Part shown: piece by piece, positions 1 through 64,000 of the stretch
Numbering within the stretch: the stretch's first letter is position 1
Layout: each line of letters starts with the position of its first letter
The notes under the pieces: model-generated
Databases searched by the model: none
What the model saw: only the letters and a program-made list of their open reading frames with translations
What the model was told of the DNA's origin: nothing
Position numbers and translations under genes: made by a program
Source: Candidatus Thalassarchaeaceae archaeon
GTDB taxonomy: Archaea; Thermoplasmatota; Poseidoniia; Poseidoniales; Thalassarchaeaceae
DNA length: 64,000 nt
Direction: 5' to 3'
Assembly (NCBI GenBank): GCA_023700245.1
Contig: JAJPRE010000003.1
Coordinates: 6,463 to 70,462 of the forward strand

Positions 1-483
1 AAAGAAACCGGGGGGCATGCCGTTAAATTAGAAGGTGGAATCGAAGTAATCGAATCAATAAAGAGAATAATGACTGCTGGAATACCAGTTATGGGGCATC
101 TTGGATTAACTCCTCAGTCTATTTATAAATTTGGTACTTATACCGTAAGGGCCAAAGAAGATTTGGAAGCTACAAAACTATTAGATGATGCTATAGCATT
201 AGAAAATGCAGGTTGCTTCTCAATAGTTTTCGAAAAGATACCTGCAGAATTAGCCAAGAAGGTAACCAAGTCATTATCTATTCCAACTATTGGAATAGGG
301 GCAGGTCCGGACTGTGATGGACAAGTATTGGTATTACATGATATGCTTGGGATGACAAAAGATTTTAGTCCAAGATTTTTAAGAAGATATGCAAATTTAG
401 GCGAGATTATCGATCTAGCAGTCAAGCAATATATTGTAGATGTTAGGAGCTCCGAATTTCCAAATGAAGATGAAAAATATTAA
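1..483 (+). CDS. panB: 3-methyl-2-oxobutanoate hydroxymethyltransferase (ketopantoate hydroxymethyltransferase), C-terminal part; 5' end lies outside the window
   Basis: Frame 1 is open from base 1 ([13 protein letters not shown]...) and runs into the listed ORF 70..483. The motifs [17 protein letters not shown] and [15 protein letters not shown] are typical of PanB. Confidence 0.85.
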
Positions 484-509
484 GATAAATTTCTAGGGGT
501 AGATTAGAT

Positions 510-1466
510 ATGAGTGAATTATGGGTTGAAAGATATCGTCCAAAAACAGTATCTGAAATAAAAGGTCAGCAAGCAGTCGTAGCGAGACTTAGTGCGTATG
601 CAAATAATAAATCATTCCCTCATTTACTTTTCGCCGGGCCACCTGGAACTGGTAAGACTACTGCTGCATTGGCCCTAACTAGAGATGTCTTTGGAAAAGA
701 ATTTAGAAGAAATATTTTAGAAATGAATGCAAGTGATGAGCGTAAATTAGAGTCAATTCGCACAAAAGTGAAACAATTTGCTAGAACTGCACCAAGTCCA
801 GGGACGTCATTTAAGGTAATTTTTCTAGATGAAGCAGATGCACTAACTCCTGATGCGCAAGGTGCATTACGCAGGATAATGGAACAAAATTCTGAAACAT
901 GTAGATTTATCTTGTCCTGTAATTATTCTTCTAAGATAATTGAACCAATTCAGTCTAGATGTGCAGTTTTTAGATTTAGGCCATTAGAAAATGAACAAAT
1001 ATTAGAGAGAATATCAATTGTAGCTAAAAATGAAAATATTATGATAGAGCATGAAGCAGCAAAGGCGATTGCACAAGTTAGCCTTGGAGATCTTAGGAAG
1101 GCAATAACTTCATTGCAAGTTGCAGCATCTTTGGATTCAAACGTAACAAGGGATTTAGTTTATGAGACCACAGCAACAGCACCTCCTGAGGCATTACATC
1201 GTTATTTTCTAGCCTGTAAAGAAGATGGTTTTCAACCAGCAAGAAGGCGGTTGAAAGAAATTTTAAACAATTTTGGATTAGCAGGTACAGATTTTGTGAA
1301 CCAATTACACAGAGAATTAAGTATGGTAAAATTTCTTGACGAATTACAAAAATTAAGTATTACTGAAATTATGGCGGAGACAGACTTTAGGATGGTTGAA
1401 GGGGGAGGTGAATCTCTTCAACTTGATGCCATGACTGCAAAAATATGTGCAATATTAAATATCTAA
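510..1466 (+). CDS. rfcS: Replication factor C small subunit
   Basis: N-terminus is LWVERYRPKTVSEIKGQ. Walker A is GPPGTGKTT, the DEAD-like box is FLDEADALT and SRC is present (QSRCAVFRF). The 318 aa length is canonical, so there is no intein. Confidence 0.95.
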   Translation: MSELWVERYRPKTVSEIKGQQAVVARLSAYANNKSFPHLLFAGPPGTGKTTAALALTRDVFGKEFRRNILEMNASDERKLESIRTKVKQFARTAPSPGTSFKVIFLDEADALTPDAQGALRRIMEQNSETCRFILSCNYSSKIIEPIQSRCAVFRFRPLENEQILERISIVAKNENIMIEHEAAKAIAQVSLGDLRKAITSLQVAASLDSNVTRDLVYETTATAPPEALHRYFLACKEDGFQPARRRLKEILNNFGLAGTDFVNQLHRELSMVKFLDELQKLSITEIMAETDFRMVEGGGESLQLDAMTAKICAILNI

Positions 1467-1470
1467 ATAT

Positions 1471-2415
1471 TCAACTTTCAGTCCTAATTATTTTCAATTT
1501 ATATGTCTTTTCCCATGTATTCTCATCAAATGGTTTTACATCTTTACCTATTTCCATTAGATATATTTTTATTTCATATTCCCCAAGATTAATATTATTA
1601 ATATCTAATTCTTCAGCTAAATTCCAAGCTAATCCTATGTCATTACTATTGGGTGCAACATCTGGTTTTCCAGTAAATTCTTTCTCAATATTTTTATCTT
1701 CTCCCCTTAACCATTTGTCAACATTATCAAATCTTTCAATTGCTTGTTGCTGATTAATTACGGGCCCATTAGCAAGAATTATCGGTTCTGATAATGTGCT
1801 ATGATTAATTTCTATTCGTATTATGGCATTTTCAGCATCGACATTATCTCTTACTGACATTCCTAAGATAATTTCTGCGGTATTTTCTTTAAGATTTAAT
1901 TCAAATATTTCTCCATCCCACGAGTGCCCTATGATTGCAGTATCATTATTGTCCTGAATATCTATTCCTGATGCAATAGTAGGGGGGGCAATATCTGCTA
2001 AAGGAGGATTAAGCAATATAAATGAAAGTGCTAACCATGAAAAAAGAAATAGAAATCCTCCTCTGAACCAATTGCCCCTTGTGTAAAGCTCACTGTAATT
2101 TTTAGGAATTATAATTTTATGTAAAGAAGGTATAGTTGCAGTTAGCATAACTGGTAAAAGCCATAATATTCCTTCCATTGTGCCTTGAGTGGGCATAAAT
2201 ATAAAGCGCATAAAAAGTGCAATTAGGAATCCATATATTATTACTAGCCACATGGAATAAGCGTCAGCTACTTCTTTTTTTGCATGTACTTTTGGGTCAA
2301 AAGGTTCTAAACCCTTTTTAACTACATCTTTACTATCATCGCTGGTATTTCTATTTTTTTTCCCTGAGTAAGCGCTGGCCCTAAGGGCTGAGTCAATATC
2401 TACCATGCGTCTCAA
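1471..2415 (-). CDS. Hypothetical membrane protein with a C-terminal extracytoplasmic domain
   Basis: 314-aa ORF with a charged N-terminus and several hydrophobic helices (WLVIIYGFLIALFMRFIF, ILWLLPVMLTATIPSL, GGFLFLFSWLALSFILL), followed by a soluble domain. I recognised no family. Confidence 0.55.
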   Translation of the reverse strand: MRRMVDIDSALRASAYSGKKNRNTSDDSKDVVKKGLEPFDPKVHAKKEVADAYSMWLVIIYGFLIALFMRFIFMPTQGTMEGILWLLPVMLTATIPSLHKIIIPKNYSELYTRGNWFRGGFLFLFSWLALSFILLNPPLADIAPPTIASGIDIQDNNDTAIIGHSWDGEIFELNLKENTAEIILGMSVRDNVDAENAIIRIEINHSTLSEPIILANGPVINQQQAIERFDNVDKWLRGEDKNIEKEFTGKPDVAPNSNDIGLAWNLAEELDINNINLGEYEIKIYLMEIGKDVKPFDENTWEKTYKLKIIRTES

Positions 2416-2522
2416 ACTAATGCGAGGGTAACTCCCACATCAACCCTATGACGGATATTGTAATCTATTAATTTGATTTTGTGGCGAATGCTCAAATGGT
2501 GTTTTTGATTCGGAGGTATATC

Positions 2523-2675
2523 GCCGGGGTGGCGTAGTTGGTAGCGCGTCGGACTCATAGGGTATTTTTTGTTGGAGATTCTATCTTCTACGAAACTAAC
2601 GATGAGCGTAACACAGCCCCTGAGAATGTCTGAGACATCCGAAGGTCGCGGGTTCAAGTCCCGCTCCCGGCACCA
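2523..2675 (+). tRNA. tRNA-Met (anticodon CAT; elongator type, or possibly Ile2-CAU) with a 77-nt intron at 2560..2636 and encoded CCA
   Basis: I folded the cloverleaf by hand. The acceptor is GCCGGGG/TCCCGGC, the D arm GCGT/GCGC, the anticodon stem TCGGA/TCCGA with loop CTCATA|A, and the T arm GCGGG-TTCAAGT-CCCGC, ending in ACCA. The intron sits at the canonical 37/38 position. The bulge-helix-bulge motif is clean: central helix CUCA/UGAG, two 3-nt bulges (UA|G and AC|A) and outer helix GGUAUU/AAUGUC. G1-C72 argues against an initiator tRNA. Confidence 0.9.
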
Positions 2676-2748
2676 TAATTTTATGCTATATATAAAATTG
2701 AAATATATGTGTTATTAATAATTTTCTTGGGTTTTGTTCATGGAGTAG

Positions 2749-4113
2749 ATGCCTTACCCAGTATCAATGGATGAGTTACCCGAACCAGGTACTTCGATAA
2801 AAATTTTTGTCAAAACATGGTCAGGTGAAGATACTCATACGGGAATATTGTTGCCATCATCAGATTTAGATTTATTAACTATTAAACTATTAAATGGATA
2901 TAATATATCATTTCCAATGACATATATTTCTAATTTTGAAATAATTTCCGAACCTTTAAAAAATAGTCCAATTAATAATTTAAAATATGATGCTGACAAA
3001 TCTCTCCCCCTAGTATACTTAATCCATACTGGAGGAACTATTGCAAGTAAGGTGGATTATAAGACAGGTGCAGTATCTGCAAGTTTTGAACCAATTGAAC
3101 TAATTAATGCAATGCCTGAATTAGAAACTATAGCCAGGATTAAAGTATTAAAATTAGGTAATATGTGGTCAGATGATATCCGTCCAAGGCACTGGAATAT
3201 GATGCTAAAGGCAACTGAAAAAGCATTTTCAGAAGGAGCATCCGGAGTTGTAATAACTCATGGTACCGATACTCTCCATCTATCTGCTGCAGCAATGGCA
3301 TATGGTTGGGGGGGAGAAGGATGTAAACCCCCTGGGAGAATTGTGTTAACTGGCTCTCAAAGATCTCCTGATAGAGGATCTTCAGATGCATCGGAGAATA
3401 TTATTGCTTCAGTGATGTGGGCTGCAAACGGTCCAAAACCATCAGGATATCGTGACTCTTCAGTAATAATCCTTCATGCAAGCTCTTCTGATGGTAATTG
3501 TGTAGTCTTACCTGGTTGTGCAAGTAGAAAATATCACTCTTCTAGGCGTGACTCATTTAAATCCATTAATCAAAAACCTATTGCAAATATTATAATTCAG
3601 AAGAAAGAAATAACAATTATCGTGGGGGATTATGAGCCTCTTGAATCTAGATTTGAAACCCAGAATCCAAAAATATTTAATGAAAATATCAGAATTGCAG
3701 AATTTATTGCGGGCCCCCATATACAATCAGAATTAATTGAAGCAGCTATTAAACTAAATTTTGATGCTTTATTGTTACATGGGACTGGATTGGGGCATTT
3801 GCCAATATCAAATCCTGAAAATGATAGTATTGAAAATACTCGTCTTAAGTCCGTAATTGAAGATTATTGCCTTGATGATGGCATAGTAGTAATAGTGGCT
3901 CAAACTATTAATGGACCAATTAATATGAATATTTATTCCAAAGGAAGAAAACAACAAGAAATGGGAATTTTGGGGCATGATTCTCTATGTCCTCCTGGTT
4001 CGGCTCTAGTAAAGTTACATTATCTACTTTCAATTAATGGTGAAAAGGAATATATTGCCAAAAAATGGTCATCAGATTTAGTGGGAGAAAATCCTAAATT
4101 TGTCAGGGAATAG
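2749..4113 (+). CDS. gatD: Glutamyl-tRNA(Gln) amidotransferase subunit D
   Basis: An N-terminal GatD-specific domain is followed by an asparaginase-type domain with LIHTGGTIASKVDYKTGAV and ITHGTDTL. The 454 aa length fits archaeal GatD. Confidence 0.85.
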   Translation: MPYPVSMDELPEPGTSIKIFVKTWSGEDTHTGILLPSSDLDLLTIKLLNGYNISFPMTYISNFEIISEPLKNSPINNLKYDADKSLPLVYLIHTGGTIASKVDYKTGAVSASFEPIELINAMPELETIARIKVLKLGNMWSDDIRPRHWNMMLKATEKAFSEGASGVVITHGTDTLHLSAAAMAYGWGGEGCKPPGRIVLTGSQRSPDRGSSDASENIIASVMWAANGPKPSGYRDSSVIILHASSSDGNCVVLPGCASRKYHSSRRDSFKSINQKPIANIIIQKKEITIIVGDYEPLESRFETQNPKIFNENIRIAEFIAGPHIQSELIEAAIKLNFDALLLHGTGLGHLPISNPENDSIENTRLKSVIEDYCLDDGIVVIVAQTINGPINMNIYSKGRKQQEMGILGHDSLCPPGSALVKLHYLLSINGEKEYIAKKWSSDLVGENPKFVRE

Positions 4114-4160
4114 TTATTTCCATCCGCTTTAATGATGAACCCGTTACACGACCGAGGTCT

Positions 4161-5705
4161 ATGGCGGGAGTATCTCCAAGTGAAAATTTAGATGCAATCC
4201 ATTATGAGGCTCAAAATTCTGGAGATAAGGAAGTTTTGGCAAAATTAAGGTCCGAGGGAAAATTAAATGCTAGGGAAAGAATCATTTCTTTACTTGATTC
4301 AGATTCTTTTGTAGAAATAGATGCATTTGTAAATCACCGTTCATATGATTACAATTTACATTTACATAAATCGCTTGGCGATGGCATTGTTGCAGGGCAC
4401 GGTATGCTAAATGACAGGAGGGTCGTTTGTTTTTCTCAAGATAAATCTATATTTTCCGGGTCAATTGGAGAAATGCATGCAAAAAAAATTGTCAAAGTTT
4501 TAGAATTTGCTGAGAAATCCCTTCTACCAGTTATTGCAATTTGGGATGGCATAGGCCAAAGGCCTGAAGAGGGCATTAAATCATTAGGGCCATCTGGAGA
4601 AATTCTAAATATATTATCTGCTTGTTCCGGAAGAGTTCCATTGATATCGATAGTTTTAGGTAATCTTTCTGGAGTTGGTGCTTTAGCAGTAGGGTTATCT
4701 GACTTCACCATAATGGACGTATCTTCAGGAAAAATATCACTCTCAAATCCTGATTATCATAAACATACATCCGAAGAAGAAATTAATTTTATGGAAGATA
4801 TGGAGGTATATGATGCTAGAAGCGGCATTGCATGTTTATTGGCCGAAGATGAAAACACCGCATTAGATATGGCATCAAAGATAATTTCTTATATTCCTGA
4901 TAATATGTCTTCTAATCCTATTATAGAAAAAAATGACGATCCATGGAATCGTAAATGCCATTCATTGGATAAGATAATCAACAATGATCAGAAATCGCCA
5001 TATGATGTCAAATCAGTTATATCTCAAGTTACAGATAAAGATAGTTTTTTAGAATTTTTTCCCAATTATGCGTGTAATTTAGTGATAGGATTTGCACGTT
5101 TAGACGGTTATTCAATTGGCATCGTTGCCAATCAACCTAATGCTTTATCAGGATTCCTCGACGCAAAATCATCCATTAAGGCCGCCAGATTTATTAGTTT
5201 CTGCGATTGCTTCAACATCCCCATTATTTCATTTGTGGATTCGCCAGGCTTTATTCCAGGGGCAATTCAAGAATGGGAAGGGATAATTAGGGACAGTTCA
5301 AAATTGCTTTTCGCTTATTCTGAAGCTACGGTTCCTAAATTATCTGTAATCATGAAAAAAGCATATGGTGAAGCATATTTAGCCATGGGCTGTAAACAAC
5401 TTGGTTCAGATTATAATGTTTCATGGCCATCGGGAGACATTGCTCTAATGGATTCTAGATGGATTTCCAATACTAAATATGATAATGAAATATCTGGTTC
5501 TGGGGGCTATGAAGAAAAATATGGGCAAATACTGAATGATGAAATGATGAAATTTGATAATCCTTTCTCTGCTGCAAAAAAAGGTTGGCTTGAAGACATC
5601 ATTGATCCTAGCATGACTCGTGAATATTTAGTAAGGGCATTAAGGCCGTTGTTATCAAAGAGAGAATTTACATTACCAAAAAAACATAGCAATATCCCTC
5701 TTTAG
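4161..5705 (+). CDS. pccB: Acyl-CoA (propionyl/methylmalonyl-CoA) carboxylase, carboxyltransferase beta subunit
   Basis: 514 aa. The segment GKLNARERIISLLDSDSFVEID and two crotonase-like carboxyltransferase halves (VANQPNALSGFLD, FVDSPGFIPG) are typical of PccB/MmdA. Confidence 0.85.
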   Translation: MAGVSPSENLDAIHYEAQNSGDKEVLAKLRSEGKLNARERIISLLDSDSFVEIDAFVNHRSYDYNLHLHKSLGDGIVAGHGMLNDRRVVCFSQDKSIFSGSIGEMHAKKIVKVLEFAEKSLLPVIAIWDGIGQRPEEGIKSLGPSGEILNILSACSGRVPLISIVLGNLSGVGALAVGLSDFTIMDVSSGKISLSNPDYHKHTSEEEINFMEDMEVYDARSGIACLLAEDENTALDMASKIISYIPDNMSSNPIIEKNDDPWNRKCHSLDKIINNDQKSPYDVKSVISQVTDKDSFLEFFPNYACNLVIGFARLDGYSIGIVANQPNALSGFLDAKSSIKAARFISFCDCFNIPIISFVDSPGFIPGAIQEWEGIIRDSSKLLFAYSEATVPKLSVIMKKAYGEAYLAMGCKQLGSDYNVSWPSGDIALMDSRWISNTKYDNEISGSGGYEEKYGQILNDEMMKFDNPFSAAKKGWLEDIIDPSMTREYLVRALRPLLSKREFTLPKKHSNIPL

Positions 5706-6430
5706 GAATTAAATAACTCATTTAATACAATTTTAATACTTGGTAAATTTATTTTTTCATTTTTATAAAATATTTCCCAAGCCTTCAGTTGCTGAGCAAC
5801 TAACATAACAATTGCAAAATCATTTTCAGTTGAGAATTTATTATAACTTACGGATAATCTATTTTTTATAGAATCTCTATTAATTGGGGATCCAGGATTT
5901 TCATCCAGATCTAGAAAAAAATCTGCTTCAGTGTCTTTAATTATCGATTTATCCCAAGGCCCATTAATTAATTTACGCCTTCCTTCAATTATTATCAACT
6001 CGCCACCTTCTTTACTCCATGAATTTGCAATGGACCTAGCAGTAGAACCTCCTCCCTTTAATTTCAATTTAGATCCACTTATACTGATTCCAAAGTATCT
6101 TAATGCATTAACAAATCCATCTCCATCAGTATCAATTGCAAATAATTTATCTGAAATTCTCATTATCTGATTAATTGAATTTACTTTAGTATCGGGGCTA
6201 TTATCCATCATGATGCCAATAGCGTGCTTCAAAGGAGTTGTAATTGATATCCAAATATCTCCTTCTAATCTATTAATTTTATTTTCAAATTCTTCTATAT
6301 TTTTGACATCAATAAATACCATTTTTGGATTGACAATTCCAAGGTGCTTACCTATTATTTTGAAAATCTTGGGAGTCAGGGAATGTTTTATTGGATGACC
6401 TGCAATTCCCCAGTACTCTGGCATAATCAT
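5702..6430 (-). CDS. aroE: Shikimate dehydrogenase-like protein (short form)
   Basis: WGIAGHPIKHSLTPKIF matches G.PI.HS.SP; ISITTPLKH matches NVT.PFK; INQIMR...AIDTDGDGF matches NT...G.NTDG.GF; and GGGSTARSIA is the nucleotide-binding loop. At 242 aa it is shorter than typical AroE. Confidence 0.65.
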   Translation of the reverse strand: MIMPEYWGIAGHPIKHSLTPKIFKIIGKHLGIVNPKMVFIDVKNIEEFENKINRLEGDIWISITTPLKHAIGIMMDNSPDTKVNSINQIMRISDKLFAIDTDGDGFVNALRYFGISISGSKLKLKGGGSTARSIANSWSKEGGELIIIEGRRKLINGPWDKSIIKDTEADFFLDLDENPGSPINRDSIKNRLSVSYNKFSTENDFAIVMLVAQQLKAWEIFYKNEKINLPSIKIVLNELFNS

Positions 6431-6486
6431 ATGCGTGCCAATCGATTATTAGCAATGAAGGTTTCAAACAAGGTTAGTTCTACGGA

Positions 6487-8208
6487 ATGGATATGGACAG
6501 CGACTTAGACATTGCAAGAGCGGCGAAACCTGTAGCGATAGAAAAAATTGCAAAGCAATTAAATTTGGACCGCAGTGACTTGATTTTACAGGGCCCCTAC
6601 ATAGCAAAAATATCTTGGAAAACATTACAAAAAAATATTATTAACAAACAAGGTTCATTAGTTCTTGTTACGAGTGTTAACCCAACGCCTTTTGGTGAAG
6701 GTAAAACTGTAACAACAATTGGACTTAATCAAGGATTAAATAAACAAGGACATAATGCGTGCTGCGTAATTAGAGAACCTTCATTAGGGCCTGTTTTTGG
6801 AATCAAAGGTGGCGCCGCAGGAGGAGGATTTTCCCAAGTATTGCCAATGGAACAAATCAATCTGCATTTTACTGGTGATTTGCATGCTATAACTTCTGCA
6901 CATAATTTATGTTCTGCAATTTTAGATAATTACTTACACAGAGGAAATCAAATTAAAATTGATACAAATAGAATATTTTGGCCGAGAGTTATAGATATGA
7001 ATGATAGAAGTTTACGAGAAGTAACAATAGGCCTAGGAGGGGCTTCAAACGGACTAGATAGAACAGATCGTTTTGATATCACAGCCGCAAGCGAAGTAAT
7101 GGCAATATTGTCGTTATCATCTGACTATCAAGACCTAAGATTGAGATTAGGGCGAATCATTGTTGCTGAAACAAAAGATGGAGGGCCTGTAACTGCAAAT
7201 GATATAGGCGCTGCAGGCGCTATGGGGCTCTTACTTAGGGATGCGTTTCTGCCAAATTTAGTTCAAACAATAGAAGGAAATCCTGCGTTTGTTCACTGTG
7301 GCCCATTTGCAAATATCGCACATGGAAACTCTTCAATAATTGCTGATAAAATTGCATTATCATGTTCAGATTATGTCGTTACCGAAGCAGGATTTGGGGC
7401 TGAGATGGGGGCTGAAAAGGCACTTAATATCAAATCATTAGCATCAGGAATTATCCCTAGTTGTATTGTCTTAAATGTTACTATTAGGAGTATGAAACTA
7501 CATGGGGGAGGATTTTCTACAGGAGGGGGCGCCCGACCCAACAAATCCGAAATAAGTTTGGAAAATATAGATGCAGTCAGAAAAGGCTCTGCTACTAATT
7601 TAAGGAGGCATATTAGAAATCTGACATCTACAAAAATACCCATTGTTGTCTCCATAAATAAATTCTCAACTGATACAATCGGTGAAATAGATGCATTAAC
7701 TAATGAAGCAAAAAAGGCAGGGGCCAATGCAGTAGTACTTTTTGAAGGCCACTCCAAAGGAGGTATTGGAGCAATAGATCTTGCAGATGCAGTAGTCGCA
7801 GCCTGCAATGACTATAATCAAGCTAATAGTCCATATGTTCCTATTGTTGATCCAACTTTAGATGTAAGGGAAAAAATATTGAAAATTGCAACAAATGTAT
7901 ATGGTGCGCACACAGTTGATTTTAGTCCCGAAGCCATTCGTACACTAAATACGATAGAAAAATGGAATAAAAATAAGCTACCCGTCTGTATGGCTAAAAA
8001 TCAATATTCATTTAGTCATGATAAGAAAATATTGGGTGCACCAGATGGATTTATAATGCCAATTAGAGAACTTAGGATAAATGCTGGAGCAGGTTTTATT
8101 GTAGCAGTATGTGGTTCTATGATGACTATGCCAGGACTGCCTTCAAGGCCCGCTGCGCTTGATATGGATATGGATGAAGATGGTAATTTAACAGGCGTAT
8201 TTGGATAA
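6487..8208 (+). CDS. fhs: Formate--tetrahydrofolate ligase
   Basis: 573 aa. The P-loop region TPFGEGKTVTTIGL, plus HGGAFANIAHG-like FVHCGPFANIAHGNSS and YSFSHD, are typical of FTHFS. Confidence 0.92.
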   Translation: MDMDSDLDIARAAKPVAIEKIAKQLNLDRSDLILQGPYIAKISWKTLQKNIINKQGSLVLVTSVNPTPFGEGKTVTTIGLNQGLNKQGHNACCVIREPSLGPVFGIKGGAAGGGFSQVLPMEQINLHFTGDLHAITSAHNLCSAILDNYLHRGNQIKIDTNRIFWPRVIDMNDRSLREVTIGLGGASNGLDRTDRFDITAASEVMAILSLSSDYQDLRLRLGRIIVAETKDGGPVTANDIGAAGAMGLLLRDAFLPNLVQTIEGNPAFVHCGPFANIAHGNSSIIADKIALSCSDYVVTEAGFGAEMGAEKALNIKSLASGIIPSCIVLNVTIRSMKLHGGGFSTGGGARPNKSEISLENIDAVRKGSATNLRRHIRNLTSTKIPIVVSINKFSTDTIGEIDALTNEAKKAGANAVVLFEGHSKGGIGAIDLADAVVAACNDYNQANSPYVPIVDPTLDVREKILKIATNVYGAHTVDFSPEAIRTLNTIEKWNKNKLPVCMAKNQYSFSHDKKILGAPDGFIMPIRELRINAGAGFIVAVCGSMMTMPGLPSRPAALDMDMDEDGNLTGVFG

Positions 8209-8218
8209 GTGAGTTAAA

Positions 8219-9277
8219 GTGCGTAAAATTAAAACCCTTGATGAAGGCTTTAGAGTCAGGGTGGATGATGAAAGTGATCTTTGGACCTTATATCAAATTT
8301 GTAGCCATGGCTCATATTTGGGTATGCTTTCAAATCGTAGAGATTCTACGACTGGAACTCAAGAAGACGGAAGGGCAAAGAGTGCCGAGAGAAAACCAAT
8401 GTGGATTGTTTTGAAAATTCTATCTGGGGCATTTCAATCATTTTCGGAGAATTTGAGAATCCATGGAGTTATATCTGAAGCAACAATAGATATTGGAAGC
8501 CACCATACTCACATTATTATTGTTGGAAGTGAGTTGGAAATAACCAGAGAAGGCGGAATGCCAAATTATGATAGAGATTTACTAAAAGAATCTTTTTCAA
8601 ATTCAAAAAAAATAAATTCTGGATTAATAGTTGTAGAAAATGATGATATTTTAGTATTCGAAGTTACACAACATGGCATGAGAAATATTTCATCATTTTC
8701 AATGAGAGGAGGAGGGAAAAGATATTCTGATACAACTGAAATTAGAAATAATTTTTTTGTAAAGGTTGCTAAAGAATGTATGTTAATTTTCAACAATCAA
8801 ATACCCTTGATTATTTGCGGCCCAGGACTTGCAAGAGAATCATTCGAGAAAAGCCTTAGAAATTTAGGTGCAAAAAATGAATGCCTCAATGCTCCAACAT
8901 CAATTGGAGGGAGATCAGCAGCAAATGAAGTTCTTGCAGAAGGACTAGCAGATAATTTAATAGGGAAAAATGCCCTAATAGAACAAATTAGGACAATAGA
9001 AGAAGGACTGAAAAGAATCTCCATGGGAGGTAATGTGTGCTTTGGAATTGATGAAATATATGAGGCCTCAAATCTTGGAGCAGTAGAAAAATTGGTGATT
9101 AAAGCATCACTTTTACGCGAGGGAGATATTGAAGATAATGGGACATGGGCGTCTATTGTTGATATCATATCGGAGTCAAAAGGCATAGTTATTCAATCCT
9201 CAGAAGATCACGACGCAGGTCAACAATTAACAAGTTTCGGAGGAGCAATAGCCCTTCTTCGTTGGAAATTAACTTGA
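8219..9277 (+). CDS. pelA: Pelota (Dom34) ribosome-rescue factor
   Basis: GTG start. The N-terminal Sm-like domain (RVRVDDESDLWTLYQI) and eRF1-like central and C-terminal domains (PGLARESF, YEASNLGAVEKLVI) fit pelota, as does the 352 aa length. Confidence 0.85.
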   Translation: MRKIKTLDEGFRVRVDDESDLWTLYQICSHGSYLGMLSNRRDSTTGTQEDGRAKSAERKPMWIVLKILSGAFQSFSENLRIHGVISEATIDIGSHHTHIIIVGSELEITREGGMPNYDRDLLKESFSNSKKINSGLIVVENDDILVFEVTQHGMRNISSFSMRGGGKRYSDTTEIRNNFFVKVAKECMLIFNNQIPLIICGPGLARESFEKSLRNLGAKNECLNAPTSIGGRSAANEVLAEGLADNLIGKNALIEQIRTIEEGLKRISMGGNVCFGIDEIYEASNLGAVEKLVIKASLLREGDIEDNGTWASIVDIISESKGIVIQSSEDHDAGQQLTSFGGAIALLRWKLT

Positions 9278-9313
9278 GATAAGTCCTTTATCTCTACAAT
9301 ACTCGTGTGATAA

Positions 9314-9967
9314 GTGAACAACACAGTATCAATTGCTAACTTTAGGCATCCGGAAGGGACAGATTCAGGCGCATTAGTATCAAATTATGCAGATTTAATG
9401 GGATCTAAAATAATCAAAATAACTTCAAAATCTCATGAATATTTTCATAATTTTAATTATGGAGATATAGATTGGAGAAAAAATCTTCAAAATATACATT
9501 GGTTAATCATTTCTTCTACTACTGTCCTTGAAGGATTATCTCCGAGAAATGCATGGGCGGCTTCAATGACTTTTGGAGAATTAGAAGGATCAAAAACCGT
9601 TATGATAGTTGACGTCCCAAAAGATATTACTCTTCTTTCAGAAATGTGGGGTGCCGTTATAGAAAAAATTAGACAAATAAACATCTTATTCATGACTACT
9701 GATGCGATAAAATATATTGCACAATTAGAAAATATTGAAATGAACAATCTATTAAGTAATATAAGAATTAAAGGCGTCGTTCCAATAGTATGTACTTATG
9801 ATGAAAAATCAAAAGAAGCAATAATTGTACATTCCAGGGGCTCATTAAATGTTACACTTGAAAGTAATATTCCATATCAAAAATGGGTTGCGAACTTTCT
9901 AAATATGTTGCCACTGCAAAGTCTTGACAATGAAGGAATATATATTGCGGCTAAATATTCTGATTAA
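9314..9967 (+). CDS. Hypothetical protein, with a weak resemblance to the ribokinase-like fold
   Basis: 217-aa ORF with a GTG start and normal coding character. No catalytic motif was recognised; ILFMTTDAIKYIAQ faintly resembles the PfkB-family region. Confidence 0.5.
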   Translation: MNNTVSIANFRHPEGTDSGALVSNYADLMGSKIIKITSKSHEYFHNFNYGDIDWRKNLQNIHWLIISSTTVLEGLSPRNAWAASMTFGELEGSKTVMIVDVPKDITLLSEMWGAVIEKIRQINILFMTTDAIKYIAQLENIEMNNLLSNIRIKGVVPIVCTYDEKSKEAIIVHSRGSLNVTLESNIPYQKWVANFLNMLPLQSLDNEGIYIAAKYSD

Positions 9968-10061
9968 TATTGAAATAACAAATTAATTGATATTATTTGA
10001 AGTTTTTAGAAAACTCCTTTTGAAGGGATGGCATTTCCCAAGAGCCCTAGGTGCACCAAGT

Positions 10062-11186
10062 ATGTCATTAAAATTAGGTCCCGCTGGAGTCCCACTTTCT
10101 TGTAAAGGTAGAACTATCGTGGAAGGAATGGATGATATTACTGTGTTAGGACTTGATGCGATGGAAGTACAAACCGTAAGGACAGTTCAGCCGCACCATT
10201 TTGATCAATATTGGCAAGCAGGAATTTTGTCATGGAAATCAGATTTTGAGATGAACATGCATGGCCCATACTACGCTGAATTATTGGGCAGTAAAAGAGA
10301 AAGAAATCGTACTCTTTCAAAAATGGAAGCTAGTATGCAGGCAGGAAAATTAGTAAATGCTAGACATATTACCTACCATGTTGGTCCATATGGAAATTAT
10401 GAGCCAGGAGGCAAGGCCAACGAAGAACTAGTGAATATATTTTCAGGCGTTGTCGATAGAGTACGTAGTATATGGGGCGATGAAAAAGAAGAAGAAGAAT
10501 ATTCTGCATTTCCTTGGGTCCACGAAGCAGAACCATCTTTAGTTGGAATTGAAACATCGGGAAGGCAGGAATTATGGGGCACTGTAGAAGAAGTTCTAGA
10601 AGTATGTAATCACGTTGAAGGAACAGTACCAGTTCTTAATATGGCTCACATACATGCCAGAGGTCATGGCAGAATGAGGACAAGTGAGGATTATGCAGAG
10701 TTATTTGACCAAGTAAGAGAAAATTATGGTGGGTCAAAATTTTATTGCCATTTCGCAGGCGTTGAGCATAGGATGGGAAATGCACTACACTATACTCAAA
10801 TTAAAAAATCCGATTTAAAATTTGAACCCTTCGCAGAATTTCTAGCAGAAGAAGGAGATTGGATGGATATTACTATAATTTCCGACTCTCCGTTGCTTGA
10901 GCACGACGCTATGTATATGTTACAGCATTACGATAAGGCAAGGCAGAGATTATTGGAAATAAGGGCAAGAGATGAGCGTAAATTAAGACTCGCGACTCAC
11001 CATGGACTTGATCCAGAAGCACTGGAAATGGATGAGCAAGAAACTTTAACACCAAAAGTTTCAGATGTAGAGTCTAAAAATAAATCTACAAACGATATTT
11101 CAACTATAAATCCTAAGAAAAGTAGTAATAAGGCCAGTGATATGATTTCATTTGAAGAAAAAAATGATGACGATGACATTTTTTAA
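10062..11186 (+). CDS. AP endonuclease family 2 / xylose-isomerase-like TIM-barrel protein (endonuclease IV-like) with a charged C-terminal tail
   Basis: MSLKLGPAGVPLS...GLDAMEVQTVR, HGPYYAEL, ITYHVGPY, GIETSGR, NMAHIHARGHG, HFAGVEH and ISDSPLLEHDA follow the metal-ligand pattern of archaeal EndoIV-like TIM barrels. I moved the start to the ATG at 10062; the listed ORF begins at a TTG at 9987. Confidence 0.7.
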   Translation: MSLKLGPAGVPLSCKGRTIVEGMDDITVLGLDAMEVQTVRTVQPHHFDQYWQAGILSWKSDFEMNMHGPYYAELLGSKRERNRTLSKMEASMQAGKLVNARHITYHVGPYGNYEPGGKANEELVNIFSGVVDRVRSIWGDEKEEEEYSAFPWVHEAEPSLVGIETSGRQELWGTVEEVLEVCNHVEGTVPVLNMAHIHARGHGRMRTSEDYAELFDQVRENYGGSKFYCHFAGVEHRMGNALHYTQIKKSDLKFEPFAEFLAEEGDWMDITIISDSPLLEHDAMYMLQHYDKARQRLLEIRARDERKLRLATHHGLDPEALEMDEQETLTPKVSDVESKNKSTNDISTINPKKSSNKASDMISFEEKNDDDDIF

Positions 11187-11235
11187 GTTTATTCTTGGAA
11201 GGTTTGAAGTCTCACTTGTCTTGGGAGCGGAATAA

Positions 11236-11311
11236 GGGACTGTAGCTCAGTTGGGAGAGCGCCGCACTGAAGATGCGGAGGCCGCCGGTTCAAGTCCGGC
11301 CAGTCCCACCA
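11236..11311 (+). tRNA. tRNA-Phe (GAA), CCA encoded
   Basis: Hand-folded. The acceptor is GGGACTG/CAGTCCC, the D arm GCTC/GAGC, the anticodon stem CCGCA/TGCGG with loop CTGAAGA, and the T arm GCCGG-TTCAAGT-CCGGC. Confidence 0.95.
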
Positions 11312-11321
11312 TTTATACTAA

Positions 11322-12146
11322 TTATTTAGAAGATAAAATTTCCTTTTGAAGTACATGTAATTGAATAATCGCAGAAGTTGCCGAATCTAGTAAATCATCT
11401 AATTGTGCCCTGGAGTATGTAGCCTCTTCACCTGTCCCTTGAACTTCAACAAATTCTCCATCACTTGTCATGACTACGTTCATATCTACATCAGCGTTAC
11501 TATCTAATACGTAATCCAGATCTGTCCAGATTTGGTCATCCACTATTCCTACGCTGATTGCTGCAACATCATTGACGATAACGGTATTTTCATGTGTGAT
11601 TTTTTCTTCATCAGACAACAAAGGTGCGCTCCACCCATTCTTCAAATCTTCTTTAGTAGCTCTCAATTCAATTGGCAAACAGTCTCCAGATGAAATAAGC
11701 CTTCTTACTGCAAGCCGCATTGCTATACATGCCGCAGTAATTGAAGCACATCTTGTTCCTCCGTCAGCGTTGAGCACATCGCAATCAATTGTCAATGCAA
11801 TTGGTCCTAATGCTTCTAGATCTATAGCTCCCCTTAAGGACCTCGCAACTAATCTTTCTATTTCTTGAGTTCTGCCCTTTGCTCCACTCCTTTCTCTTCT
11901 AAATCTGGTATTTGTAGATCCGGGCAATAATGAATATTCTGCATGCACCCATCCTTTTTGAGAATCTCTTGGAAACCATCTAGGCAAAGACGGTGCCTTT
12001 GTGACGCAGACCAATATTGTTGTATTCCCTTGAGTATAAAGTACGGATGAAAGAGCATTAGGAGTAAAGTCCAATTCCACTTTTATTTTTCTAATTTCAT
12101 TCGTGCTTCTTGCGGCATTGATGCCGTCACCCTTCGTCTTTACCAT
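11322..12146 (-). CDS. rph: Ribonuclease PH, bacterial type, with an internal insertion
   Basis: GWVHAEYSLLPGSTNTRFRRE...GRTQEIERLVARSLR, DCDVLNADGGTRCASITAA and EVQGTGEEATYSRAQLDDLL match bacterial Rph signatures rather than archaeal Rrp41/42. Confidence 0.8.
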   Translation of the reverse strand: MVKTKGDGINAARSTNEIRKIKVELDFTPNALSSVLYTQGNTTILVCVTKAPSLPRWFPRDSQKGWVHAEYSLLPGSTNTRFRRERSGAKGRTQEIERLVARSLRGAIDLEALGPIALTIDCDVLNADGGTRCASITAACIAMRLAVRRLISSGDCLPIELRATKEDLKNGWSAPLLSDEEKITHENTVIVNDVAAISVGIVDDQIWTDLDYVLDSNADVDMNVVMTSDGEFVEVQGTGEEATYSRAQLDDLLDSATSAIIQLHVLQKEILSSK

Positions 12147-12209
12147 GCCTTCCGGTTGGCATATATCTCATGAATCATTCGTGTCAATAATTTAATTTTA
12201 TTTAATATT

Positions 12210-12611
12210 TCATGTATCATTTTTATTAAATGGAGGCCAATTACCTATGTAAAGAGCCATAAAAATTAATATTATTTGGATGCAAAGTCTTACAAAATGT
12301 TCCAAATTATTGAATTTTGCCCCTCCTATTGGAATATCATTGATCCACATATTTAAATTGGCCAAGTAAAGAATAATCAACAATAAAACTATTCCAAGAG
12401 ATGCAATTTTTTTATGTTCCTTGGATAATATTAAAATTCCAAGTAAAATTTCAAATATTCCGGATAAATATATCCAAAAACTGGGTCTACCTAAAATTTC
12501 AGGAACAATCGGCTCGAACCATTTAGTATCTAAAAAATGATTTATCCCAACTCCTACAAACATTAAACTAAAAATTACAGTAATAAAATTTTTAAAATTT
12601 ATCATCAGCAT
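12210..12611 (-). CDS. DoxX-like small integral membrane protein
   Basis: 133 aa with four predicted hydrophobic helices. The family assignment comes from size and topology only. Confidence 0.45.
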   Translation of the reverse strand: MLMINFKNFITVIFSLMFVGVGINHFLDTKWFEPIVPEILGRPSFWIYLSGIFEILLGILILSKEHKKIASLGIVLLLIILYLANLNMWINDIPIGGAKFNNLEHFVRLCIQIILIFMALYIGNWPPFNKNDT

Positions 12612-12615
12612 TCAC

Positions 12616-13176
12616 TTATTTTTTTTTAGAAGGCCTGAATGTTTGAATAATTTTAGGATCTGTAGTTATATAGGGCCCCCCTAATAAATCTACACAATAC
12701 GGTACGCTGGTGAAAATTGTATCCAAAATTTCTCTAATTGACTTAGGGGATCCCGGCAAATTGATGATTAGACACTTACCCCTTATTCCTGCCACTTGTC
12801 TAGAAAGTATGGCTGTAGGGACGTATTGTAATGATATATTCCTCATTTGTTCTCCAAAACCTGGAAGAATTTTATCGCAAATATTTTCAGTCGCCTCAGG
12901 AGTTACATCTCTTAAAGAAGGACCAGTCCCTCCAGTTGTTATTATCACATCACAATTCTCATGATCAATTAAATTAATCAGTGAACTTTCAATTTCGTCT
13001 TGAATATCTGGAACTAATTTTCTAGTGATATCGAATGGAGATGTCAAACATTTCTCTAAGAACTCCTCAATTGCAGGTCCACTTTCATCAATATATTCTC
13101 CTTGACTAGCCCTATCTGATGCAGTCAAAACTCCAAACCGGCAGAGCCCATGATCTTTCATGTCATAATCACACAA
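12616..13176 (-). CDS. moaB: Molybdenum cofactor biosynthesis protein MoaB/Mog (molybdopterin adenylyltransferase family)
   Basis: RFGVLTASDRASQGEYIDESGP, ITTGGTGPSLRDVTPEAT and PGSPKS are characteristic of the MogA/MoaB fold. The start may instead be the internal Met at 13161. Confidence 0.8.
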   Translation of the reverse strand: MCDYDMKDHGLCRFGVLTASDRASQGEYIDESGPAIEEFLEKCLTSPFDITRKLVPDIQDEIESSLINLIDHENCDVIITTGGTGPSLRDVTPEATENICDKILPGFGEQMRNISLQYVPTAILSRQVAGIRGKCLIINLPGSPKSIREILDTIFTSVPYCVDLLGGPYITTDPKIIQTFRPSKKK

Positions 13177-13341
13177 CCTATCCTAGAAAACTACGCCGGT
13201 CATTTTTAGATATTATCTAGGGACATATTCAAAGACCGCCCACCATTTAGCCAAAACTCAAGAGGTGTTGAAGTGTTGAGTCTACCCCAAATTGCACATA
13301 TAATCACACCTGTAATGAGGATGATAATTCGATACTCTTGC

Positions 13342-13383
13342 GTCGACAAATTGTTTTCTCCTGTAGACTCAAATTTTGTCGAC
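13342..13383. promoter_or_regulatory. Inverted repeat GTCGACAAATT-N18-AAATTTTGTCGAC just upstream of the rpa start codon
   Basis: Read directly from the sequence. The arms are at 13342-13352 and 13371-13383, and the repeat ends 20 nt before the ATG at 13404. Confidence 0.4.
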
Positions 13384-13403
13384 CTCTAATTTTGGTGATA
13401 CGA

Positions 13404-15092
13404 ATGTCTAATGATGGAAAATATGATTTACAGATTAAAACAGTTAAACAAGAATGTCCAGATTCATCTGAAAACGATATTTTTGAAGAATTTAAAAGGT
13501 ATGAAGAAGAATTTTTAATACCTCCAGAAGATGCCCTGAGGTCCGTAATTAGAAAATTTCAATTAGCTACTGGGAAAGAAGAGACTACCTTTTCCGCGCC
13601 TCAAAAAATCGAGAAAAAAGTTGCCAGATTTTCCGAATTAAATTCAGATGATAAAAACATAACTATTGAAGTATTTGTGGCAACTTATACGCCTAGGATA
13701 CAAAATGTAAGGGGTGAAGAAAAACAAATTGCATTTGGATGGATTGAGGATAATCCGTGGGAGGATGCCAATAACCGTGAACGCTGGGACTTCAAAGATT
13801 GGGGGCAACATTCGAAATATCTTTCTCCTAACTCTATTGTCAGGTTAGAAGGAGTATCTGTTAATGAGTGGAATGGTAAAAAATCTATTAATATTAACAG
13901 ATCAACTAGGGTCACTACTCTTCAAGAAGGTAATTCTTCACCATTACAAATATCGAATGAACCATTGAATATTGCTAAAATATCTGAAAATGAAGGTTTT
14001 GGTAGTACAATAGGAAGAGTAATTTCTGTTAAAAGTGATATGATAGTCAAAAAAGATGGTAGTGGTACATTAGATATTTTTAGAGGTAAAATTGCAGATG
14101 AATCTGGAAATATAGGCTTTTTGTCATGGGTGCCTTTTGAATTCAATGAAGGAGATTTAATAAAATTAAATAATATTTCCGTCCGTAAATTTCGTGATAC
14201 CCCTGAGATCAATATCAGTAATGATGCAAAAATAGAATTGTATATTGATAATAGCTTCCCAGATATGGTTAATTTATCTAAAACTTCGATATCCAGTATT
14301 TCTGATTTAAGAAATGGAATGAGAGACATTTCAATAATATTGCAAATCACTTCATGGGAAGAAAGGACATTCACTTCCGAAGATGGTACAGAACGTGTAG
14401 TTAGGAGTGGCGATGTTATGGATCCAACTGGCCGATGTAGATTGACTGCATGGTGCGAATTTAATCCAAAGGTTGGAGATTATATCCAAATTAATTCTGC
14501 AAGAGCTCAATTTTGGCAAGGTTCTCCGGATTTAGTAGTTGATGATTTGGAACAAATTACAAATGTATCCAACCCCCCTTGGGACGATATAGATCCTAGT
14601 AACCATTGGGTTGAAGTTGATATTGATAATTTATCAAATGGAGGCTCTAGGAGAGGGATCAGCGTTTCAGGTACAATAGTTTCAGTTAGGAAAGATTCGG
14701 GCATAATTTATAGGTGCACAAAATGCCGTAGAGTATTGAGGGATGATGCTTGTTCTGAACATGGAATGGTGGAAGGAATTGAAGATATAAGATTAAGATT
14801 CGTTCTTGACAATGGAATTTCCAATGCTTCACTATTACTTTCTAAAGAGCCATCTGAATTATTTTTACAACAAAAATCTAATGAAATAAAATCTCAAATA
14901 TCTTCATTAGGCCCGGATGGATTTATTAATAATTTACGTAATTCTTTACTTTCAAAGAAAGTAAATGTTAAGGGTCGGGCATTAATAGATGCCCAGGGTA
15001 CAATGATACTTGCAGAGGAAATGCAATTATTACAAATTCCAGTGAAAGATGAAGCACTTAGAATAATGAATAAATGGGGGGTAGAATTATGA
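13404..15092 (+). CDS. rpa: Replication protein A, large multi-OB-fold ssDNA-binding subunit with a zinc finger
   Basis: Repeated OB-fold-like blocks and a C4-type zinc motif (CTKCRRV...CSEHG). It sits immediately upstream of, and is translationally coupled to, an RPA-associated protein gene. I set the start at ATG 13404, preceded by GGTGA; the listed ORF starts upstream at a non-ATG codon. Confidence 0.8.
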   Translation: MSNDGKYDLQIKTVKQECPDSSENDIFEEFKRYEEEFLIPPEDALRSVIRKFQLATGKEETTFSAPQKIEKKVARFSELNSDDKNITIEVFVATYTPRIQNVRGEEKQIAFGWIEDNPWEDANNRERWDFKDWGQHSKYLSPNSIVRLEGVSVNEWNGKKSININRSTRVTTLQEGNSSPLQISNEPLNIAKISENEGFGSTIGRVISVKSDMIVKKDGSGTLDIFRGKIADESGNIGFLSWVPFEFNEGDLIKLNNISVRKFRDTPEINISNDAKIELYIDNSFPDMVNLSKTSISSISDLRNGMRDISIILQITSWEERTFTSEDGTERVVRSGDVMDPTGRCRLTAWCEFNPKVGDYIQINSARAQFWQGSPDLVVDDLEQITNVSNPPWDDIDPSNHWVEVDIDNLSNGGSRRGISVSGTIVSVRKDSGIIYRCTKCRRVLRDDACSEHGMVEGIEDIRLRFVLDNGISNASLLLSKEPSELFLQQKSNEIKSQISSLGPDGFINNLRNSLLSKKVNVKGRALIDAQGTMILAEEMQLLQIPVKDEALRIMNKWGVEL

Positions 15093-16021
15093 TCTCAGAA
15101 GGAAGCCAAAGAATAAAAAGACAATCTGCAATTAGAATTTTTGCACAAGAGTTCGCTGAAGCAAATCTTACTTCTAGAGGCGCGGGAGAATATGATCCAG
15201 CCTTCGTAATCACTAAATTAGGCATAATGGTCAATCGCGCATTAGTGTGTGGCGTAATTGAAAGGCTTGACAGAAGAGAAGGGGACAACGGGCCTAGTTT
15301 TAGTGGAGTATTGAGGGATCCAACAGGAAATCACAGATTTAATGTAGCACCATTTCAAACAGAGTTGCAATTAGATATAGAAGAATTACATGCCAGATTT
15401 GAATCCGGCGATCGGTTCTTGATGGCACTTATTGGTAAATCGAACTGGTTTGAAGGAGAGGAAGGGGGAATTTTTACTTCATTTCGAGCAGAAGAATTTT
15501 GTGTTATAGATCAAGAAACATATTTGAATTGGTTAATTGATACCTCGGATGCAACTCTTAGGAGACTCGATTCTCATGATAATTCCATAGGGGTAGATTT
15601 AACTCAGGAATCTATGAAATCCTCAGGCGTCCCTAATGACCTAATAGAAGGAACAATAATGGCAAGACAGCATTATCCAGATTTTGATTCTGAAGTGTAC
15701 CGCTTGGGAATTTTGAAAGCATTATCTAGTGCCCTAGGTAGGACAAATGCTCCCGAAATTGAGAACTCTGAAATAACTGAAAGTATACCTGTTATTGATG
15801 ATAATTCTTCAACATTAAATTCTAAAGACGCTCCTCAAATAATAATCGAGACAATCAAGAGACTGGATACTGGCGTTGGCGTGGAGTACGACGTCTTGGT
15901 TGAAGCATGTACCTTGGTAGGAATTTCTCGAGAACTTGCTGAGGATTCGATTGAAGATTTAAGAGATTTAAGAAGCGAAATACTTGAGCCAAGATTTGGG
16001 TTTTTTCGATTACCTGAATAA
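15089..16021 (+). CDS. RPA-associated protein (COG3390-like OB-fold partner of euryarchaeal RPA)
   Basis: There is an ATGA start/stop overlap with rpa, and a GGGGG Shine-Dalgarno-like element 9 nt upstream. The OB-like core is AFVITKLGIMVNRALVCGVIERLD...FSGVLRDPTGNHRFNV. The arrangement matches the haloarchaeal rpa-rpap operons. Confidence 0.65.
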   Translation: MISEGSQRIKRQSAIRIFAQEFAEANLTSRGAGEYDPAFVITKLGIMVNRALVCGVIERLDRREGDNGPSFSGVLRDPTGNHRFNVAPFQTELQLDIEELHARFESGDRFLMALIGKSNWFEGEEGGIFTSFRAEEFCVIDQETYLNWLIDTSDATLRRLDSHDNSIGVDLTQESMKSSGVPNDLIEGTIMARQHYPDFDSEVYRLGILKALSSALGRTNAPEIENSEITESIPVIDDNSSTLNSKDAPQIIIETIKRLDTGVGVEYDVLVEACTLVGISRELAEDSIEDLRDLRSEILEPRFGFFRLPE

Positions 16022-16029
16022 TTCTCTCT

Positions 16030-16953
16030 TTAAAAATTATTTATTTTTGACCTAATTCTTTCTATTGTTTTTTCAGTACTCATATTTAGCTTAGATCCAA
16101 CTATATTTGCCATCGATGCACCTTTTGCTTCAGCAATATCATTTGATACGACTATAAACCTTTTTTTAACAATTTTTTCTTCAATTGGCCACTCAGTTCT
16201 TGTTGCCAAACGGATCAATAAATCCCTTTCTTTCTGGCCCCATTTGCCCATATGTTGCTTTAATATTGTCCCAATTAATCTGTCTAGGTCCTCTATTCTA
16301 GATATTATCAATTTTATATCATTATTTATTTTTTCATCTTCTTTGTCAATTCCAATTTTCATTAAATCCTTTGCATCTTCTAACGTAGCAATCGGTACTG
16401 GAATTATAAAATCTTCATAATTTTTTTCATTTTCCACTTGTGAATCCAATATTTCATTTAATAATAAATTGTCATTATCTAATTTCAATCCATTTCTATT
16501 TAGGCTCCGCTTTATTTTCCCCCACCCGTTAAAATGATTAGTCAGTACCCCTGCTACTCTTCCCATTAATACTGCCCTAGTTCCTGTTAATGGCATTTCT
16601 AATTTCTGACATAAATCATACAATGTCTCTCTATCTAATTCCACAAGTCTTTCTATGGTCATTCTTCTTGAATCAAAATTTAAATGAAGCCATAATCGTT
16701 GCCTCCTCTCTTTATGAGAACCAGAGGATTTTATTCCAAATATTTTCAATATTTCTCCAATTTCTTTGTGAGATATAGCCTGAATCCCATCCCACGATAA
16801 GTCACATAATCTAAGTATTTCATTTTTAATCAGCCTAGCTCTTAGAACTTCTACAGATCCATTTTTAGATATCCCTCTATTTTCAGCAAAATCTCTAAGT
16901 TCCGTTAATCTTTTTTTATAGAGGGAATCTAACAAATTCATGTCAATGCTCAA
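16030..16953 (-). CDS. SAP-domain-containing protein (two SAP-like helix-extended-loop-helix motifs)
   Basis: LTELRDFAENRGISKNGSVEVLRARLIKN is a near-canonical SAP motif. A second, weaker copy is LYDLCQKLEMPLTGTRAVLMGRV. I did not recognise the rest of the protein. Confidence 0.6.
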   Translation of the reverse strand: MSIDMNLLDSLYKKRLTELRDFAENRGISKNGSVEVLRARLIKNEILRLCDLSWDGIQAISHKEIGEILKIFGIKSSGSHKERRQRLWLHLNFDSRRMTIERLVELDRETLYDLCQKLEMPLTGTRAVLMGRVAGVLTNHFNGWGKIKRSLNRNGLKLDNDNLLLNEILDSQVENEKNYEDFIIPVPIATLEDAKDLMKIGIDKEDEKINNDIKLIISRIEDLDRLIGTILKQHMGKWGQKERDLLIRLATRTEWPIEEKIVKKRFIVVSNDIAEAKGASMANIVGSKLNMSTEKTIERIRSKINNF

Positions 16954-17046
16954 TACGTTCCCTCCTTTGATGCTAGGGTCCCCTAACTGATATTGATTCC
17001 GCTTAATTTTATACTAAAACTATACTTTTAACAAAAAAAGATATCA

Positions 17047-18117
17047 TTATTCATTTAAATTAATAAATGGTTCTACAATAATATCTATATTAAAATCATG
17101 TGGTATTTCTTGTGAAGCCTCTTTCAACATGATATTCCAATCTTTAATCAATGATATGGTGGCATATTCGAATTTAGATAGAGGTATTAATCGATGTATA
17201 CCAACCGTCCTCTTTCCATTTTTGGAAATTTTTTCTATTTTAATTTCAACGTGTACTTCAGAATCCAAAACTTCGCCTTCGGAATCATGACATGCTTGCT
17301 CTAATGTCAAATCTTTATTTTTTTCTGCTTCTTCCATTAATGACCTTACTCTTCTGTGCCTTACTAAGATTCCTAAATTTTGTAACTCAGATGATTCTAC
17401 TTTACCAATAATTTTATTTTGAATCCACCAAATAGTGGCACCTTCTTTTTCAGATATTAAATTAGTTAATGATTTAGGAGAACTCTTCCTAACTATTAAT
17501 ATAATTAAATCTGAATAAGGTAAGGGAAGAAAATGTGAACCACCTCTATCTTTAGGGTCTGGAAGTAAAGTATGCCTTCTCCCATTTAGGCTTAATTCAT
17601 CATACATTTTTCTAGAAGTTACATAACCGTCTATAACCCCATCCTTTTTACTTTCTTCCATCCATTTTACTTTTTCAACTTGATTTTCATGTTCTAAATT
17701 CAGTTTAGATATCGATAAGAAAGCTTCGCTACTAAGGACCCTTAAATCTTTTCTTGATCTTCTCAATTGCCTTCTTATTATTTTATAATCACAAAGAATA
17801 ATTGCAGATTTAGGTTGATAATCAATTTTATTTTCGGAAATTAATAAAAAATTTGGTCTTTTTGGAGTGATTGCGCCGTTTACCTCACATTCAAATCTAA
17901 TCATGTCTGCTTCATTTCCATGCAAATCAATTGCCGGCAGGGCTAAAATATCAAATCTGCCTTGGCTAAGATCTTCCAAACTACTATTCAATCCGGTCCC
18001 TATTGACACTTCGGCATCAATATTCTCAATTTCGTTTGAACTTAGATTAGTTGTTAATATTTCTGTAACATTACATTCAAACGAATTTAAAGTAACGATA
18101 TTAATTTTATCACCCAT
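17047..18117 (-). CDS. Divergent porphobilinogen-deaminase (HemC)-like scaffold protein; function unknown
   Basis: Block-wise resemblance to HemC. LEDLSQGRFDILALPAIDLH corresponds to LL.n.aDIAVHS.KDVP, ITPKRPNFLLISEN to I.eREDPRDAFVS, and AIILCDYKIIRRQLRRSRKDLRVLS to IVGTSSLRRQ.Q....PDL.I..LRGN. I did not find the cofactor-binding Cys region. The start is set at the Met preceded by AAGGTGG. Confidence 0.35.
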   Translation of the reverse strand: MGDKINIVTLNSFECNVTEILTTNLSSNEIENIDAEVSIGTGLNSSLEDLSQGRFDILALPAIDLHGNEADMIRFECEVNGAITPKRPNFLLISENKIDYQPKSAIILCDYKIIRRQLRRSRKDLRVLSSEAFLSISKLNLEHENQVEKVKWMEESKKDGVIDGYVTSRKMYDELSLNGRRHTLLPDPKDRGGSHFLPLPYSDLIILIVRKSSPKSLTNLISEKEGATIWWIQNKIIGKVESSELQNLGILVRHRRVRSLMEEAEKNKDLTLEQACHDSEGEVLDSEVHVEIKIEKISKNGKRTVGIHRLIPLSKFEYATISLIKDWNIMLKEASQEIPHDFNIDIIVEPFINLNE

Positions 18118-18209
18118 CGCGTCCACCTTATTGGGAGTACGTACTATACTCGTTCTGAGCGTACACACACTTGTTGATATATGCGACCCCTACTAGTCGA
18201 AATATTAAT

Positions 18210-19190
18210 ATGGAAAATGTATTTTTTATCAACCCCTACTTATCAGATATAAAAAATCGTATTGATGAGGCTCTAGAGGAATTAGTATTGCATAAAATGG
18301 CAGGTAATGAGGCTCCTACCATGTCGCTTGTAAGAGATATATTATTGGTCGGAGGTAAAAGATTTCGCCCTATTTTGGCATTATTAGCATTTGATGCAGC
18401 CGGAGGAAAAGATGAATCAATAGTAATGGATTTGGCCCTCGCATCAGAAATAATTCATACTGCAACACTAATTCATGATGATGTATATGATCAGTCTAAA
18501 ACTAGGAGGGGAATGCCCACTTTACATACCAGTCATGGTTTGTCTCATGCGATTATCGCAGGAGATTATTTATTTGTTATTGGATTTTCATTAGGCGGAA
18601 AGTATGATAATATAGTTATCGAAAAAATGGCAAAATCAGCTGCTAATCTTGCCTCTGGAGAATTACTACAGTTTGAACATATTAGTAATTTAAGTACAAC
18701 TCCAGAAAATTATTATTCAATAGTAGATGGTAAAACCGCCGGAGTATTCGCCTCAGCTTGTTCGTGTGCTGGAATAATTGCAGGAGCAAACTCAGATGTC
18801 ATCAAATCTTTAGAAAATTTTGGAATAGAATTAGGTCGAGCCTTTCAATTGGTTGATGATTTACTTGATTTGTCTGGAGATACTTCTATGGGTAAACCAA
18901 AGGGTACTGATGTTCATGAAGGTAAAATGACATTGCCATTGATACATTCTTTAACAGTACTTCATGGCATTGAAAGAGAACAATTAGCAGATATTCTGAA
19001 TAATTTTAGCGATGATAGGTGGCAGGAATTAACTGCCTTACTAGTAAAATCAGGCTCATTTGAATATGTTGAGCAGTTAATCATGAACCATATAGACAGG
19101 GCATTAAATCATCTTGACTTATTGCCTGAAAGTAATGCCAAAAATCTAATGAAAGATATAGCCATTGCTTCACAAAATAGGAGATTATAA
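18210..19190 (+). CDS. idsA: Polyprenyl (geranylgeranyl) diphosphate synthase
   Basis: The first aspartate-rich motif is LIHDDVYDQ and the second is FQLVDDLLD, with KPKGTDVHEGKMTLP also present. The start is set at the internal ATG (MENVFF). Confidence 0.88.
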   Translation: MENVFFINPYLSDIKNRIDEALEELVLHKMAGNEAPTMSLVRDILLVGGKRFRPILALLAFDAAGGKDESIVMDLALASEIIHTATLIHDDVYDQSKTRRGMPTLHTSHGLSHAIIAGDYLFVIGFSLGGKYDNIVIEKMAKSAANLASGELLQFEHISNLSTTPENYYSIVDGKTAGVFASACSCAGIIAGANSDVIKSLENFGIELGRAFQLVDDLLDLSGDTSMGKPKGTDVHEGKMTLPLIHSLTVLHGIEREQLADILNNFSDDRWQELTALLVKSGSFEYVEQLIMNHIDRALNHLDLLPESNAKNLMKDIAIASQNRRL

Positions 19191-19212
19191 TTATTAAAAT
19201 GATGGTGCCATT

Positions 19213-20319
19213 ATGGTCGAAAATGAGTTTTGGGACGTAATAATAATAGGTGGAGGTCCGGCTGGGTCCACTACTGCTAGGTATATATCAAAAAATGGAT
19301 ATAAGGTGCTTGTTGTAGATGGGCGAAATCCGATAGGTTCTCCACTGCAATGTGGAGAATTAGTGCCCACCAATGAAGAAATGCGTCGTTTGTGTCCAGA
19401 CGTTCCCGATATGGATGATCTTTTCAGAACATCTGATGCTGCTATTTCTAGGCGCACGGAAGAAATGCATCTTGTCCCTCCTTCTGGCAAACCTCTTAGA
19501 TATAAATTTGAAGGATTAATTCTTAATCGAGTTAAACATGATGAAGAGTTAGTTGATTTAGCTAAATTAAATGGTGCAAAATACCTCTTAGGGGAACGAG
19601 TTTTAGAAGTTGAAGGCGAATATGTGACGCTCAAAGGAGGAATGAAGTTAAGGGCAAAAATAATAGTTGGTGCTGGAGGGCATAATGACCCCCTACGTAA
19701 GAAGTTCTGGTCTGCTAAATCTTTGAATATTCCAGTTAAATTTGTACTAATGGATGGTGTTTTTCATGATTCAGTAGAACTACATTTTGGCTCTATTGCA
19801 CCTGGGGGATATGCTTGGATGTTCCCTAAAAAAAATGGAGCAAATATAGGTTTAGGCATACAAAGAAGTTTTTCCAAAGGTAAATCAATAAATCACTTAT
19901 CAGAAGAATTTATTTCAAATTACGCTGGAAATATAACTTTTAGAGGGGCCGGCTCTCTTCCTATGTCGGGTACTATCAAATCATTTGTCAAAGGAAACTA
20001 TCTCCTTGTTGGTGATTCTGCTGGAATGGTTCTACCTTCAAATGGAGCAGGCATAACTATTGCAATGGTAGGAGGTAGAATTGCAGGACAAGTAATTTCT
20101 GAACACTTAAGTTTAGGTGTACCATTAATTGAATATGAACGTAGGTGGAATAATCAAATGGGTAAAGTGATGAGAAATTCAAAAAGGGCATTCAAGTTAG
20201 GTAGTATAATATTCAGATTACCAGATTGGATAATAAATATACTCTTCAACCGTTTTACTAAACCGTTTATATGGAATGCCATTACATGTAGATCATTTTT
20301 TAAATTATCTAAATATTAA
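19213..20319 (+). CDS. Geranylgeranyl reductase family flavoprotein (digeranylgeranylglycerophospholipid reductase-like)
   Basis: The FAD-binding segment is DVIIIGGGPAGSTTARY..G.KVLVVD. YAWMFPK, GDSAGMV.PSNGAGI and adjacency to the GGPP synthase gene support the call. Confidence 0.82.
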   Translation: MVENEFWDVIIIGGGPAGSTTARYISKNGYKVLVVDGRNPIGSPLQCGELVPTNEEMRRLCPDVPDMDDLFRTSDAAISRRTEEMHLVPPSGKPLRYKFEGLILNRVKHDEELVDLAKLNGAKYLLGERVLEVEGEYVTLKGGMKLRAKIIVGAGGHNDPLRKKFWSAKSLNIPVKFVLMDGVFHDSVELHFGSIAPGGYAWMFPKKNGANIGLGIQRSFSKGKSINHLSEEFISNYAGNITFRGAGSLPMSGTIKSFVKGNYLLVGDSAGMVLPSNGAGITIAMVGGRIAGQVISEHLSLGVPLIEYERRWNNQMGKVMRNSKRAFKLGSIIFRLPDWIINILFNRFTKPFIWNAITCRSFFKLSKY

Positions 20320-21026
20320 TCAACTATGCCAGTCCATATTGTCGCCATGCCAGGAAATATCACTCTACCTCTAACCTCTTGAAAACCTTCTTCCTTGAGC
20401 ATTTTTGTATATTTTTTTGTAGTCCCAAAACTTACATATGTCTTTGTTAACCATTTCCAAGGATGTTCTTTTTGTTTACAAACTAATCTTGCATATCCTC
20501 CAACCCAGTACTTCATCCAAATCAACCCTAAATATCCATGAAAAGAATTAATTTTCGCTGGATCTAAAATTACAAGCAAACCTCCAGGTTTCAAAACCCT
20601 CTTTGCTTCCGATAAACCCTTCCTTTTGTCAAACCAATCTCTAAATGAGAATAATGTACAAACTGCATCAAAGAAATTATCTTCAAATGGCAAATCTTCA
20701 GCAGTTCCTTTATGAAATTCAGCCATCGAATAGCCGAGATTATTTCTTATTTTATTGACTCTTAATTCAGCGATTCTTAGCATCTCAGGTATCGGATCAA
20801 GGCAAAATAATTTTCTCCCATCAATAGTTTCTGCGAAACTCCCAGGGCCACATCCGATTTCTAGAATATTGCCTTCTTTAGGTAACAAATTTTGAGCCTT
20901 ATTCCTCCATCTTTTAACTTGTCCTAGTGTCGCAAAATTATTTATTTTGTCATAAACAGGAATCGTAGCTTCCAAATTACGTTGTAACTCATTCCAATCA
21001 GACTCTCCAATTATTTCTGTATCCAC
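20316..21026 (-). CDS. UbiE/MenG/COQ5-family SAM-dependent methyltransferase
   Basis: YDKINNFATLGQVKRWR, the SAM motif ILEIGCGPG and LKPGGLLVILD fit the demethylmenaquinone/ubiquinone methyltransferase family. Confidence 0.75.
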   Translation of the reverse strand: MDTEIIGESDWNELQRNLEATIPVYDKINNFATLGQVKRWRNKAQNLLPKEGNILEIGCGPGSFAETIDGRKLFCLDPIPEMLRIAELRVNKIRNNLGYSMAEFHKGTAEDLPFEDNFFDAVCTLFSFRDWFDKRKGLSEAKRVLKPGGLLVILDPAKINSFHGYLGLIWMKYWVGGYARLVCKQKEHPWKWLTKTYVSFGTTKKYTKMLKEEGFQEVRGRVIFPGMATIWTGIVD

Positions 21027-21154
21027 ATAACGCCTAGTTGTCTCTCATATTTGGTTGGTTCGTTTTCGAGATTACATATTTTAGAATATTGTACTCTTAT
21101 GTAGGTTACCATGATAAACTACTCTCAAGTCCCAAGGCTATACAAGGTGTTACT

Positions 21155-21469
21155 ATGTCTCGAGCAGATGTCCTAAGAGCAATAAAAGATGCAGAAATAG
21201 CTGCATCTGAATCTATAAAAATGGCAAATAAGGAAGCTTCTTCAATAATTTCAAACGCACGTCAGAATGCTAATGAAATCATAAATTCAGGGCGTGCAAA
21301 CTCAGAATTAGATTCACAGGGTTTGATATCTAAAGCACGTTCTGAGGCTGGATCGAAAGCTGAAATTGTATCTACCAGCGGAAAGTTGGAACAAGAAAAT
21401 ATACACAAATCTGGTGATAAAAATCGTATTAAGGCTGTTAAAATAGTCATTGATGCATTCAGTAAATAA
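21155..21469 (+). CDS. atpH: A-type ATP synthase subunit H
   Basis: A small, alanine- and lysine-rich coiled-coil protein (MSRADVLRAIKDAEIAASESIK...) that is first in the atp operon. The ATG is preceded by AAGGTG. The listed ORF extends further upstream, which I consider implausible. Confidence 0.7.
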   Translation: MSRADVLRAIKDAEIAASESIKMANKEASSIISNARQNANEIINSGRANSELDSQGLISKARSEAGSKAEIVSTSGKLEQENIHKSGDKNRIKAVKIVIDAFSK

Positions 21470-21492
21470 CTCTATTATTCGGTGGTTTCAAT

Positions 21493-23565
21493 ATGTCCCA
21501 AATAAATACTCAGCAAATGGGTCGATTGACCGCTGCTGGAAGTAAAAGTAAAATTGATGATGTGGTTGATGCATTAGCAAATCTTAATGCTTTACATTTC
21601 ATAGAATATGATGGTTCGGAAGATGGTATTGACCTAGGAACTCCTAAGGGGGAGGCCGAAATAATTGGAAAAAGGTTGTCAAAGTTACGTTCTGCTGCAT
21701 CAATCGTAAATGCTAAAGGGCCAACTGAACAAGTTTCAGTAAACAAAGTTCGTTCAGAACTCGACGGATCTTTGATAGATGCTGTAGAATTATTGCTTGA
21801 GAAGAGTACAAAACTTGATATTGCTGAGAATCAACTATCTTCTTTAATAGAAAAAATACAAGTTTTGGAATTATTGTCTTCTTTGGATATTGATGTTGAA
21901 TTATTATCTGATTATGACAATATCACTTCATTTGTAGGTACGGTTTCAGATATTGATTTAGTCGAAAACATGGGTTACGATGGATTATTATTCACAGGAA
22001 TATCTAATAAAATTAAAGTAATAGCACTATTTATCAAAAATAAAGATTCCCACCATATGCAATCTAAATTAAATAATGCTGGATTTCAAGCCATCAATGT
22101 TCCAATTAATCAAAAAGGAAATACAAACTCGTTACTATCAGAATCAAAAATAAAACTCTCTGCAATTTCCGAAGAAAAAAAATCTATTTCCGATGATATA
22201 GATTCGTGGTCTGAAGATTTTGGGGCATCTTTAGTTTGTGGTTTAGAATTGCTAGAAAGAGAACATGATATCTTGACCGCACCAGTAAAAATAGGAGTAT
22301 CAAATCATGCATTTTTGATAGATGGGTGGGTCGAAATGTCTCGTTCGAATGAGGTCTTATCGGCTTTAGCCGATTCTTGCCTTTACATCGAAGTTTCTCC
22401 GTTTGTTATTGAAGCTGGAAATGGGGGGCACGGGCATTCCGATCACTCTAATAAAAAAGAAATGCCTCCAATTGCTTATGCAAATAGAAAAATAAGTAAG
22501 CCAATGGAACTGCTAACAAATGCAGTCGGTAGGCCGGCTTATGGTAGAATTGACCCAACTTTATTTATGTTTTTCACTTATCCATTATTTTTTGGAATGA
22601 TGCTTGGCGATATGGCATATGGATTGATCACAATGAGTCTCGGCGCACTAGTAATACGACGTTCAGGTTCAAATGAAATGATGAATTTGGGTGGAAAATT
22701 CCTAGTTTACATAGGTTTAGGAACATTTGGTTTTGGCTACCTTTATGCTGAATTTGCAGGATGGGAAATAATTCATCCGCATCATCATAACCCGGCAGAA
22801 GCACTTTCCTTCTTGTATCCGGAAGCTGCTTTATCTTCATCTCATAATTATCATGCTTGGCATAAATCACTACCATTTGGTATAGAATTGGCTTATCCAT
22901 TCCATCGCGTTACGACTAATCTGGAAGATTTAATAATATTGACCATATATCTTGGTTTTGTGCATATTATATTTGGTAGATTAATAGGTTTCAGGGATGT
23001 ATTATTCTACGGCACTGATCATGGTCATGTAGGTTTAGTGGCTGCATTTTTTGAACATGGTGTATGGATTGTTTTGCTCCTCGGTGGCTTTATGTTCTCA
23101 TATGGTTACCTTGGTCCAAGTGAGGCACAAGACATGATGATTCCAGGGGCTGTAATAGCTATAATAGCAGTGTTTATGCTAATGTGGACTCTATATAATT
23201 ATCATGGCATACCATTGGCGATAAGTTTAATTTTGGCACCAATCGAAGCAATAGGTATGATGCCGTCAGTAATATCCTATGTACGGCTGTTTGCCGTCGG
23301 GATTGTTGGAGTTAAAATAGCCGAAACGGGTAATATGTTGTGGGATCCAATGAAAGATGCCCTCTTAGAATATAATCCATTAGCTCTAGTATTATTTTTA
23401 GGTTGGTTATTAGTCCAATTATTCGCATGGGGCCTCGGAGTATTTAGTCCTAATATCCATGCAGCCAGGCTACATTTTGTAGAATGGATGAGGCAATATT
23501 ATGATTCTAGCGGAGAGGCATTCTTGCCTTTTGGTTTTCGAACTCGCCACGTGGAGGTTGAGTGA
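21493..23565 (+). CDS. atpI: A-type ATP synthase subunit I (a-subunit, membrane stator)
   Basis: 690 aa, with a soluble N-terminal half and a polytopic C-terminal half. The conserved motif SYVRLFAVG contains the essential Arg. Operon position fits. Confidence 0.9.
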   Translation: MSQINTQQMGRLTAAGSKSKIDDVVDALANLNALHFIEYDGSEDGIDLGTPKGEAEIIGKRLSKLRSAASIVNAKGPTEQVSVNKVRSELDGSLIDAVELLLEKSTKLDIAENQLSSLIEKIQVLELLSSLDIDVELLSDYDNITSFVGTVSDIDLVENMGYDGLLFTGISNKIKVIALFIKNKDSHHMQSKLNNAGFQAINVPINQKGNTNSLLSESKIKLSAISEEKKSISDDIDSWSEDFGASLVCGLELLEREHDILTAPVKIGVSNHAFLIDGWVEMSRSNEVLSALADSCLYIEVSPFVIEAGNGGHGHSDHSNKKEMPPIAYANRKISKPMELLTNAVGRPAYGRIDPTLFMFFTYPLFFGMMLGDMAYGLITMSLGALVIRRSGSNEMMNLGGKFLVYIGLGTFGFGYLYAEFAGWEIIHPHHHNPAEALSFLYPEAALSSSHNYHAWHKSLPFGIELAYPFHRVTTNLEDLIILTIYLGFVHIIFGRLIGFRDVLFYGTDHGHVGLVAAFFEHGVWIVLLLGGFMFSYGYLGPSEAQDMMIPGAVIAIIAVFMLMWTLYNYHGIPLAISLILAPIEAIGMMPSVISYVRLFAVGIVGVKIAETGNMLWDPMKDALLEYNPLALVLFLGWLLVQLFAWGLGVFSPNIHAARLHFVEWMRQYYDSSGEAFLPFGFRTRHVEVE

Positions 23566-23612
23566 TATCACATTCCAAGCTATTATGCTTAGAAAAAATG
23601 GAGGAAAAAAAT

Positions 23613-23918
23613 ATGAATAATAAAAATAAAATGAGTGGACTAAGTATGTTGCTAGCAATATCATCAATTGTGATGATTGCTAGTGGAGTACAAGCTGAAC
23701 AAACTGGAGATATGGCTGTAGCATATGCTAATATGGGTGCAGGAATAGCTCTGGGATTATGTGGAATTGGGACTGGTTTGAGCCAAGGCCCTATAGGAGC
23801 AGCAGCTGTAGGTATGATTGCAGAAGATAGCAGTAAGTTCGTTAACGGACTGATCTTTACAGCTTTACCTGAGACCATTGTACTTTTCGGATTCTTAGCA
23901 CTATTCTTACTTGGATAA
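23613..23918 (+). CDS. atpK: A-type ATP synthase subunit K (proteolipid c) with an N-terminal hydrophobic extension
   Basis: The Gly-rich hairpin GAGIALGLCGIGTGLSQGPIGAAAVG ... ALPETIVLFGFLA contains the ion-binding Glu. A GGAGG element lies 8 nt upstream of ATG 23613. Confidence 0.85.
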   Translation: MNNKNKMSGLSMLLAISSIVMIASGVQAEQTGDMAVAYANMGAGIALGLCGIGTGLSQGPIGAAAVGMIAEDSSKFVNGLIFTALPETIVLFGFLALFLLG

Positions 23919-23958
23919 TCATAATGCCGAAATCAAGAATAGAAAGGAGAGATATTAT

Positions 23959-24516
23959 ATGACATTGGACGCATTAGCAAATGAAATTGCAGCACAGGCT
24001 AAAGTCGAAGCTGAATTGATTATTTCGGCGGCTAAAGAACAAGCTAATAAAATTGAAGAACAAGCCAAGATTGAAAACTCATCTTTTTCTACTGATATGA
24101 ATATCCGAGCAGAAAAAGAGAGTACACAGTTATCCGTCGAACTCGTTGCTTCAGCCAAACAAGCTAATCAAAAGCATCTTCTAATTGCTAGACGGGAAGA
24201 ATTAGATGCAACTTGGAATTCTATTCAAGAAATGGTGTCTTCACCAAATCTTGAAGGCCGTTCAGATATTTTAAAATCACTTCTGAATGAAGCGAGTAAA
24301 TCTGGAAAAGATATGGTTCTTCGTCCGGTTTCAATCGATCGTAAAGCACTCGATGATGGAAGTTTTACACTCGGCGAAGATGTGGAGGGACTAGGTGGTT
24401 TTGTCCTTGAATCAAAAGACAGATCAATAGTACTTGACTATCGTTTTGATAACCGTTTAGAAGAAGCATGGAAAAATAATCTAGGTATTGTAAATAAAAC
24501 ATTATTTGATAATTAA
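23959..24516 (+). CDS. atpE: A-type ATP synthase subunit E
   Basis: A coiled-coil N-terminus (ALANEIAAQAKVEAELIISAAKEQANKIEEQAK) and a globular C-terminus. AGGAG lies upstream of ATG 23959. Operon position fits. Confidence 0.85.
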   Translation: MTLDALANEIAAQAKVEAELIISAAKEQANKIEEQAKIENSSFSTDMNIRAEKESTQLSVELVASAKQANQKHLLIARREELDATWNSIQEMVSSPNLEGRSDILKSLLNEASKSGKDMVLRPVSIDRKALDDGSFTLGEDVEGLGGFVLESKDRSIVLDYRFDNRLEEAWKNNLGIVNKTLFDN

Positions 24517-24527
24517 AAGGTGATTGT

Positions 24528-25583
24528 ATGGCGGGAGTAGTAAGTGGTCGTTCTAATATTTACAATGCCTCAGCCAGGGCCAAAGCTCGCAAGGCATCTC
24601 TAATCGACACAACCCGTATGCGGCAATTGTTACAATTGGGGCCAGATTCCATTGGTGCAAGTATCGCAGAGTTGGGATACCGAAACGAGATGGATATATA
24701 TTCTGCCCGAATGAGTGGCGCGGATGCTGTAGAGGCAGCACTTTTTCATAACCTGGATAACGATTTATCTGAAGTAATGAGATTCTGCCAAGGCCCTCTT
24801 AAATCGATAGTTTCAATTTATGTCGATCGATTTGCATATGAGAAAGCCAAAACAGTTCTTAGGGCAGTTAATGGTGGGTGTTCAGATGAATTAATAGAAT
24901 CTCAGATTCTACCTTCGGAGAATCCTATGAACTCATTATGGCTTGAAATTGTTCGAACTACTGAGACAGTTTCTGAGGCGGCTAATGCAATGTCTGGAAC
25001 TCCTTGGGGTAATGAATTAGCAAAGCTTGAAGGCTCTGAATCTACGCTTGAAGAAATGGAAGATGCTTTAGATCGTCAATATTACAGTAATGCATTAAAA
25101 GTATCCAAGGGAAAAGACTCTAATATACATTTGATGAAATATATTAGAACTGAAATAGATCACCTTAATATAATTAATCAATTTCGTGAATTGCGTCAGA
25201 ATATTTCTCCAGACAAACGTTTACAGACGATTATTCAAGGTGGAAGAATTCCTAATTCTGTGATGTTACAGGTATCGCAAGCAACATCTCAAGAAACTAT
25301 AGTAGATGCCCTCAGGCGAAGTAAATCTTTCGATGATGATGGCTTTGATGAAGCACTTAATCAGTCGAGTATAACTGGTTCACTAGATCCAATTGCATCA
25401 TTATTAACTCACAAAAGGCACGCAATGCTAAAGCGCTTTGCATATCTTAATCCTGTTTCGTCATTCCCTGTAATTTACTATATAGAACGTAAAGTGCTTG
25501 AGATACAAAATCTTCGTCTTCTCGTTCGCGGTAAGGCAATTGGCCTCACGTCCGAGGTTTTAGAATCGCATATGGATTTTTGA
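24528..25583 (+). CDS. atpC: A-type ATP synthase subunit C
   Basis: 351-aa all-helical protein in the C position of the operon (YNASARAKARKASLID..., YYIERKVLEIQNLRLL). Confidence 0.85.
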   Translation: MAGVVSGRSNIYNASARAKARKASLIDTTRMRQLLQLGPDSIGASIAELGYRNEMDIYSARMSGADAVEAALFHNLDNDLSEVMRFCQGPLKSIVSIYVDRFAYEKAKTVLRAVNGGCSDELIESQILPSENPMNSLWLEIVRTTETVSEAANAMSGTPWGNELAKLEGSESTLEEMEDALDRQYYSNALKVSKGKDSNIHLMKYIRTEIDHLNIINQFRELRQNISPDKRLQTIIQGGRIPNSVMLQVSQATSQETIVDALRRSKSFDDDGFDEALNQSSITGSLDPIASLLTHKRHAMLKRFAYLNPVSSFPVIYYIERKVLEIQNLRLLVRGKAIGLTSEVLESHMDF

Positions 25584-25593
25584 GGTGAATAAT

Positions 25594-25893
25594 ATGGAAA
25601 TAGCTGTCGTAGGTTCTCTTGATTTTACCTTAGGTTTCCAGCTTGCAGGTATTTTGAGATTACATAATCCAAAAAATATCGAGGAATTGACTTCTACAAT
25701 GAAGTCTTTATTGAATGAAAAAGAAGTAGGCGTTATTGTGATTGATAACTCTGACCTATTAAACCTACCAGAAAGATTACGAACACGACTTTCTGAAAGT
25801 ATCACGCCCACAGTATTGGGCATTGGGACTGAAGAGGATAATACCCTCCGAGAGTCTATCAAGTCGGCACTAGGAGTCGATTTGTGGAAATAA
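25594..25893 (+). CDS. atpF: A-type ATP synthase subunit F
   Basis: About 100 aa, MEIAVVGSLDFTLGFQLAGI..., typical of V/A-type F subunits. GAGGTG lies upstream of ATG 25594. Confidence 0.88.
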   Translation: MEIAVVGSLDFTLGFQLAGILRLHNPKNIEELTSTMKSLLNEKEVGVIVIDNSDLLNLPERLRTRLSESITPTVLGIGTEEDNTLRESIKSALGVDLWK

Positions 25894-25927
25894 ATCCTAG
25901 AAAAAAATAAATGGAAGTGAATTAAAT

Positions 25928-27670
25928 ATGAGTGAAGAAAATGGAGTGATTTATCGCATCTCTGGACCAGTTGTGACTGCAGTAGGAATATCGCCAAGAA
26001 TGTATGAAGTTGTGCGAGTGGGAGATGAAGGTTTGATGGGTGAAGTAATTGAATTACACGGCGACCAATCTGTTATACAGGTATATGAAGAGACTTCAGG
26101 TGTTAGACCCGGTGAGCCAGTTATTAGGACAGGGCAGACTTTATCTGTTCAACTTGGACCAGGTCTTTTGACTAAAATCTATGATGGTATTCAAAGGCCT
26201 TTACCAGAACTTGAGAAAACAATGGGTGTTTTCATCAAAAGAGGTGTCGACGCAGATGGACTTGATTTAGAAAAAATATGGAACTTTAATGCAACTGCAA
26301 ATATAGGAGATTCTGTATCTTCAGGAGATATTCTTGGAACGGTGCAGGAAACCAAAACTATTGAACACAGAGTTATGGTACCTCATGGAACTTCAGGAGT
26401 AATTAAGAGTATTAATTCTGGGGAATTTAATGTCACTCAGACAGTTTGTTCCCTTGAAGATGGTACGGAAGTTCAGATGATGCAAAAATGGCCAGTTCGA
26501 ACTCCACGGCCTTTCACAAAGAAGCATGCACCAGAAGTTCCTTTACAAACAGGTCAAAGAATTTTAGATTTTCTTTTCCCACTTGCAAAAGGAGGAACAG
26601 CAGGAATACCTGGGCCATTCGGTTCAGGAAAAACAGTTACTCAACAGCAACTGGCGAAATGGTCAGATGCAGATATAGTTGTATACATTGGGTGTGGAGA
26701 ACGTGGCAATGAAATGACCGAAGTTCTCGATGAATTCCCTCACCTTATGGATCCTAAGACAGGAGAGGCATTGATGAATAGGACAACTATGATTGCTAAT
26801 ACTTCAAATATGCCAGTCGCAGCAAGAGAAGCTTCAGTATATACTGGGATTACAATAGCAGAATATTTTAGAGATATGGGATATGATGTTGCTCTAATGG
26901 CAGATTCTACTAGTCGTTGGGCTGAAGCAATGAGAGAAATTTCATCTCGTTTAGAGGAGATGCCAGGAGAAGAAGGTTATCCGGCATATCTCTCTAGCCG
27001 ACTTGCAGAATTCTATGAACGAGCAGGCCGTGTAGAAACACTTGCAGGCGGAGATGGTTCAGTATCTGTAATTGGTGCAGTTTCACCGCCGGGAGGAGAT
27101 ATTTCTGAACCAGTCAGCCAAGGAACTCTACGTATTGTTAAAGTATTCTGGGGGTTAGATGCAGGTCTTGCACGTCAAAGGCATTTCCCCGCAATTAATT
27201 GGCTAAATTCTTATTCACTTTATCCGCCTTCCCTTGATCAATGGTACAGGGACAATATTAACAGTAATTTCCCTGAAATTAGAACTGAAATCAGTGCTCT
27301 ACTCCAAGTTGAAGCAGAATTACAAGAAATTGTTCAGTTAGTTGGTTCCGATGCTTTACCAGTTGATCAACAACTGACTTTAGAAGTCGCACGTATGATT
27401 AGAGAATTTTTCTTACAACAAAACGCTTTCCATGATGTAGATACATACACCGATTTAAAGTTACAGTATACAATGGCTAACGCCATTCTTACATTCCAAG
27501 AAGAATCAAAAAAAGCACTTGCAGCAGGTGCTTCTCTTGAAGACGTAGTGAATGTGCCAGCACGAACAGATCTCATGAGAGGAAGGTTCGAATCTGGTTA
27601 TGACGTTAAGATTGATAAAATGATAGAAACTATGAAGGCGCAAATTGCTGAGACTATGGAGAATAACTGA
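25928..27670 (+). CDS. atpA: A-type ATP synthase catalytic subunit A
   Basis: Walker A is [20 protein letters not shown] and [13 protein letters not shown] are also present. The 580 aa length means there is no intein. Confidence 0.97.
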
Positions 27671-27682
27671 GAGGTGTTATAA

Positions 27683-29068
27683 ATGACTGGAAAAGAATAT
27701 AGAACAATTACCGACGTAAAGGGGCCCCTCGTGTTCCTAAATAAAACCGAACCTGTTGCATTTGGAGAAATCGTTGAACTGCGACTTACTGATGGGACCT
27801 TGAAGAATGGCCAAGTACTAGATACATCTGATGACCAAGTCATTGTCCAAGTTTTCGAAGGTACTGCTTCAATTGATAAGCAGACTGGGATTAAATTTCT
27901 CGGAGACGTGTTTAAGTTACCAGTTAGTACTGATATGATTGGCAGAATTCTCGATGGCGCAGGCCGTCCAAGAGACGGTGGCCCTGCAATAGTTCCAGAT
28001 GAAATGGCAGATATTATTGGTGCAGCTATAAATCCTTATTCGCGACAGAGCCCAGATACATTTATTCAAACTGGAATATCTGCAATCGATGCGTGCACTT
28101 CATTAGTTCGTGGGCAAAAATTACCTATTTTTAGTGCGTCCGGACTCCCTCACAATGATATCGCGTTACAAATTGCTAGGCAGGCTAAGCTAGTTGACAG
28201 CGATGATGATTTCGTAGTAGTTTTCTGTGCTATGGGAATAACTGCAGAAGAATATAACTTCTTCGTTCATGATTTGGAAAGAACTGGCGCACTCGAGAAT
28301 GCATGCCTTTTCGTCAATCTTGCAGATGATCCTGCTGTAGAGAGATTAATTACTCCAAGGTTGGCACTTACTGCCGCTGAATATCTGGCCTTTGAAAAGG
28401 ATTATCACGTTTTAGTCATTTATACTGATATGACTAACTATTGTGAATCACTACGTCAGATTGGTGCTGCTCGTGAAGAAGTGCCTGGACGTAGGGGATA
28501 TCCCGGATATATGTATACAGATTTAGCAATGTTATACGAACGTGCAGGAATAATTAAAGGAAAGAAAGGATCGATTACTCAGTTCCCGATACTTACTATG
28601 CCAGGTGATGATATCACTCATCCTATACCTGATCTTTCAGGATATATTACCGAAGGCCAGATTGTAATTTCACGTGAACTACATCAGAAAGGAATCTATC
28701 CTCCGATTAACGTACTACCTTCTCTATCTAGACTTATGAATGCAGGTATTGGCGATGGGAAAACTAGGGAAGATCATAAATCAGTATCTGACCAACTCTA
28801 CGCAGCTTATGCACAGGGAAGGGAATTACGAGGCCTAGTTGCCATTGTAGGTGAAGATGCCCTAAATGAGCGTGACTTACAGTTGCTTAAATTCTCGGAT
28901 ATCTTTGAAGATAAATTCCTCAGACAAAGTAGGGATGAAGATCGTCCGATTCAAGAAGGAACTCTTGATTTAGCATGGAAATTACTCTCAAATATTGATA
29001 CAAAGTATCTTGTACGTTTAGATCAGAAGTGGATTGATAAATATCATCCTACAGATAAGAAAGAATGA
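27683..29068 (+). CDS. atpB: A-type ATP synthase subunit B
   Basis: 461 aa. [32 protein letters not shown] and [21 protein letters not shown] are characteristic of subunit B. Confidence 0.97.
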
Positions 29069-29104
29069 TAATGTTTTGGAAATTATAGTCAGGAGATAAG
29101 AAAT

Positions 29105-29722
29105 ATGGCACTAGATATTAAGCCTACACGTTCAGAATTAATTAATCTAAAACGTAGGATTAAGCAAACATCGAGTGGGTACAATCTTCTAAAGATGAAA
29201 AGAGATGGACTATTTTTTGAATTCCGAACATTATTGGCAGAGATGATTAAAGCTAGGGAAGAGCTTGTTGGAACTTATCGTGATGCGGTAAAATCAATTG
29301 CCTTAGCATCATCAATAGAAGGCGGCCTAGCAGTAAAAAGTGCTGCAATCGCAGCAACCTCGGGCCCTGAAGTAATGGTTTCTAGGAGGAACATAATGGG
29401 AGTAGTAGTTCCAAAGGTAGATGGAACAAATCTTACGACAACCGTTGAAACAAGGCCAACAGGAATAATTGGAGGCTCCCCTTATATTGATGAATCTGCA
29501 GATGCATATTCGATATTAATTTCTAAAATCGTAAAGGCTGCAGAAATGGAAGCTACCTTAAAACGCCTCCTCGAAGAAATTGAGGCGACTAAAAGACGAG
29601 TCAATGCCCTTGAATTCGTCGTGATTCCTGAAATGAAGGAAGCACAATCTTTTATCCAATTAAGATTAGAAGAAATGGAAAGAGAAGAGACGTTCAGGCT
29701 AAAGCGATTCAAGAATAAGTAA
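29105..29722 (+). CDS. atpD: A-type ATP synthase subunit D (central stalk)
   Basis: KPTRSELINLKRRIK at the N-terminus and EATKRRVNALEFVVIPE at the C-terminus are typical of subunit D. Confidence 0.92.
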   Translation: MALDIKPTRSELINLKRRIKQTSSGYNLLKMKRDGLFFEFRTLLAEMIKAREELVGTYRDAVKSIALASSIEGGLAVKSAAIAATSGPEVMVSRRNIMGVVVPKVDGTNLTTTVETRPTGIIGGSPYIDESADAYSILISKIVKAAEMEATLKRLLEEIEATKRRVNALEFVVIPEMKEAQSFIQLRLEEMEREETFRLKRFKNK

Positions 29723-29785
29723 TACTCATCGTACGAGGTATCTTATCATCAAACATTATCCGATGAGGTATAGAGGTGATTTTAG

Positions 29786-32206
29786 TTGGACGACTCTAAA
29801 AGATTATCATTGGATACAGAAACTTGGAGTAATCAAGAATTATATGAAGTAATTTCTTCAAGATACTTTATTCTTGGCAACGAGTCATCTAAAATGGGGT
29901 CATGGGAAGTTAAAGGAGCAAATGGCCGTAATTCTAGTGAAGCTTTATTATTACTCAATAATCATCTTAAATCCTTGGGCATGATTGGGACTCTAAGTGA
30001 ACACCCAATTCCAATTCTTACTATTAGGGCCCTACCTCCTTCTGGTGATGCTCTCAAGAAATGGCAGCAATTATGTATTTGGTCATTAATGTCTCTATTT
30101 TTAACTATTGTCGGTTCAGAATGGTTGGGAAGATATGATCCTAATAAAAATATTTTAAGTATGGATACAATGCAAGAATCTCTAATTTATTTCACATTTC
30201 CAGTAATCTTTTCACTTCTATTTGCTAGCGCATTAAGGTCATTTATTGCTAGTAAAAGTAATTTAAAAACAGGACTTATGATACCAATAATATTTCCAAT
30301 ATTATATCCAGTATGGCCTTTTGGATTAGCTGGACTGATATCTCAAAAAAGAATAGATTTTCTACCATTTCCTAATAGGAAAAGGCTAGCCATAATAGAA
30401 TCTATAGTTCCAGTTATGATTATTTTTATGGGTTTAATATTTACTATGATTGGTCTAATGTTGACTTCGAATGAACCTCCAGAAATTACCAAATCCCCCA
30501 TAATTTTTTCATCAAGTATTTTATCTCAATTTATTTCATCAATTTTCATCGGAGATATGGTAGAACTAAGGCTTCAATGGCTACATCCTATTGGAATATC
30601 CGGTATCGGTTTATCTATGATTGGATGGATACTACTATTGCCCATTCCTGGATTCCCCGGAGATAGAATTGTTTATTCCTTATTAGGTCAATCAAAGATG
30701 GAATCTGGCAGTCAACAAACAACACTATTCTTAGTCTCATTGATATTTATGATAATTATTTTTGCTTCTGTTGATTACCTCCCTTGGCTTTTCTTATCTG
30801 CGTTTGCCGCATGGCAACGTTTTAGTCCCGAAAATGTAGTTGGTCCATTTGTTGTCGATCATAATGACGTCCTTAGTCAAGATTTTAAATCAAAATCTAC
30901 TATTGCATTTGTATTAATTTTAATTTTAGGTTTCCCAGGTATTACTCCACTTTCAAATTTAGAAAGTTATGATTCAGGACTTTCTACTGAAAATTGGGAT
31001 GAAGATATATATTTTATAAATTATGAAAACATAACTATCAACATACCTCTTGAACCTGAAGGCATATTGCCAGTCTCTGGTTTTTTACAATTTAGTTTAG
31101 AAGGTAGTAACTCAGATTTGTGGGAAATTACTTCTGATTGTACTAGTGGTGATGAAATTTGTATATTTAATAATATTACTCAAAATACGGAAAAATATGT
31201 ACAGATTTTCCTTACAATGCCAGAAATAATTATAGAAGAAAAAATCTATTTAAAAATCGTAATTGATGTAATAGATAATGAAAAAGAGCACCTCATCGAG
31301 ATATCAAATAAAAATTATTCCGGTCCGACACAAGTTTTTTGGGAATTAGTAGAAGATTCCGATACCCCACTTATCTGTACTAAAATAAATATACTTACAG
31401 GCGACTTTGGAAATTTATCAACTAATAACTCATATTGGAAATTTACCAACTCCACGATTCCTGATGAAGGAATCAATGATTTGTGTCTTCGGGGATATGA
31501 AGGTGCAATATTGTCTTCAAATCGTGTAGATCAACAATTTCGTAAATATGGGCCATCCATAGAATTCATAATGGCCAATAATTCAACATTAAATTGGGAT
31601 ATGCCTATTGAAAATTCCAATCCTAAAATTATGATATCAGGTACCGAGTGGCAAATTCCTGAGTGGTTCAATTCAAATGATTCCGAATATTCAATTATGT
31701 ATGTACCGAATAATCCTTCATTTTGTAAATCTATGGATTCAATAAATGAAGTTGGTTCTAATTGGTCTTGGTTAATTGAGGCATATTCACCTATCAAATT
31801 TAAACAGGGTGGTGTCATAAATGGTACTCTGATAATGCCTTCTTCAGGTTGGTTAATATTATGTGATGGTCCAGAAATCATATCAAAATATACATTATCA
31901 GAAGGATTAGATATAATTGTCGAAAATAGTTCTATTGGAGAAAAAATAGTTAATTCCAATTTTACCATCTCCAATAGAGAATCTAAAAATATGTCAATAT
32001 CAATTGAGTGGCATGGGGACTCAATTAATACTGAAATATGGGATGTGGATATTCCTTCGCAGGTTAATTCAAATGATAGCGTCCAAATATCTATTAATGA
32101 AAAAAGTAATGACATACTTCACAGGGCGGTTTGGGTAAAAGTTGATGATAATGGGATAACTATTCATCTTGCTGCCAGGTGCCCATTACAAGGGTGTTCA
32201 ACTTGA
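29786..32206 (+). CDS. Large polytopic membrane protein with an M50 (site-2 protease)-like remnant and a sequon-rich extracellular C-terminal domain
   Basis: TTG start. About 10 hydrophobic helices span residues ~95-390. LLLPIPGFPGDRIVYSLLG resembles the NxxPxxxLDG helix of M50 peptidases, but I found no HExxH. The C-terminal ~400 aa carry many N-x-S/T sequons. Confidence 0.55.
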   Translation: MDDSKRLSLDTETWSNQELYEVISSRYFILGNESSKMGSWEVKGANGRNSSEALLLLNNHLKSLGMIGTLSEHPIPILTIRALPPSGDALKKWQQLCIWSLMSLFLTIVGSEWLGRYDPNKNILSMDTMQESLIYFTFPVIFSLLFASALRSFIASKSNLKTGLMIPIIFPILYPVWPFGLAGLISQKRIDFLPFPNRKRLAIIESIVPVMIIFMGLIFTMIGLMLTSNEPPEITKSPIIFSSSILSQFISSIFIGDMVELRLQWLHPIGISGIGLSMIGWILLLPIPGFPGDRIVYSLLGQSKMESGSQQTTLFLVSLIFMIIIFASVDYLPWLFLSAFAAWQRFSPENVVGPFVVDHNDVLSQDFKSKSTIAFVLILILGFPGITPLSNLESYDSGLSTENWDEDIYFINYENITINIPLEPEGILPVSGFLQFSLEGSNSDLWEITSDCTSGDEICIFNNITQNTEKYVQIFLTMPEIIIEEKIYLKIVIDVIDNEKEHLIEISNKNYSGPTQVFWELVEDSDTPLICTKINILTGDFGNLSTNNSYWKFTNSTIPDEGINDLCLRGYEGAILSSNRVDQQFRKYGPSIEFIMANNSTLNWDMPIENSNPKIMISGTEWQIPEWFNSNDSEYSIMYVPNNPSFCKSMDSINEVGSNWSWLIEAYSPIKFKQGGVINGTLIMPSSGWLILCDGPEIISKYTLSEGLDIIVENSSIGEKIVNSNFTISNRESKNMSISIEWHGDSINTEIWDVDIPSQVNSNDSVQISINEKSNDILHRAVWVKVDDNGITIHLAARCPLQGCST

Positions 32207-33153
32207 GAATTGCAATATTGGGACTAGGTTCAATTGGCGGATTATTTCTTTCCGCATTGGTGGATTCCGATGCTGATTTGGTAGTAGGGACCCGTGGCAT
32301 CAAATTAAAACAAATTCTGGAGGAAGGAATTGTCATACATTCACCAGAAGGTGCCATGGAAAATATACCTTCTAATTATTTTGAATTAATTGATACTGAA
32401 AATACATCGATTCCTAAGGAATTAATACATTCTTGTGATATTGTGCTGATATGCGGTAAGTCAAACTCAATTCCAGTTTTGTCTGAATTAGCATCGAAAT
32501 TACTTTCAGATGATGGATTCGTTATGGGTATACAAAATGGACTCAGCCATTTAGATTACCTATCTGGCAAATTCAGTCAAAAAAATATTCTTGGATCTAC
32601 TGTGACTCATGGCGCTTGGCATAATAAAAATACATTTTATTGGGAAGGAAGAGGTATTATCAAAATAGGCAACTTGGATGACTCTGAACCATCAGAATTG
32701 GCTTTAAATTTTATAAATTTATTAAATGAATCGCATCTATCTCCTATTTGGAGTAATGATATCAGAAAAGAATTGTGGATTAAATTATTAATTAACATAG
32801 GAATAAATCCTATATGTGCAATAACAGGTTTAAAAAATGGAGCCATAAAATCAACATCAAATATGTGGGAGCAGGCTATGTCATGTATGGCTGAAGCATC
32901 TCACATTGCGGTTGCATCAGGTATTGATATGTCCGGTATTGATATTGAAAACTTGTTAATGGATGTAGTTTTATCAACTACTAATAATAGATGTTCTATG
33001 CTACAGGATATAATGGCTAATAGATTAACTGAAATAGATTCATTGTGTGGCGAAATAATAACTCGAGGGGAATCTCTGGGAATGCCAACTCCATTAAATT
33101 CAATGCTTTTAACCTTGATAAAAGGGATAGAAAACTCATCTATTGTTGAATAA
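32179..33153 (+). CDS. panE: 2-dehydropantoate 2-reductase (ketopantoate reductase)
   Basis: LRIAILGLGSIGG is the Rossmann segment. WIKLLINIGINPICAITG and NNRCSMLQDI..NRLTEID are typical ApbA/PanE motifs. The true start may be the TTG at 32203, which forms a TTGA overlap with the upstream stop codon. Confidence 0.82.
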   Translation: MPITRVFNLRIAILGLGSIGGLFLSALVDSDADLVVGTRGIKLKQILEEGIVIHSPEGAMENIPSNYFELIDTENTSIPKELIHSCDIVLICGKSNSIPVLSELASKLLSDDGFVMGIQNGLSHLDYLSGKFSQKNILGSTVTHGAWHNKNTFYWEGRGIIKIGNLDDSEPSELALNFINLLNESHLSPIWSNDIRKELWIKLLINIGINPICAITGLKNGAIKSTSNMWEQAMSCMAEASHIAVASGIDMSGIDIENLLMDVVLSTTNNRCSMLQDIMANRLTEIDSLCGEIITRGESLGMPTPLNSMLLTLIKGIENSSIVE

Positions 33154-33158
33154 AAAAA

Positions 33159-34052
33159 TTATCTTTGACATTTAGGGCAATAAAATGTCGATCTTTTCGA
33201 TTGAATAATTCTTTTTATTATCCCTTTACAATTTTTATTTAGACATTTTTCCCCCTCTCTGCCATATGCCATGAATGAATTTGGAAAGTAACCCAATGCA
33301 TCATCGCCATCTACTCCTCTAAAATCCTGAAGTGTCGAACCTCCTGCATCAATAGCTTCTACAATGACGGCATGCGTCTCAAAGACTATTCTTTCAATCA
33401 TCTTAGTAACTCCAATTTTTCCAGAAACATCATCTGCTATCCTTTTCGGTGAAACTTTGGCCCTGTTTAGGATTTCACATACATATATATTTCCAAGTCC
33501 TGCGACAATTTTTTGATTTAATAAAGCACTCTTTATATTCATTTTCCTCCCTCTTAACCTATCTGTTAGTTTCTCAGGAGTAAGTGATTCAGGAGTAGGT
33601 TCAGGACCTATATCTTTCAATAATTTATGAAAACTCTCATCTTTTGTATTTACTACATCCATTATCCCAAATCTTCTATGATCCGAGTAGACCCCCTTTC
33701 CTCCATCGTCCATATGGATGACTACCCAATCATGAGGGCCATTTCCACTTCCTAGTTCTGCACCATATGCAAATCTTCCTGGCATTCCGATTTTACCTTC
33801 GCCAAGCAATGTCCATCTGCCACTCATCCCAAGATGACAAATCCAAGTAATATGATTTTCTAACCTAATTAAGAGATATTTAGCACGCCTACCTATATTT
33901 ATTACTTTATTTCCTTCTATTTTAGCTTTAAAATCTTCAGGAAATGGAAATCTTAAATCCTTTCTTCTCAATTCAACACTTATGATGGTCCTATCAATTA
34001 AATGTTTAGCAAGTCCTTTTCGAACCGTCTCAACTTCCGGTAATTCAGGCAT
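33159..34052 (-). CDS. mutM: Formamidopyrimidine-DNA glycosylase / endonuclease VIII family (Fpg/Nei)
   Basis: MPELPEVETVRKGL provides the catalytic N-terminal Pro and Glu. The H2TH region is LLNQKIVAGLGNIYVCEIL, and the C-terminal zinc finger is C..C....R.TFYCPKCQ. The start is set at this Met. Confidence 0.88.
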   Translation of the reverse strand: MPELPEVETVRKGLAKHLIDRTIISVELRRKDLRFPFPEDFKAKIEGNKVINIGRRAKYLLIRLENHITWICHLGMSGRWTLLGEGKIGMPGRFAYGAELGSGNGPHDWVVIHMDDGGKGVYSDHRRFGIMDVVNTKDESFHKLLKDIGPEPTPESLTPEKLTDRLRGRKMNIKSALLNQKIVAGLGNIYVCEILNRAKVSPKRIADDVSGKIGVTKMIERIVFETHAVIVEAIDAGGSTLQDFRGVDGDDALGYFPNSFMAYGREGEKCLNKNCKGIIKRIIQSKRSTFYCPKCQR

Positions 34053-34121
34053 ATTAATGCGTACCAATCATTGCCATTGATATTTTCTACTTTAGCAAGT
34101 TTTTTTTAATGTAATTTACTA

Positions 34122-34823
34122 CTATCTCAACTTACAATTGAATAATATGTGTTGTTCTTCTAAGCCTTTTAAATCAATTATTTCAATAATTTCTAGTCTA
34201 GAACTTTCAATAATCGTTTTTGCATTTTGAAATCTAATTTTCATATCTCCTTCAGAATTCCTTTCACTGGCTCCTTTTAGACTGAGAAGTGCCACGCCAT
34301 CTCTCTTCAGGAATGCTTCTGAAACTTTAATAAAAGTCTTAGCCTGATCTGCAATACTTAAATCTTGATGTAACCAATCTACTTTTTTTTGTATAAAAGG
34401 AGATAACTCAGATATATTTCTGGCATCTGCAAGTATCGGAAATATGCCAGGCCTTTTATCACATAATTGAACCAAATCTCTCATCATCCTTGGAGAGATA
34501 TCTACTGCAAATATTTTTCCTCTATGGTGATTTCCTGAACCACAAACACAATCATGTATGTGGCTCACAGTCCCTCCTACAGAAGCGCCAAGATACAAGC
34601 AAGTTTGTCCAACTTCCGGCAACAGGTCCCTAGGGTCTTTTTTTGTTCTTAATAGGGATGCAGAAATTTTTGATTTTGTTGTGTTCCAGTGCCTCCACTC
34701 ATTACGCCCATCTCTTTTCCTCTTTTCCTTTCTAACTGAAACTCCTTTTACTGCATTCCTAGTCCAGAAATTTCGACCTTCTCTCCTAATTCCCCAGCCC
34801 AAAGACAATGATTTCCTTCTCAT
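34122..34823 (-). CDS. flpA: Fibrillarin-like rRNA/tRNA 2'-O-methyltransferase
   Basis: WRHWNTTKSKISASLL and LYLGASVGGTVSHIHD are fibrillarin motifs. It lies directly downstream of nop5, the classic archaeal pairing. Confidence 0.88.
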   Translation of the reverse strand: MRRKSLSLGWGIRREGRNFWTRNAVKGVSVRKEKRKRDGRNEWRHWNTTKSKISASLLRTKKDPRDLLPEVGQTCLYLGASVGGTVSHIHDCVCGSGNHHRGKIFAVDISPRMMRDLVQLCDKRPGIFPILADARNISELSPFIQKKVDWLHQDLSIADQAKTFIKVSEAFLKRDGVALLSLKGASERNSEGDMKIRFQNAKTIIESSRLEIIEIIDLKGLEEQHILFNCKLR

Positions 34824-34824
34824 T

Positions 34825-35832
34825 TCATCGTGTCCTTTTCGGAGGCTTAGGAAATTTTTCTATGATTTTAGCAACTTCTTCAAAAATTTCACTGACTTCA
34901 TTTTTACTCCAAGATTTACCATCAAAATGATCTATTCTTGATGCAATACTTGCTTTTCCTGCAATATATCTTGCAATTTTACCTCGAACCCATCTTGGCG
35001 ATTTACTTATTTGAGGCATGGAAAATAATATTGAACCATGTTTTGGAGGTGGCGCACCATTTCTATGTGCAGCCATAGCAGCATGGGCACCTAAGACTTG
35101 CAAAGACCCAGAAGGCATTCTAGCCAACCTTTCTCTACTTCCAGCAAGAACTACTAATTTAGCAGCCCCTAAAGGGCCCAATAATGCAGACAGCGAGGGA
35201 ATGTAATCAAGAGCAAAAATCCTTATTGTTTCTTCATGTTCATCCATTCGAATTACTAAATCAACTACGGATTTACAATGATGCTGCATAGACACCCATT
35301 CTTTAGTTGTTGGGAGATGGAGGGGAGGGACAGTCTCTAAGAAATTTGCAACTTCAATAATGGATTCATTAGAAACTACTGCTTCAATGATTTCCCTCCG
35401 TCTATTTTCTAAATTGAGCTCAGTAAGGAATAATCCAATCCACTCAATACAACGCGATTCACTAGTTGTCCATGCAGATCTAATTTCATTAGCCGAGGAA
35501 ACCAACATATCCAATCTTCTATCCATATTTCCAGATGACTCGGCCACTCCAAGTTTTGCCATCCTAATTACTGCCATCTCAAATATTTCCCTATCTTCTT
35601 GAGTATAATCTGGCCAGTCAATATCTTCCAAATGCCCTTCTGGAGATATTTTCACATCATCGAATCTTTCAAAAAGAATTTTAGCTTCATTGGTAAATCG
35701 TCCCTTTTGCATACTTAATAGTCTCTTTGCAACTGATGTTATTCCTCTACGCGAGGTCCAATATATTTCATCAAGTATGACATTTTCATCATCTATTATT
35801 CGGGCTAGCCTCCAGTCGTATTGAAGTCGCAC
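34825..35832 (-). CDS. nop5: Nop56/58 (Nop5) C/D box sRNP core protein
   Basis: The NOSIC/Nop domain is seen in LAGSRERLARMPSGSLQVLGAHAAMAAHRNGAPPPKHGSILFSMPQI and ARYIAGKASIASRID. GTG start. Confidence 0.88.
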   Translation of the reverse strand: MRLQYDWRLARIIDDENVILDEIYWTSRRGITSVAKRLLSMQKGRFTNEAKILFERFDDVKISPEGHLEDIDWPDYTQEDREIFEMAVIRMAKLGVAESSGNMDRRLDMLVSSANEIRSAWTTSESRCIEWIGLFLTELNLENRRREIIEAVVSNESIIEVANFLETVPPLHLPTTKEWVSMQHHCKSVVDLVIRMDEHEETIRIFALDYIPSLSALLGPLGAAKLVVLAGSRERLARMPSGSLQVLGAHAAMAAHRNGAPPPKHGSILFSMPQISKSPRWVRGKIARYIAGKASIASRIDHFDGKSWSKNEVSEIFEEVAKIIEKFPKPPKRTR

Positions 35833-35838
35833 ATATAT

Positions 35839-35905
35839 CCGAGGAGTTATTTGGCTTGAACGGTGCGGATTATAAGGTATTAATAGAAGTAATGAATAAC
35901 TACAC
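35839..35905 (+). promoter_or_regulatory. Candidate (unverified) fluoride-riboswitch-like leader upstream of crcB
   Basis: CCGA-GGAGUUAU-UUGG ... GAAC ... UAAUGAAUAACUAC resembles the crcB-motif layout: a stem with a GGAGUU-containing loop, an AAC linker, then UAAUGA..CUAC. The loop AGUUAU is complementary to the downstream AUAACU, giving pseudoknot potential. I could not fold the middle stem convincingly. Confidence 0.25.
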
Positions 35906-35919
35906 TCTTATGGCTAATC

Positions 35920-36294
35920 ATGGATTTGAGACTAATTGTAATAGTGGCGTTCGGAGGGGCCATCGGCGCTGTTCTCAGATATGCTTTACCCTCATTAATT
36001 TCTAATCAAAATTCAATTTTTATAACACTAGGAATAAATCTATTAGGATCTTTACTATTAGGAATATTATTCGGATTGTTAGCAACTGGTAGTAATATTA
36101 GTGAAGAATTAGTATTACTAATAGGTACTGGATTCATTGGAGCATTTACTACGATGTCGGCATTTGCATTTGAAGCCATGGAAACATCTCAGAATAATGC
36201 TATTCATGGTCTATCCTATATCTTATCAACAGTTTTTGGAAGTATATTTTTAGCTTGGTTAGGCTATTCAGTAATTTTACATTATAGTTCTTAA
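35920..36294 (+). CDS. crcB: Fluoride ion channel CrcB/FluC
   Basis: 124 aa with four TM helices. GGAIGAVLRY and GFIGAFTTMSAF are the CrcB signature segments. Confidence 0.9.
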   Translation: MDLRLIVIVAFGGAIGAVLRYALPSLISNQNSIFITLGINLLGSLLLGILFGLLATGSNISEELVLLIGTGFIGAFTTMSAFAFEAMETSQNNAIHGLSYILSTVFGSIFLAWLGYSVILHYSS

Positions 36295-36385
36295 TGACTT
36301 CATTTATATCTTTTAATAGAATCATTGAATAATCAATCCATTGACGGATGTATGCTTATAGTAATAGAGAGGAGTTGTAACTAAA

Positions 36386-36766
36386 TTGTTTTGTCCAATA
36401 TGTGGAGCCTTATCTTTCCCCGATTCAAAGAATAATATCAAATGTCCAGATTATAAATGTGGATATGAAGGGCCCTTAGCGGGTCCCGATGGCAAGGGTG
36501 GAAAATTCATCGACCCAATGTCTGGGGAAGAAATTGATTTAACTAATGCAACTGCTAAAAATGCTACCAAATCTCTCAAACACCTTACAGAAGTAGTAGA
36601 AGAAGAAGTTGCAAGGGGTACTTTAAGGGTGGGTGACTACATATGTCCCAATTGTGAAGAAAATAGGGTTTATGTTTGGATGCAACAAACAAGGTCTTCC
36701 GATGAGCCTGAAACCAAAATGTGTACATGTGAAAGTTGTAATAAAAAATGGCGAGAATATCAGTGA
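36386..36766 (+). CDS. tfs: Transcription factor S (TFS / RpoM-like)
   Basis: TTG start giving M-FCPICG. The N-terminal zinc ribbon is CPICG...CPDYKCG. The C-terminal ribbon is CPNCE...QTRSSDEPET..C.C..C...W, with the acidic hairpin motif. Confidence 0.85.
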   Translation: MFCPICGALSFPDSKNNIKCPDYKCGYEGPLAGPDGKGGKFIDPMSGEEIDLTNATAKNATKSLKHLTEVVEEEVARGTLRVGDYICPNCEENRVYVWMQQTRSSDEPETKMCTCESCNKKWREYQ

Positions 36767-36831
36767 TTTTTCTCTTCTAACTTCACGAACTATCAATAAC
36801 CTCTAACTAAGGGCTACAAAAAGGTGTGTGT

Positions 36832-37581
36832 ATGCTAAGGGTAACTGCTAAACAACAATTAATGCGTGAAATTGTAGAATTACTATCGGTCCTCACTGAA
36901 GAGGCAAAATTAGTGTGGGGCGAAAAAGGACTCCATGTAACTGTTGTTGATGGTTCTCATGTTGCACTTTTATCTGCTACTATTGCTGATGAATGCTTTG
37001 AGACATATGAAGTCGAGCAAGTTGAAATTGGCTTAGAATTAGGTAAAATGCGAGATTTACTCACATTAGCAGGGCCAAATGATTTAGTTGAACTTGATTA
37101 TGATGAATCATTTGGTGCAATAAATGTAAGAGTCGGAGAAGTCCACAGGATACTAAGGGGAGTTGACCCTGCAACTATGAATAATCCTAATATACCAAGT
37201 TTAGATTTCAAATCTAAAGCAACCATAGGGTCTGATAGATTATCTCGTTCACTTAGGGCTGCGAAATTCGTAGGAGAAATTGTTGACTTAAGTCTCGACC
37301 AGACTCATATGACTGTATCAATTACAGTTGAAGCCGGAGAAGGAGTAAATGTAAGATTTGAATCTGGAGAACTTAGTGAATTGGTATGCGCGGCACCAAC
37401 TCAATCTTCATACTCATTACAATTTCTAGATCCTTTAACTAGAAAATTAGCAAGTGGATTGACAGAAAATGTAACATTGGAATTTCAAGAAAAGTATCCT
37501 TTGAGGCTGACTTGGAATAGTAATCAAGGTGGGGCAAGCTGGACGTATTTCTTGGCTCCAAGAGTCACTAATGACCCGTGA
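36832..37581 (+). CDS. pcn: DNA polymerase sliding clamp (PCNA)
   Basis: About 250 aa with a two-domain repeat pattern (GLHVTVVDGSHVALL.., LELGKMRDLL, YSLQFLDPLTR, PLRL). AGGTG lies 6 nt upstream of ATG 36832. Confidence 0.85.
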   Translation: MLRVTAKQQLMREIVELLSVLTEEAKLVWGEKGLHVTVVDGSHVALLSATIADECFETYEVEQVEIGLELGKMRDLLTLAGPNDLVELDYDESFGAINVRVGEVHRILRGVDPATMNNPNIPSLDFKSKATIGSDRLSRSLRAAKFVGEIVDLSLDQTHMTVSITVEAGEGVNVRFESGELSELVCAAPTQSSYSLQFLDPLTRKLASGLTENVTLEFQEKYPLRLTWNSNQGGASWTYFLAPRVTNDP

Positions 37582-38698
37582 ACTCTTGAATGAACAGCTC
37601 CCGGCTACTTATATGGCTCTTACGACATGTGTAATTGTTCCTACTATAAATAACCCCAAAGAGCTTAGTATAGCATTAGACGGACTATTAATGCAAAATA
37701 AAAAAATTGATGATATAGTAGTCGTGGGGCCAAAAGAAGATCCAGGACGTCTTATTACAGAATCTAAAAATTTACGATTTATTGATGATAAAGGTTCAAG
37801 AAACAGGGCCGATGCATGTAATGTAGCTATCCAAGAAACTAATTCTGATATTATTTTATTTACCGATGATGACGTAATAGTTCCTAAAAACTGGTCTGAA
37901 TCAATTATTAAATGGTATTCAATGGATTCAGTAGCGGGCGTAGGGGGGCCAAATTTTGCACCAGTGAATGAATCTACATTCTGGCAGAAAGTAATCGATG
38001 TGACATTTTGTAGTACTATTTTCACTTCTGGAACTAATTATGGTAACTTAGGCCAAAATGAATTAGAAGAAACTAATCAATTACCTGGAGTTAATAGTAG
38101 TTACCGTAGATCTGTTATTGAAGAGGCTGGAGGATTCGATAAAGGAGCAATAGGCGCAGAAGATGTAATGCTAGATCATCGAATAAGGATGAATGATAAT
38201 AAATTATGGACAGATAAAGAAGCCATAATTTGGCACCGCAGGAGAAATATCTCACGCGTCAAAAAACAAATTCGAAATTATGGATTAGTTAGATCATTAG
38301 CTAGTCATAAATATCCTGAATTACGATCCCCCATTCATATTTTAGTAGCATTATTCCCTCTTATTGTAATTGGTTCATTTTTACTTTTCTTTTGGGGTAT
38401 TAATAATGGGGGTGTGGCATGGCCAGACTTTTGGAATATATCATTATCAAAGATACCAATGAGTTTTCCTCGTTTAAGTGCTCATTTACTTCCAACTTTA
38501 ATTTTATGTTATGTCACTCTTGCTTGGTATGGATCATGGAAAGGGCATTCCCCTTCTAAATCAAAACTTACTATTTTCTTTTCGCCGATAGTTGCATATA
38601 TTTTACATTGGAATTATGGCATAGGAATATTGAATGGATGGCTAAGGATTTTACGAGGAAATCCTGGATTACAGGTCGATGACAGAATTCGCCAATGA
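37571..38698 (+). CDS. Family 2 glycosyltransferase with a C-terminal membrane domain
   Basis: CVIVPTINNP, ILFTDDDVIVP (DxD) and GAEDVML fit GT2, and hydrophobic helices lie at the C-terminus. The start is uncertain: 37571 overlaps the pcn stop, or it may be 37613. Confidence 0.75.
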   Translation: MTRELLNEQLPATYMALTTCVIVPTINNPKELSIALDGLLMQNKKIDDIVVVGPKEDPGRLITESKNLRFIDDKGSRNRADACNVAIQETNSDIILFTDDDVIVPKNWSESIIKWYSMDSVAGVGGPNFAPVNESTFWQKVIDVTFCSTIFTSGTNYGNLGQNELEETNQLPGVNSSYRRSVIEEAGGFDKGAIGAEDVMLDHRIRMNDNKLWTDKEAIIWHRRRNISRVKKQIRNYGLVRSLASHKYPELRSPIHILVALFPLIVIGSFLLFFWGINNGGVAWPDFWNISLSKIPMSFPRLSAHLLPTLILCYVTLAWYGSWKGHSPSKSKLTIFFSPIVAYILHWNYGIGILNGWLRILRGNPGLQVDDRIRQ

Positions 38699-38707
38699 GT
38701 GTTTTAT

Positions 38708-39388
38708 CTATTTTTCAATATTTTGAAATATCTTTGTTGGTGGTCTCCAGAAAATAATAGTAAAAAAACCAATAAACAACCCCCCAAATACTAGATTTAG
38801 CCAACCCTCAAGTATGTAATTTTTACTCGCATTAAAATAGGCCCACATAAATGAGGGAATAATTCCTATAAAAAAACAAATAATTAATTCCTCTAATATC
38901 AATCTACGTCTGTTTGAGGATTTAGGCAATCGAGAATTATTATCATTGAATTCATGTTTTCCTCTCCGTACAATTCTGACAAAGTTTACTTCTTGATCTT
39001 TATCTAAATATATTATCTCTGGTACTCCTGAATTCCACTTACGCCCAATTTTCATTATCCAATTATTATCTATAAAAGTACGCCCATCACAATACTTTTC
39101 CCAATATGAATTCCTTACTTTATCTCCTAATTCTTCGATTTCATAATCTCCAATAAGCATTTTTTGCTTTAATGCTAATTCCCATTCAGTTTCTGATGCT
39201 ATTTGATATTCAGAAGATGAAAGTAACTTATGAGCTACTTCCTTCTTTACGGGGGTGGACGAAATTTCAAAATTATATACTATTTTATTTTCATGCCTTG
39301 GCCCAATATCTCCAAACAATATTGTTCTATTATTGGAACCTATATATACTTCTCCTGGATTTATTTTAGCCCAAATAATCTCCATCAA
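38708..39388 (-). CDS. Hypothetical C-terminally membrane-anchored protein, possibly with a degenerate SUMF1/FGE-like fold
   Basis: 226 aa. ASETEWELALKQ faintly recalls the LPTEAEWEYAAR motif of FGE-sulfatase domains. Two C-terminal TM helices are present. Confidence 0.4.
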   Translation of the reverse strand: MMEIIWAKINPGEVYIGSNNRTILFGDIGPRHENKIVYNFEISSTPVKKEVAHKLLSSSEYQIASETEWELALKQKMLIGDYEIEELGDKVRNSYWEKYCDGRTFIDNNWIMKIGRKWNSGVPEIIYLDKDQEVNFVRIVRRGKHEFNDNNSRLPKSSNRRRLILEELIICFFIGIIPSFMWAYFNASKNYILEGWLNLVFGGLFIGFFTIIFWRPPTKIFQNIEK

Positions 39389-39403
39389 TCAACCCTCTAT
39401 ATA

Positions 39404-41284
39404 CTAGATTTCGCCTGTTTGAATGGACCACTGAGATGCATAAACATTATCGTTTGAGATCAAGACATTATGATTACCGCGTTCAACTATTACTCCATCT
39501 ACTAATGCAATAATTTCATCAGAATTTCTTATTGTTGCTAATCTATGCGCAATGGCAATAGTTATTCTTTTTTTATTCCCATTGGAATTACTAAAGAGTG
39601 ACTGCTGTATTCTCTTTTCTGTTTCTGCATCTAATGCTGCGCTTGCTTCATCCAATATTAGTAAATCTGGGTTATTTAATAGTGCACGCGCTAGGCTAAT
39701 TCTGGCCCTCTGTCCTCCAGAAAGCATTACTCCTCTATCTCCAACCATTGTATTTATTCCTTGAGGGAGTTGTGAGGTGAATTCCCACGCTCCTGCAGTT
39801 TTAAGCGCGATTTCTATTTCTTCGTCTGTCGATTGTCTGGCATATGCAATATTTTCACGTAAAGATCCAAAGAATAAAAAAGGCTCTTGCGATACAAATC
39901 CAATCCTCTTTCTTATGGATTTAATTGAATATTCATTAATATCTATTCCATTTATGAGAATTTTGCCTTGTTGTGGCTCATAAAATCTTTCAATTAATTT
40001 TAATATCGTACTTTTACCTGCTCCTGTATGCCCCATTACTCCTAAGAAATCGCCTGAAGATACATTGAATGATATTTCATTAAGTACATTATTCTCAGAA
40101 GTAGGATATGAAAATGTCACCCCTTCAAAAGAGATAGATTCTATCGCCCCTTGTAGTTCAATTGCACCTATTTTATCAAATATTGAAGGTTCTAAATCTA
40201 TTAATGCAAAAACTCGTTTGGATGCAGCTTCTCCTTTTTGTAATTGATTAATCAACATTCCTAAGATGAACATTGGCATTGTCATTCTAGTTGAAATAAG
40301 TAGAAATGTAACAAATTGACCAACTGTAATTTGACCATCAGCCATTACCCAACCTCCTGCCGATACCAATAAACCAAACGATAGGCCTGCAACAATGTAA
40401 ATTCCCGGTATGAATCTATTTCTGATAAATGCAGCATCTATTGATTGATCTCGATAATTTCCACTTTGAATTCCAATTCTTGAACTTTCAAACTTGGTTG
40501 CATTATATGCCTGAACTACTGTGATGCCTGATAATACATTTTCCAATATTGCTACTATTCCTCCAGTACTCTCTCTAGTTTTCCTATATTTTCTTTGCAC
40601 TCTCGTTGAAAACCACACGACCATTGGTATAATTAAGACCAAAGGAGTAAAAAGAATAAGTGCTAAAGTGGACGACATCCAGAACATTATTGCAAATGCA
40701 GTCGTAAAAGTAGTGATTATCCGAATTATGCTAGTACTCGCATCAGAAATAATATCTTCTAATTGTGCCACATCTGAAGAAAGGACTGACATGAGATTAC
40801 CTGTTTGTCGAGATTCAAAATAAGAAGCTTCCATCGCCATTAATGAATCCGTAGCATCCATTCTGATGTCATGCTGGGCCATATATGCCGTTGACTGCCA
40901 CAATTGATTGCTAAGCCCTTGAAATACTGCAAGAAAAGTAAATGACATTAAAATTAAGAAACCAAATCCAAATTCAATGGAACTAATTGGCCCTAAAGTA
41001 GGCAAGATTTCAGAAGTAACAATTCTTTCAACGATTCCATCAGTGAATGTTTTATCTCTGTAATAGTCAGCAGCCATTCCTATGGCAATAAATGGTATCA
41101 AATCAAAGGCTCTTGCTATCATATTGGAAAAAACTCCTCCCAGCGCCATTTTCCAGTATTTTTTGATATAGGGAGCAATTCTCCATATTTTCCTACCAAT
41201 GATTTGTTTTTCATCCAATGAATCTGAATTATCTTTACTAATATTCATAGAATCATCCTCCTGGCCATCATTACTCTCAGACAT
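39404..41284 (-). CDS. ABC exporter, fused permease/ATPase (MsbA/MdlB-like)
   Basis: A six-helix TMD is followed by an NBD with Walker A GHTGAGKST, the signature LSGGQRARISLARA and Walker B LLILDEASAALD. Confidence 0.9.
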   Translation of the reverse strand: MSESNDGQEDDSMNISKDNSDSLDEKQIIGRKIWRIAPYIKKYWKMALGGVFSNMIARAFDLIPFIAIGMAADYYRDKTFTDGIVERIVTSEILPTLGPISSIEFGFGFLILMSFTFLAVFQGLSNQLWQSTAYMAQHDIRMDATDSLMAMEASYFESRQTGNLMSVLSSDVAQLEDIISDASTSIIRIITTFTTAFAIMFWMSSTLALILFTPLVLIIPMVVWFSTRVQRKYRKTRESTGGIVAILENVLSGITVVQAYNATKFESSRIGIQSGNYRDQSIDAAFIRNRFIPGIYIVAGLSFGLLVSAGGWVMADGQITVGQFVTFLLISTRMTMPMFILGMLINQLQKGEAASKRVFALIDLEPSIFDKIGAIELQGAIESISFEGVTFSYPTSENNVLNEISFNVSSGDFLGVMGHTGAGKSTILKLIERFYEPQQGKILINGIDINEYSIKSIRKRIGFVSQEPFLFFGSLRENIAYARQSTDEEIEIALKTAGAWEFTSQLPQGINTMVGDRGVMLSGGQRARISLARALLNNPDLLILDEASAALDAETEKRIQQSLFSNSNGNKKRITIAIAHRLATIRNSDEIIALVDGVIVERGNHNVLISNDNVYASQWSIQTGEI

Positions 41285-41338
41285 ATCCTTACGGAAGAGA
41301 ATAAGCGTTTCAATGTGACAGTATTGAATTCACAAAAA

Positions 41339-41413
41339 TGGTGCGCCCGCTGGGATTTGAACCCAGGACATGAGGTTGGAAACCTCAGGTGATAACCCCT
41401 TCACCACAGGCGC
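41339..41413 (-). tRNA. tRNA-Gly (TCC), CCA encoded
   Basis: The reverse complement folds as follows: acceptor GCGCCTG/CGGGCGC, D arm GTGA/TCAC, anticodon stem TGAGG/CCTCA with loop TTTCCAA, and T arm CTGGG-TTCAAAT-CCCAG. Confidence 0.95.
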
Positions 41414-41678
41414 TTATCTAGTCCGAGACTGATATCTTTCAAAACCAATTCGGTCACAATTATTCAAATGTGACAGGTGTGTCCCCTAGTATATGATATT
41501 GAGGCAAAGGGCCGGAATCTTCCTTATGATTTTCTTCTTGCCAATTAATGGCCCACTGTTAAGAATGATTTTAAAATCTTTAGATGTGTCCCTTCCGATT
41601 GGAGAATTTTATTTTTTTGGAATATGTATACTAATGTTTGTTATAGGTGGATTTATGACATTCACTCCAAAACTAAGA

Positions 41679-42566
41679 TTACGGATATAATTCACTTGGC
41701 CATTTTGAATGAATGTTTAGCATGAGTTCGATAATTTTATTATCAGAATAATCTGATCTCCACAATGTTTGAGAAAGTTCTTGTGTCCTTTTAGGTACAG
41801 TTTTAGGGCCAAGAACAGCACCAGGCCTATTTAAATCGTCTAAATAATCAGTTTCCATCCCCCAATATGATTCTGATTCAGGAAGCGTTTCTATTATTTC
41901 CTTAATGCAACCTTTCCCTACATTTATTGTCGAACTTATTCCTTGGGTGAAATCTGAACTAATGTCGGATGGTGCAAAATGCCTAATCGTTCTCTTTTTG
42001 GGTAGTTTCGAAATTTTACACATTCCGGATATATCTGAATATGTCTTGGAACCATTATCTTCGACATGTAATTGAATGCTAACCTTATTTTTAGCAGCCT
42101 TTTCCATAATTTGTAGTAATAATTCATTTGCAAATTCCCATACCTTATGATTCACAGGATAATGCGGCCTCCCAACTTCTCCTAGGCAAACAGCATTTTT
42201 TTCTTTAATATGTTCCAATGCTAAGTCAACGGCTTGAATATGTAATTCTGTAGCCCTGTCTATGCCAAGGGGAATAATTTGTTTTTCCCATGCTACTGGA
42301 TGAGGTCCGAGAATAACATTCACACTAATTTCATATTTTTCTCTAATTTCATTTGCCATTTCTAAAGTTTCATTATATGCCATTTGATAATCATTCAACG
42401 ATTTAGGAAGATTATTAAAATTAGGCTTATGTACTAAATTGATGGCCGTTCCGCCAGCTATAAAAAAATCATCCACCGCTCCCAAAAAAAGATTATTCTT
42501 ATCTAAATGTATGTGTTGATCCATTATCGGGCCAGTCCAAAAACCATCTTCTAACATATCTATCAC
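41679..42566 (-). CDS. TatD-family metal-dependent hydrolase
   Basis: The N-terminal metal motif is DQHIHLD, with later His/Asp ligands (LHVED, RHFAPSD). Size and layout fit the archaeal TatD-related (COG1099-like) family. Confidence 0.7.
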   Translation of the reverse strand: MIDMLEDGFWTGPIMDQHIHLDKNNLFLGAVDDFFIAGGTAINLVHKPNFNNLPKSLNDYQMAYNETLEMANEIREKYEISVNVILGPHPVAWEKQIIPLGIDRATELHIQAVDLALEHIKEKNAVCLGEVGRPHYPVNHKVWEFANELLLQIMEKAAKNKVSIQLHVEDNGSKTYSDISGMCKISKLPKKRTIRHFAPSDISSDFTQGISSTINVGKGCIKEIIETLPESESYWGMETDYLDDLNRPGAVLGPKTVPKRTQELSQTLWRSDYSDNKIIELMLNIHSKWPSELYP

Positions 42567-43000
42567 GCTAATGCGCCTTCATTCTCAAGTTGTTCCGACC
42601 AATACATTGTAGCTAATTTCGCTACTTTTTTTGAAGACTGCCCTAGGACAACTCCTTTACCATTATTGAATAAAATTATTCTGCAATTATGCCTCTTTGC
42701 ATCTATCCTCAGAGCTCCAATTTCCTCATCTAATATTATGTCAGTAAATCGATCTTCGGCTAACTCAAGTAAAACCGATTTACCAAGTGAAAATTGAACT
42801 AAAATTTCCCCTCTATCTAATTTTAAACCATCTTCGGGCATTCCTATGCTTAGTAAGAAATTTTGAACTATCAATTTAGCAACTTCATGCCTAGAAATAT
42901 TATGTACAATAATTGAACCATACTTATCAATCACTAAAGTAGATTTAGGACTTTCATTAGATACTATTACATAATCTCCATTTGGTGTTCCATTTCTCAA
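42563..43000 (-). CDS. Hypothetical small protein with a TBP-fold-like repeat pattern
   Basis: 145 aa with a 4-nt overlap with the tatD-like gene. Two segments (LVIDKYGSIIVHNISRHEVAKLIV and RIILFNNGKGVVLGQSSKKVAKLA) resemble the LIFsSGKiVcTGAKSeEda pattern of TBP-like folds. This is pattern-level only. Confidence 0.4.
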   Translation of the reverse strand: MRNGTPNGDYVIVSNESPKSTLVIDKYGSIIVHNISRHEVAKLIVQNFLLSIGMPEDGLKLDRGEILVQFSLGKSVLLELAEDRFTDIILDEEIGALRIDAKRHNCRIILFNNGKGVVLGQSSKKVAKLATMYWSEQLENEGALA

Positions 43001-43094
43001 ACTTATTACATCTTCATGTTTTATTGGTATTTGAGGTGTAAATTTGAAAGTTTGAGTTTCTATGTTGAATGATTTATCATTTAATTTAATTTAA

Positions 43095-43883
43095 TCAACT
43101 CCTTCCTATCTTTTCTATATTTATACAATTATTAATTGCTTCAGATATCTTTCCAATATGTGCCTGATGGACTGGTACAAGTAGTATTGGATGGAGGGCA
43201 TTGCTTTCATCAACTCTCCTATCTCTTAAATCAGCCAAAGCCCCCCGTATTCTAGAGGCAAATCTCTCATCCCGTACCTTAATTAATTCATCTGTCAATC
43301 CCCTATTGTCTTCTATCCACCATGATGCGCATGCAGCCGACGCTGCCCCTAAATCGGAGTTAATATGTTTTGAATTTTCTATCTTTTTAGAAGCAATAAT
43401 TTTATTTTTCCTATATCTATTTGATTTTGTTAATGTCCCTAAGAGATGGACTAGTTTTACTTGATTATCTGCGCAATTAATATACCACTCTTCCCATCTA
43501 TTATCATCTATGGAGGGAATTATTGAGTATATTGGCTTATTTCCTGTGTTTTCTGCATGATGTATTAATCGTGTAGGTTCTGGATCTGGAATTTTTGGTC
43601 CATCTACGTCCAAGACTTGAATATCTTTCAATAACATCCCCATCCCTGATCCCGATGCCAATACAGCTTGAACATTAACTCCTGGATTTTGAATTTCTAA
43701 TTCATCTTCTATTTTTAAAATTGCAATATCTTCAGATGAATAAAGTAATGCCAAACCATCCCAGTTTCTTACTCTCATGCTACTTGGCATCATAATACAT
43801 GGTAAATGTGGCCATAATATTATTTTTCCACCCATCGGATCTTGGTAAATAACTTCGTTCCAATGCAGATTTGTTAATTCCAT
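43095..43883 (-). CDS. Hypothetical protein with a TraB/GumN-like C-terminus
   Basis: The C-terminal DERFASRIRGALADL...ILLVPVHQAHIGKI resembles the ERD.yMa..L...vvaVvGagH..GI motif of the TraB/PrgY family. The match is weak. Confidence 0.4.
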   Translation of the reverse strand: MELTNLHWNEVIYQDPMGGKIILWPHLPCIMMPSSMRVRNWDGLALLYSSEDIAILKIEDELEIQNPGVNVQAVLASGSGMGMLLKDIQVLDVDGPKIPDPEPTRLIHHAENTGNKPIYSIIPSIDDNRWEEWYINCADNQVKLVHLLGTLTKSNRYRKNKIIASKKIENSKHINSDLGAASAACASWWIEDNRGLTDELIKVRDERFASRIRGALADLRDRRVDESNALHPILLVPVHQAHIGKISEAINNCINIEKIGRS

Positions 43884-43948
43884 GACCGTCCGAGGGGCTA
43901 TCCCGATTCAAATAAACTCATAAAATATATGTTTTTGATATATATTCG

Positions 43949-44443
43949 GTGAAGTATTCAAGGAGTATGCCCTCTCATGTCTACCTGATAAACATGGAAA
44001 AACCCTACTCACTTGAACCCGTTATTTTGATGAATGAGGTATTTCCTGGCCATACTAATGCTCTAAATACCCTTTTTGGAGGGCATCTTATGAGTATAAT
44101 GGATACAAGTGCAGGAATGGCTGCATCTAAGTTTGCTCATAGGGAGTTCGTAACGGTATCTGTGGATGCATTAAAATTTCGAAAACCAGCGTATCAAGGA
44201 GATTTGATAAGAACAACTGCAAAAGTAGTTTGGACATCTCCTCGTACTGCAGGGTTACATGTAACATCTTGTCGAATGTCTCGTTCCGAATGGGAGGGTG
44301 AAGAAATATGTTCAGGTTTCTTTTTCATGGTTGCAATAGATGATTCTATGAATCCAATATCAATACCTCAATTTACTCCTAATACGGAAGAAGAGAAATT
44401 ATTTTGGAACTTAGCAAAAACTGCCAGAGATGCAATGAAATAA
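43949..44443 (+). CDS. Acyl-CoA thioesterase (hotdog fold)
   Basis: VFPGHTNALNTLFGGHLMSIMDTSAGMAA and VSVDALKFRKPAYQGDL are typical of the acyl-CoA hydrolase family. The start codon is uncertain (GTG at 43949, or a later ATG). Confidence 0.8.
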   Translation: MKYSRSMPSHVYLINMEKPYSLEPVILMNEVFPGHTNALNTLFGGHLMSIMDTSAGMAASKFAHREFVTVSVDALKFRKPAYQGDLIRTTAKVVWTSPRTAGLHVTSCRMSRSEWEGEEICSGFFFMVAIDDSMNPISIPQFTPNTEEEKLFWNLAKTARDAMK

Positions 44444-44490
44444 TGTTTAATGACCACGTACTTCAACAGTAGTATTATTCTAGCACTGTT

Positions 44491-45474
44491 ATGCCTGTAA
44501 TCAATGTAGCTTTAATTAGCTCAGAAAAGTTTGCTAGAAGCATTGCAAAACGTGGCGATGTAAGGGATATAGAATCTTATGTATTTAAGGAAGGTTCAGG
44601 TGAAAAATCTCGAATAATTTCATTTCTAAGGCCCTTAAAACATCCTGAAAGTATTAGGCCGCTTTTATCTGTACTGAATGTCGCCAAAGCAGGCATTATC
44701 GAGATATCAAAGATAGATGCCGCATTGGGAGAAATACTTGTCTCGTTTTCGTGTGCGGGAATTCAAAATGGAATGGTTATAATAAATCCTGAAGAAGGTA
44801 CATGGATAGATGAGGAGCAAATCTCTGTATTATTGTCTCAAGCCGGGTTATCTTGGCAAATTTATAACTCCGTGCCTGAGCCAAACATAGTACGCTCAAA
44901 CATATTTGATATGTTTAATGAAAGAGAAATATTGGATGAACAACTAATACTCCCCATAGATCAACATTTTGTTGTACAAGGAATAGGACTTGTGGGAATT
45001 GGTTATGTGCAGTCCGGTGTTGTAAAGAAACATGATTCTATTGAAGCATTACCATTGTCGGAAAAAGGAATTGTTAGGAGTTTACAAGTAATGGATGACG
45101 ATGTTAATAATGCCTTTTCTGGAGATAGAGTAGGCCTAGCAATTAGGAATATAAGGGAAGAAGCTTTGGAAAAAGGATGTATAATTGTTCATTCAGATTC
45201 AAAGGTATTGGAATCCCATTCTGTATCTAAATTTGAACTAATTAATGCGCCATTTCAGAAAAAAGAATTAAAAAAAGATGATATTGTTCATGTTTCAACA
45301 GATTTACAATTTGTCGTAGGTAGAATAACAGAAATATTAGATAATATTTTACAGGTCAAATGGGATAATCCATTGTATGTAAGGGTCAATCAAGATAATA
45401 AAATTGTCATAGTTCAGTTGGATGCAACTCCAATGAGAATTATTGGAACAGCAAATAATTTAATTTCGGTATGA
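44491..45474 (+). CDS. EF-Tu/SelB-like protein with a degenerate G domain (retains the EF-Tu domain-2 beta-barrel)
   Basis: The central VVQGIGLVGIGYVQSGVVKKHDSIEALPL...SLQVMDDDVNNAFSGDRVGLAIRNI is a classic translation-GTPase domain II. The N-terminal ~150 aa lack GxxxxGK[ST] and NKxD. Confidence 0.55.
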   Translation: MPVINVALISSEKFARSIAKRGDVRDIESYVFKEGSGEKSRIISFLRPLKHPESIRPLLSVLNVAKAGIIEISKIDAALGEILVSFSCAGIQNGMVIINPEEGTWIDEEQISVLLSQAGLSWQIYNSVPEPNIVRSNIFDMFNEREILDEQLILPIDQHFVVQGIGLVGIGYVQSGVVKKHDSIEALPLSEKGIVRSLQVMDDDVNNAFSGDRVGLAIRNIREEALEKGCIIVHSDSKVLESHSVSKFELINAPFQKKELKKDDIVHVSTDLQFVVGRITEILDNILQVKWDNPLYVRVNQDNKIVIVQLDATPMRIIGTANNLISV

Positions 45475-45538
45475 TGAATGATTAATGACAAAACAGATAT
45501 TTTATTATTAATTTTCCCATTGATTTATACCTGATGAG

Positions 45539-47155
45539 TTGCCCTGCAATAATTGGATGTATTCAGCTGGGCTTAAAGGCCCGACTGGAGGGGGGAAAAC
45601 CGATTTAATCGGGAACCTTTCTCTTGTCGGAGTAAAAGGTAACTTTTGTGCAGTACTTTCCGAACGGCAGTTAACGCTTGAAAGAATAGATGGTAAAGGC
45701 CTACGTATAAATTTGGGAAGCATCAATCGAACTCGTGCTTTAAAAATTTCATACCTCCCTAATGGGTTAGTTCCATTAGGGTTGATAGCCGTTGGACTTG
45801 GAATTACGGCCATGACTTTACCATATGGCTTAATTCCTATAATTTCAGGAATATTTGCGATATTTTTTCATGTTTATTCTAGGTATTCAATCCTAGCAAT
45901 AGAAACATTCTCTGGCGACCGTCACCTCATTTCAGGTAGCGAAGGGACATTATTGAGGCTTACAATAATGATATCTAGATTGGGGCAAGGAAATGATATT
46001 GAGCAGGCTAGAATAGGACTTGAAAATTTAGATAATGAGGTTCCTTCGTATCCTGCTTTTACTCACGCTGGTGGTTCTATGATAAAATCTAGTAAAGGCC
46101 TAATTTCTCAAAATAATTTAGAAGAAGAAATAATTCAATCAAATGATATGATGAATATTTTTCCCGCAGTTAATGGCATAGATGATAATCAGTTTGAAAA
46201 TAATAATGTAAATTTTGAAGATGACTCTAAATCTGCATATGAAGGTGCATGGGGTGGACGATCTCCTCCTTCATGGTACATTGAAAAAGAATCTAAAAAT
46301 GATGACATATCAAGAATAGATTCAGTACTATCTGAGGCAGCCGACCAATTAGATATGTTCGGAGGGAATACAGATATGTTCGGACAAGGTGGATTGTTTG
46401 ACTCAAATCCTGATGATAGTCAACAAGTTACTACACAAAATGAAATTGAAGATAGACTTAATTATTTACAAAATGACTCCAATTCTTCAATTTCTAGCGC
46501 ACAAATGATCAAGAAAGCATACGATGCTCATGGCGTTCCTGATGATATGTATGAGCAGAAATTTGTACTTCCAGGTCCCACCGAGATTGCTGTAAGGGAT
46601 GAATGCAAGTCAGGAATAGTAAACCAAACAAAAGCTATCCAAGAAAATAATAGTAGGAGAAATGAACTGAATTATACTCCCAAGACTTCAAATTTAGCAG
46701 AATTTCCTGCTCTAAAAAATTTAGCATACAATAGGGGCGAATCAAGAATTAATTTCAAAGGAAAAAATTATGAAAATAAAAATATCGGCTGGTTAGATAA
46801 ATTACTAAGGCCTGCTTCCTCAAGAGCCCAATTAAATCGTAATAATGCTCCTGCAATTGGATCAACTTTATTAAATAAAAACATTAAGTTTCAGACATCA
46901 CAACATCTCAGATTAAGATCAGACCAAGAGCACCAATCAGATGTGGGAGTAAGAATTAGAAAATCTCAACGTATTAATTCTAATAATTCTTCACAAAATG
47001 CAATAAATAAAATATTATTAAAAATTTCTGATAAAAGTCATCCGGAAGAAAATGCCCAATCTTTTGTAAATAATCATTTAAAATTTAATCAATTAAGATC
47101 TACAAATTCACAATCTAATAATAATTTGTTACCAGGGATAAAGAAGTTATTGTAA
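45539..47155 (+). CDS. Hypothetical membrane-associated protein with a long N/Q/S-rich low-complexity C-terminal region
   Basis: 538 aa. The N-terminal region has two hydrophobic helices (LVPLGLIAVGLGITAM, LIPIISGIFAIFFHV) flanked by beta-rich segments. The remainder is polar low-complexity sequence. Confidence 0.55.
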   Translation: MPCNNWMYSAGLKGPTGGGKTDLIGNLSLVGVKGNFCAVLSERQLTLERIDGKGLRINLGSINRTRALKISYLPNGLVPLGLIAVGLGITAMTLPYGLIPIISGIFAIFFHVYSRYSILAIETFSGDRHLISGSEGTLLRLTIMISRLGQGNDIEQARIGLENLDNEVPSYPAFTHAGGSMIKSSKGLISQNNLEEEIIQSNDMMNIFPAVNGIDDNQFENNNVNFEDDSKSAYEGAWGGRSPPSWYIEKESKNDDISRIDSVLSEAADQLDMFGGNTDMFGQGGLFDSNPDDSQQVTTQNEIEDRLNYLQNDSNSSISSAQMIKKAYDAHGVPDDMYEQKFVLPGPTEIAVRDECKSGIVNQTKAIQENNSRRNELNYTPKTSNLAEFPALKNLAYNRGESRINFKGKNYENKNIGWLDKLLRPASSRAQLNRNNAPAIGSTLLNKNIKFQTSQHLRLRSDQEHQSDVGVRIRKSQRINSNNSSQNAINKILLKISDKSHPEENAQSFVNNHLKFNQLRSTNSQSNNNLLPGIKKLL

Positions 47156-48115
47156 TCCTACAATTCTTCTATATTCGTCCACTCTTGCATGATATTTACC
47201 TCTTTCAAGACTTATTAAATTAGATGAACCAAGCCCTCCTATGGTGAAGGATGCAGTGACAGTGGCATGTGCCAATGCATTCCTCAAAATCTCCCTGTCT
47301 TCCATTATTCCACTAGTTCCAATTATATTGGCTAAGAATGCACCTGCAAAAGAATCTCCACAACCCGTGGGATCAATTATTTTAGTTGTTGGATATGATG
47401 GCAATGCTATAATTCCACATGGCATATAAGCTAATACTCCAGCACTTCCTCTTTTTATTATTAGCCCTCTTGGACCTCTACCGGCGATCTCTCCTCCATG
47501 CAATGATTCGCCAGACATTATTTTTCTCGCCGCCTTTGTTATGGTGTCCTCTTTTGCAATTTTACATGCCTCCTCTTCATTAATAATTGCAATATCTACC
47601 TTTCTTAATGCAAGAGACAATGTTTCAAATTCTGTTTCTATCCACATCATGAAAGTATCCATTACTGAAATCTTTGCACCATTACATTGCTCTAGTACTG
47701 ATACCTGTGATGATGGATGCATATTTGCACAAAATATGATTTCAGGAATGATCCATGATTCTGGAACATTTGGTAAATAATTTGCTAATACATTAACTTC
47801 AGTTGAAATAGTCTCTGCATCATTCATTGCTCCTTCATATTTCCCCGACCACCTAAATGTCTTACCTTCCAATTCTACAATTCCAGTTATATCTAAGCCT
47901 TTATGCTCCATCATTTCTAAATCATAATCTTGAAAATCATCTCCAATTGGTCCCATTATTCCTACTCTTGAAGGTAATCCAGGAAGCTTAGCTAGATGAA
48001 ACGCTGCAGAGATACTTGAATGGACTGCTGAACCTCCAATTATATCAGAACCACTAGCTTCAGGAGTTTCTAAATCATCATAACCAATACTTCCAACGAT
48101 TATAAGTTCCATCAA
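47147..48115 (-). CDS. PfkB-family carbohydrate/nucleoside kinase
   Basis: The N-terminus is GSIGYDDL....G...GGSAVH and the C-terminal motif is DPTGCGDSFAGAF. It has a 4-nt overlap with accC. Confidence 0.82.
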   Translation of the reverse strand: MMELIIVGSIGYDDLETPEASGSDIIGGSAVHSSISAAFHLAKLPGLPSRVGIMGPIGDDFQDYDLEMMEHKGLDITGIVELEGKTFRWSGKYEGAMNDAETISTEVNVLANYLPNVPESWIIPEIIFCANMHPSSQVSVLEQCNGAKISVMDTFMMWIETEFETLSLALRKVDIAIINEEEACKIAKEDTITKAARKIMSGESLHGGEIAGRGPRGLIIKRGSAGVLAYMPCGIIALPSYPTTKIIDPTGCGDSFAGAFLANIIGTSGIMEDREILRNALAHATVTASFTIGGLGSSNLISLERGKYHARVDEYRRIVGLQ

Positions 48116-49461
48116 CTATTCTCCTTCATAATATTTGGATGGTCCTCTAGGTAATTGATAGTTATATCGCCATTTATAAAATCTCTTTCATTCAATATTT
48201 GCTTATGTAAGGGAATCAATGTATCGACTCCAGTTAGAATAACCTCATCTAAGGTCGATGACATTTTGTTTATGGCCTCCATTCTCGTTGGCGCCCAACA
48301 AATAATTTTAGCTATCAAAGAATCAAAAGATGAAGGTATATTATATCCAGTATGGACATGAGAATCTATTCTTACTCCTTGACCTCCAGGCCAAATACAT
48401 TCCCAAATTTTTCCGGGAGAAGGAGCTAAAGTCCAGGAATTTTCAGCATTTATTCTTACTTGAATTGCGTGTCCACTCAGGCAAATATCGTCCTGTTTAA
48501 TTGGTAATTTTTCTCCTGCAGCAATTCTAATTCCCAATGAAACTAAATCTACTCCCGCTATCATCTCGGTAACGGTGTGCTCAACTTGAACTCTTGGATT
48601 AACTTCTAAAAAATAAAAATTCTTATCTTTGTCTCTTAAGAATTCAAACGTTGCCAATCCTTCATATCGTACTGCAATAGCGCCCTCAATAACTATTTCC
48701 CCTATTCTTTTTCTTTCCTCTTCAGATAACCAAGGGCCTTCTTCTATAATTTTTTGATGTCTTCTTTGTATTGAGCAACACCTCTCTCCAAAATAAACTG
48801 CGTTCTCCCCATCTCCAAGAATTTGAAACTCAATGTGTTGAGCATCTTCAATAAATTTTTCTATGAATACACGGCCATCTCCAAAAGCAGAAAGTGCCCT
48901 TCCTTGACAAAGTGTCAATGCACTACTAAATTCACTTTCTTTAGTTACGACTTGCATCCCGATGCCTCCACCGCCCGATGCAGCCTTAATGATTAATGGA
49001 AATCCAATTTCCTTTGAAATCTCTGTTGCATGCTTAACATCTGATACTGGTTCATTCGTTCCCTTTGCAATGGGTAATCCGGCTTTAGACATTATTTCCC
49101 GAGCAGATATTTTATCTCCTAAGAGCCTAAGTACATTAGAATCAGGTCCAATAAATTTAATTCCTTCTTCTTCTAATCTTCTTGCAAAAGTAGAATTTTC
49201 TGCTAAAAATCCATAACCCGGATGAACGGCATCAGCACCAACTTCTTTTGATATCTTCACTATCTCTTCAATGTCTAAATATGATGCCAAAGGATCTTCC
49301 CGAGGAATAAATATTGCTTCGTCTGCTAACCTAACTGGTAGTGACAACCTATCTTCTTTTCCATAAATGATTACAACCTCAATACCTAAAGAGCGCAATG
49401 ATCTAAGTATCCTAAGGGCTATTTCTCCCCTGTTGGCAATAAGTACACGGCGAAACATCAT
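48112..49461 (-). CDS. accC: Biotin carboxylase subunit of acetyl/propionyl-CoA carboxylase (no fused BCCP domain)
   Basis: VLIANRGEIALRI, the ATP-grasp GGGGIGMQVV and EVNPRVQVEHTVTE. The 449 aa length is typical of stand-alone AccC. Confidence 0.93.
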   Translation of the reverse strand: MMFRRVLIANRGEIALRILRSLRSLGIEVVIIYGKEDRLSLPVRLADEAIFIPREDPLASYLDIEEIVKISKEVGADAVHPGYGFLAENSTFARRLEEEGIKFIGPDSNVLRLLGDKISAREIMSKAGLPIAKGTNEPVSDVKHATEISKEIGFPLIIKAASGGGGIGMQVVTKESEFSSALTLCQGRALSAFGDGRVFIEKFIEDAQHIEFQILGDGENAVYFGERCCSIQRRHQKIIEEGPWLSEEERKRIGEIVIEGAIAVRYEGLATFEFLRDKDKNFYFLEVNPRVQVEHTVTEMIAGVDLVSLGIRIAAGEKLPIKQDDICLSGHAIQVRINAENSWTLAPSPGKIWECIWPGGQGVRIDSHVHTGYNIPSSFDSLIAKIICWAPTRMEAINKMSSTLDEVILTGVDTLIPLHKQILNERDFINGDITINYLEDHPNIMKENS

Positions 49462-49503
49462 ATTTACCTATGATTAGTGGAGTGTAACAAACTCTTTAAC
49501 TAT

Positions 49504-51333
49504 TCAGTATACATCTCTGAGATATCTTTTTTCAGTTTTCATCAATGTAGTCTCAACATAAATAGTAGCTTCTTGTTCGGTCATGTCACCATATTGATGG
49601 CATATTTTTATCAATGTCTTATGAACATCTTTTGCCATTCTTGATTTATCTCCACAAACATAAAAGTACCCTCCGCCATTTATCCATTGCCATATTTGAA
49701 GGCCATTCTTTTCCATTAAGTGTTGGACATACACCTTTTCATCTCCGTCTCTGGACCATGCCAGGTCATGATTATCGAGTACTCCTCGATTTTTCCAATC
49801 ATCCATTTCTTCCTTGTAGTAGTATTCGCCATCTTCGGTCCAATCTCCAAAGAACAACCAATTACGGCCTTCATCTTTATTCAAATCTCTCTGTTGAAGA
49901 AATGCCCTAAATGGTGCAATTCCAGTTCCAGGTCCGACCATTATGCAGTCCTTATTCCCATCTTCAGGCAAAATAAATGAACGAGTTGGAGACATAAATA
50001 CCCCTATTGAAGTTTCATCTACTTTACACCTGTCTGATAAGTATCCAGTAGTTAGTCCTGCTTTATTTCTATCATGGTAATTATAGCGTACTATTCCAAC
50101 AGTCAAATGGACAGTTCCGGATTCAAATTCTGGGCTACTAGCTATTGAATATAATCTAGGTTTGAGTCTATCCATTCCATCGATAAGCCCCTGAGGAGTA
50201 AATATTATATCATTAAAATCTCCAAGAGCATCAATATAATCTCTAGTCCACATATAATCCTCCATTGCACTATCATCAGAAGTTAATCCATCCCAAAGAT
50301 CGAAACTTGGATTACTAATTGAACCTATTTCATTATATCCTGGAGGTAAATCTTCTCCAATTCCAGTGCCTTCCCAGTTAATTACTAAATCTCCATTAAG
50401 TTCAGATATTCTTTGCCTTTTAATTATTTTAAAATCTACACTCTCAGAATTATCTTTAATATGTGTTCCTAACATATTAATCCATTTCTTTGAAACTCTA
50501 TGTATTTCATATCTGGAAGATAGTGCTTCTCTTATACTGCAAATTCCTAAATTTGTTTCTACTTCTTCGGCTCCATCAAACCCACAGATTGAGAGTAACT
50601 CATCAACTATCTCAGGAGGGCAAATTGGAATAACCCCTAATGCATCTCCAGCTTTATATTCTAATTTTGAATCTCCTAAATCGAAAACAATGTGCCTAGT
50701 CTCTTTACCTGATCCTTCACCATTTAAAATATAATTTTGAGTTAATTTTGAAATATATGGATTCTTTGCGCTCCATTGTCCTTTTTTATCTGATTTTTTT
50801 TCTTTAACAGGAAATGAATCACTCTCTTGAATAATTATTTCCGGTTGATTGTCAGTTTCAATAACATTCAAATCATCTTCAATTTCAGACATCTTTCGAA
50901 GAACTGCTTTTGACCATGCTTGTGCCTTTTCCTCATAGTCAACATCACAATCTACTCGTTCATGTATTCTTTTTGCTCCCTTTGATTCAAGCCATTTGTC
51001 CCATTCTTTACCTGATTCACAAAATAGGTCATATGATGAATCTCCAAGTGCAAGTACAGAGAAATTCATGCCATCCAATGAATCAATGCTGGAGTTACTT
51101 GCTTCTTCCCAGAGATCTTCAGCATTATCGGGTTGTTCACCATCCCCCCATGTACTGCAACAAATTAAAACTCTCTTTTGCTCCTGTAAATCGATTATTG
51201 ATATTTCATCCATTGCGCGAACGGTCGGATCTAGATTCAATTTCATGGACATGTTACCTGCTTGTATAGCAATATCTTCAGAATTACCAGATTGAGATCC
51301 ATAAAGGATTAGTATAGAACGAATGTCAGACAA
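49504..51333 (-). CDS. Diflavin NADPH reductase (CysJ / cytochrome P450 reductase-like): flavodoxin plus FAD/NADPH domains
   Basis: The FMN domain is ILYGSQSGNSEDIA ... LGDSSY. The FAD motif is RLYSIASS, the NADPH motif is MVGPGTGIAPFRAF, and the C-terminus is YVCGD...M...V...L....RYLRDVY. Confidence 0.85.
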   Translation of the reverse strand: MSDIRSILILYGSQSGNSEDIAIQAGNMSMKLNLDPTVRAMDEISIIDLQEQKRVLICCSTWGDGEQPDNAEDLWEEASNSSIDSLDGMNFSVLALGDSSYDLFCESGKEWDKWLESKGAKRIHERVDCDVDYEEKAQAWSKAVLRKMSEIEDDLNVIETDNQPEIIIQESDSFPVKEKKSDKKGQWSAKNPYISKLTQNYILNGEGSGKETRHIVFDLGDSKLEYKAGDALGVIPICPPEIVDELLSICGFDGAEEVETNLGICSIREALSSRYEIHRVSKKWINMLGTHIKDNSESVDFKIIKRQRISELNGDLVINWEGTGIGEDLPPGYNEIGSISNPSFDLWDGLTSDDSAMEDYMWTRDYIDALGDFNDIIFTPQGLIDGMDRLKPRLYSIASSPEFESGTVHLTVGIVRYNYHDRNKAGLTTGYLSDRCKVDETSIGVFMSPTRSFILPEDGNKDCIMVGPGTGIAPFRAFLQQRDLNKDEGRNWLFFGDWTEDGEYYYKEEMDDWKNRGVLDNHDLAWSRDGDEKVYVQHLMEKNGLQIWQWINGGGYFYVCGDKSRMAKDVHKTLIKICHQYGDMTEQEATIYVETTLMKTEKRYLRDVY

Positions 51334-51457
51334 TATATTACCCCTGATTTACATTCCTTCCGAATTGAAACCTCTTTATCAATGGATGCAAAAAAAGATT
51401 AGACATAATGCAACATTCTATGCGATTAAGTCAAGTCACAGGCCCGTATCCGGAACT

Positions 51458-52246
51458 ATGGCACGCATCGACTTCCTAGGCACAGGTAATGCATTTTCTC
51501 CTAAGGGAAGATTTCATGCTTTAGCCATAATTGATAAATGTATTTCAATCGATGCCCCTCCAACATTAATCTATCAATTACGTAATGCAAGTATCAATCC
51601 CGGTTCAATAAATAATATTTTATTTACTCACTGGCACGCTGACCATACTTTTGGATTTCCATTTATCTTACTGGAAAGAAAATATCTACAAAGAAATAAA
51701 AAAAATAATTTAAATATTTATCTTAGGCCAAATGGAAAAAACTTTTTAACGAATCTCTGTAAAATAGGTTTTCCTGGAAGCCTTGAAGATAGTTTTGATA
51801 AATTAGTAAATTGGAACGAATCAGAAAACTCTCAAATTATGGGTACAGATTGGAAATTTAATAGATTTCCAGTTTGCCACACTCCAGAAACTGATCCTCA
51901 TGGATATGAATTAATTCATAAAAATGGATTTGTTTTGTTACATTGCGGTGACTCAGGTCCATGTGAGGAAATAGAACTAAGATCAAAAAATGCGGATGTT
52001 ATAATTTTGGAAATGGGAATGCCGGACATAGGTAATTTTCCATACCACCATACTCCTGCAGATATTATTTCATTTACGCAAAAATTTCCCGATAAGCTCG
52101 TACTAGTAACACATAATTATGCAACTTCAAAATCCAAAGAAGGAGAATTTAAAATTCCAAAATTACCAAAATCAATTCATCAATTAGAGGATGGAGACTT
52201 TCTTAATATATCTGATGATGGTACATTTAAAATATGTAGTATTTGA
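51458..52246 (+). CDS. Metallo-beta-lactamase-fold hydrolase (RNase Z/ElaC-like)
   Basis: MARIDFLGTGNAF at the N-terminus and the HxHxDH motif THWHADHTFG. The start is moved from 51323 to the Met that precedes the conserved N-terminal strand. Confidence 0.72.
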   Translation: MARIDFLGTGNAFSPKGRFHALAIIDKCISIDAPPTLIYQLRNASINPGSINNILFTHWHADHTFGFPFILLERKYLQRNKKNNLNIYLRPNGKNFLTNLCKIGFPGSLEDSFDKLVNWNESENSQIMGTDWKFNRFPVCHTPETDPHGYELIHKNGFVLLHCGDSGPCEEIELRSKNADVIILEMGMPDIGNFPYHHTPADIISFTQKFPDKLVLVTHNYATSKSKEGEFKIPKLPKSIHQLEDGDFLNISDDGTFKICSI

Positions 52247-52432
52247 AAATATATTTCAATGGTATTAAAATTATGTTGCTTGAAATGTCCTAAAAATTAT
52301 GTCTAAAATTAAAGTCATAAGTCACACTTATTATCTTTGACTTATTCGCTTGGAGAGTTATGCTTGGGCGCAAATTACTAGGTAAGTAAAATAAGCGCTC
52401 TAGGATATAATATGATGGCTTTGTGATTTATT

Positions 52433-53671
52433 TTGGACGGGAATATTTTTGAAAAAATTCTCGGTCAGGAAAGTCTGTTTACAGATAGAAAGGCATTCGA
52501 TCATGGGTTCGAACCTTCCCGACTCCCACATCGTGATCATGAAATAGGTTCGTTAGTTAAAAATCTAGTAGATGCATTGCAAGGGCATATACCTTCGAAT
52601 ATGCTACTATATGGGGTCCCTGGTGCCGGGAAGACTGTTGTTACAAGATATGTACTAAATCAATTAAGGGAGAAGGGATTGGAACTAAATCAGAATGTTA
52701 GTACTTATGAAGTAAACTGCAGAAGTGTAGATACTAAATATAGAGTCATCCAAAATATGGCATCTCAAATTTATGAACGCGGCGACCAAGTAATACCTTT
52801 TACTGGCTGGCCGACGGATAGAGTACTAGAAACTTTAATCCAGCGTATGGATAGAACAGGAGGAGTCCATATCATCGTTCTTGATGAGATTGATAACTTA
52901 GTATCTAGGGCCGGCGATAGCCTACTTTACAATCTTACAAATCTTAATACTAGGTTAACAAATGCTAGATGTTGCATGATAGGAATAAGTAATGATTTAA
53001 ATTTTACACAACAACTAGATCCAAGAGTAACTTCAAGATTAAGCCAAGAGGATATCGTATTTCACCCATATGGGGCATTAGAAATTGAAAATATTCTCTT
53101 AGAAAGGGTAGAAACAGGACTAAAAGGAGAAGTACTCAAACCAGGAGTAGTAGGCCTTTGTGCAGCTTTAGCTGCGCAAGAACATGGTGATGCCCGTAGA
53201 GCGCTAGACTTATTGCGAATATCAGTCCAAAAAGCTGAACAAAGTGCACAAAATAAGGTAGATACAAGACACGTAAAGATGGCTCAAAGCCAACTTGAAT
53301 ATGATCAAGTCACACCAGTATTGAGGACACTCCCTCTCCATCAAAAACTAGTACTTTTTTCCATATGTATCAATGAACAAAATGGTTTGAGAAATATATC
53401 TACTGGAGATATCTATAGAACTTATTCCGATGCTTGTATAAAAATACAAGTAGAAGCACTCACAACCCGTCGTGTTTCAACATTATTAAATGAACTTGAT
53501 ACATTAGGATTGATAATTGCTAGGAATGTTAGTAAAGGCCGTGGAGGAAGAAGCAAACAAGTTAACTCTGCAATACCCAAAGCAATAGATGCAATATCAT
53601 TAATGAGTGATAATGAGCCATTAGTAAATGAGGCAGCTTTGGGTAAATATAAACTACAATCTCAATTGTAG
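52433..53671 (+). CDS. cdc6: Orc1/Cdc6 replication initiator
   Basis: TTG start. LPHRDHEIGSL, Walker A GVPGAGKTV, Walker B IIVLDEIDNL and GDARRALDLLR (sensor 2), followed by a C-terminal winged helix. Confidence 0.93.
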   Translation: MDGNIFEKILGQESLFTDRKAFDHGFEPSRLPHRDHEIGSLVKNLVDALQGHIPSNMLLYGVPGAGKTVVTRYVLNQLREKGLELNQNVSTYEVNCRSVDTKYRVIQNMASQIYERGDQVIPFTGWPTDRVLETLIQRMDRTGGVHIIVLDEIDNLVSRAGDSLLYNLTNLNTRLTNARCCMIGISNDLNFTQQLDPRVTSRLSQEDIVFHPYGALEIENILLERVETGLKGEVLKPGVVGLCAALAAQEHGDARRALDLLRISVQKAEQSAQNKVDTRHVKMAQSQLEYDQVTPVLRTLPLHQKLVLFSICINEQNGLRNISTGDIYRTYSDACIKIQVEALTTRRVSTLLNELDTLGLIIARNVSKGRGGRSKQVNSAIPKAIDAISLMSDNEPLVNEAALGKYKLQSQL

Positions 53672-53724
53672 TGCCCCCCAGTTCTCGATAATCATTATAC
53701 CACGAAAGCAATTCGCACAGAGTA

Positions 53725-54267
53725 ATGAAAGGCGATGCTATTGAATGGAAATCTTCCTTGAAGAGGCCTAGTATGCCTCTATCGGTGTCTGCAATTGCCA
53801 TTGGCTCATGGGGAATAATTCTGTCTATTGTGAATCTTTCTATAGGTGCTTATTCTCCAGGTAGAAAGGCCCTATGGTCAGGATTTATATTAAAATCTCG
53901 AGATTCTAATACCATTAACTTTGAAATGGTTATCGATGATTTTATATTCTTGGGATTAGCAGTATCTCTTTGCATTATTGGTTTTTTGAGCATACAAAAA
54001 TCTGTCGCTAAGAGGCCAAAAGGTGATAGTGAAGATATTTCGATTTTTGTCCAAGGTAAAATAAAATCGTTTTTTAATAATCTAACAACGTTAGAAAAAG
54101 GTATGCCCAAGTTTATTTCAAGTTGGTTAATAAGCATTGGAATTATTTTTTATCTTGTATGGAGCATTAATTATAACACTTGGATAGATCCTGGAGTTTA
54201 TTCGGTAATGATTACATTTATTTCATTCGGAATAGGAATTTTCGTTTTGGATAGTTCAAAAAATTAA
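53725..54267 (+). CDS. Hypothetical integral membrane protein
   Basis: 180 aa with four hydrophobic helices and no recognised motif. Confidence 0.5.
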   Translation: MKGDAIEWKSSLKRPSMPLSVSAIAIGSWGIILSIVNLSIGAYSPGRKALWSGFILKSRDSNTINFEMVIDDFIFLGLAVSLCIIGFLSIQKSVAKRPKGDSEDISIFVQGKIKSFFNNLTTLEKGMPKFISSWLISIGIIFYLVWSINYNTWIDPGVYSVMITFISFGIGIFVLDSSKN

Positions 54268-55305
54268 TTATTTTTTAGAATCAAATTTTTCTATTATCAT
54301 TTTGCATCTTCTTTTCGTTTCTTCTTCCGTTATTCTGACAACAATTCCTTTTTTTGGTTGCCCATATATCACTACTGAGCCCAATGGTGCCAATAGGTGA
54401 ATTATTAAAGGAGCCAAATCTTCCTCTCCATCTATTGATACCAACGTTGTATTCTTATTATTTAACCATGAATTTATTGATTTTTTACATGCATTAAATA
54501 GTGCGGGTGTCAATTCTCCAGCCAAATTGTCGCATTTAATTATTTCATCATAATTATCAAATTTTATTTCCTCTGATTCTACCCATATTTTTCTCTTTGT
54601 TTTACCATCAATTAACGCTATGTCAGGAGGATAATTTAATCTTTCAAGAGTAAGTACAGATACGTCTCCAACTGCTATTAATGGTACATTCTCATTTCGA
54701 TATTTATTTATTGCAATTCTCATGGCATATTCGGGATTTTTTTCTGGACCGGAAATTAATTCTCCAAATGGTTTTTTTAAATCTCTGATAACTTCATCTG
54801 TTATATTCAAAATTTCTGAGTCCCAAATTGATATTTGATTATTTATAGTTACATTCCAAGGTTCACCCTCTCTGTTAATTTCTCCATTTCTTATTCTGGT
54901 ACTAGAAATTGGTAAATTATCCCATGCCTCGACGTGTCCTATTTCTATGATTTCCAGTTTTTCTAATGAATTCTTTAATCTAATTTCATTAATTTCGAGA
55001 CAAATTTTTCTTGTCTCGCTAGAGCATATTATTGCTGTTGCATCAATGTGGGTTGTGGCCGGGCCATGATCATCATTTAAAATGCCAAATGTAATTTTTT
55101 TTATTTGTTCATAATCTAAATTATCAATAATTTCATCTCTGCGAATTACCCAAGAGTTAGTTGTTGGATTATTTTTTTTTGCAATCTCATCAGATATTAT
55201 CCATATCTCTATTTTAATACATTTTAATAATGCATCATTTATCAACTTCTTATGGCCTAAATGAAATCTATCAAACGTACCGCCGATTAGGCCAACTTTA
55301 TGCAT
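54268..55305 (-). CDS. Fused phosphopantetheine adenylyltransferase (archaeal PPAT) / GTP-dependent dephospho-CoA kinase (DUF359)
   Basis: The N-terminal nucleotidyltransferase motif is GLIGGTFDRFHLGHKKL. The C-terminal half has VGDVSVLTL....PDIALIDGKTKR and IDGEEDLAPL...APLGSVVIYGQPKKGIVV, typical of DUF359/DPCK. The start is set at Met-20 of the listed ORF, because the upstream 57 nt belong to the GC-rich structured island. Confidence 0.75.
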   Translation of the reverse strand: MHKVGLIGGTFDRFHLGHKKLINDALLKCIKIEIWIISDEIAKKNNPTTNSWVIRRDEIIDNLDYEQIKKITFGILNDDHGPATTHIDATAIICSSETRKICLEINEIRLKNSLEKLEIIEIGHVEAWDNLPISSTRIRNGEINREGEPWNVTINNQISIWDSEILNITDEVIRDLKKPFGELISGPEKNPEYAMRIAINKYRNENVPLIAVGDVSVLTLERLNYPPDIALIDGKTKRKIWVESEEIKFDNYDEIIKCDNLAGELTPALFNACKKSINSWLNNKNTTLVSIDGEEDLAPLIIHLLAPLGSVVIYGQPKKGIVVRITEEETKRRCKMIIEKFDSKK

Positions 55306-55332
55306 ATAATTCCTACAGATTTGTTTATTTTT

Positions 55333-55620
55333 TGTGCCCCGGGGTGTAACGGTCACCTTCATCGCGTTGGCTCTGGCGCCTGACCCACCCCGGGACGTCT
55401 GTCGAACTGTGTGGTAGTCCCTTGATTCATTCCTTTCAGTCCTCTGGGGACCTTTTCACAATCCGGCCACTTGTTTTGCGCCACAAATCATCCCGTTAGG
55501 TCATCGTGGTCTTCGACAAATGGTTTCCCATAACGTGGTACCGTAAATCATCCTAAGTCTCCGGCGTGGTGACCTCGTCGTTACGGTGTTGCCGCTTGGG
55601 CAAATTACGGTCCATGCATG
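55333..55620 (-). ncRNA. Candidate structured non-coding RNA (GC-rich island); family unresolved, minus-strand orientation favoured
   Basis: No listed ORF lies in this interval on any frame, apart from the first 30 nt of the extended 54268..55362 ORF, which I reject as coding. GC content is clearly higher than the flanks. Hand-found helices are CCCGGGGTG(55338-46)/CACCCCGGG(55386-94), GGTCA(55351-55)/TGACC(55381-85), ACCGTAA(55540-46)/TTACGGT(55605-11), TTGCC(55589-93)/GGCAA(55599-603), and a minus-strand AUGG-GAAA-CCAU hairpin (55520-31). GGAUU/GGUCC (55448-64) pairs fully only on the minus strand, via G-U pairs. There are four minus-strand GAUGA motifs, and ACA trinucleotides follow two of the stems. 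Confidence 0.55.
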
Positions 55621-55671
55621 TACTTGAAGAACATCTCGGTTTATTTTACGTTATTTTGATAATTTTATGCA

Positions 55672-58221
55672 CTACTTATTAAATCCAGAACTTCTTATGA
55701 TTAATCTATTCATGATTTCTGAATTTCCATTTGATATCTCATTTTTTGAAAAATTTGGCCATCTCCCTATCGGTTGAGCTAACCAACCTACTAATTCATG
55801 GGACCTACCTCTTTTTGGGATAATGTTGTTAATTGAGCATTCTAATGCCTCATATAAGTCGATAACTGAATCACTTTCAAAATTGTTTTTTTCCTTAGTC
55901 AAATCCTTTATTATTGAATAGTCACATCCCGGATGCAGCATAGCCGAAACTCCAGGGGCATTATTTCTTTCACCCTCTGGTCTCAAAATTACTGCAGACC
56001 AAGGTAAATCCATCTTTAACATCCATTTCATCTTATCACTATTCAATGCTTCTTTTAATAACTTATGAGATACTATTGCCCACCAATCAATTGGCATTTC
56101 AAAGAGTATTAACTCTAAATCTTCTCTACTCAATTTCTTATCTTCTAATATTAAGTCTATCATATTGGACCATATCTTAAATTCATTATTTGGATTAAGC
56201 GTTAGATTTTTATTTTTCAATTTAATCATCATTTGATCTACGACGCTCCTCTGTTGAAATTTCCTCATATAAAGCCAATAAATTCCCTTGATTGCTGGAA
56301 GTGAATTAAGAGGGGGATTCACTATCCATGCATTTATGGCCCAATCTCTCATATCTTCATGCATCGAATCGGGCATCCAAGCAGCGTTAGCAAGGAATTG
56401 TGCCGCTAACCATGATACTCCTTTTGATGCATCTATGGAATCAATTGCAGGCCTTGATCTGAGAAAAATATCTGGATCTTCTCTTAATTTTTTTTTCATT
56501 GCTTCTGAAAGAATTTTTAATACAGAAGACGGCGCTTCATTGGCAACTTCAATAACTTTTTCAATTGGTAGATAGTTTAAATCAAGTAATGCCAACCATT
56601 CAGGATCAAGCCTATTCCTCAATCTTTGCCATCTTGGCCATCTCATTATTGGTGGTGATGATATCCAAGATGCCAATGGGTATCTTGCTTCTACTTGATT
56701 TGCCCATTCTTCATCGCCAAGTGGATACTGGGAAATTGATGATTTAATTATCGAAAAATATTCATCATCTAAATCCTGCGGAATAAATTCATTTTTAATA
56801 TCGATGCCCATTATTTTCCAAGGAGTTATCGAAATTTTATTTAACAAATCATCCTGATTACTTTGATATTTACTTTCTATTAATTTTAATGGAATTTCGC
56901 CTTCTTTAGTTGAGTAATTTAACCAAGGAAGTGGTCTAAATTGGCCAATATCTAACTTATCATAGCTTTCAAATTGGGATATTTGTTTTTCTATTATTAT
57001 TAGCCGTACATTCGGATGCGATTCTATTAATGACAAAGTCCTTTCAGATAAATCTATTTTTATATCAAGAACTAAGGGCATTCTACTTTCATGTTTTATT
57101 GACCAATTAATTAGAGATTCAATTGAATTTTTCTTTATTCCTCTCACATCTATATTCTTAGAATATTCATCCTTAGAGAAATTACTAACTCCCCAATCTT
57201 TCCTGAATTTTCTCCATGTTGAATCTGAAACTCTAATTTGTCTATTTTTTGTTACTTTATCTTTTAATGCAACAAGTCTCTTCTTTCGCTCTTGAATAGA
57301 TATCCTGGGATGAGATAACTCTATCCAATAGTCAAGTGAATCTAGGGGATACGTCGTATCTTCTGGTTCTAAGCCTCTTAAATCTCCAATCAATAATGCA
57401 TTTGGTTTTGCTGTTCTTAGTAACATCGACTTATACAGGCTGTCCGTTAAAATTCCAACAATTGGTTCCTTTGGCCTAATTCTGGGAATCATACTGTGGC
57501 ATTCTCCAAGCGTCCAAATACCCCGATGATAGGAGCTCTCTGTAAGGGGAGATCTTGGTTTTTCCTTAGAATGATTAAACCATTTTCCCATGGAAGATGA
57601 TGTTGTCACTTTATCATTCAATATTTTTCCCCTGATTATTCCTATTATCTGTGGCTTCTCAATGTAGGAATCAATGCTCTCAGGATTTAGATTTTTAGGT
57701 TCCACATTGCTTATTTGCATAGTATCTAAATTAAACCAGCGCAAACTGCCTTCATTTAATGTAGCCCAGTGCCATAATGCCCCTTCGTTTCCACTGGAAT
57801 CAGGTAATCTATCTGGGATCATAATCATGGGGGTTTTCGGACGATTTAGAAATGTAAAAAGAATATCAGTTCCTTCTCTATAAATTATGCTATATTTTTT
57901 AGTATCATTAGGCAATGGTAAGGCTACCAATGCCCTAGCCCATTCATCAGAATATAGTGAATTCCATCCTGATGGAGTTAAGCTAATCTTAGCACCTCTT
58001 GTCCCAGTAATCAAGTCACTGGAAACAAGTCCCTCATCTCGCATTTTTCTTATTTCGGCTGAAGCATGAGGTACCCTTAAATCTACTAAATCCGCCAATT
58101 TACTAACTGTTTCTTCTTTTTCGGAAAGCCTAATCATCAATCTTAAACGATGCTTACTTCTGATACTTTTTGGTGTAATTATTTCATCTCCTGTTGAGAT
58201 GTTACCGAAATGATTTGACAC
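55672..58221 (-). CDS. Large (849 aa) protein with an N-terminal winged helix-turn-helix; the remainder has no recognisable family
   Basis: GTG start with GAGGAG 8 nt upstream. Residues ~25-85 (LRLMIRLSEKEETVSKLADLVDLRVPHASAEIRKMRDEGLVSS....GAKISLTPSG) look like an ArsR/MarR-type wHTH. The rest is Trp-rich, with no motif I recognise. Confidence 0.6.
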   Translation of the reverse strand: MSNHFGNISTGDEIITPKSIRSKHRLRLMIRLSEKEETVSKLADLVDLRVPHASAEIRKMRDEGLVSSDLITGTRGAKISLTPSGWNSLYSDEWARALVALPLPNDTKKYSIIYREGTDILFTFLNRPKTPMIMIPDRLPDSSGNEGALWHWATLNEGSLRWFNLDTMQISNVEPKNLNPESIDSYIEKPQIIGIIRGKILNDKVTTSSSMGKWFNHSKEKPRSPLTESSYHRGIWTLGECHSMIPRIRPKEPIVGILTDSLYKSMLLRTAKPNALLIGDLRGLEPEDTTYPLDSLDYWIELSHPRISIQERKKRLVALKDKVTKNRQIRVSDSTWRKFRKDWGVSNFSKDEYSKNIDVRGIKKNSIESLINWSIKHESRMPLVLDIKIDLSERTLSLIESHPNVRLIIIEKQISQFESYDKLDIGQFRPLPWLNYSTKEGEIPLKLIESKYQSNQDDLLNKISITPWKIMGIDIKNEFIPQDLDDEYFSIIKSSISQYPLGDEEWANQVEARYPLASWISSPPIMRWPRWQRLRNRLDPEWLALLDLNYLPIEKVIEVANEAPSSVLKILSEAMKKKLREDPDIFLRSRPAIDSIDASKGVSWLAAQFLANAAWMPDSMHEDMRDWAINAWIVNPPLNSLPAIKGIYWLYMRKFQQRSVVDQMMIKLKNKNLTLNPNNEFKIWSNMIDLILEDKKLSREDLELILFEMPIDWWAIVSHKLLKEALNSDKMKWMLKMDLPWSAVILRPEGERNNAPGVSAMLHPGCDYSIIKDLTKEKNNFESDSVIDLYEALECSINNIIPKRGRSHELVGWLAQPIGRWPNFSKNEISNGNSEIMNRLIIRSSGFNK

Positions 58222-58478
58222 TAATTTACTCCTCTGAATTAATCTAAATCAATTATGTGTATAATATTTACTGTTATAGTTACAATATGTTAAGTATTTC
58301 TCTTGGAAATCTTATGCCTATTTAATTATGAAGTTTAAACATGTTAAATATACTACATTTTTCACAACATAATGTAACTACCGATGGTAATAATATACAG
58401 AAGCATTATATCACCCCCCGCTCTCCTGAGCAACATGGTTAGTTTAGGCGGACTGTATCACTAAGGTAGGCAGTCATT

Positions 58479-58739
58479 ATGGAAATAGAAATTGTACGTA
58501 AGAGTATTAGAAATTTCCTAAATAATAAACCAAGGAATACTGCAGAAATTTCATCTTGGTTATCTCAAATGAATATTTCTCTTAATTTGGATTTAGCAAA
58601 ATTTCTCGAAGATGATGATTTTATTATCCGCATTGGCGAAGTACGTAACAGCGGTGTCATAGATCCTTCATATTCACTTTCAGAGTGGGCCACGATGGAT
58701 TGGACTGACCATCACGGAAGGAAGTCAGAAATTAATTAA
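58479..58739 (+). CDS. Small winged-helix-like protein, paralog A
   Basis: 86 aa. The pattern IRNFL...NTAEISSWL......L..FL.DDDFIIRIG......Y.LSEW parallels the downstream ORF. Confidence 0.5.
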   Translation: MEIEIVRKSIRNFLNNKPRNTAEISSWLSQMNISLNLDLAKFLEDDDFIIRIGEVRNSGVIDPSYSLSEWATMDWTDHHGRKSEIN

Positions 58740-58744
58740 TTTGA

Positions 58745-59020
58745 ATGGAGTTTAAGAATATGAGAACAACAAGATTAAGACAAAAAATAAAAAAATTTTT
58801 AGATTTAAGGGGAGAAGCAAATACTACTGAAATTTTAGAACATGTTAATTCTACTATGAGGCATGGGACTACTCCTCAACAACTTGGAAATGTTTTATCT
58901 AAGGATAAGGACATCCTTAAAATTGCTACTACTAAAAGAGGTGGGGCATTATCTGGTAGATATGAGATATGTGTCTGGCAATTAAGGCCTGGTACTTTGG
59001 AATCTGAAAATAATATATGA
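58745..59020 (+). CDS. Small winged-helix-like protein, paralog B
   Basis: 91 aa. IKKFL...ANTTEILEHV......TPQQLGNVLSKDKDILKIA...GG...YEICVW shows helix-turn-helix plus wing spacing and aligns with paralog A. Confidence 0.5.
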   Translation: MEFKNMRTTRLRQKIKKFLDLRGEANTTEILEHVNSTMRHGTTPQQLGNVLSKDKDILKIATTKRGGALSGRYEICVWQLRPGTLESENNI

Positions 59021-59022
59021 GA

Positions 59023-60030
59023 TCATTCTAGTTCCGGATTCCATTCACCAGTTCTAGCTTTATGATTCATAAAGGCCCTCTTGAGGAAAGCCCTTTGGCT
59101 GGATAGTGGTGTTCCTTCTGCCCATTCCTTTAATGCAGCAGCCTGTAATGCTCTACCGTAGGAATATGATAATTCCCAAGGATATCCATCATTCATTTTA
59201 TTCATCATATTGAGGTGCGCTGTTGCATCTTCATCAGATTGTCCACCTGAAAGAAAAGCAACTCCTGCAAGCTCTTTTGGAACATTCTCAATTAGGCACT
59301 TCACTGTTAAGTTTGCAACTTCTTCTCTTGTTATTTCTTCTGAACTATTAATGCCAGGCAATATCATATTTGGCTTTAATATTGCTCCTGGGAGGTGAAC
59401 TCCTTGTATTGAACATTCTAAAAATGTCATTGCTAATACCTTTGAGGTAATATCAAAGCATATTTTGGAAGAATGATTGCCATCCATCAAAACCTCCGGC
59501 TCAATTATTGGCACCAATCCCTGCTCTTGACATATTGCAGCATATCTGGCTAATGCATGCGCATTGACTTTGATACATGCTTCACTAGGAATATTATCTG
59601 AAATTTTTATAACTGCCCTCCATTTTGCGAATCTAGCACCTAATTTGTAATAATTAATACATCTTTCCCTTAAATTATCCAATCCTTCGGTAATTTTTTC
59701 CCCTTTATGATTAGCTAATTCTTTCGCTCCTGTGTCGACCTTAATTCCGGGATAAACTCCTCTTTGTATCATTGCTTCCGGTATTGTATCGCCATTATCC
59801 ATTAATTGCGTAATAGTTTCATCATAAAGTATGATGCCGCTAATTGAATTCTCATAACCCGGAGATGAAAAAAGATTTACTCTATATTCTCTCCTGCTAA
59901 TTTCAGATGCTTTAATTCCTACGGCCTCCAATCGATTTGACATGGTTCCATTACTTTCATCAGCGGCTAAAATTCCTTTCCCTTCAGCAACTAAATCATT
60001 CGCAATCTTCTCTAAACTGTTAATATTCAT
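59023..60030 (-). CDS. fba: Fructose-bisphosphate aldolase, class I
   Basis: GKGILAADESNGTMSNRLE, PGIKVDTG (the lysine region) and LSGGQSDEDAT are the class I FBA pattern. Length is 335 aa. Confidence 0.88.
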   Translation of the reverse strand: MNINSLEKIANDLVAEGKGILAADESNGTMSNRLEAVGIKASEISRREYRVNLFSSPGYENSISGIILYDETITQLMDNGDTIPEAMIQRGVYPGIKVDTGAKELANHKGEKITEGLDNLRERCINYYKLGARFAKWRAVIKISDNIPSEACIKVNAHALARYAAICQEQGLVPIIEPEVLMDGNHSSKICFDITSKVLAMTFLECSIQGVHLPGAILKPNMILPGINSSEEITREEVANLTVKCLIENVPKELAGVAFLSGGQSDEDATAHLNMMNKMNDGYPWELSYSYGRALQAAALKEWAEGTPLSSQRAFLKRAFMNHKARTGEWNPELE

Positions 60031-60092
60031 GCTATCCCTATCTTGCCGGAAATGGACTTAGGAAATGAATCCATCGTTCTAGATTGATCTTT

Positions 60093-61040
60093 TTATCTTT
60101 CAGAAGTCAATATTTTATGTTCATTGTTATGAACATCTATGATTTCAGATTGGACTATATATTTTCCATTTTCATCCTTTTTAACTCCATTAGTTCTGCC
60201 ATCACAAACTCCAGTACCGATGAATATCGCATCATTAGATGAACATAATTCGTCTCGATCCCAAATTTTTTCTATATCTCCATCTATCATTTTCTCTGCT
60301 CTTTCTCTATGTCCTTCATTTTTAAATACTAATCTACCTTCAAATGGTGCATTCAACCCTCTTAATGCAGTTGCCGTAATTACGCCTTCAGGTGCTGCAC
60401 CTATGCCCATCAACATATCAATCTCTGAATTAGGATCAGCAGCATCTAGAGCTGCGGAAACATCTCCATCTCCAATTAATCTGATATCGACATTATATTC
60501 TTTCAATTCTTTTATCAATTCAATATGTCTTGGTCTGTCCATAACTACTACTTTCAACTCGCTTGAATTTTTACCCAATGCTGAGCATGCAGCCTCAATA
60601 TTGTATGATGCGCCTGCGCCTAAACTAATTTCCCCAATAAGTTCCGAAGATCCGGCTATTTTGTCCATATAGCAATCTGGTGCATGCAATAACTCTCCTC
60701 TTGGCGCGGCTGCAAGAACTGCCATTGCATTGGGTAAGTTATATGCTACATGATTAGTACATTCTAAGGGATCTACGGCTATATCTATGGAAATTGCCTC
60801 AGGGACTCCTTGCATGGATCCCAATGGCTCTCCGATCCATAACATGGGAGCATCATCTCTTTCGCCCTCTCCAATCGCCACTCTTCCATCAAATGGGACA
60901 GTATCGAATACTTTTCTCATGGCTTCAACAGCTGCTCCATCCGCTGCTTTACCGTCGTTACGTCCAATCCATGCCGCAGCAGCTATTGCCGCAGATTCTG
61001 TTGCCTCCAGAAAATACTTCTCCAAGTCCCTTGTTAACAT
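60093..61040 (-). CDS. glpX: Fructose-1,6-bisphosphatase class II (GlpX)
   Basis: ATESAAIAAAAWIGRNDGKAADGAAVEAMR, IGEGERDDAPML, DIAVDPLECT, DGDVSAAL and GIGAAPEGV align closely with E. coli GlpX as I recall it. Confidence 0.92.
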   Translation of the reverse strand: MLTRDLEKYFLEATESAAIAAAAWIGRNDGKAADGAAVEAMRKVFDTVPFDGRVAIGEGERDDAPMLWIGEPLGSMQGVPEAISIDIAVDPLECTNHVAYNLPNAMAVLAAAPRGELLHAPDCYMDKIAGSSELIGEISLGAGASYNIEAACSALGKNSSELKVVVMDRPRHIELIKELKEYNVDIRLIGDGDVSAALDAADPNSEIDMLMGIGAAPEGVITATALRGLNAPFEGRLVFKNEGHRERAEKMIDGDIEKIWDRDELCSSNDAIFIGTGVCDGRTNGVKKDENGKYIVQSEIIDVHNNEHKILTSER

Positions 61041-61064
61041 GCTTACCGCATAGCGACTAGGAAT

Positions 61065-61523
61065 TCAATTGTGCGGTTGCTGTTTATTCTTTTCTAAAAT
61101 TTTAATATTAACAATTTGTGTATCTGGATATTGGCCATCTATATTTTTTTCATTAGATTTTAGCATATCCCATGCACACAATAATCCTGCCGTGACACCA
61201 CACAAAGCCTCCATTTCAACTCCAGTATTCCAATGAGAAATGACTGAAACTGTGCATCTTAAATGACTTTCTTCAATATTCCATTTTACATTACAGCCCT
61301 CTATCGGTATTGTGTGGCAATGAGGAATCATCCGAGGAGTATCTTTCACTGCTTGAATTGCAGCAACAGTGGAGGCCTCACGAACATCTCCTTTACTAGT
61401 TCTTCCAAATTCAATCAAATCTATTGATTCTTTATTCAATTTGATTAAGCCTGTTGCAATTGCAGACCTTTTTACCTTGGGTTTTGAACTAATGTCAATG
61501 ATGCCATCCAAACCTTTACTCAT
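61065..61523 (-). CDS. moaC: Cyclic pyranopterin monophosphate synthase accessory protein MoaC
   Basis: KGDVREASTVAAIQAVKDTPRMIPHCH and EMEALCGVTAGLLCAWDMLK are MoaC signatures. Confidence 0.9.
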   Translation of the reverse strand: MSKGLDGIIDISSKPKVKRSAIATGLIKLNKESIDLIEFGRTSKGDVREASTVAAIQAVKDTPRMIPHCHTIPIEGCNVKWNIEESHLRCTVSVISHWNTGVEMEALCGVTAGLLCAWDMLKSNEKNIDGQYPDTQIVNIKILEKNKQQPHN

Positions 61524-61602
61524 AATATCGTTTCTAGTAACGTGGACATATATTTGAATATTTATAAAAATAGACTAGTTTTATAGATTTTAACTATAAT
61601 TT

Positions 61603-62127
61603 CTAACCTAAACCCTTTTTCCAAATAACTCCATCTTCTCTTACTTCTTTTTTCCACAATGGTGCTTGATTTTTTAACTCATCAATTAGCCAACTGCATG
61701 CCATAAAACCTTCCTTTCTATGTGTTGATGCAACGTGGATACAAACAATAGGTTCCTTCGGACTCACCCTTCCAATCCGATGTGAAATAACTACTTTTTT
61801 AACTCCAAATTTTTCGATAGATTCATCACCTAACCTTTTTAGTATATTTGGTAATTTTTCTTCCCATGCATCAAAAATTAACTCTCTTATTTTTATTGAA
61901 TTTTCAATCCCTCTTGTCAAGCCTATGAATGAAACTATGCTGCCACAATCCTCTGAATCTATCATTTTTCTTAACTCATCTGGCTCAAGTTTGTCAGATT
62001 CTATTGTTATTATTACGTCCTTCACGTTACTCCCATGGTACGCTGAGACTTGAATACAGCGGAAATTACCCAATTGTTGAAGTTTAGAACTTCCTCCGTC
62101 ATATCTATGGACAATGCTCCCTTCCAT
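61603..62127 (-). CDS. moaE: Molybdopterin synthase catalytic subunit MoaE (N-terminus uncertain)
   Basis: GSIVSFIGLTRG, ISHRIGRV.PKEPIVCIHVASTHRKEGF and APLWKKE are MoaE motifs. The listed start overlaps the divergent neighbouring gene, so the true start is probably internal. Confidence 0.8.
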   Translation of the reverse strand: MEGSIVHRYDGGSSKLQQLGNFRCIQVSAYHGSNVKDVIITIESDKLEPDELRKMIDSEDCGSIVSFIGLTRGIENSIKIRELIFDAWEEKLPNILKRLGDESIEKFGVKKVVISHRIGRVSPKEPIVCIHVASTHRKEGFMACSWLIDELKNQAPLWKKEVREDGVIWKKGLG

Positions 62128-63333
62128 ATCTTAGGGGCGGGACTTTCTGGACTTTCAGCAGCAACAATATTGGCAAATGCCGGGAAAGAAGTACATGTAT
62201 ATGATGTCAGGAAAGACAGTGGCGCTCGTTTTGATGGAGATTTTCAAGGTATCGAGAATTGGACATCAGCTCCAGATTTTTTTGATGAAATGAAGCAGTG
62301 GGGTCTCAAGCCCGATTACTTCAAGTCTAACAGTTTTGATATGGTAGATTTAGCACATCCTGATGACGTAATTACTCAACCTAAAACAGAATCTATAGCA
62401 TTCAGAGTTGTCGAAAGAGGTACAGATGAACATTGCATTGATCAAGGCATGAAGCGTATGGCAATAGAGGCCGGAGTAAAAATACATTATGGAGTGCGTA
62501 AATCTCCAGATGAATGCGACATTATAGCCGCAGGTCCAAAAGAATCCAGTGCTGTTGCATTTGGTGAAATTTTTCATACTGATCATCCTAACCATGTAAC
62601 TTTACAATTAAATGATAAATTAGCACCAGGGGCTTATTCTTATCTAATAATAATAGATGGAATTGGACTGATTTGTACCTGCTTATGGCGAAAACAAAAG
62701 AAAAGTAGCCGTTATTTGAATGAAACTATTGCATGGTACGAAGATAGATACGAATTAAATCGAAAACCAATAAAGAGAGTAGGGGGGAAAGGAGATTTTT
62801 CACTCCCCAAAAAATATGTTCACAAAGGTCGTTACTACGTTGGTGAAGCAGGCGGATTACAGGATTTTATGTGGGGTTTTGGCATGAGATATGCCATCAC
62901 AAGCGGCGTATTAGCAGCCAAAGGAATACTTGGAGAATGCGATTATGAATTGGAAATTCGTAAGAGGCTAATACCTCTTGTTAAATCTAGTGCCACTAAT
63001 CGCTTTTTATTAAACAGAATTGGAGACAGAGGATTTAAATTAGCTGCTAGATATTGGATGTGGGACCAAAAACGAAAAGGAGATGGTCTAGCATTTCTTA
63101 GATGGCTTTATTCGCCCGGAATTTTTCGTAAATTATTGTGGCCTATTGTAAAGTTAAGTATGTTAAAGAAAAAAGAACTTCCCGATGGCCGTATAGTAAA
63201 CCATATGCCATTTAGGAAGGCGCTTAAGAGAGATATTTGGGACCCAAGTCCAGCGGCTTTGGAAATTGGTAAACAATGGGACCAAGTAAGGAAATCTGGT
63301 GCTCATTTATCATTTACTGAATCCGATACTTGA
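62107..63333 (+). CDS. FAD-dependent oxidoreductase (geranylgeranyl-reductase/monooxygenase-like)
   Basis: The dinucleotide-binding motif is HILGAGLSGLSAATILANAGKEVHVYD. GEAGGLQDFMWGFGMRYA is the GD-like motif. The start is set at the internal Met (62107). Confidence 0.7.
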   Translation: MDNAPFHILGAGLSGLSAATILANAGKEVHVYDVRKDSGARFDGDFQGIENWTSAPDFFDEMKQWGLKPDYFKSNSFDMVDLAHPDDVITQPKTESIAFRVVERGTDEHCIDQGMKRMAIEAGVKIHYGVRKSPDECDIIAAGPKESSAVAFGEIFHTDHPNHVTLQLNDKLAPGAYSYLIIIDGIGLICTCLWRKQKKSSRYLNETIAWYEDRYELNRKPIKRVGGKGDFSLPKKYVHKGRYYVGEAGGLQDFMWGFGMRYAITSGVLAAKGILGECDYELEIRKRLIPLVKSSATNRFLLNRIGDRGFKLAARYWMWDQKRKGDGLAFLRWLYSPGIFRKLLWPIVKLSMLKKKELPDGRIVNHMPFRKALKRDIWDPSPAALEIGKQWDQVRKSGAHLSFTESDT

Positions 63334-63387
63334 TGTGTGACCTATATTTTCCGTTTGATTGAAATAACCCATCATATTCCCATTATC

Positions 63388-64000
63388 ATGACTTCTTGGC
63401 CCGAACTAAAATCAATGCCTAATAATTTGGTTAATTATGGAGTAACAGATAATGGTATTGCCATTATAGAACTAATATCTGACACTGATGGAAAACCTCT
63501 TACCGAAGGAAGAACCTCTGTTAATACTTACACGCGTGAAATGTGGGAAGATATAGATCAAGCTATTTTGAATGCTCGTTTTGATGGTGATGTTTCTGTA
63601 ATATTATTGACAGGCCATGGGGCCAAATTCTTTTCAGCAGGAGCAAGTATAAATTATCTAAATACATTATCTCCAAGATACAAGTATTTCTTCTGCTTGC
63701 ATGCTAACGAAACTCTTTCCCGCCTCGAGCAAACTCCAAAATTAGTTATTGCTGCATTGAATGGCCATACCGTAGGAGGGGGACTCGAAATTGCTATGGC
63801 AGCAGATATAAGGATAGCACACAAAGGAAATTTCCAAATTGGATTACCTGAAGTCTCTCTAGGGGTACTTGCAGGAACTGGCGGAACCGCTCGATTAGCC
63901 CGCTTGGTAGGTAAAGCAAGAGCAATGGAAATAATGGTTACAGGTAGAAAATTTTCATTTGAAGAGGCAAGAGATATGGACTTAGTACATGATATATATG
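63388..64000 (+). CDS. Enoyl-CoA hydratase/isomerase (crotonase) family protein; 3' end lies outside the window
   Basis: This ORF is not in the supplied track because it is open at the window edge. My translation from ATG 63388 gives MTSWPELK...ILLTGHGAKFFSAGASI...ALNGHTVGGGLEIAMAADIRIA...GLPEVSLGVLAGTGGTARLARLVG, a clear crotonase fold signature. Confidence 0.85.
   Translation, partial: MTSWPELKSMPNNLVNYGVTDNGIAIIELISDTDGKPLTEGRTSVNTYTREMWEDIDQAILNARFDGDVSVILLTGHGAKFFSAGASINYLNTLSPRYKYFFCLHANETLSRLEQTPKLVIAALNGHTVGGGLEIAMAADIRIAHKGNFQIGLPEVSLGVLAGTGGTARLARLVGKARAMEIMVTGRKFSFEEARDMDLVHDIY

Follow-up and report, generated by a model that had tools for sequence, protein, structure and literature searches.

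A predicted four-hairpin box H/ACA guide RNA at a conserved locus of Marine Group II archaea

Archaeal box H/ACA RNAs described to date contain one to three hairpins (PMC7075261; 2024 survey PMC11077068), for which published rules place the lower stem at 7-9 bp, the distance from ACA to upper stem at 14-16 nt, and the GA stem at 8-11 pairs (PMC4652768). Among multi-hairpin members, Pab40/Pf7/Pho40/Afu4 is a three-motif euryarchaeal H/ACA sRNA of Pyrococcus and Archaeoglobus (RF00064); P. abyssi 2588 is an experimentally validated target of Pab40 motif 1, and Pab40 motif 3 has been assigned to helix 69 (PMC2377435). Another euryarchaeal H/ACA RNA, sR-h45 of Haloferax volcanii, directs pseudouridylation at E. 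coli 1915/1917 in helix 69 through its SL2, and its SL1 still works when the ACA-type box is mutated or deleted (PMC7075261). This Haloferax mutagenesis and earlier Pab91 work show that typical guide reactions can proceed in the absence of ACA (PMC7075261). Natural ACA-less guides occur among the atypical H/ACA(-like) RNAs of Pyrobaculum and Sulfolobus islandicus, which depend on the K-turn/L7Ae and on Gar1 (PMC11077068; PMC4652768).

Marine Group II archaea are uncultured and among the most abundant planktonic archaea, and we found no account of their small RNAs in the literature searched. Here we report on a 64,000-nt stretch of DNA (the window) from a Marine Group II (Poseidoniales, Thalassarchaeaceae-like) archaeon, in which a GC-rich element very probably encodes a box H/ACA guide small RNA, which would be the first for these archaea. 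The predicted mature RNA of ≈269 nt (55333..55601, minus strand), supported by nhmmer matches and covariation and with a 5' end that is inferred, comprises four hairpins (A-D), beyond the published archaeal range, and has ACA as its 3' end. It is absent from Rfam and from the literature that we searched.

Conservation and fold of the RNA

The segment at 55333-55602 has the highest GC content of all 270-nt windows in the 64 kb (0.556 compared to a mean of 0.359; z 4.8), in agreement with an earlier note on this DNA that had singled it out as the most GC-rich non-coding segment. GC content rises from ≈0.30 in the flanks to 0.48-0.55 inside the region, and the edge of this GC island coincides with position 55601. 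Two protein genes flank the RNA on the same minus strand: upstream lies the gene for an 849-aa protein without a confident domain (55672..58221), and downstream lies the gene for a PPAT/DUF359 protein of the coenzyme A pathway (ATG at 55305). The sole ORF within the GC island (55359..55484, minus strand, 41 aa) was rejected as coding, because nearly all homologues have stops or frameshifts in this reading frame. These interruptions imply that the region is non-coding, as had been proposed.

We fetched 88 syntenic loci, of which 73 contained enough upstream DNA to judge the RNA, and searched them with an nhmmer profile built from the first six homologues. Each of the 73 carries the full-length RNA at the same position. 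In the window, the profile matched a single copy at 55640-55333 (minus strand). The loci yielded 67 distinct RNA sequences that are 70-99% identical to the window copy, whereas homologues of the flanking PPAT-like protein are 44-64% identical; thus, the RNA is far better conserved than the neighbouring coding DNA. The PPAT-like protein assigns the window to Marine Group II archaea (Candidatus Thalassarchaeaceae). Gene order around its homologues was the same in every contig examined, and conservation of the RNA ends abruptly just past the 3' ACA.

Secondary structure was assessed with a hand-built model of 71 pairs on an alignment of 38 sequences (A3), using as controls models in which pairing partners were slid by 1-3 columns, together with 500 shuffles. 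Standard pairs occupied 94.3% of cells compared to 33-44% in the slid controls, changes on both sides of a pair were found for 24 pairs compared to 2-6, and the covariation score was 0.227 compared to 0.02-0.05. None of the 500 shuffles equalled any observed structure measure. On the same alignment, RNAalifold independently gave essentially the same four hairpins (67 pairs, 25 of them compensatory). Moreover, an unbiased mutual-information scan recovered the same helices and, in addition, short covarying C-stems of the K-turns in B and D. Covariation therefore supports folding of the minus-strand RNA into four consecutive hairpins.

The choice of strand follows from the G.U pairs, which account for 224 of the 2690 pair cells: pairing falls from 94.3% on the minus strand to 85.9% on the plus strand. 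From this asymmetry we infer a minus-strand transcript, as the earlier note had proposed from a helix at 55448-64 that paired fully on the minus strand only. That helix itself did not survive the alignment. Together with a GAAA-tetraloop hairpin (55520-31) and a 5-bp hairpin (55589-603), it can be drawn in the window sequence, but the alignment of 38 homologues assigns the nucleotides of these three hand-drawn helices to the lower stems of A, B, and C, which covary.

The four hairpins and their ACA boxes

Each hairpin consists of a lower stem, an internal-loop pocket, an upper stem, and a K-turn, which is formed by a 5' GA and a 3' NNU-GA around a short C-stem-loop. The four GAUGA motifs previously noticed (plus-strand TCATC at 55359, 55488, 55501, and 55548), two of them in RGGAUGAUUU units 60 nt apart, are indeed present. 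In all 38 sequences the GA and UGA of the K-turns of A-D are unvarying, as are both ACA boxes (after C and D) and the pocket strands of A (GCAAC/ACCA), B (CGAAGA/GCAA), and D (GGUCA/GUUA).

Hairpin A (55527..55600, minus strand) has an 8-bp lower stem of CCCAAGCG (55600-55593) with CGUUAUGGG (55535-55527), a pocket of GCAAC (55592-55588) and ACCA (55539-55536), and an upper stem of ACCGUAA (55587-55581) with UUACGGU (55546-55540). Its K-turn (GA 55579-55578; UGA 55550-55548) surrounds a C-stem and loop at 55577-55553. Both stems covary, for example from G-C to U-A at alignment columns 51/110 and from A-U to G-C at columns 47/115. The upper stem amends a long-range ACCGUAA/UUACGGU helix drawn previously, for which the 3' arm at 55546-55540 was correct and the 5' arm was not. 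The partner is the second ACCGUAA, so that the helix encloses 34 nt rather than ≈60 nt, and the upstream ACCGUAA is mutated in a close relative (L002). No ACA follows hairpin A, whose linker to B (AAA, 55526-55524) varies among homologues (AAA, UGA, UCA, UAG, and others).

Hairpin B (55467..55523, minus strand), also supported by covariation, is built from an 8-bp lower stem of CCAUUUGU (55523-55516) with ACAAGUGG (55474-55467), a pocket of CGAAGA (55515-55510) and CGCAAA (55480-55475), and an upper stem of CCACGAU (55509-55503) with UUUGUGG (55487-55481). Its K-turn (GA 55502-55501; GAU-GA 55492-55488) holds a covarying CC/GG C-stem (55500-55499 with 55494-55493). Changes on both sides were found in four of the eight lower-stem pairs and in five of the six upper-stem pairs. 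Hairpin B likewise lacks an ACA and is joined to C by a single C (55466).

The covarying lower stem of hairpin C (55400..55465, minus strand; 9 bp, four pairs altered on both sides) is formed by CGGAUUGUG (55465-55457) and CACAGUUCG (55411-55403), and its K-turn (GA 55441-55440; AAU-GA 55431-55427) contains a GAAA-capped C-stem (55439-55432). The invariant ACA box lies at 55402-55400; a second ACA that had been placed near 55409-13 falls inside the lower stem. Hairpin C also contains two invariant segments, GGUCCC (55452-55447) and GGGACU (55421-55416), which show zero covariation in the 38-sequence alignment, and a small pocket with a variable 5' strand. Both features make the working conformation of hairpin C uncertain.

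In hairpin D (55333..55396, minus strand), the 11-bp stem seen in the earlier analysis is real (GUCCCGGGGUG at 55396-55386 with CACCCCGGGGC at 55346-55336) and is followed by the invariant ACA at 55335-55333. The pocket consists of GGUCA (55385-55381) and GUUA (55350-55347), the upper stem of GGCGCC (55380-55375) and GGUGACC (55357-55351) with one nucleotide bulged, and the K-turn of GA (55373-55372) and GAU-GA (55363-55359). The stems covary (C-G, U-A, and A-U at columns 290/315).

These dimensions agree with the published ones. The GA stem measures 10 pairs in A, 9-10 in B, 10 in C with the outer three pairs open, and 9 in D, and the ACA lies 15 nt from the upper stem in D and 16 nt in the open form of C. 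The stem-pocket-stem arrangement and the K-turn occur in all four hairpins, and the ACA box occurs at C and D only. Invariant K-turns, ACA boxes, and pockets amid covarying stems are the signature of a guide RNA. This pattern, the canonical distance of the two ACA boxes, and the fact that the top rRNA sites of two pockets are known archaeal pseudouridylation sites (see below) support the suggestion, first made from stem-plus-ACA elements and L7Ae-type K-turns, of a multi-hairpin H/ACA-like RNA. By analogy with characterised archaeal H/ACA RNPs, L7Ae would bind the K-turn of each hairpin, and Cbf5-Nop10-Gar1 would assemble on the lower stem and, if present, the ACA box. Pairing of the two pocket strands with the rRNA sequences that flank a target U-N dinucleotide would place the U in the Cbf5 active site, where it would be isomerised to pseudouridine.

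Hairpins A and B retain the lower stem and lack an ACA/ANA box. Presumably they act as ACA-independent guide units, which is plausible given that ACA proved dispensable in published mutagenesis, and we judge the chances that they are active to be evenly balanced. Alternatively, only C and D, or D alone, could be working guides, and A and B could be degenerate or non-catalytic K-turn hairpins that bind L7Ae and, for want of ACA, fail to recruit Cbf5 productively, serving for example as scaffolds or as chaperone-like antisense elements. Consistent with this alternative, neither the variable 3-nt linker after A nor the 1-nt linker after B holds an ACA or ANA, ACA-mutant guides lose stable Cbf5 binding in gel-shift assays (PMC7075261), and hairpin A has no target in H. 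marismortui rRNA. However, the pockets of A and B are invariant in all 38 sequences while their stems covary, as expected of a working guide, and in both hairpins the upper stem lies 12-14 nt from where the lower stem ends on its 3' side, a distance that equals that of classic motifs. Moreover, the best rRNA site of B is a validated pseudouridylation site, and ACA-less guides are active on typical targets in vivo and in vitro (PMC7075261; PMC11077068). We therefore regard the restriction of guide function to C and D as unlikely. If A and B are active guide units, they would provide natural evidence for the dispensability of ACA inside a multi-hairpin array. With only 1-3 nt between A, B, and their neighbours, the hairpins may stack coaxially, and four Cbf5 modules could assemble on the one RNA, perhaps cooperatively.

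RNA ends and the downstream gene

A conserved block, ACCGAG-N3-GUUCUUCAAG, starts at 55640, and its distance to hairpin A is constant at 30-31 nt. The ≈22 nt that follow the block vary freely in sequence and hardly in length, and hairpin A then opens with a nearly invariant U-G-CCC. The variable spacer has no consistent single-sequence fold and no Watson-Crick partner by mutual information; a candidate 5' hairpin upstream of A ('H0') was rejected accordingly, and this outcome favours reading the block as a promoter (55623..55639, minus strand) with a BRE-like CCGAG (55639-55635) and a TATA-like GUUCUUCAAG (55632-55623). This interpretation is also based on similarly placed boxes before tRNA genes of the window: the tRNA gene at 41413 (minus strand) is preceded by ACCGAATTGGTTTTGAAAG, which lies equally far from its mature 5' end, and the other two are preceded by related boxes (T-rich...GAA(A)G or CTCAAAT) at a distance of 25-35 nt. 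We somewhat favour a BRE/TATA promoter with a transcription start near 55601 over the alternative that the block is a transcribed 5' leader. The mature RNA thus probably extends from ≈55601, and not from the 5' limit of 55620 drawn before, to the ACA at 55333. A regular-expression scan of the related loci and the window for the promoter-like block gave no useful information, owing to the high degeneracy of the motif and the AT-richness of the window, and a scan for sigma-70 promoters and intrinsic terminators, whose models are inapplicable to archaea, found nothing.

In the syntenic loci examined, the PPAT/DUF359 gene always lies directly downstream of the RNA on the same strand, and the distance from ACA to ATG is 27 nt here and 27-46 nt in relatives. 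This arrangement is what would be expected if the RNA were a protein-binding or riboswitch-like cis-acting 5' leader of that gene rather than a trans-acting guide. We consider such a leader very improbable, since the H/ACA anatomy (four K-turn hairpins, pockets, ACA at 15-16 nt, and a match to helix 69) and the abrupt stop of conservation after ACA argue against it. In addition, no riboswitch family matches, many relatives carry a promoter-like CTCAAAG box ≈28-31 nt before the downstream ATG, and some have T-runs immediately past ACA. The T-runs and CTCAAAG-like boxes suggest instead that the downstream gene is transcribed as a separate, possibly leaderless, mRNA.

At gathering score, Rfam models matched three tRNAs in the whole window and nothing at the RNA, and no riboswitch, C/D, SRP, or RNase P model reached threshold in gathering or permissive searches. 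Even less credible than a leader is another K-turn RNA (C/D box or composite C/D-H/ACA) or, as the earlier note had considered, a divergent SRP or RNase P RNA: GAUGA resembles box C, one CUGA occurs at 55439-55436, and the size fits SRP RNA or a small RNase P RNA. However, a C/D box sRNA would have terminal C (RUGAUGA) and D (CUGA) boxes and internal C'/D' boxes, with 10-12-nt guides upstream of D/D', whereas the GA motifs here are parts of upper stems and have the K-turn orientation of H/ACA RNAs. The covarying fold is four independent hairpins, unlike SRP or RNase P RNA.

Predicted targets and relation to known guide RNAs

The flanking 10 kb on either side of the window carry protein genes only, and two scans of viral contigs for archaeal-type 23S motifs returned nothing or only a eukaryotic fragment. 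Target scans were performed on the rRNA operon of Haloarcula marismortui, taken from a plasmid record (6.6-kb locus); this rRNA is heterologous and haloarchaeal. The rRNA search that the earlier note had suggested gave a match above shuffles for the pocket of D, a top site not above shuffles for B, and no convincing site, with nothing above shuffles, for A and C.

The top match of the D pocket is helix 69 of H. marismortui 23S rRNA, GGGGGUAAC[UA]UGACCC. In the strict scan this pairing has 11 contiguous pairs, and in the relaxed scan it scores 38, whereas 60 shuffles reach at most 36 and the second-best real site 27. The U left unpaired in helix 69 is the equivalent of E. coli U1915, which belongs to the two nearly universal pseudouridines of this helix. 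Hairpin D is therefore likely to target helix 69 at the equivalent of U1915, and possibly also at that of U1917. In yeast, both conserved helix 69 pseudouridines (GUAAC-psi-A-psi-GAC) are guided by snR191; this eukaryotic H/ACA snoRNA has two hairpins and both an H and an ACA box, but lacks a K-turn.

For the B pocket, the best real site in H. marismortui rRNA is GGCUUGC[UA]CCUCGAUG, where the U is E. coli 2496. Pairing at this site includes one A.C mismatch, and the score is not above shuffles because the guide has CGAAG where the haloarchaeal rRNA needs CGAGG. Our reading predicts that Marine Group II 23S rRNA has U, not C, at E. coli 2499 (UUGC-U-N-CUUCGAUG), which would match CGAAG. Yeast has U at this position. 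The real evidence for B is positional agreement, in that the scan picked one specific U among the uridines of the 6.6-kb operon locus. In domain V, P. abyssi numbers run 92 above those of E. coli, as follows from the Pab35, RluE, RluC, and RluB correspondences in Muller et al. 2008 (PMC2377435), so that E. coli U2496 equals P. abyssi 2588, the target of Pab40 motif 1. We consider it rather probable that B targets the equivalent of U2496. Predicted pseudouridines would therefore occupy two functionally central sites of 23S rRNA, helix 69 and the peptidyl-transferase region.

Hairpin C has two candidate sites, neither of which is preferred over the other: E. coli 804 in 16S rRNA, the conserved equivalent of yeast psi-999 and S. 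islandicus U747, and E. coli 2586 in 23S rRNA, the predicted site of motif 2 of Pf7/Afu4. The target of hairpin A (pocket GCAAC/ACCA) may be a site that is new among archaea or may lie outside rRNA.

With permissive Rfam settings, B, C, and D matched, in this order, motifs 1, 2, and 3 of HgcG/Pab40. This match to RF00064 reached 17.8 bits (E = 0.0079 in a 551-nt search) compared to a gathering score of 77, and it was absent from a narrow search of the divergent homologue L006 and from a pooled search of 12 loci. Because the match is weak and does not recur in homologues, we rejected membership of the RNA in RF00064. Nevertheless, the shared order of units, the shared predicted targets of the first and third units, the similar pockets, and an ambiguous middle unit imply that B-C-D is probably the Marine Group II functional counterpart of Pab40/Pf7/Afu4, with A as an extra 5' unit. 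The B pocket CGAAG(A)/GCAA resembles CGAGG(A)/GCGA of Pab40 motif 1, for the same 23S position, and the D pocket GGUCA/GUUAC resembles GGUUA/GUUAC of Pab40 motif 3, for helix 69. The middle unit of both RNAs contains GGUCCCC...GGG..ACC and is structurally ambiguous. By contrast, Pab40 has no counterpart of hairpin A and carries ACA after every motif, including the one that corresponds to B, where none is found here. The D lower stem is longer in the Marine Group II RNA (11 bp), which has K-turns with short C-stems, not K-loops.

The RNA described here is new for its lineage and is a structural variant of the known H/ACA kind rather than a categorically new one. The earlier suggestion of something undescribed thus holds in that the RNA is absent from Rfam and the searched literature and has four hairpins, two of them ACA-less, and does not hold for its class, which is known. 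More speculatively, and with less than even probability, it may represent an undescribed architecture, a four-unit array whose two 5' units are naturally ACA-independent with a full lower stem and whose hairpin A possibly guides pseudouridylation at a new site. If this is right, ACA-less H/ACA function would reach beyond Crenarchaeota into Euryarchaeota. The 67-sequence alignment could serve as a covariance-model seed for other uncultured Thermoplasmatota.

Compared to sR-h45, which like this RNA addresses helix 69, the differences are that sR-h45 has two hairpins, a 56-nt linker, and an AUA or ACA box after each hairpin, and that its second target is 2605 (H. volcanii numbering) and not the equivalent of E. 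coli 2496 (PMC7075261). Hairpins A and B share the natural lack of ACA with the atypical guides of Pyrobaculum and S. islandicus. However, those guides are single K-turn hairpins without a lower stem, whose 5' and 3' guide strands are free, and have been found in Crenarchaeota only, whereas A and B keep 8-bp covarying lower stems and stand in a tandem array in a euryarchaeon (PMC11077068; PMC4652768). In form, A and B stand midway between the classic motifs and these crenarchaeal guides, which lack both the lower stem and ACA.

Hairpin C variants among the homologues

Two changes in hairpin C of the predicted box H/ACA guide sRNA occur in particular clades of the syntenic Marine Group II loci. 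The C-stem-loop of its K-turn carries a 12-nt insertion (e.g. GAACGGAAGAGAC; columns 222-233 of A3, the 38-sequence sRNA alignment) in one clade, comprising L080, L070, and L084. In a wider clade containing these three loci together with L087 and L034, ACAACC replaces ACUACC in the 3' strand of the hairpin. Because the ACAACC form would match the 23S rRNA site at E. coli-2586 perfectly, this replacement may represent a switch of target specificity.

The alternative helix that the earlier note had drawn here (GGAUU/GGUCC; window 55464-55448, minus strand) gains two G-C pairs in the L040, L071, L045, and L055 clade, where it reads GGACC/GGUCC, and one of these changes leaves a C.A mismatch in the lower stem of hairpin C. 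Hairpin C might have an alternative conformer that sequesters its 5' guide strand.

Genes flanking the sRNA

The gene directly upstream of the sRNA (window 55672-58221, minus strand) is kept in all loci and encodes an 849-aa protein that lacks a confident Pfam domain; a weak HTH_5 match was found near the N-terminus of a single homologue. Farther upstream, L094 carries two tandem DUF3860 genes of 86 aa each (12021-12562, equivalent to window ~58.4-59.0 kb), which adjoin genes for fructose-bisphosphate aldolase and FBPase (glpX).

On the other side, the PPAT/DUF359 gene starts only 27-46 nt past the ACA of the sRNA (window 55305-55332, minus strand, and homologous loci). Relatives have a CTCAA(A/G)(A/G)C box ~28-31 nt upstream of the PPAT/DUF359 ATG, together with a GGNGG purine run just before it. 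The PPAT/DUF359 mRNA may be either leaderless or co-transcribed with the sRNA.

About 1.6 kb from the sRNA lies a Cdc6/Orc1 gene (window 52433-53671, plus strand), whose annotated start is overlapped by an inverted repeat, CCGAGAATTTTTTCAAAAATATTCCCG (window 52438-52464), that is kept in the close relatives L001, L002, and L004. Cumulative GC skew peaks near window 54200. Taken together, the gene, the repeat, and the skew peak could point to either a replication origin or a promoter that is divergent.

A box shared with tRNA genes

In one tRNA gene of the window (2523-2672, plus strand; Rfam tRNA, 56.5 bits), the anticodon loop region is interrupted by a 79-nt intron, a trait typical for archaea that contributed to the domain assignment. 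A common box (window 41446-41428, minus strand; 11201-11209, plus strand; ~2490-2500, plus strand; and 55639-55623, minus strand) lies 25-38 nt ahead of the three tRNA genes and likewise of the sRNA's hairpin A. Its observed forms, ACCGA-N-GGTTTTGAAAG, GGTTTGAAG, and GCGAATGCTCAAATGG, possibly represent the BRE/TATA promoter consensus of this lineage and differ from the textbook TTTATATA.
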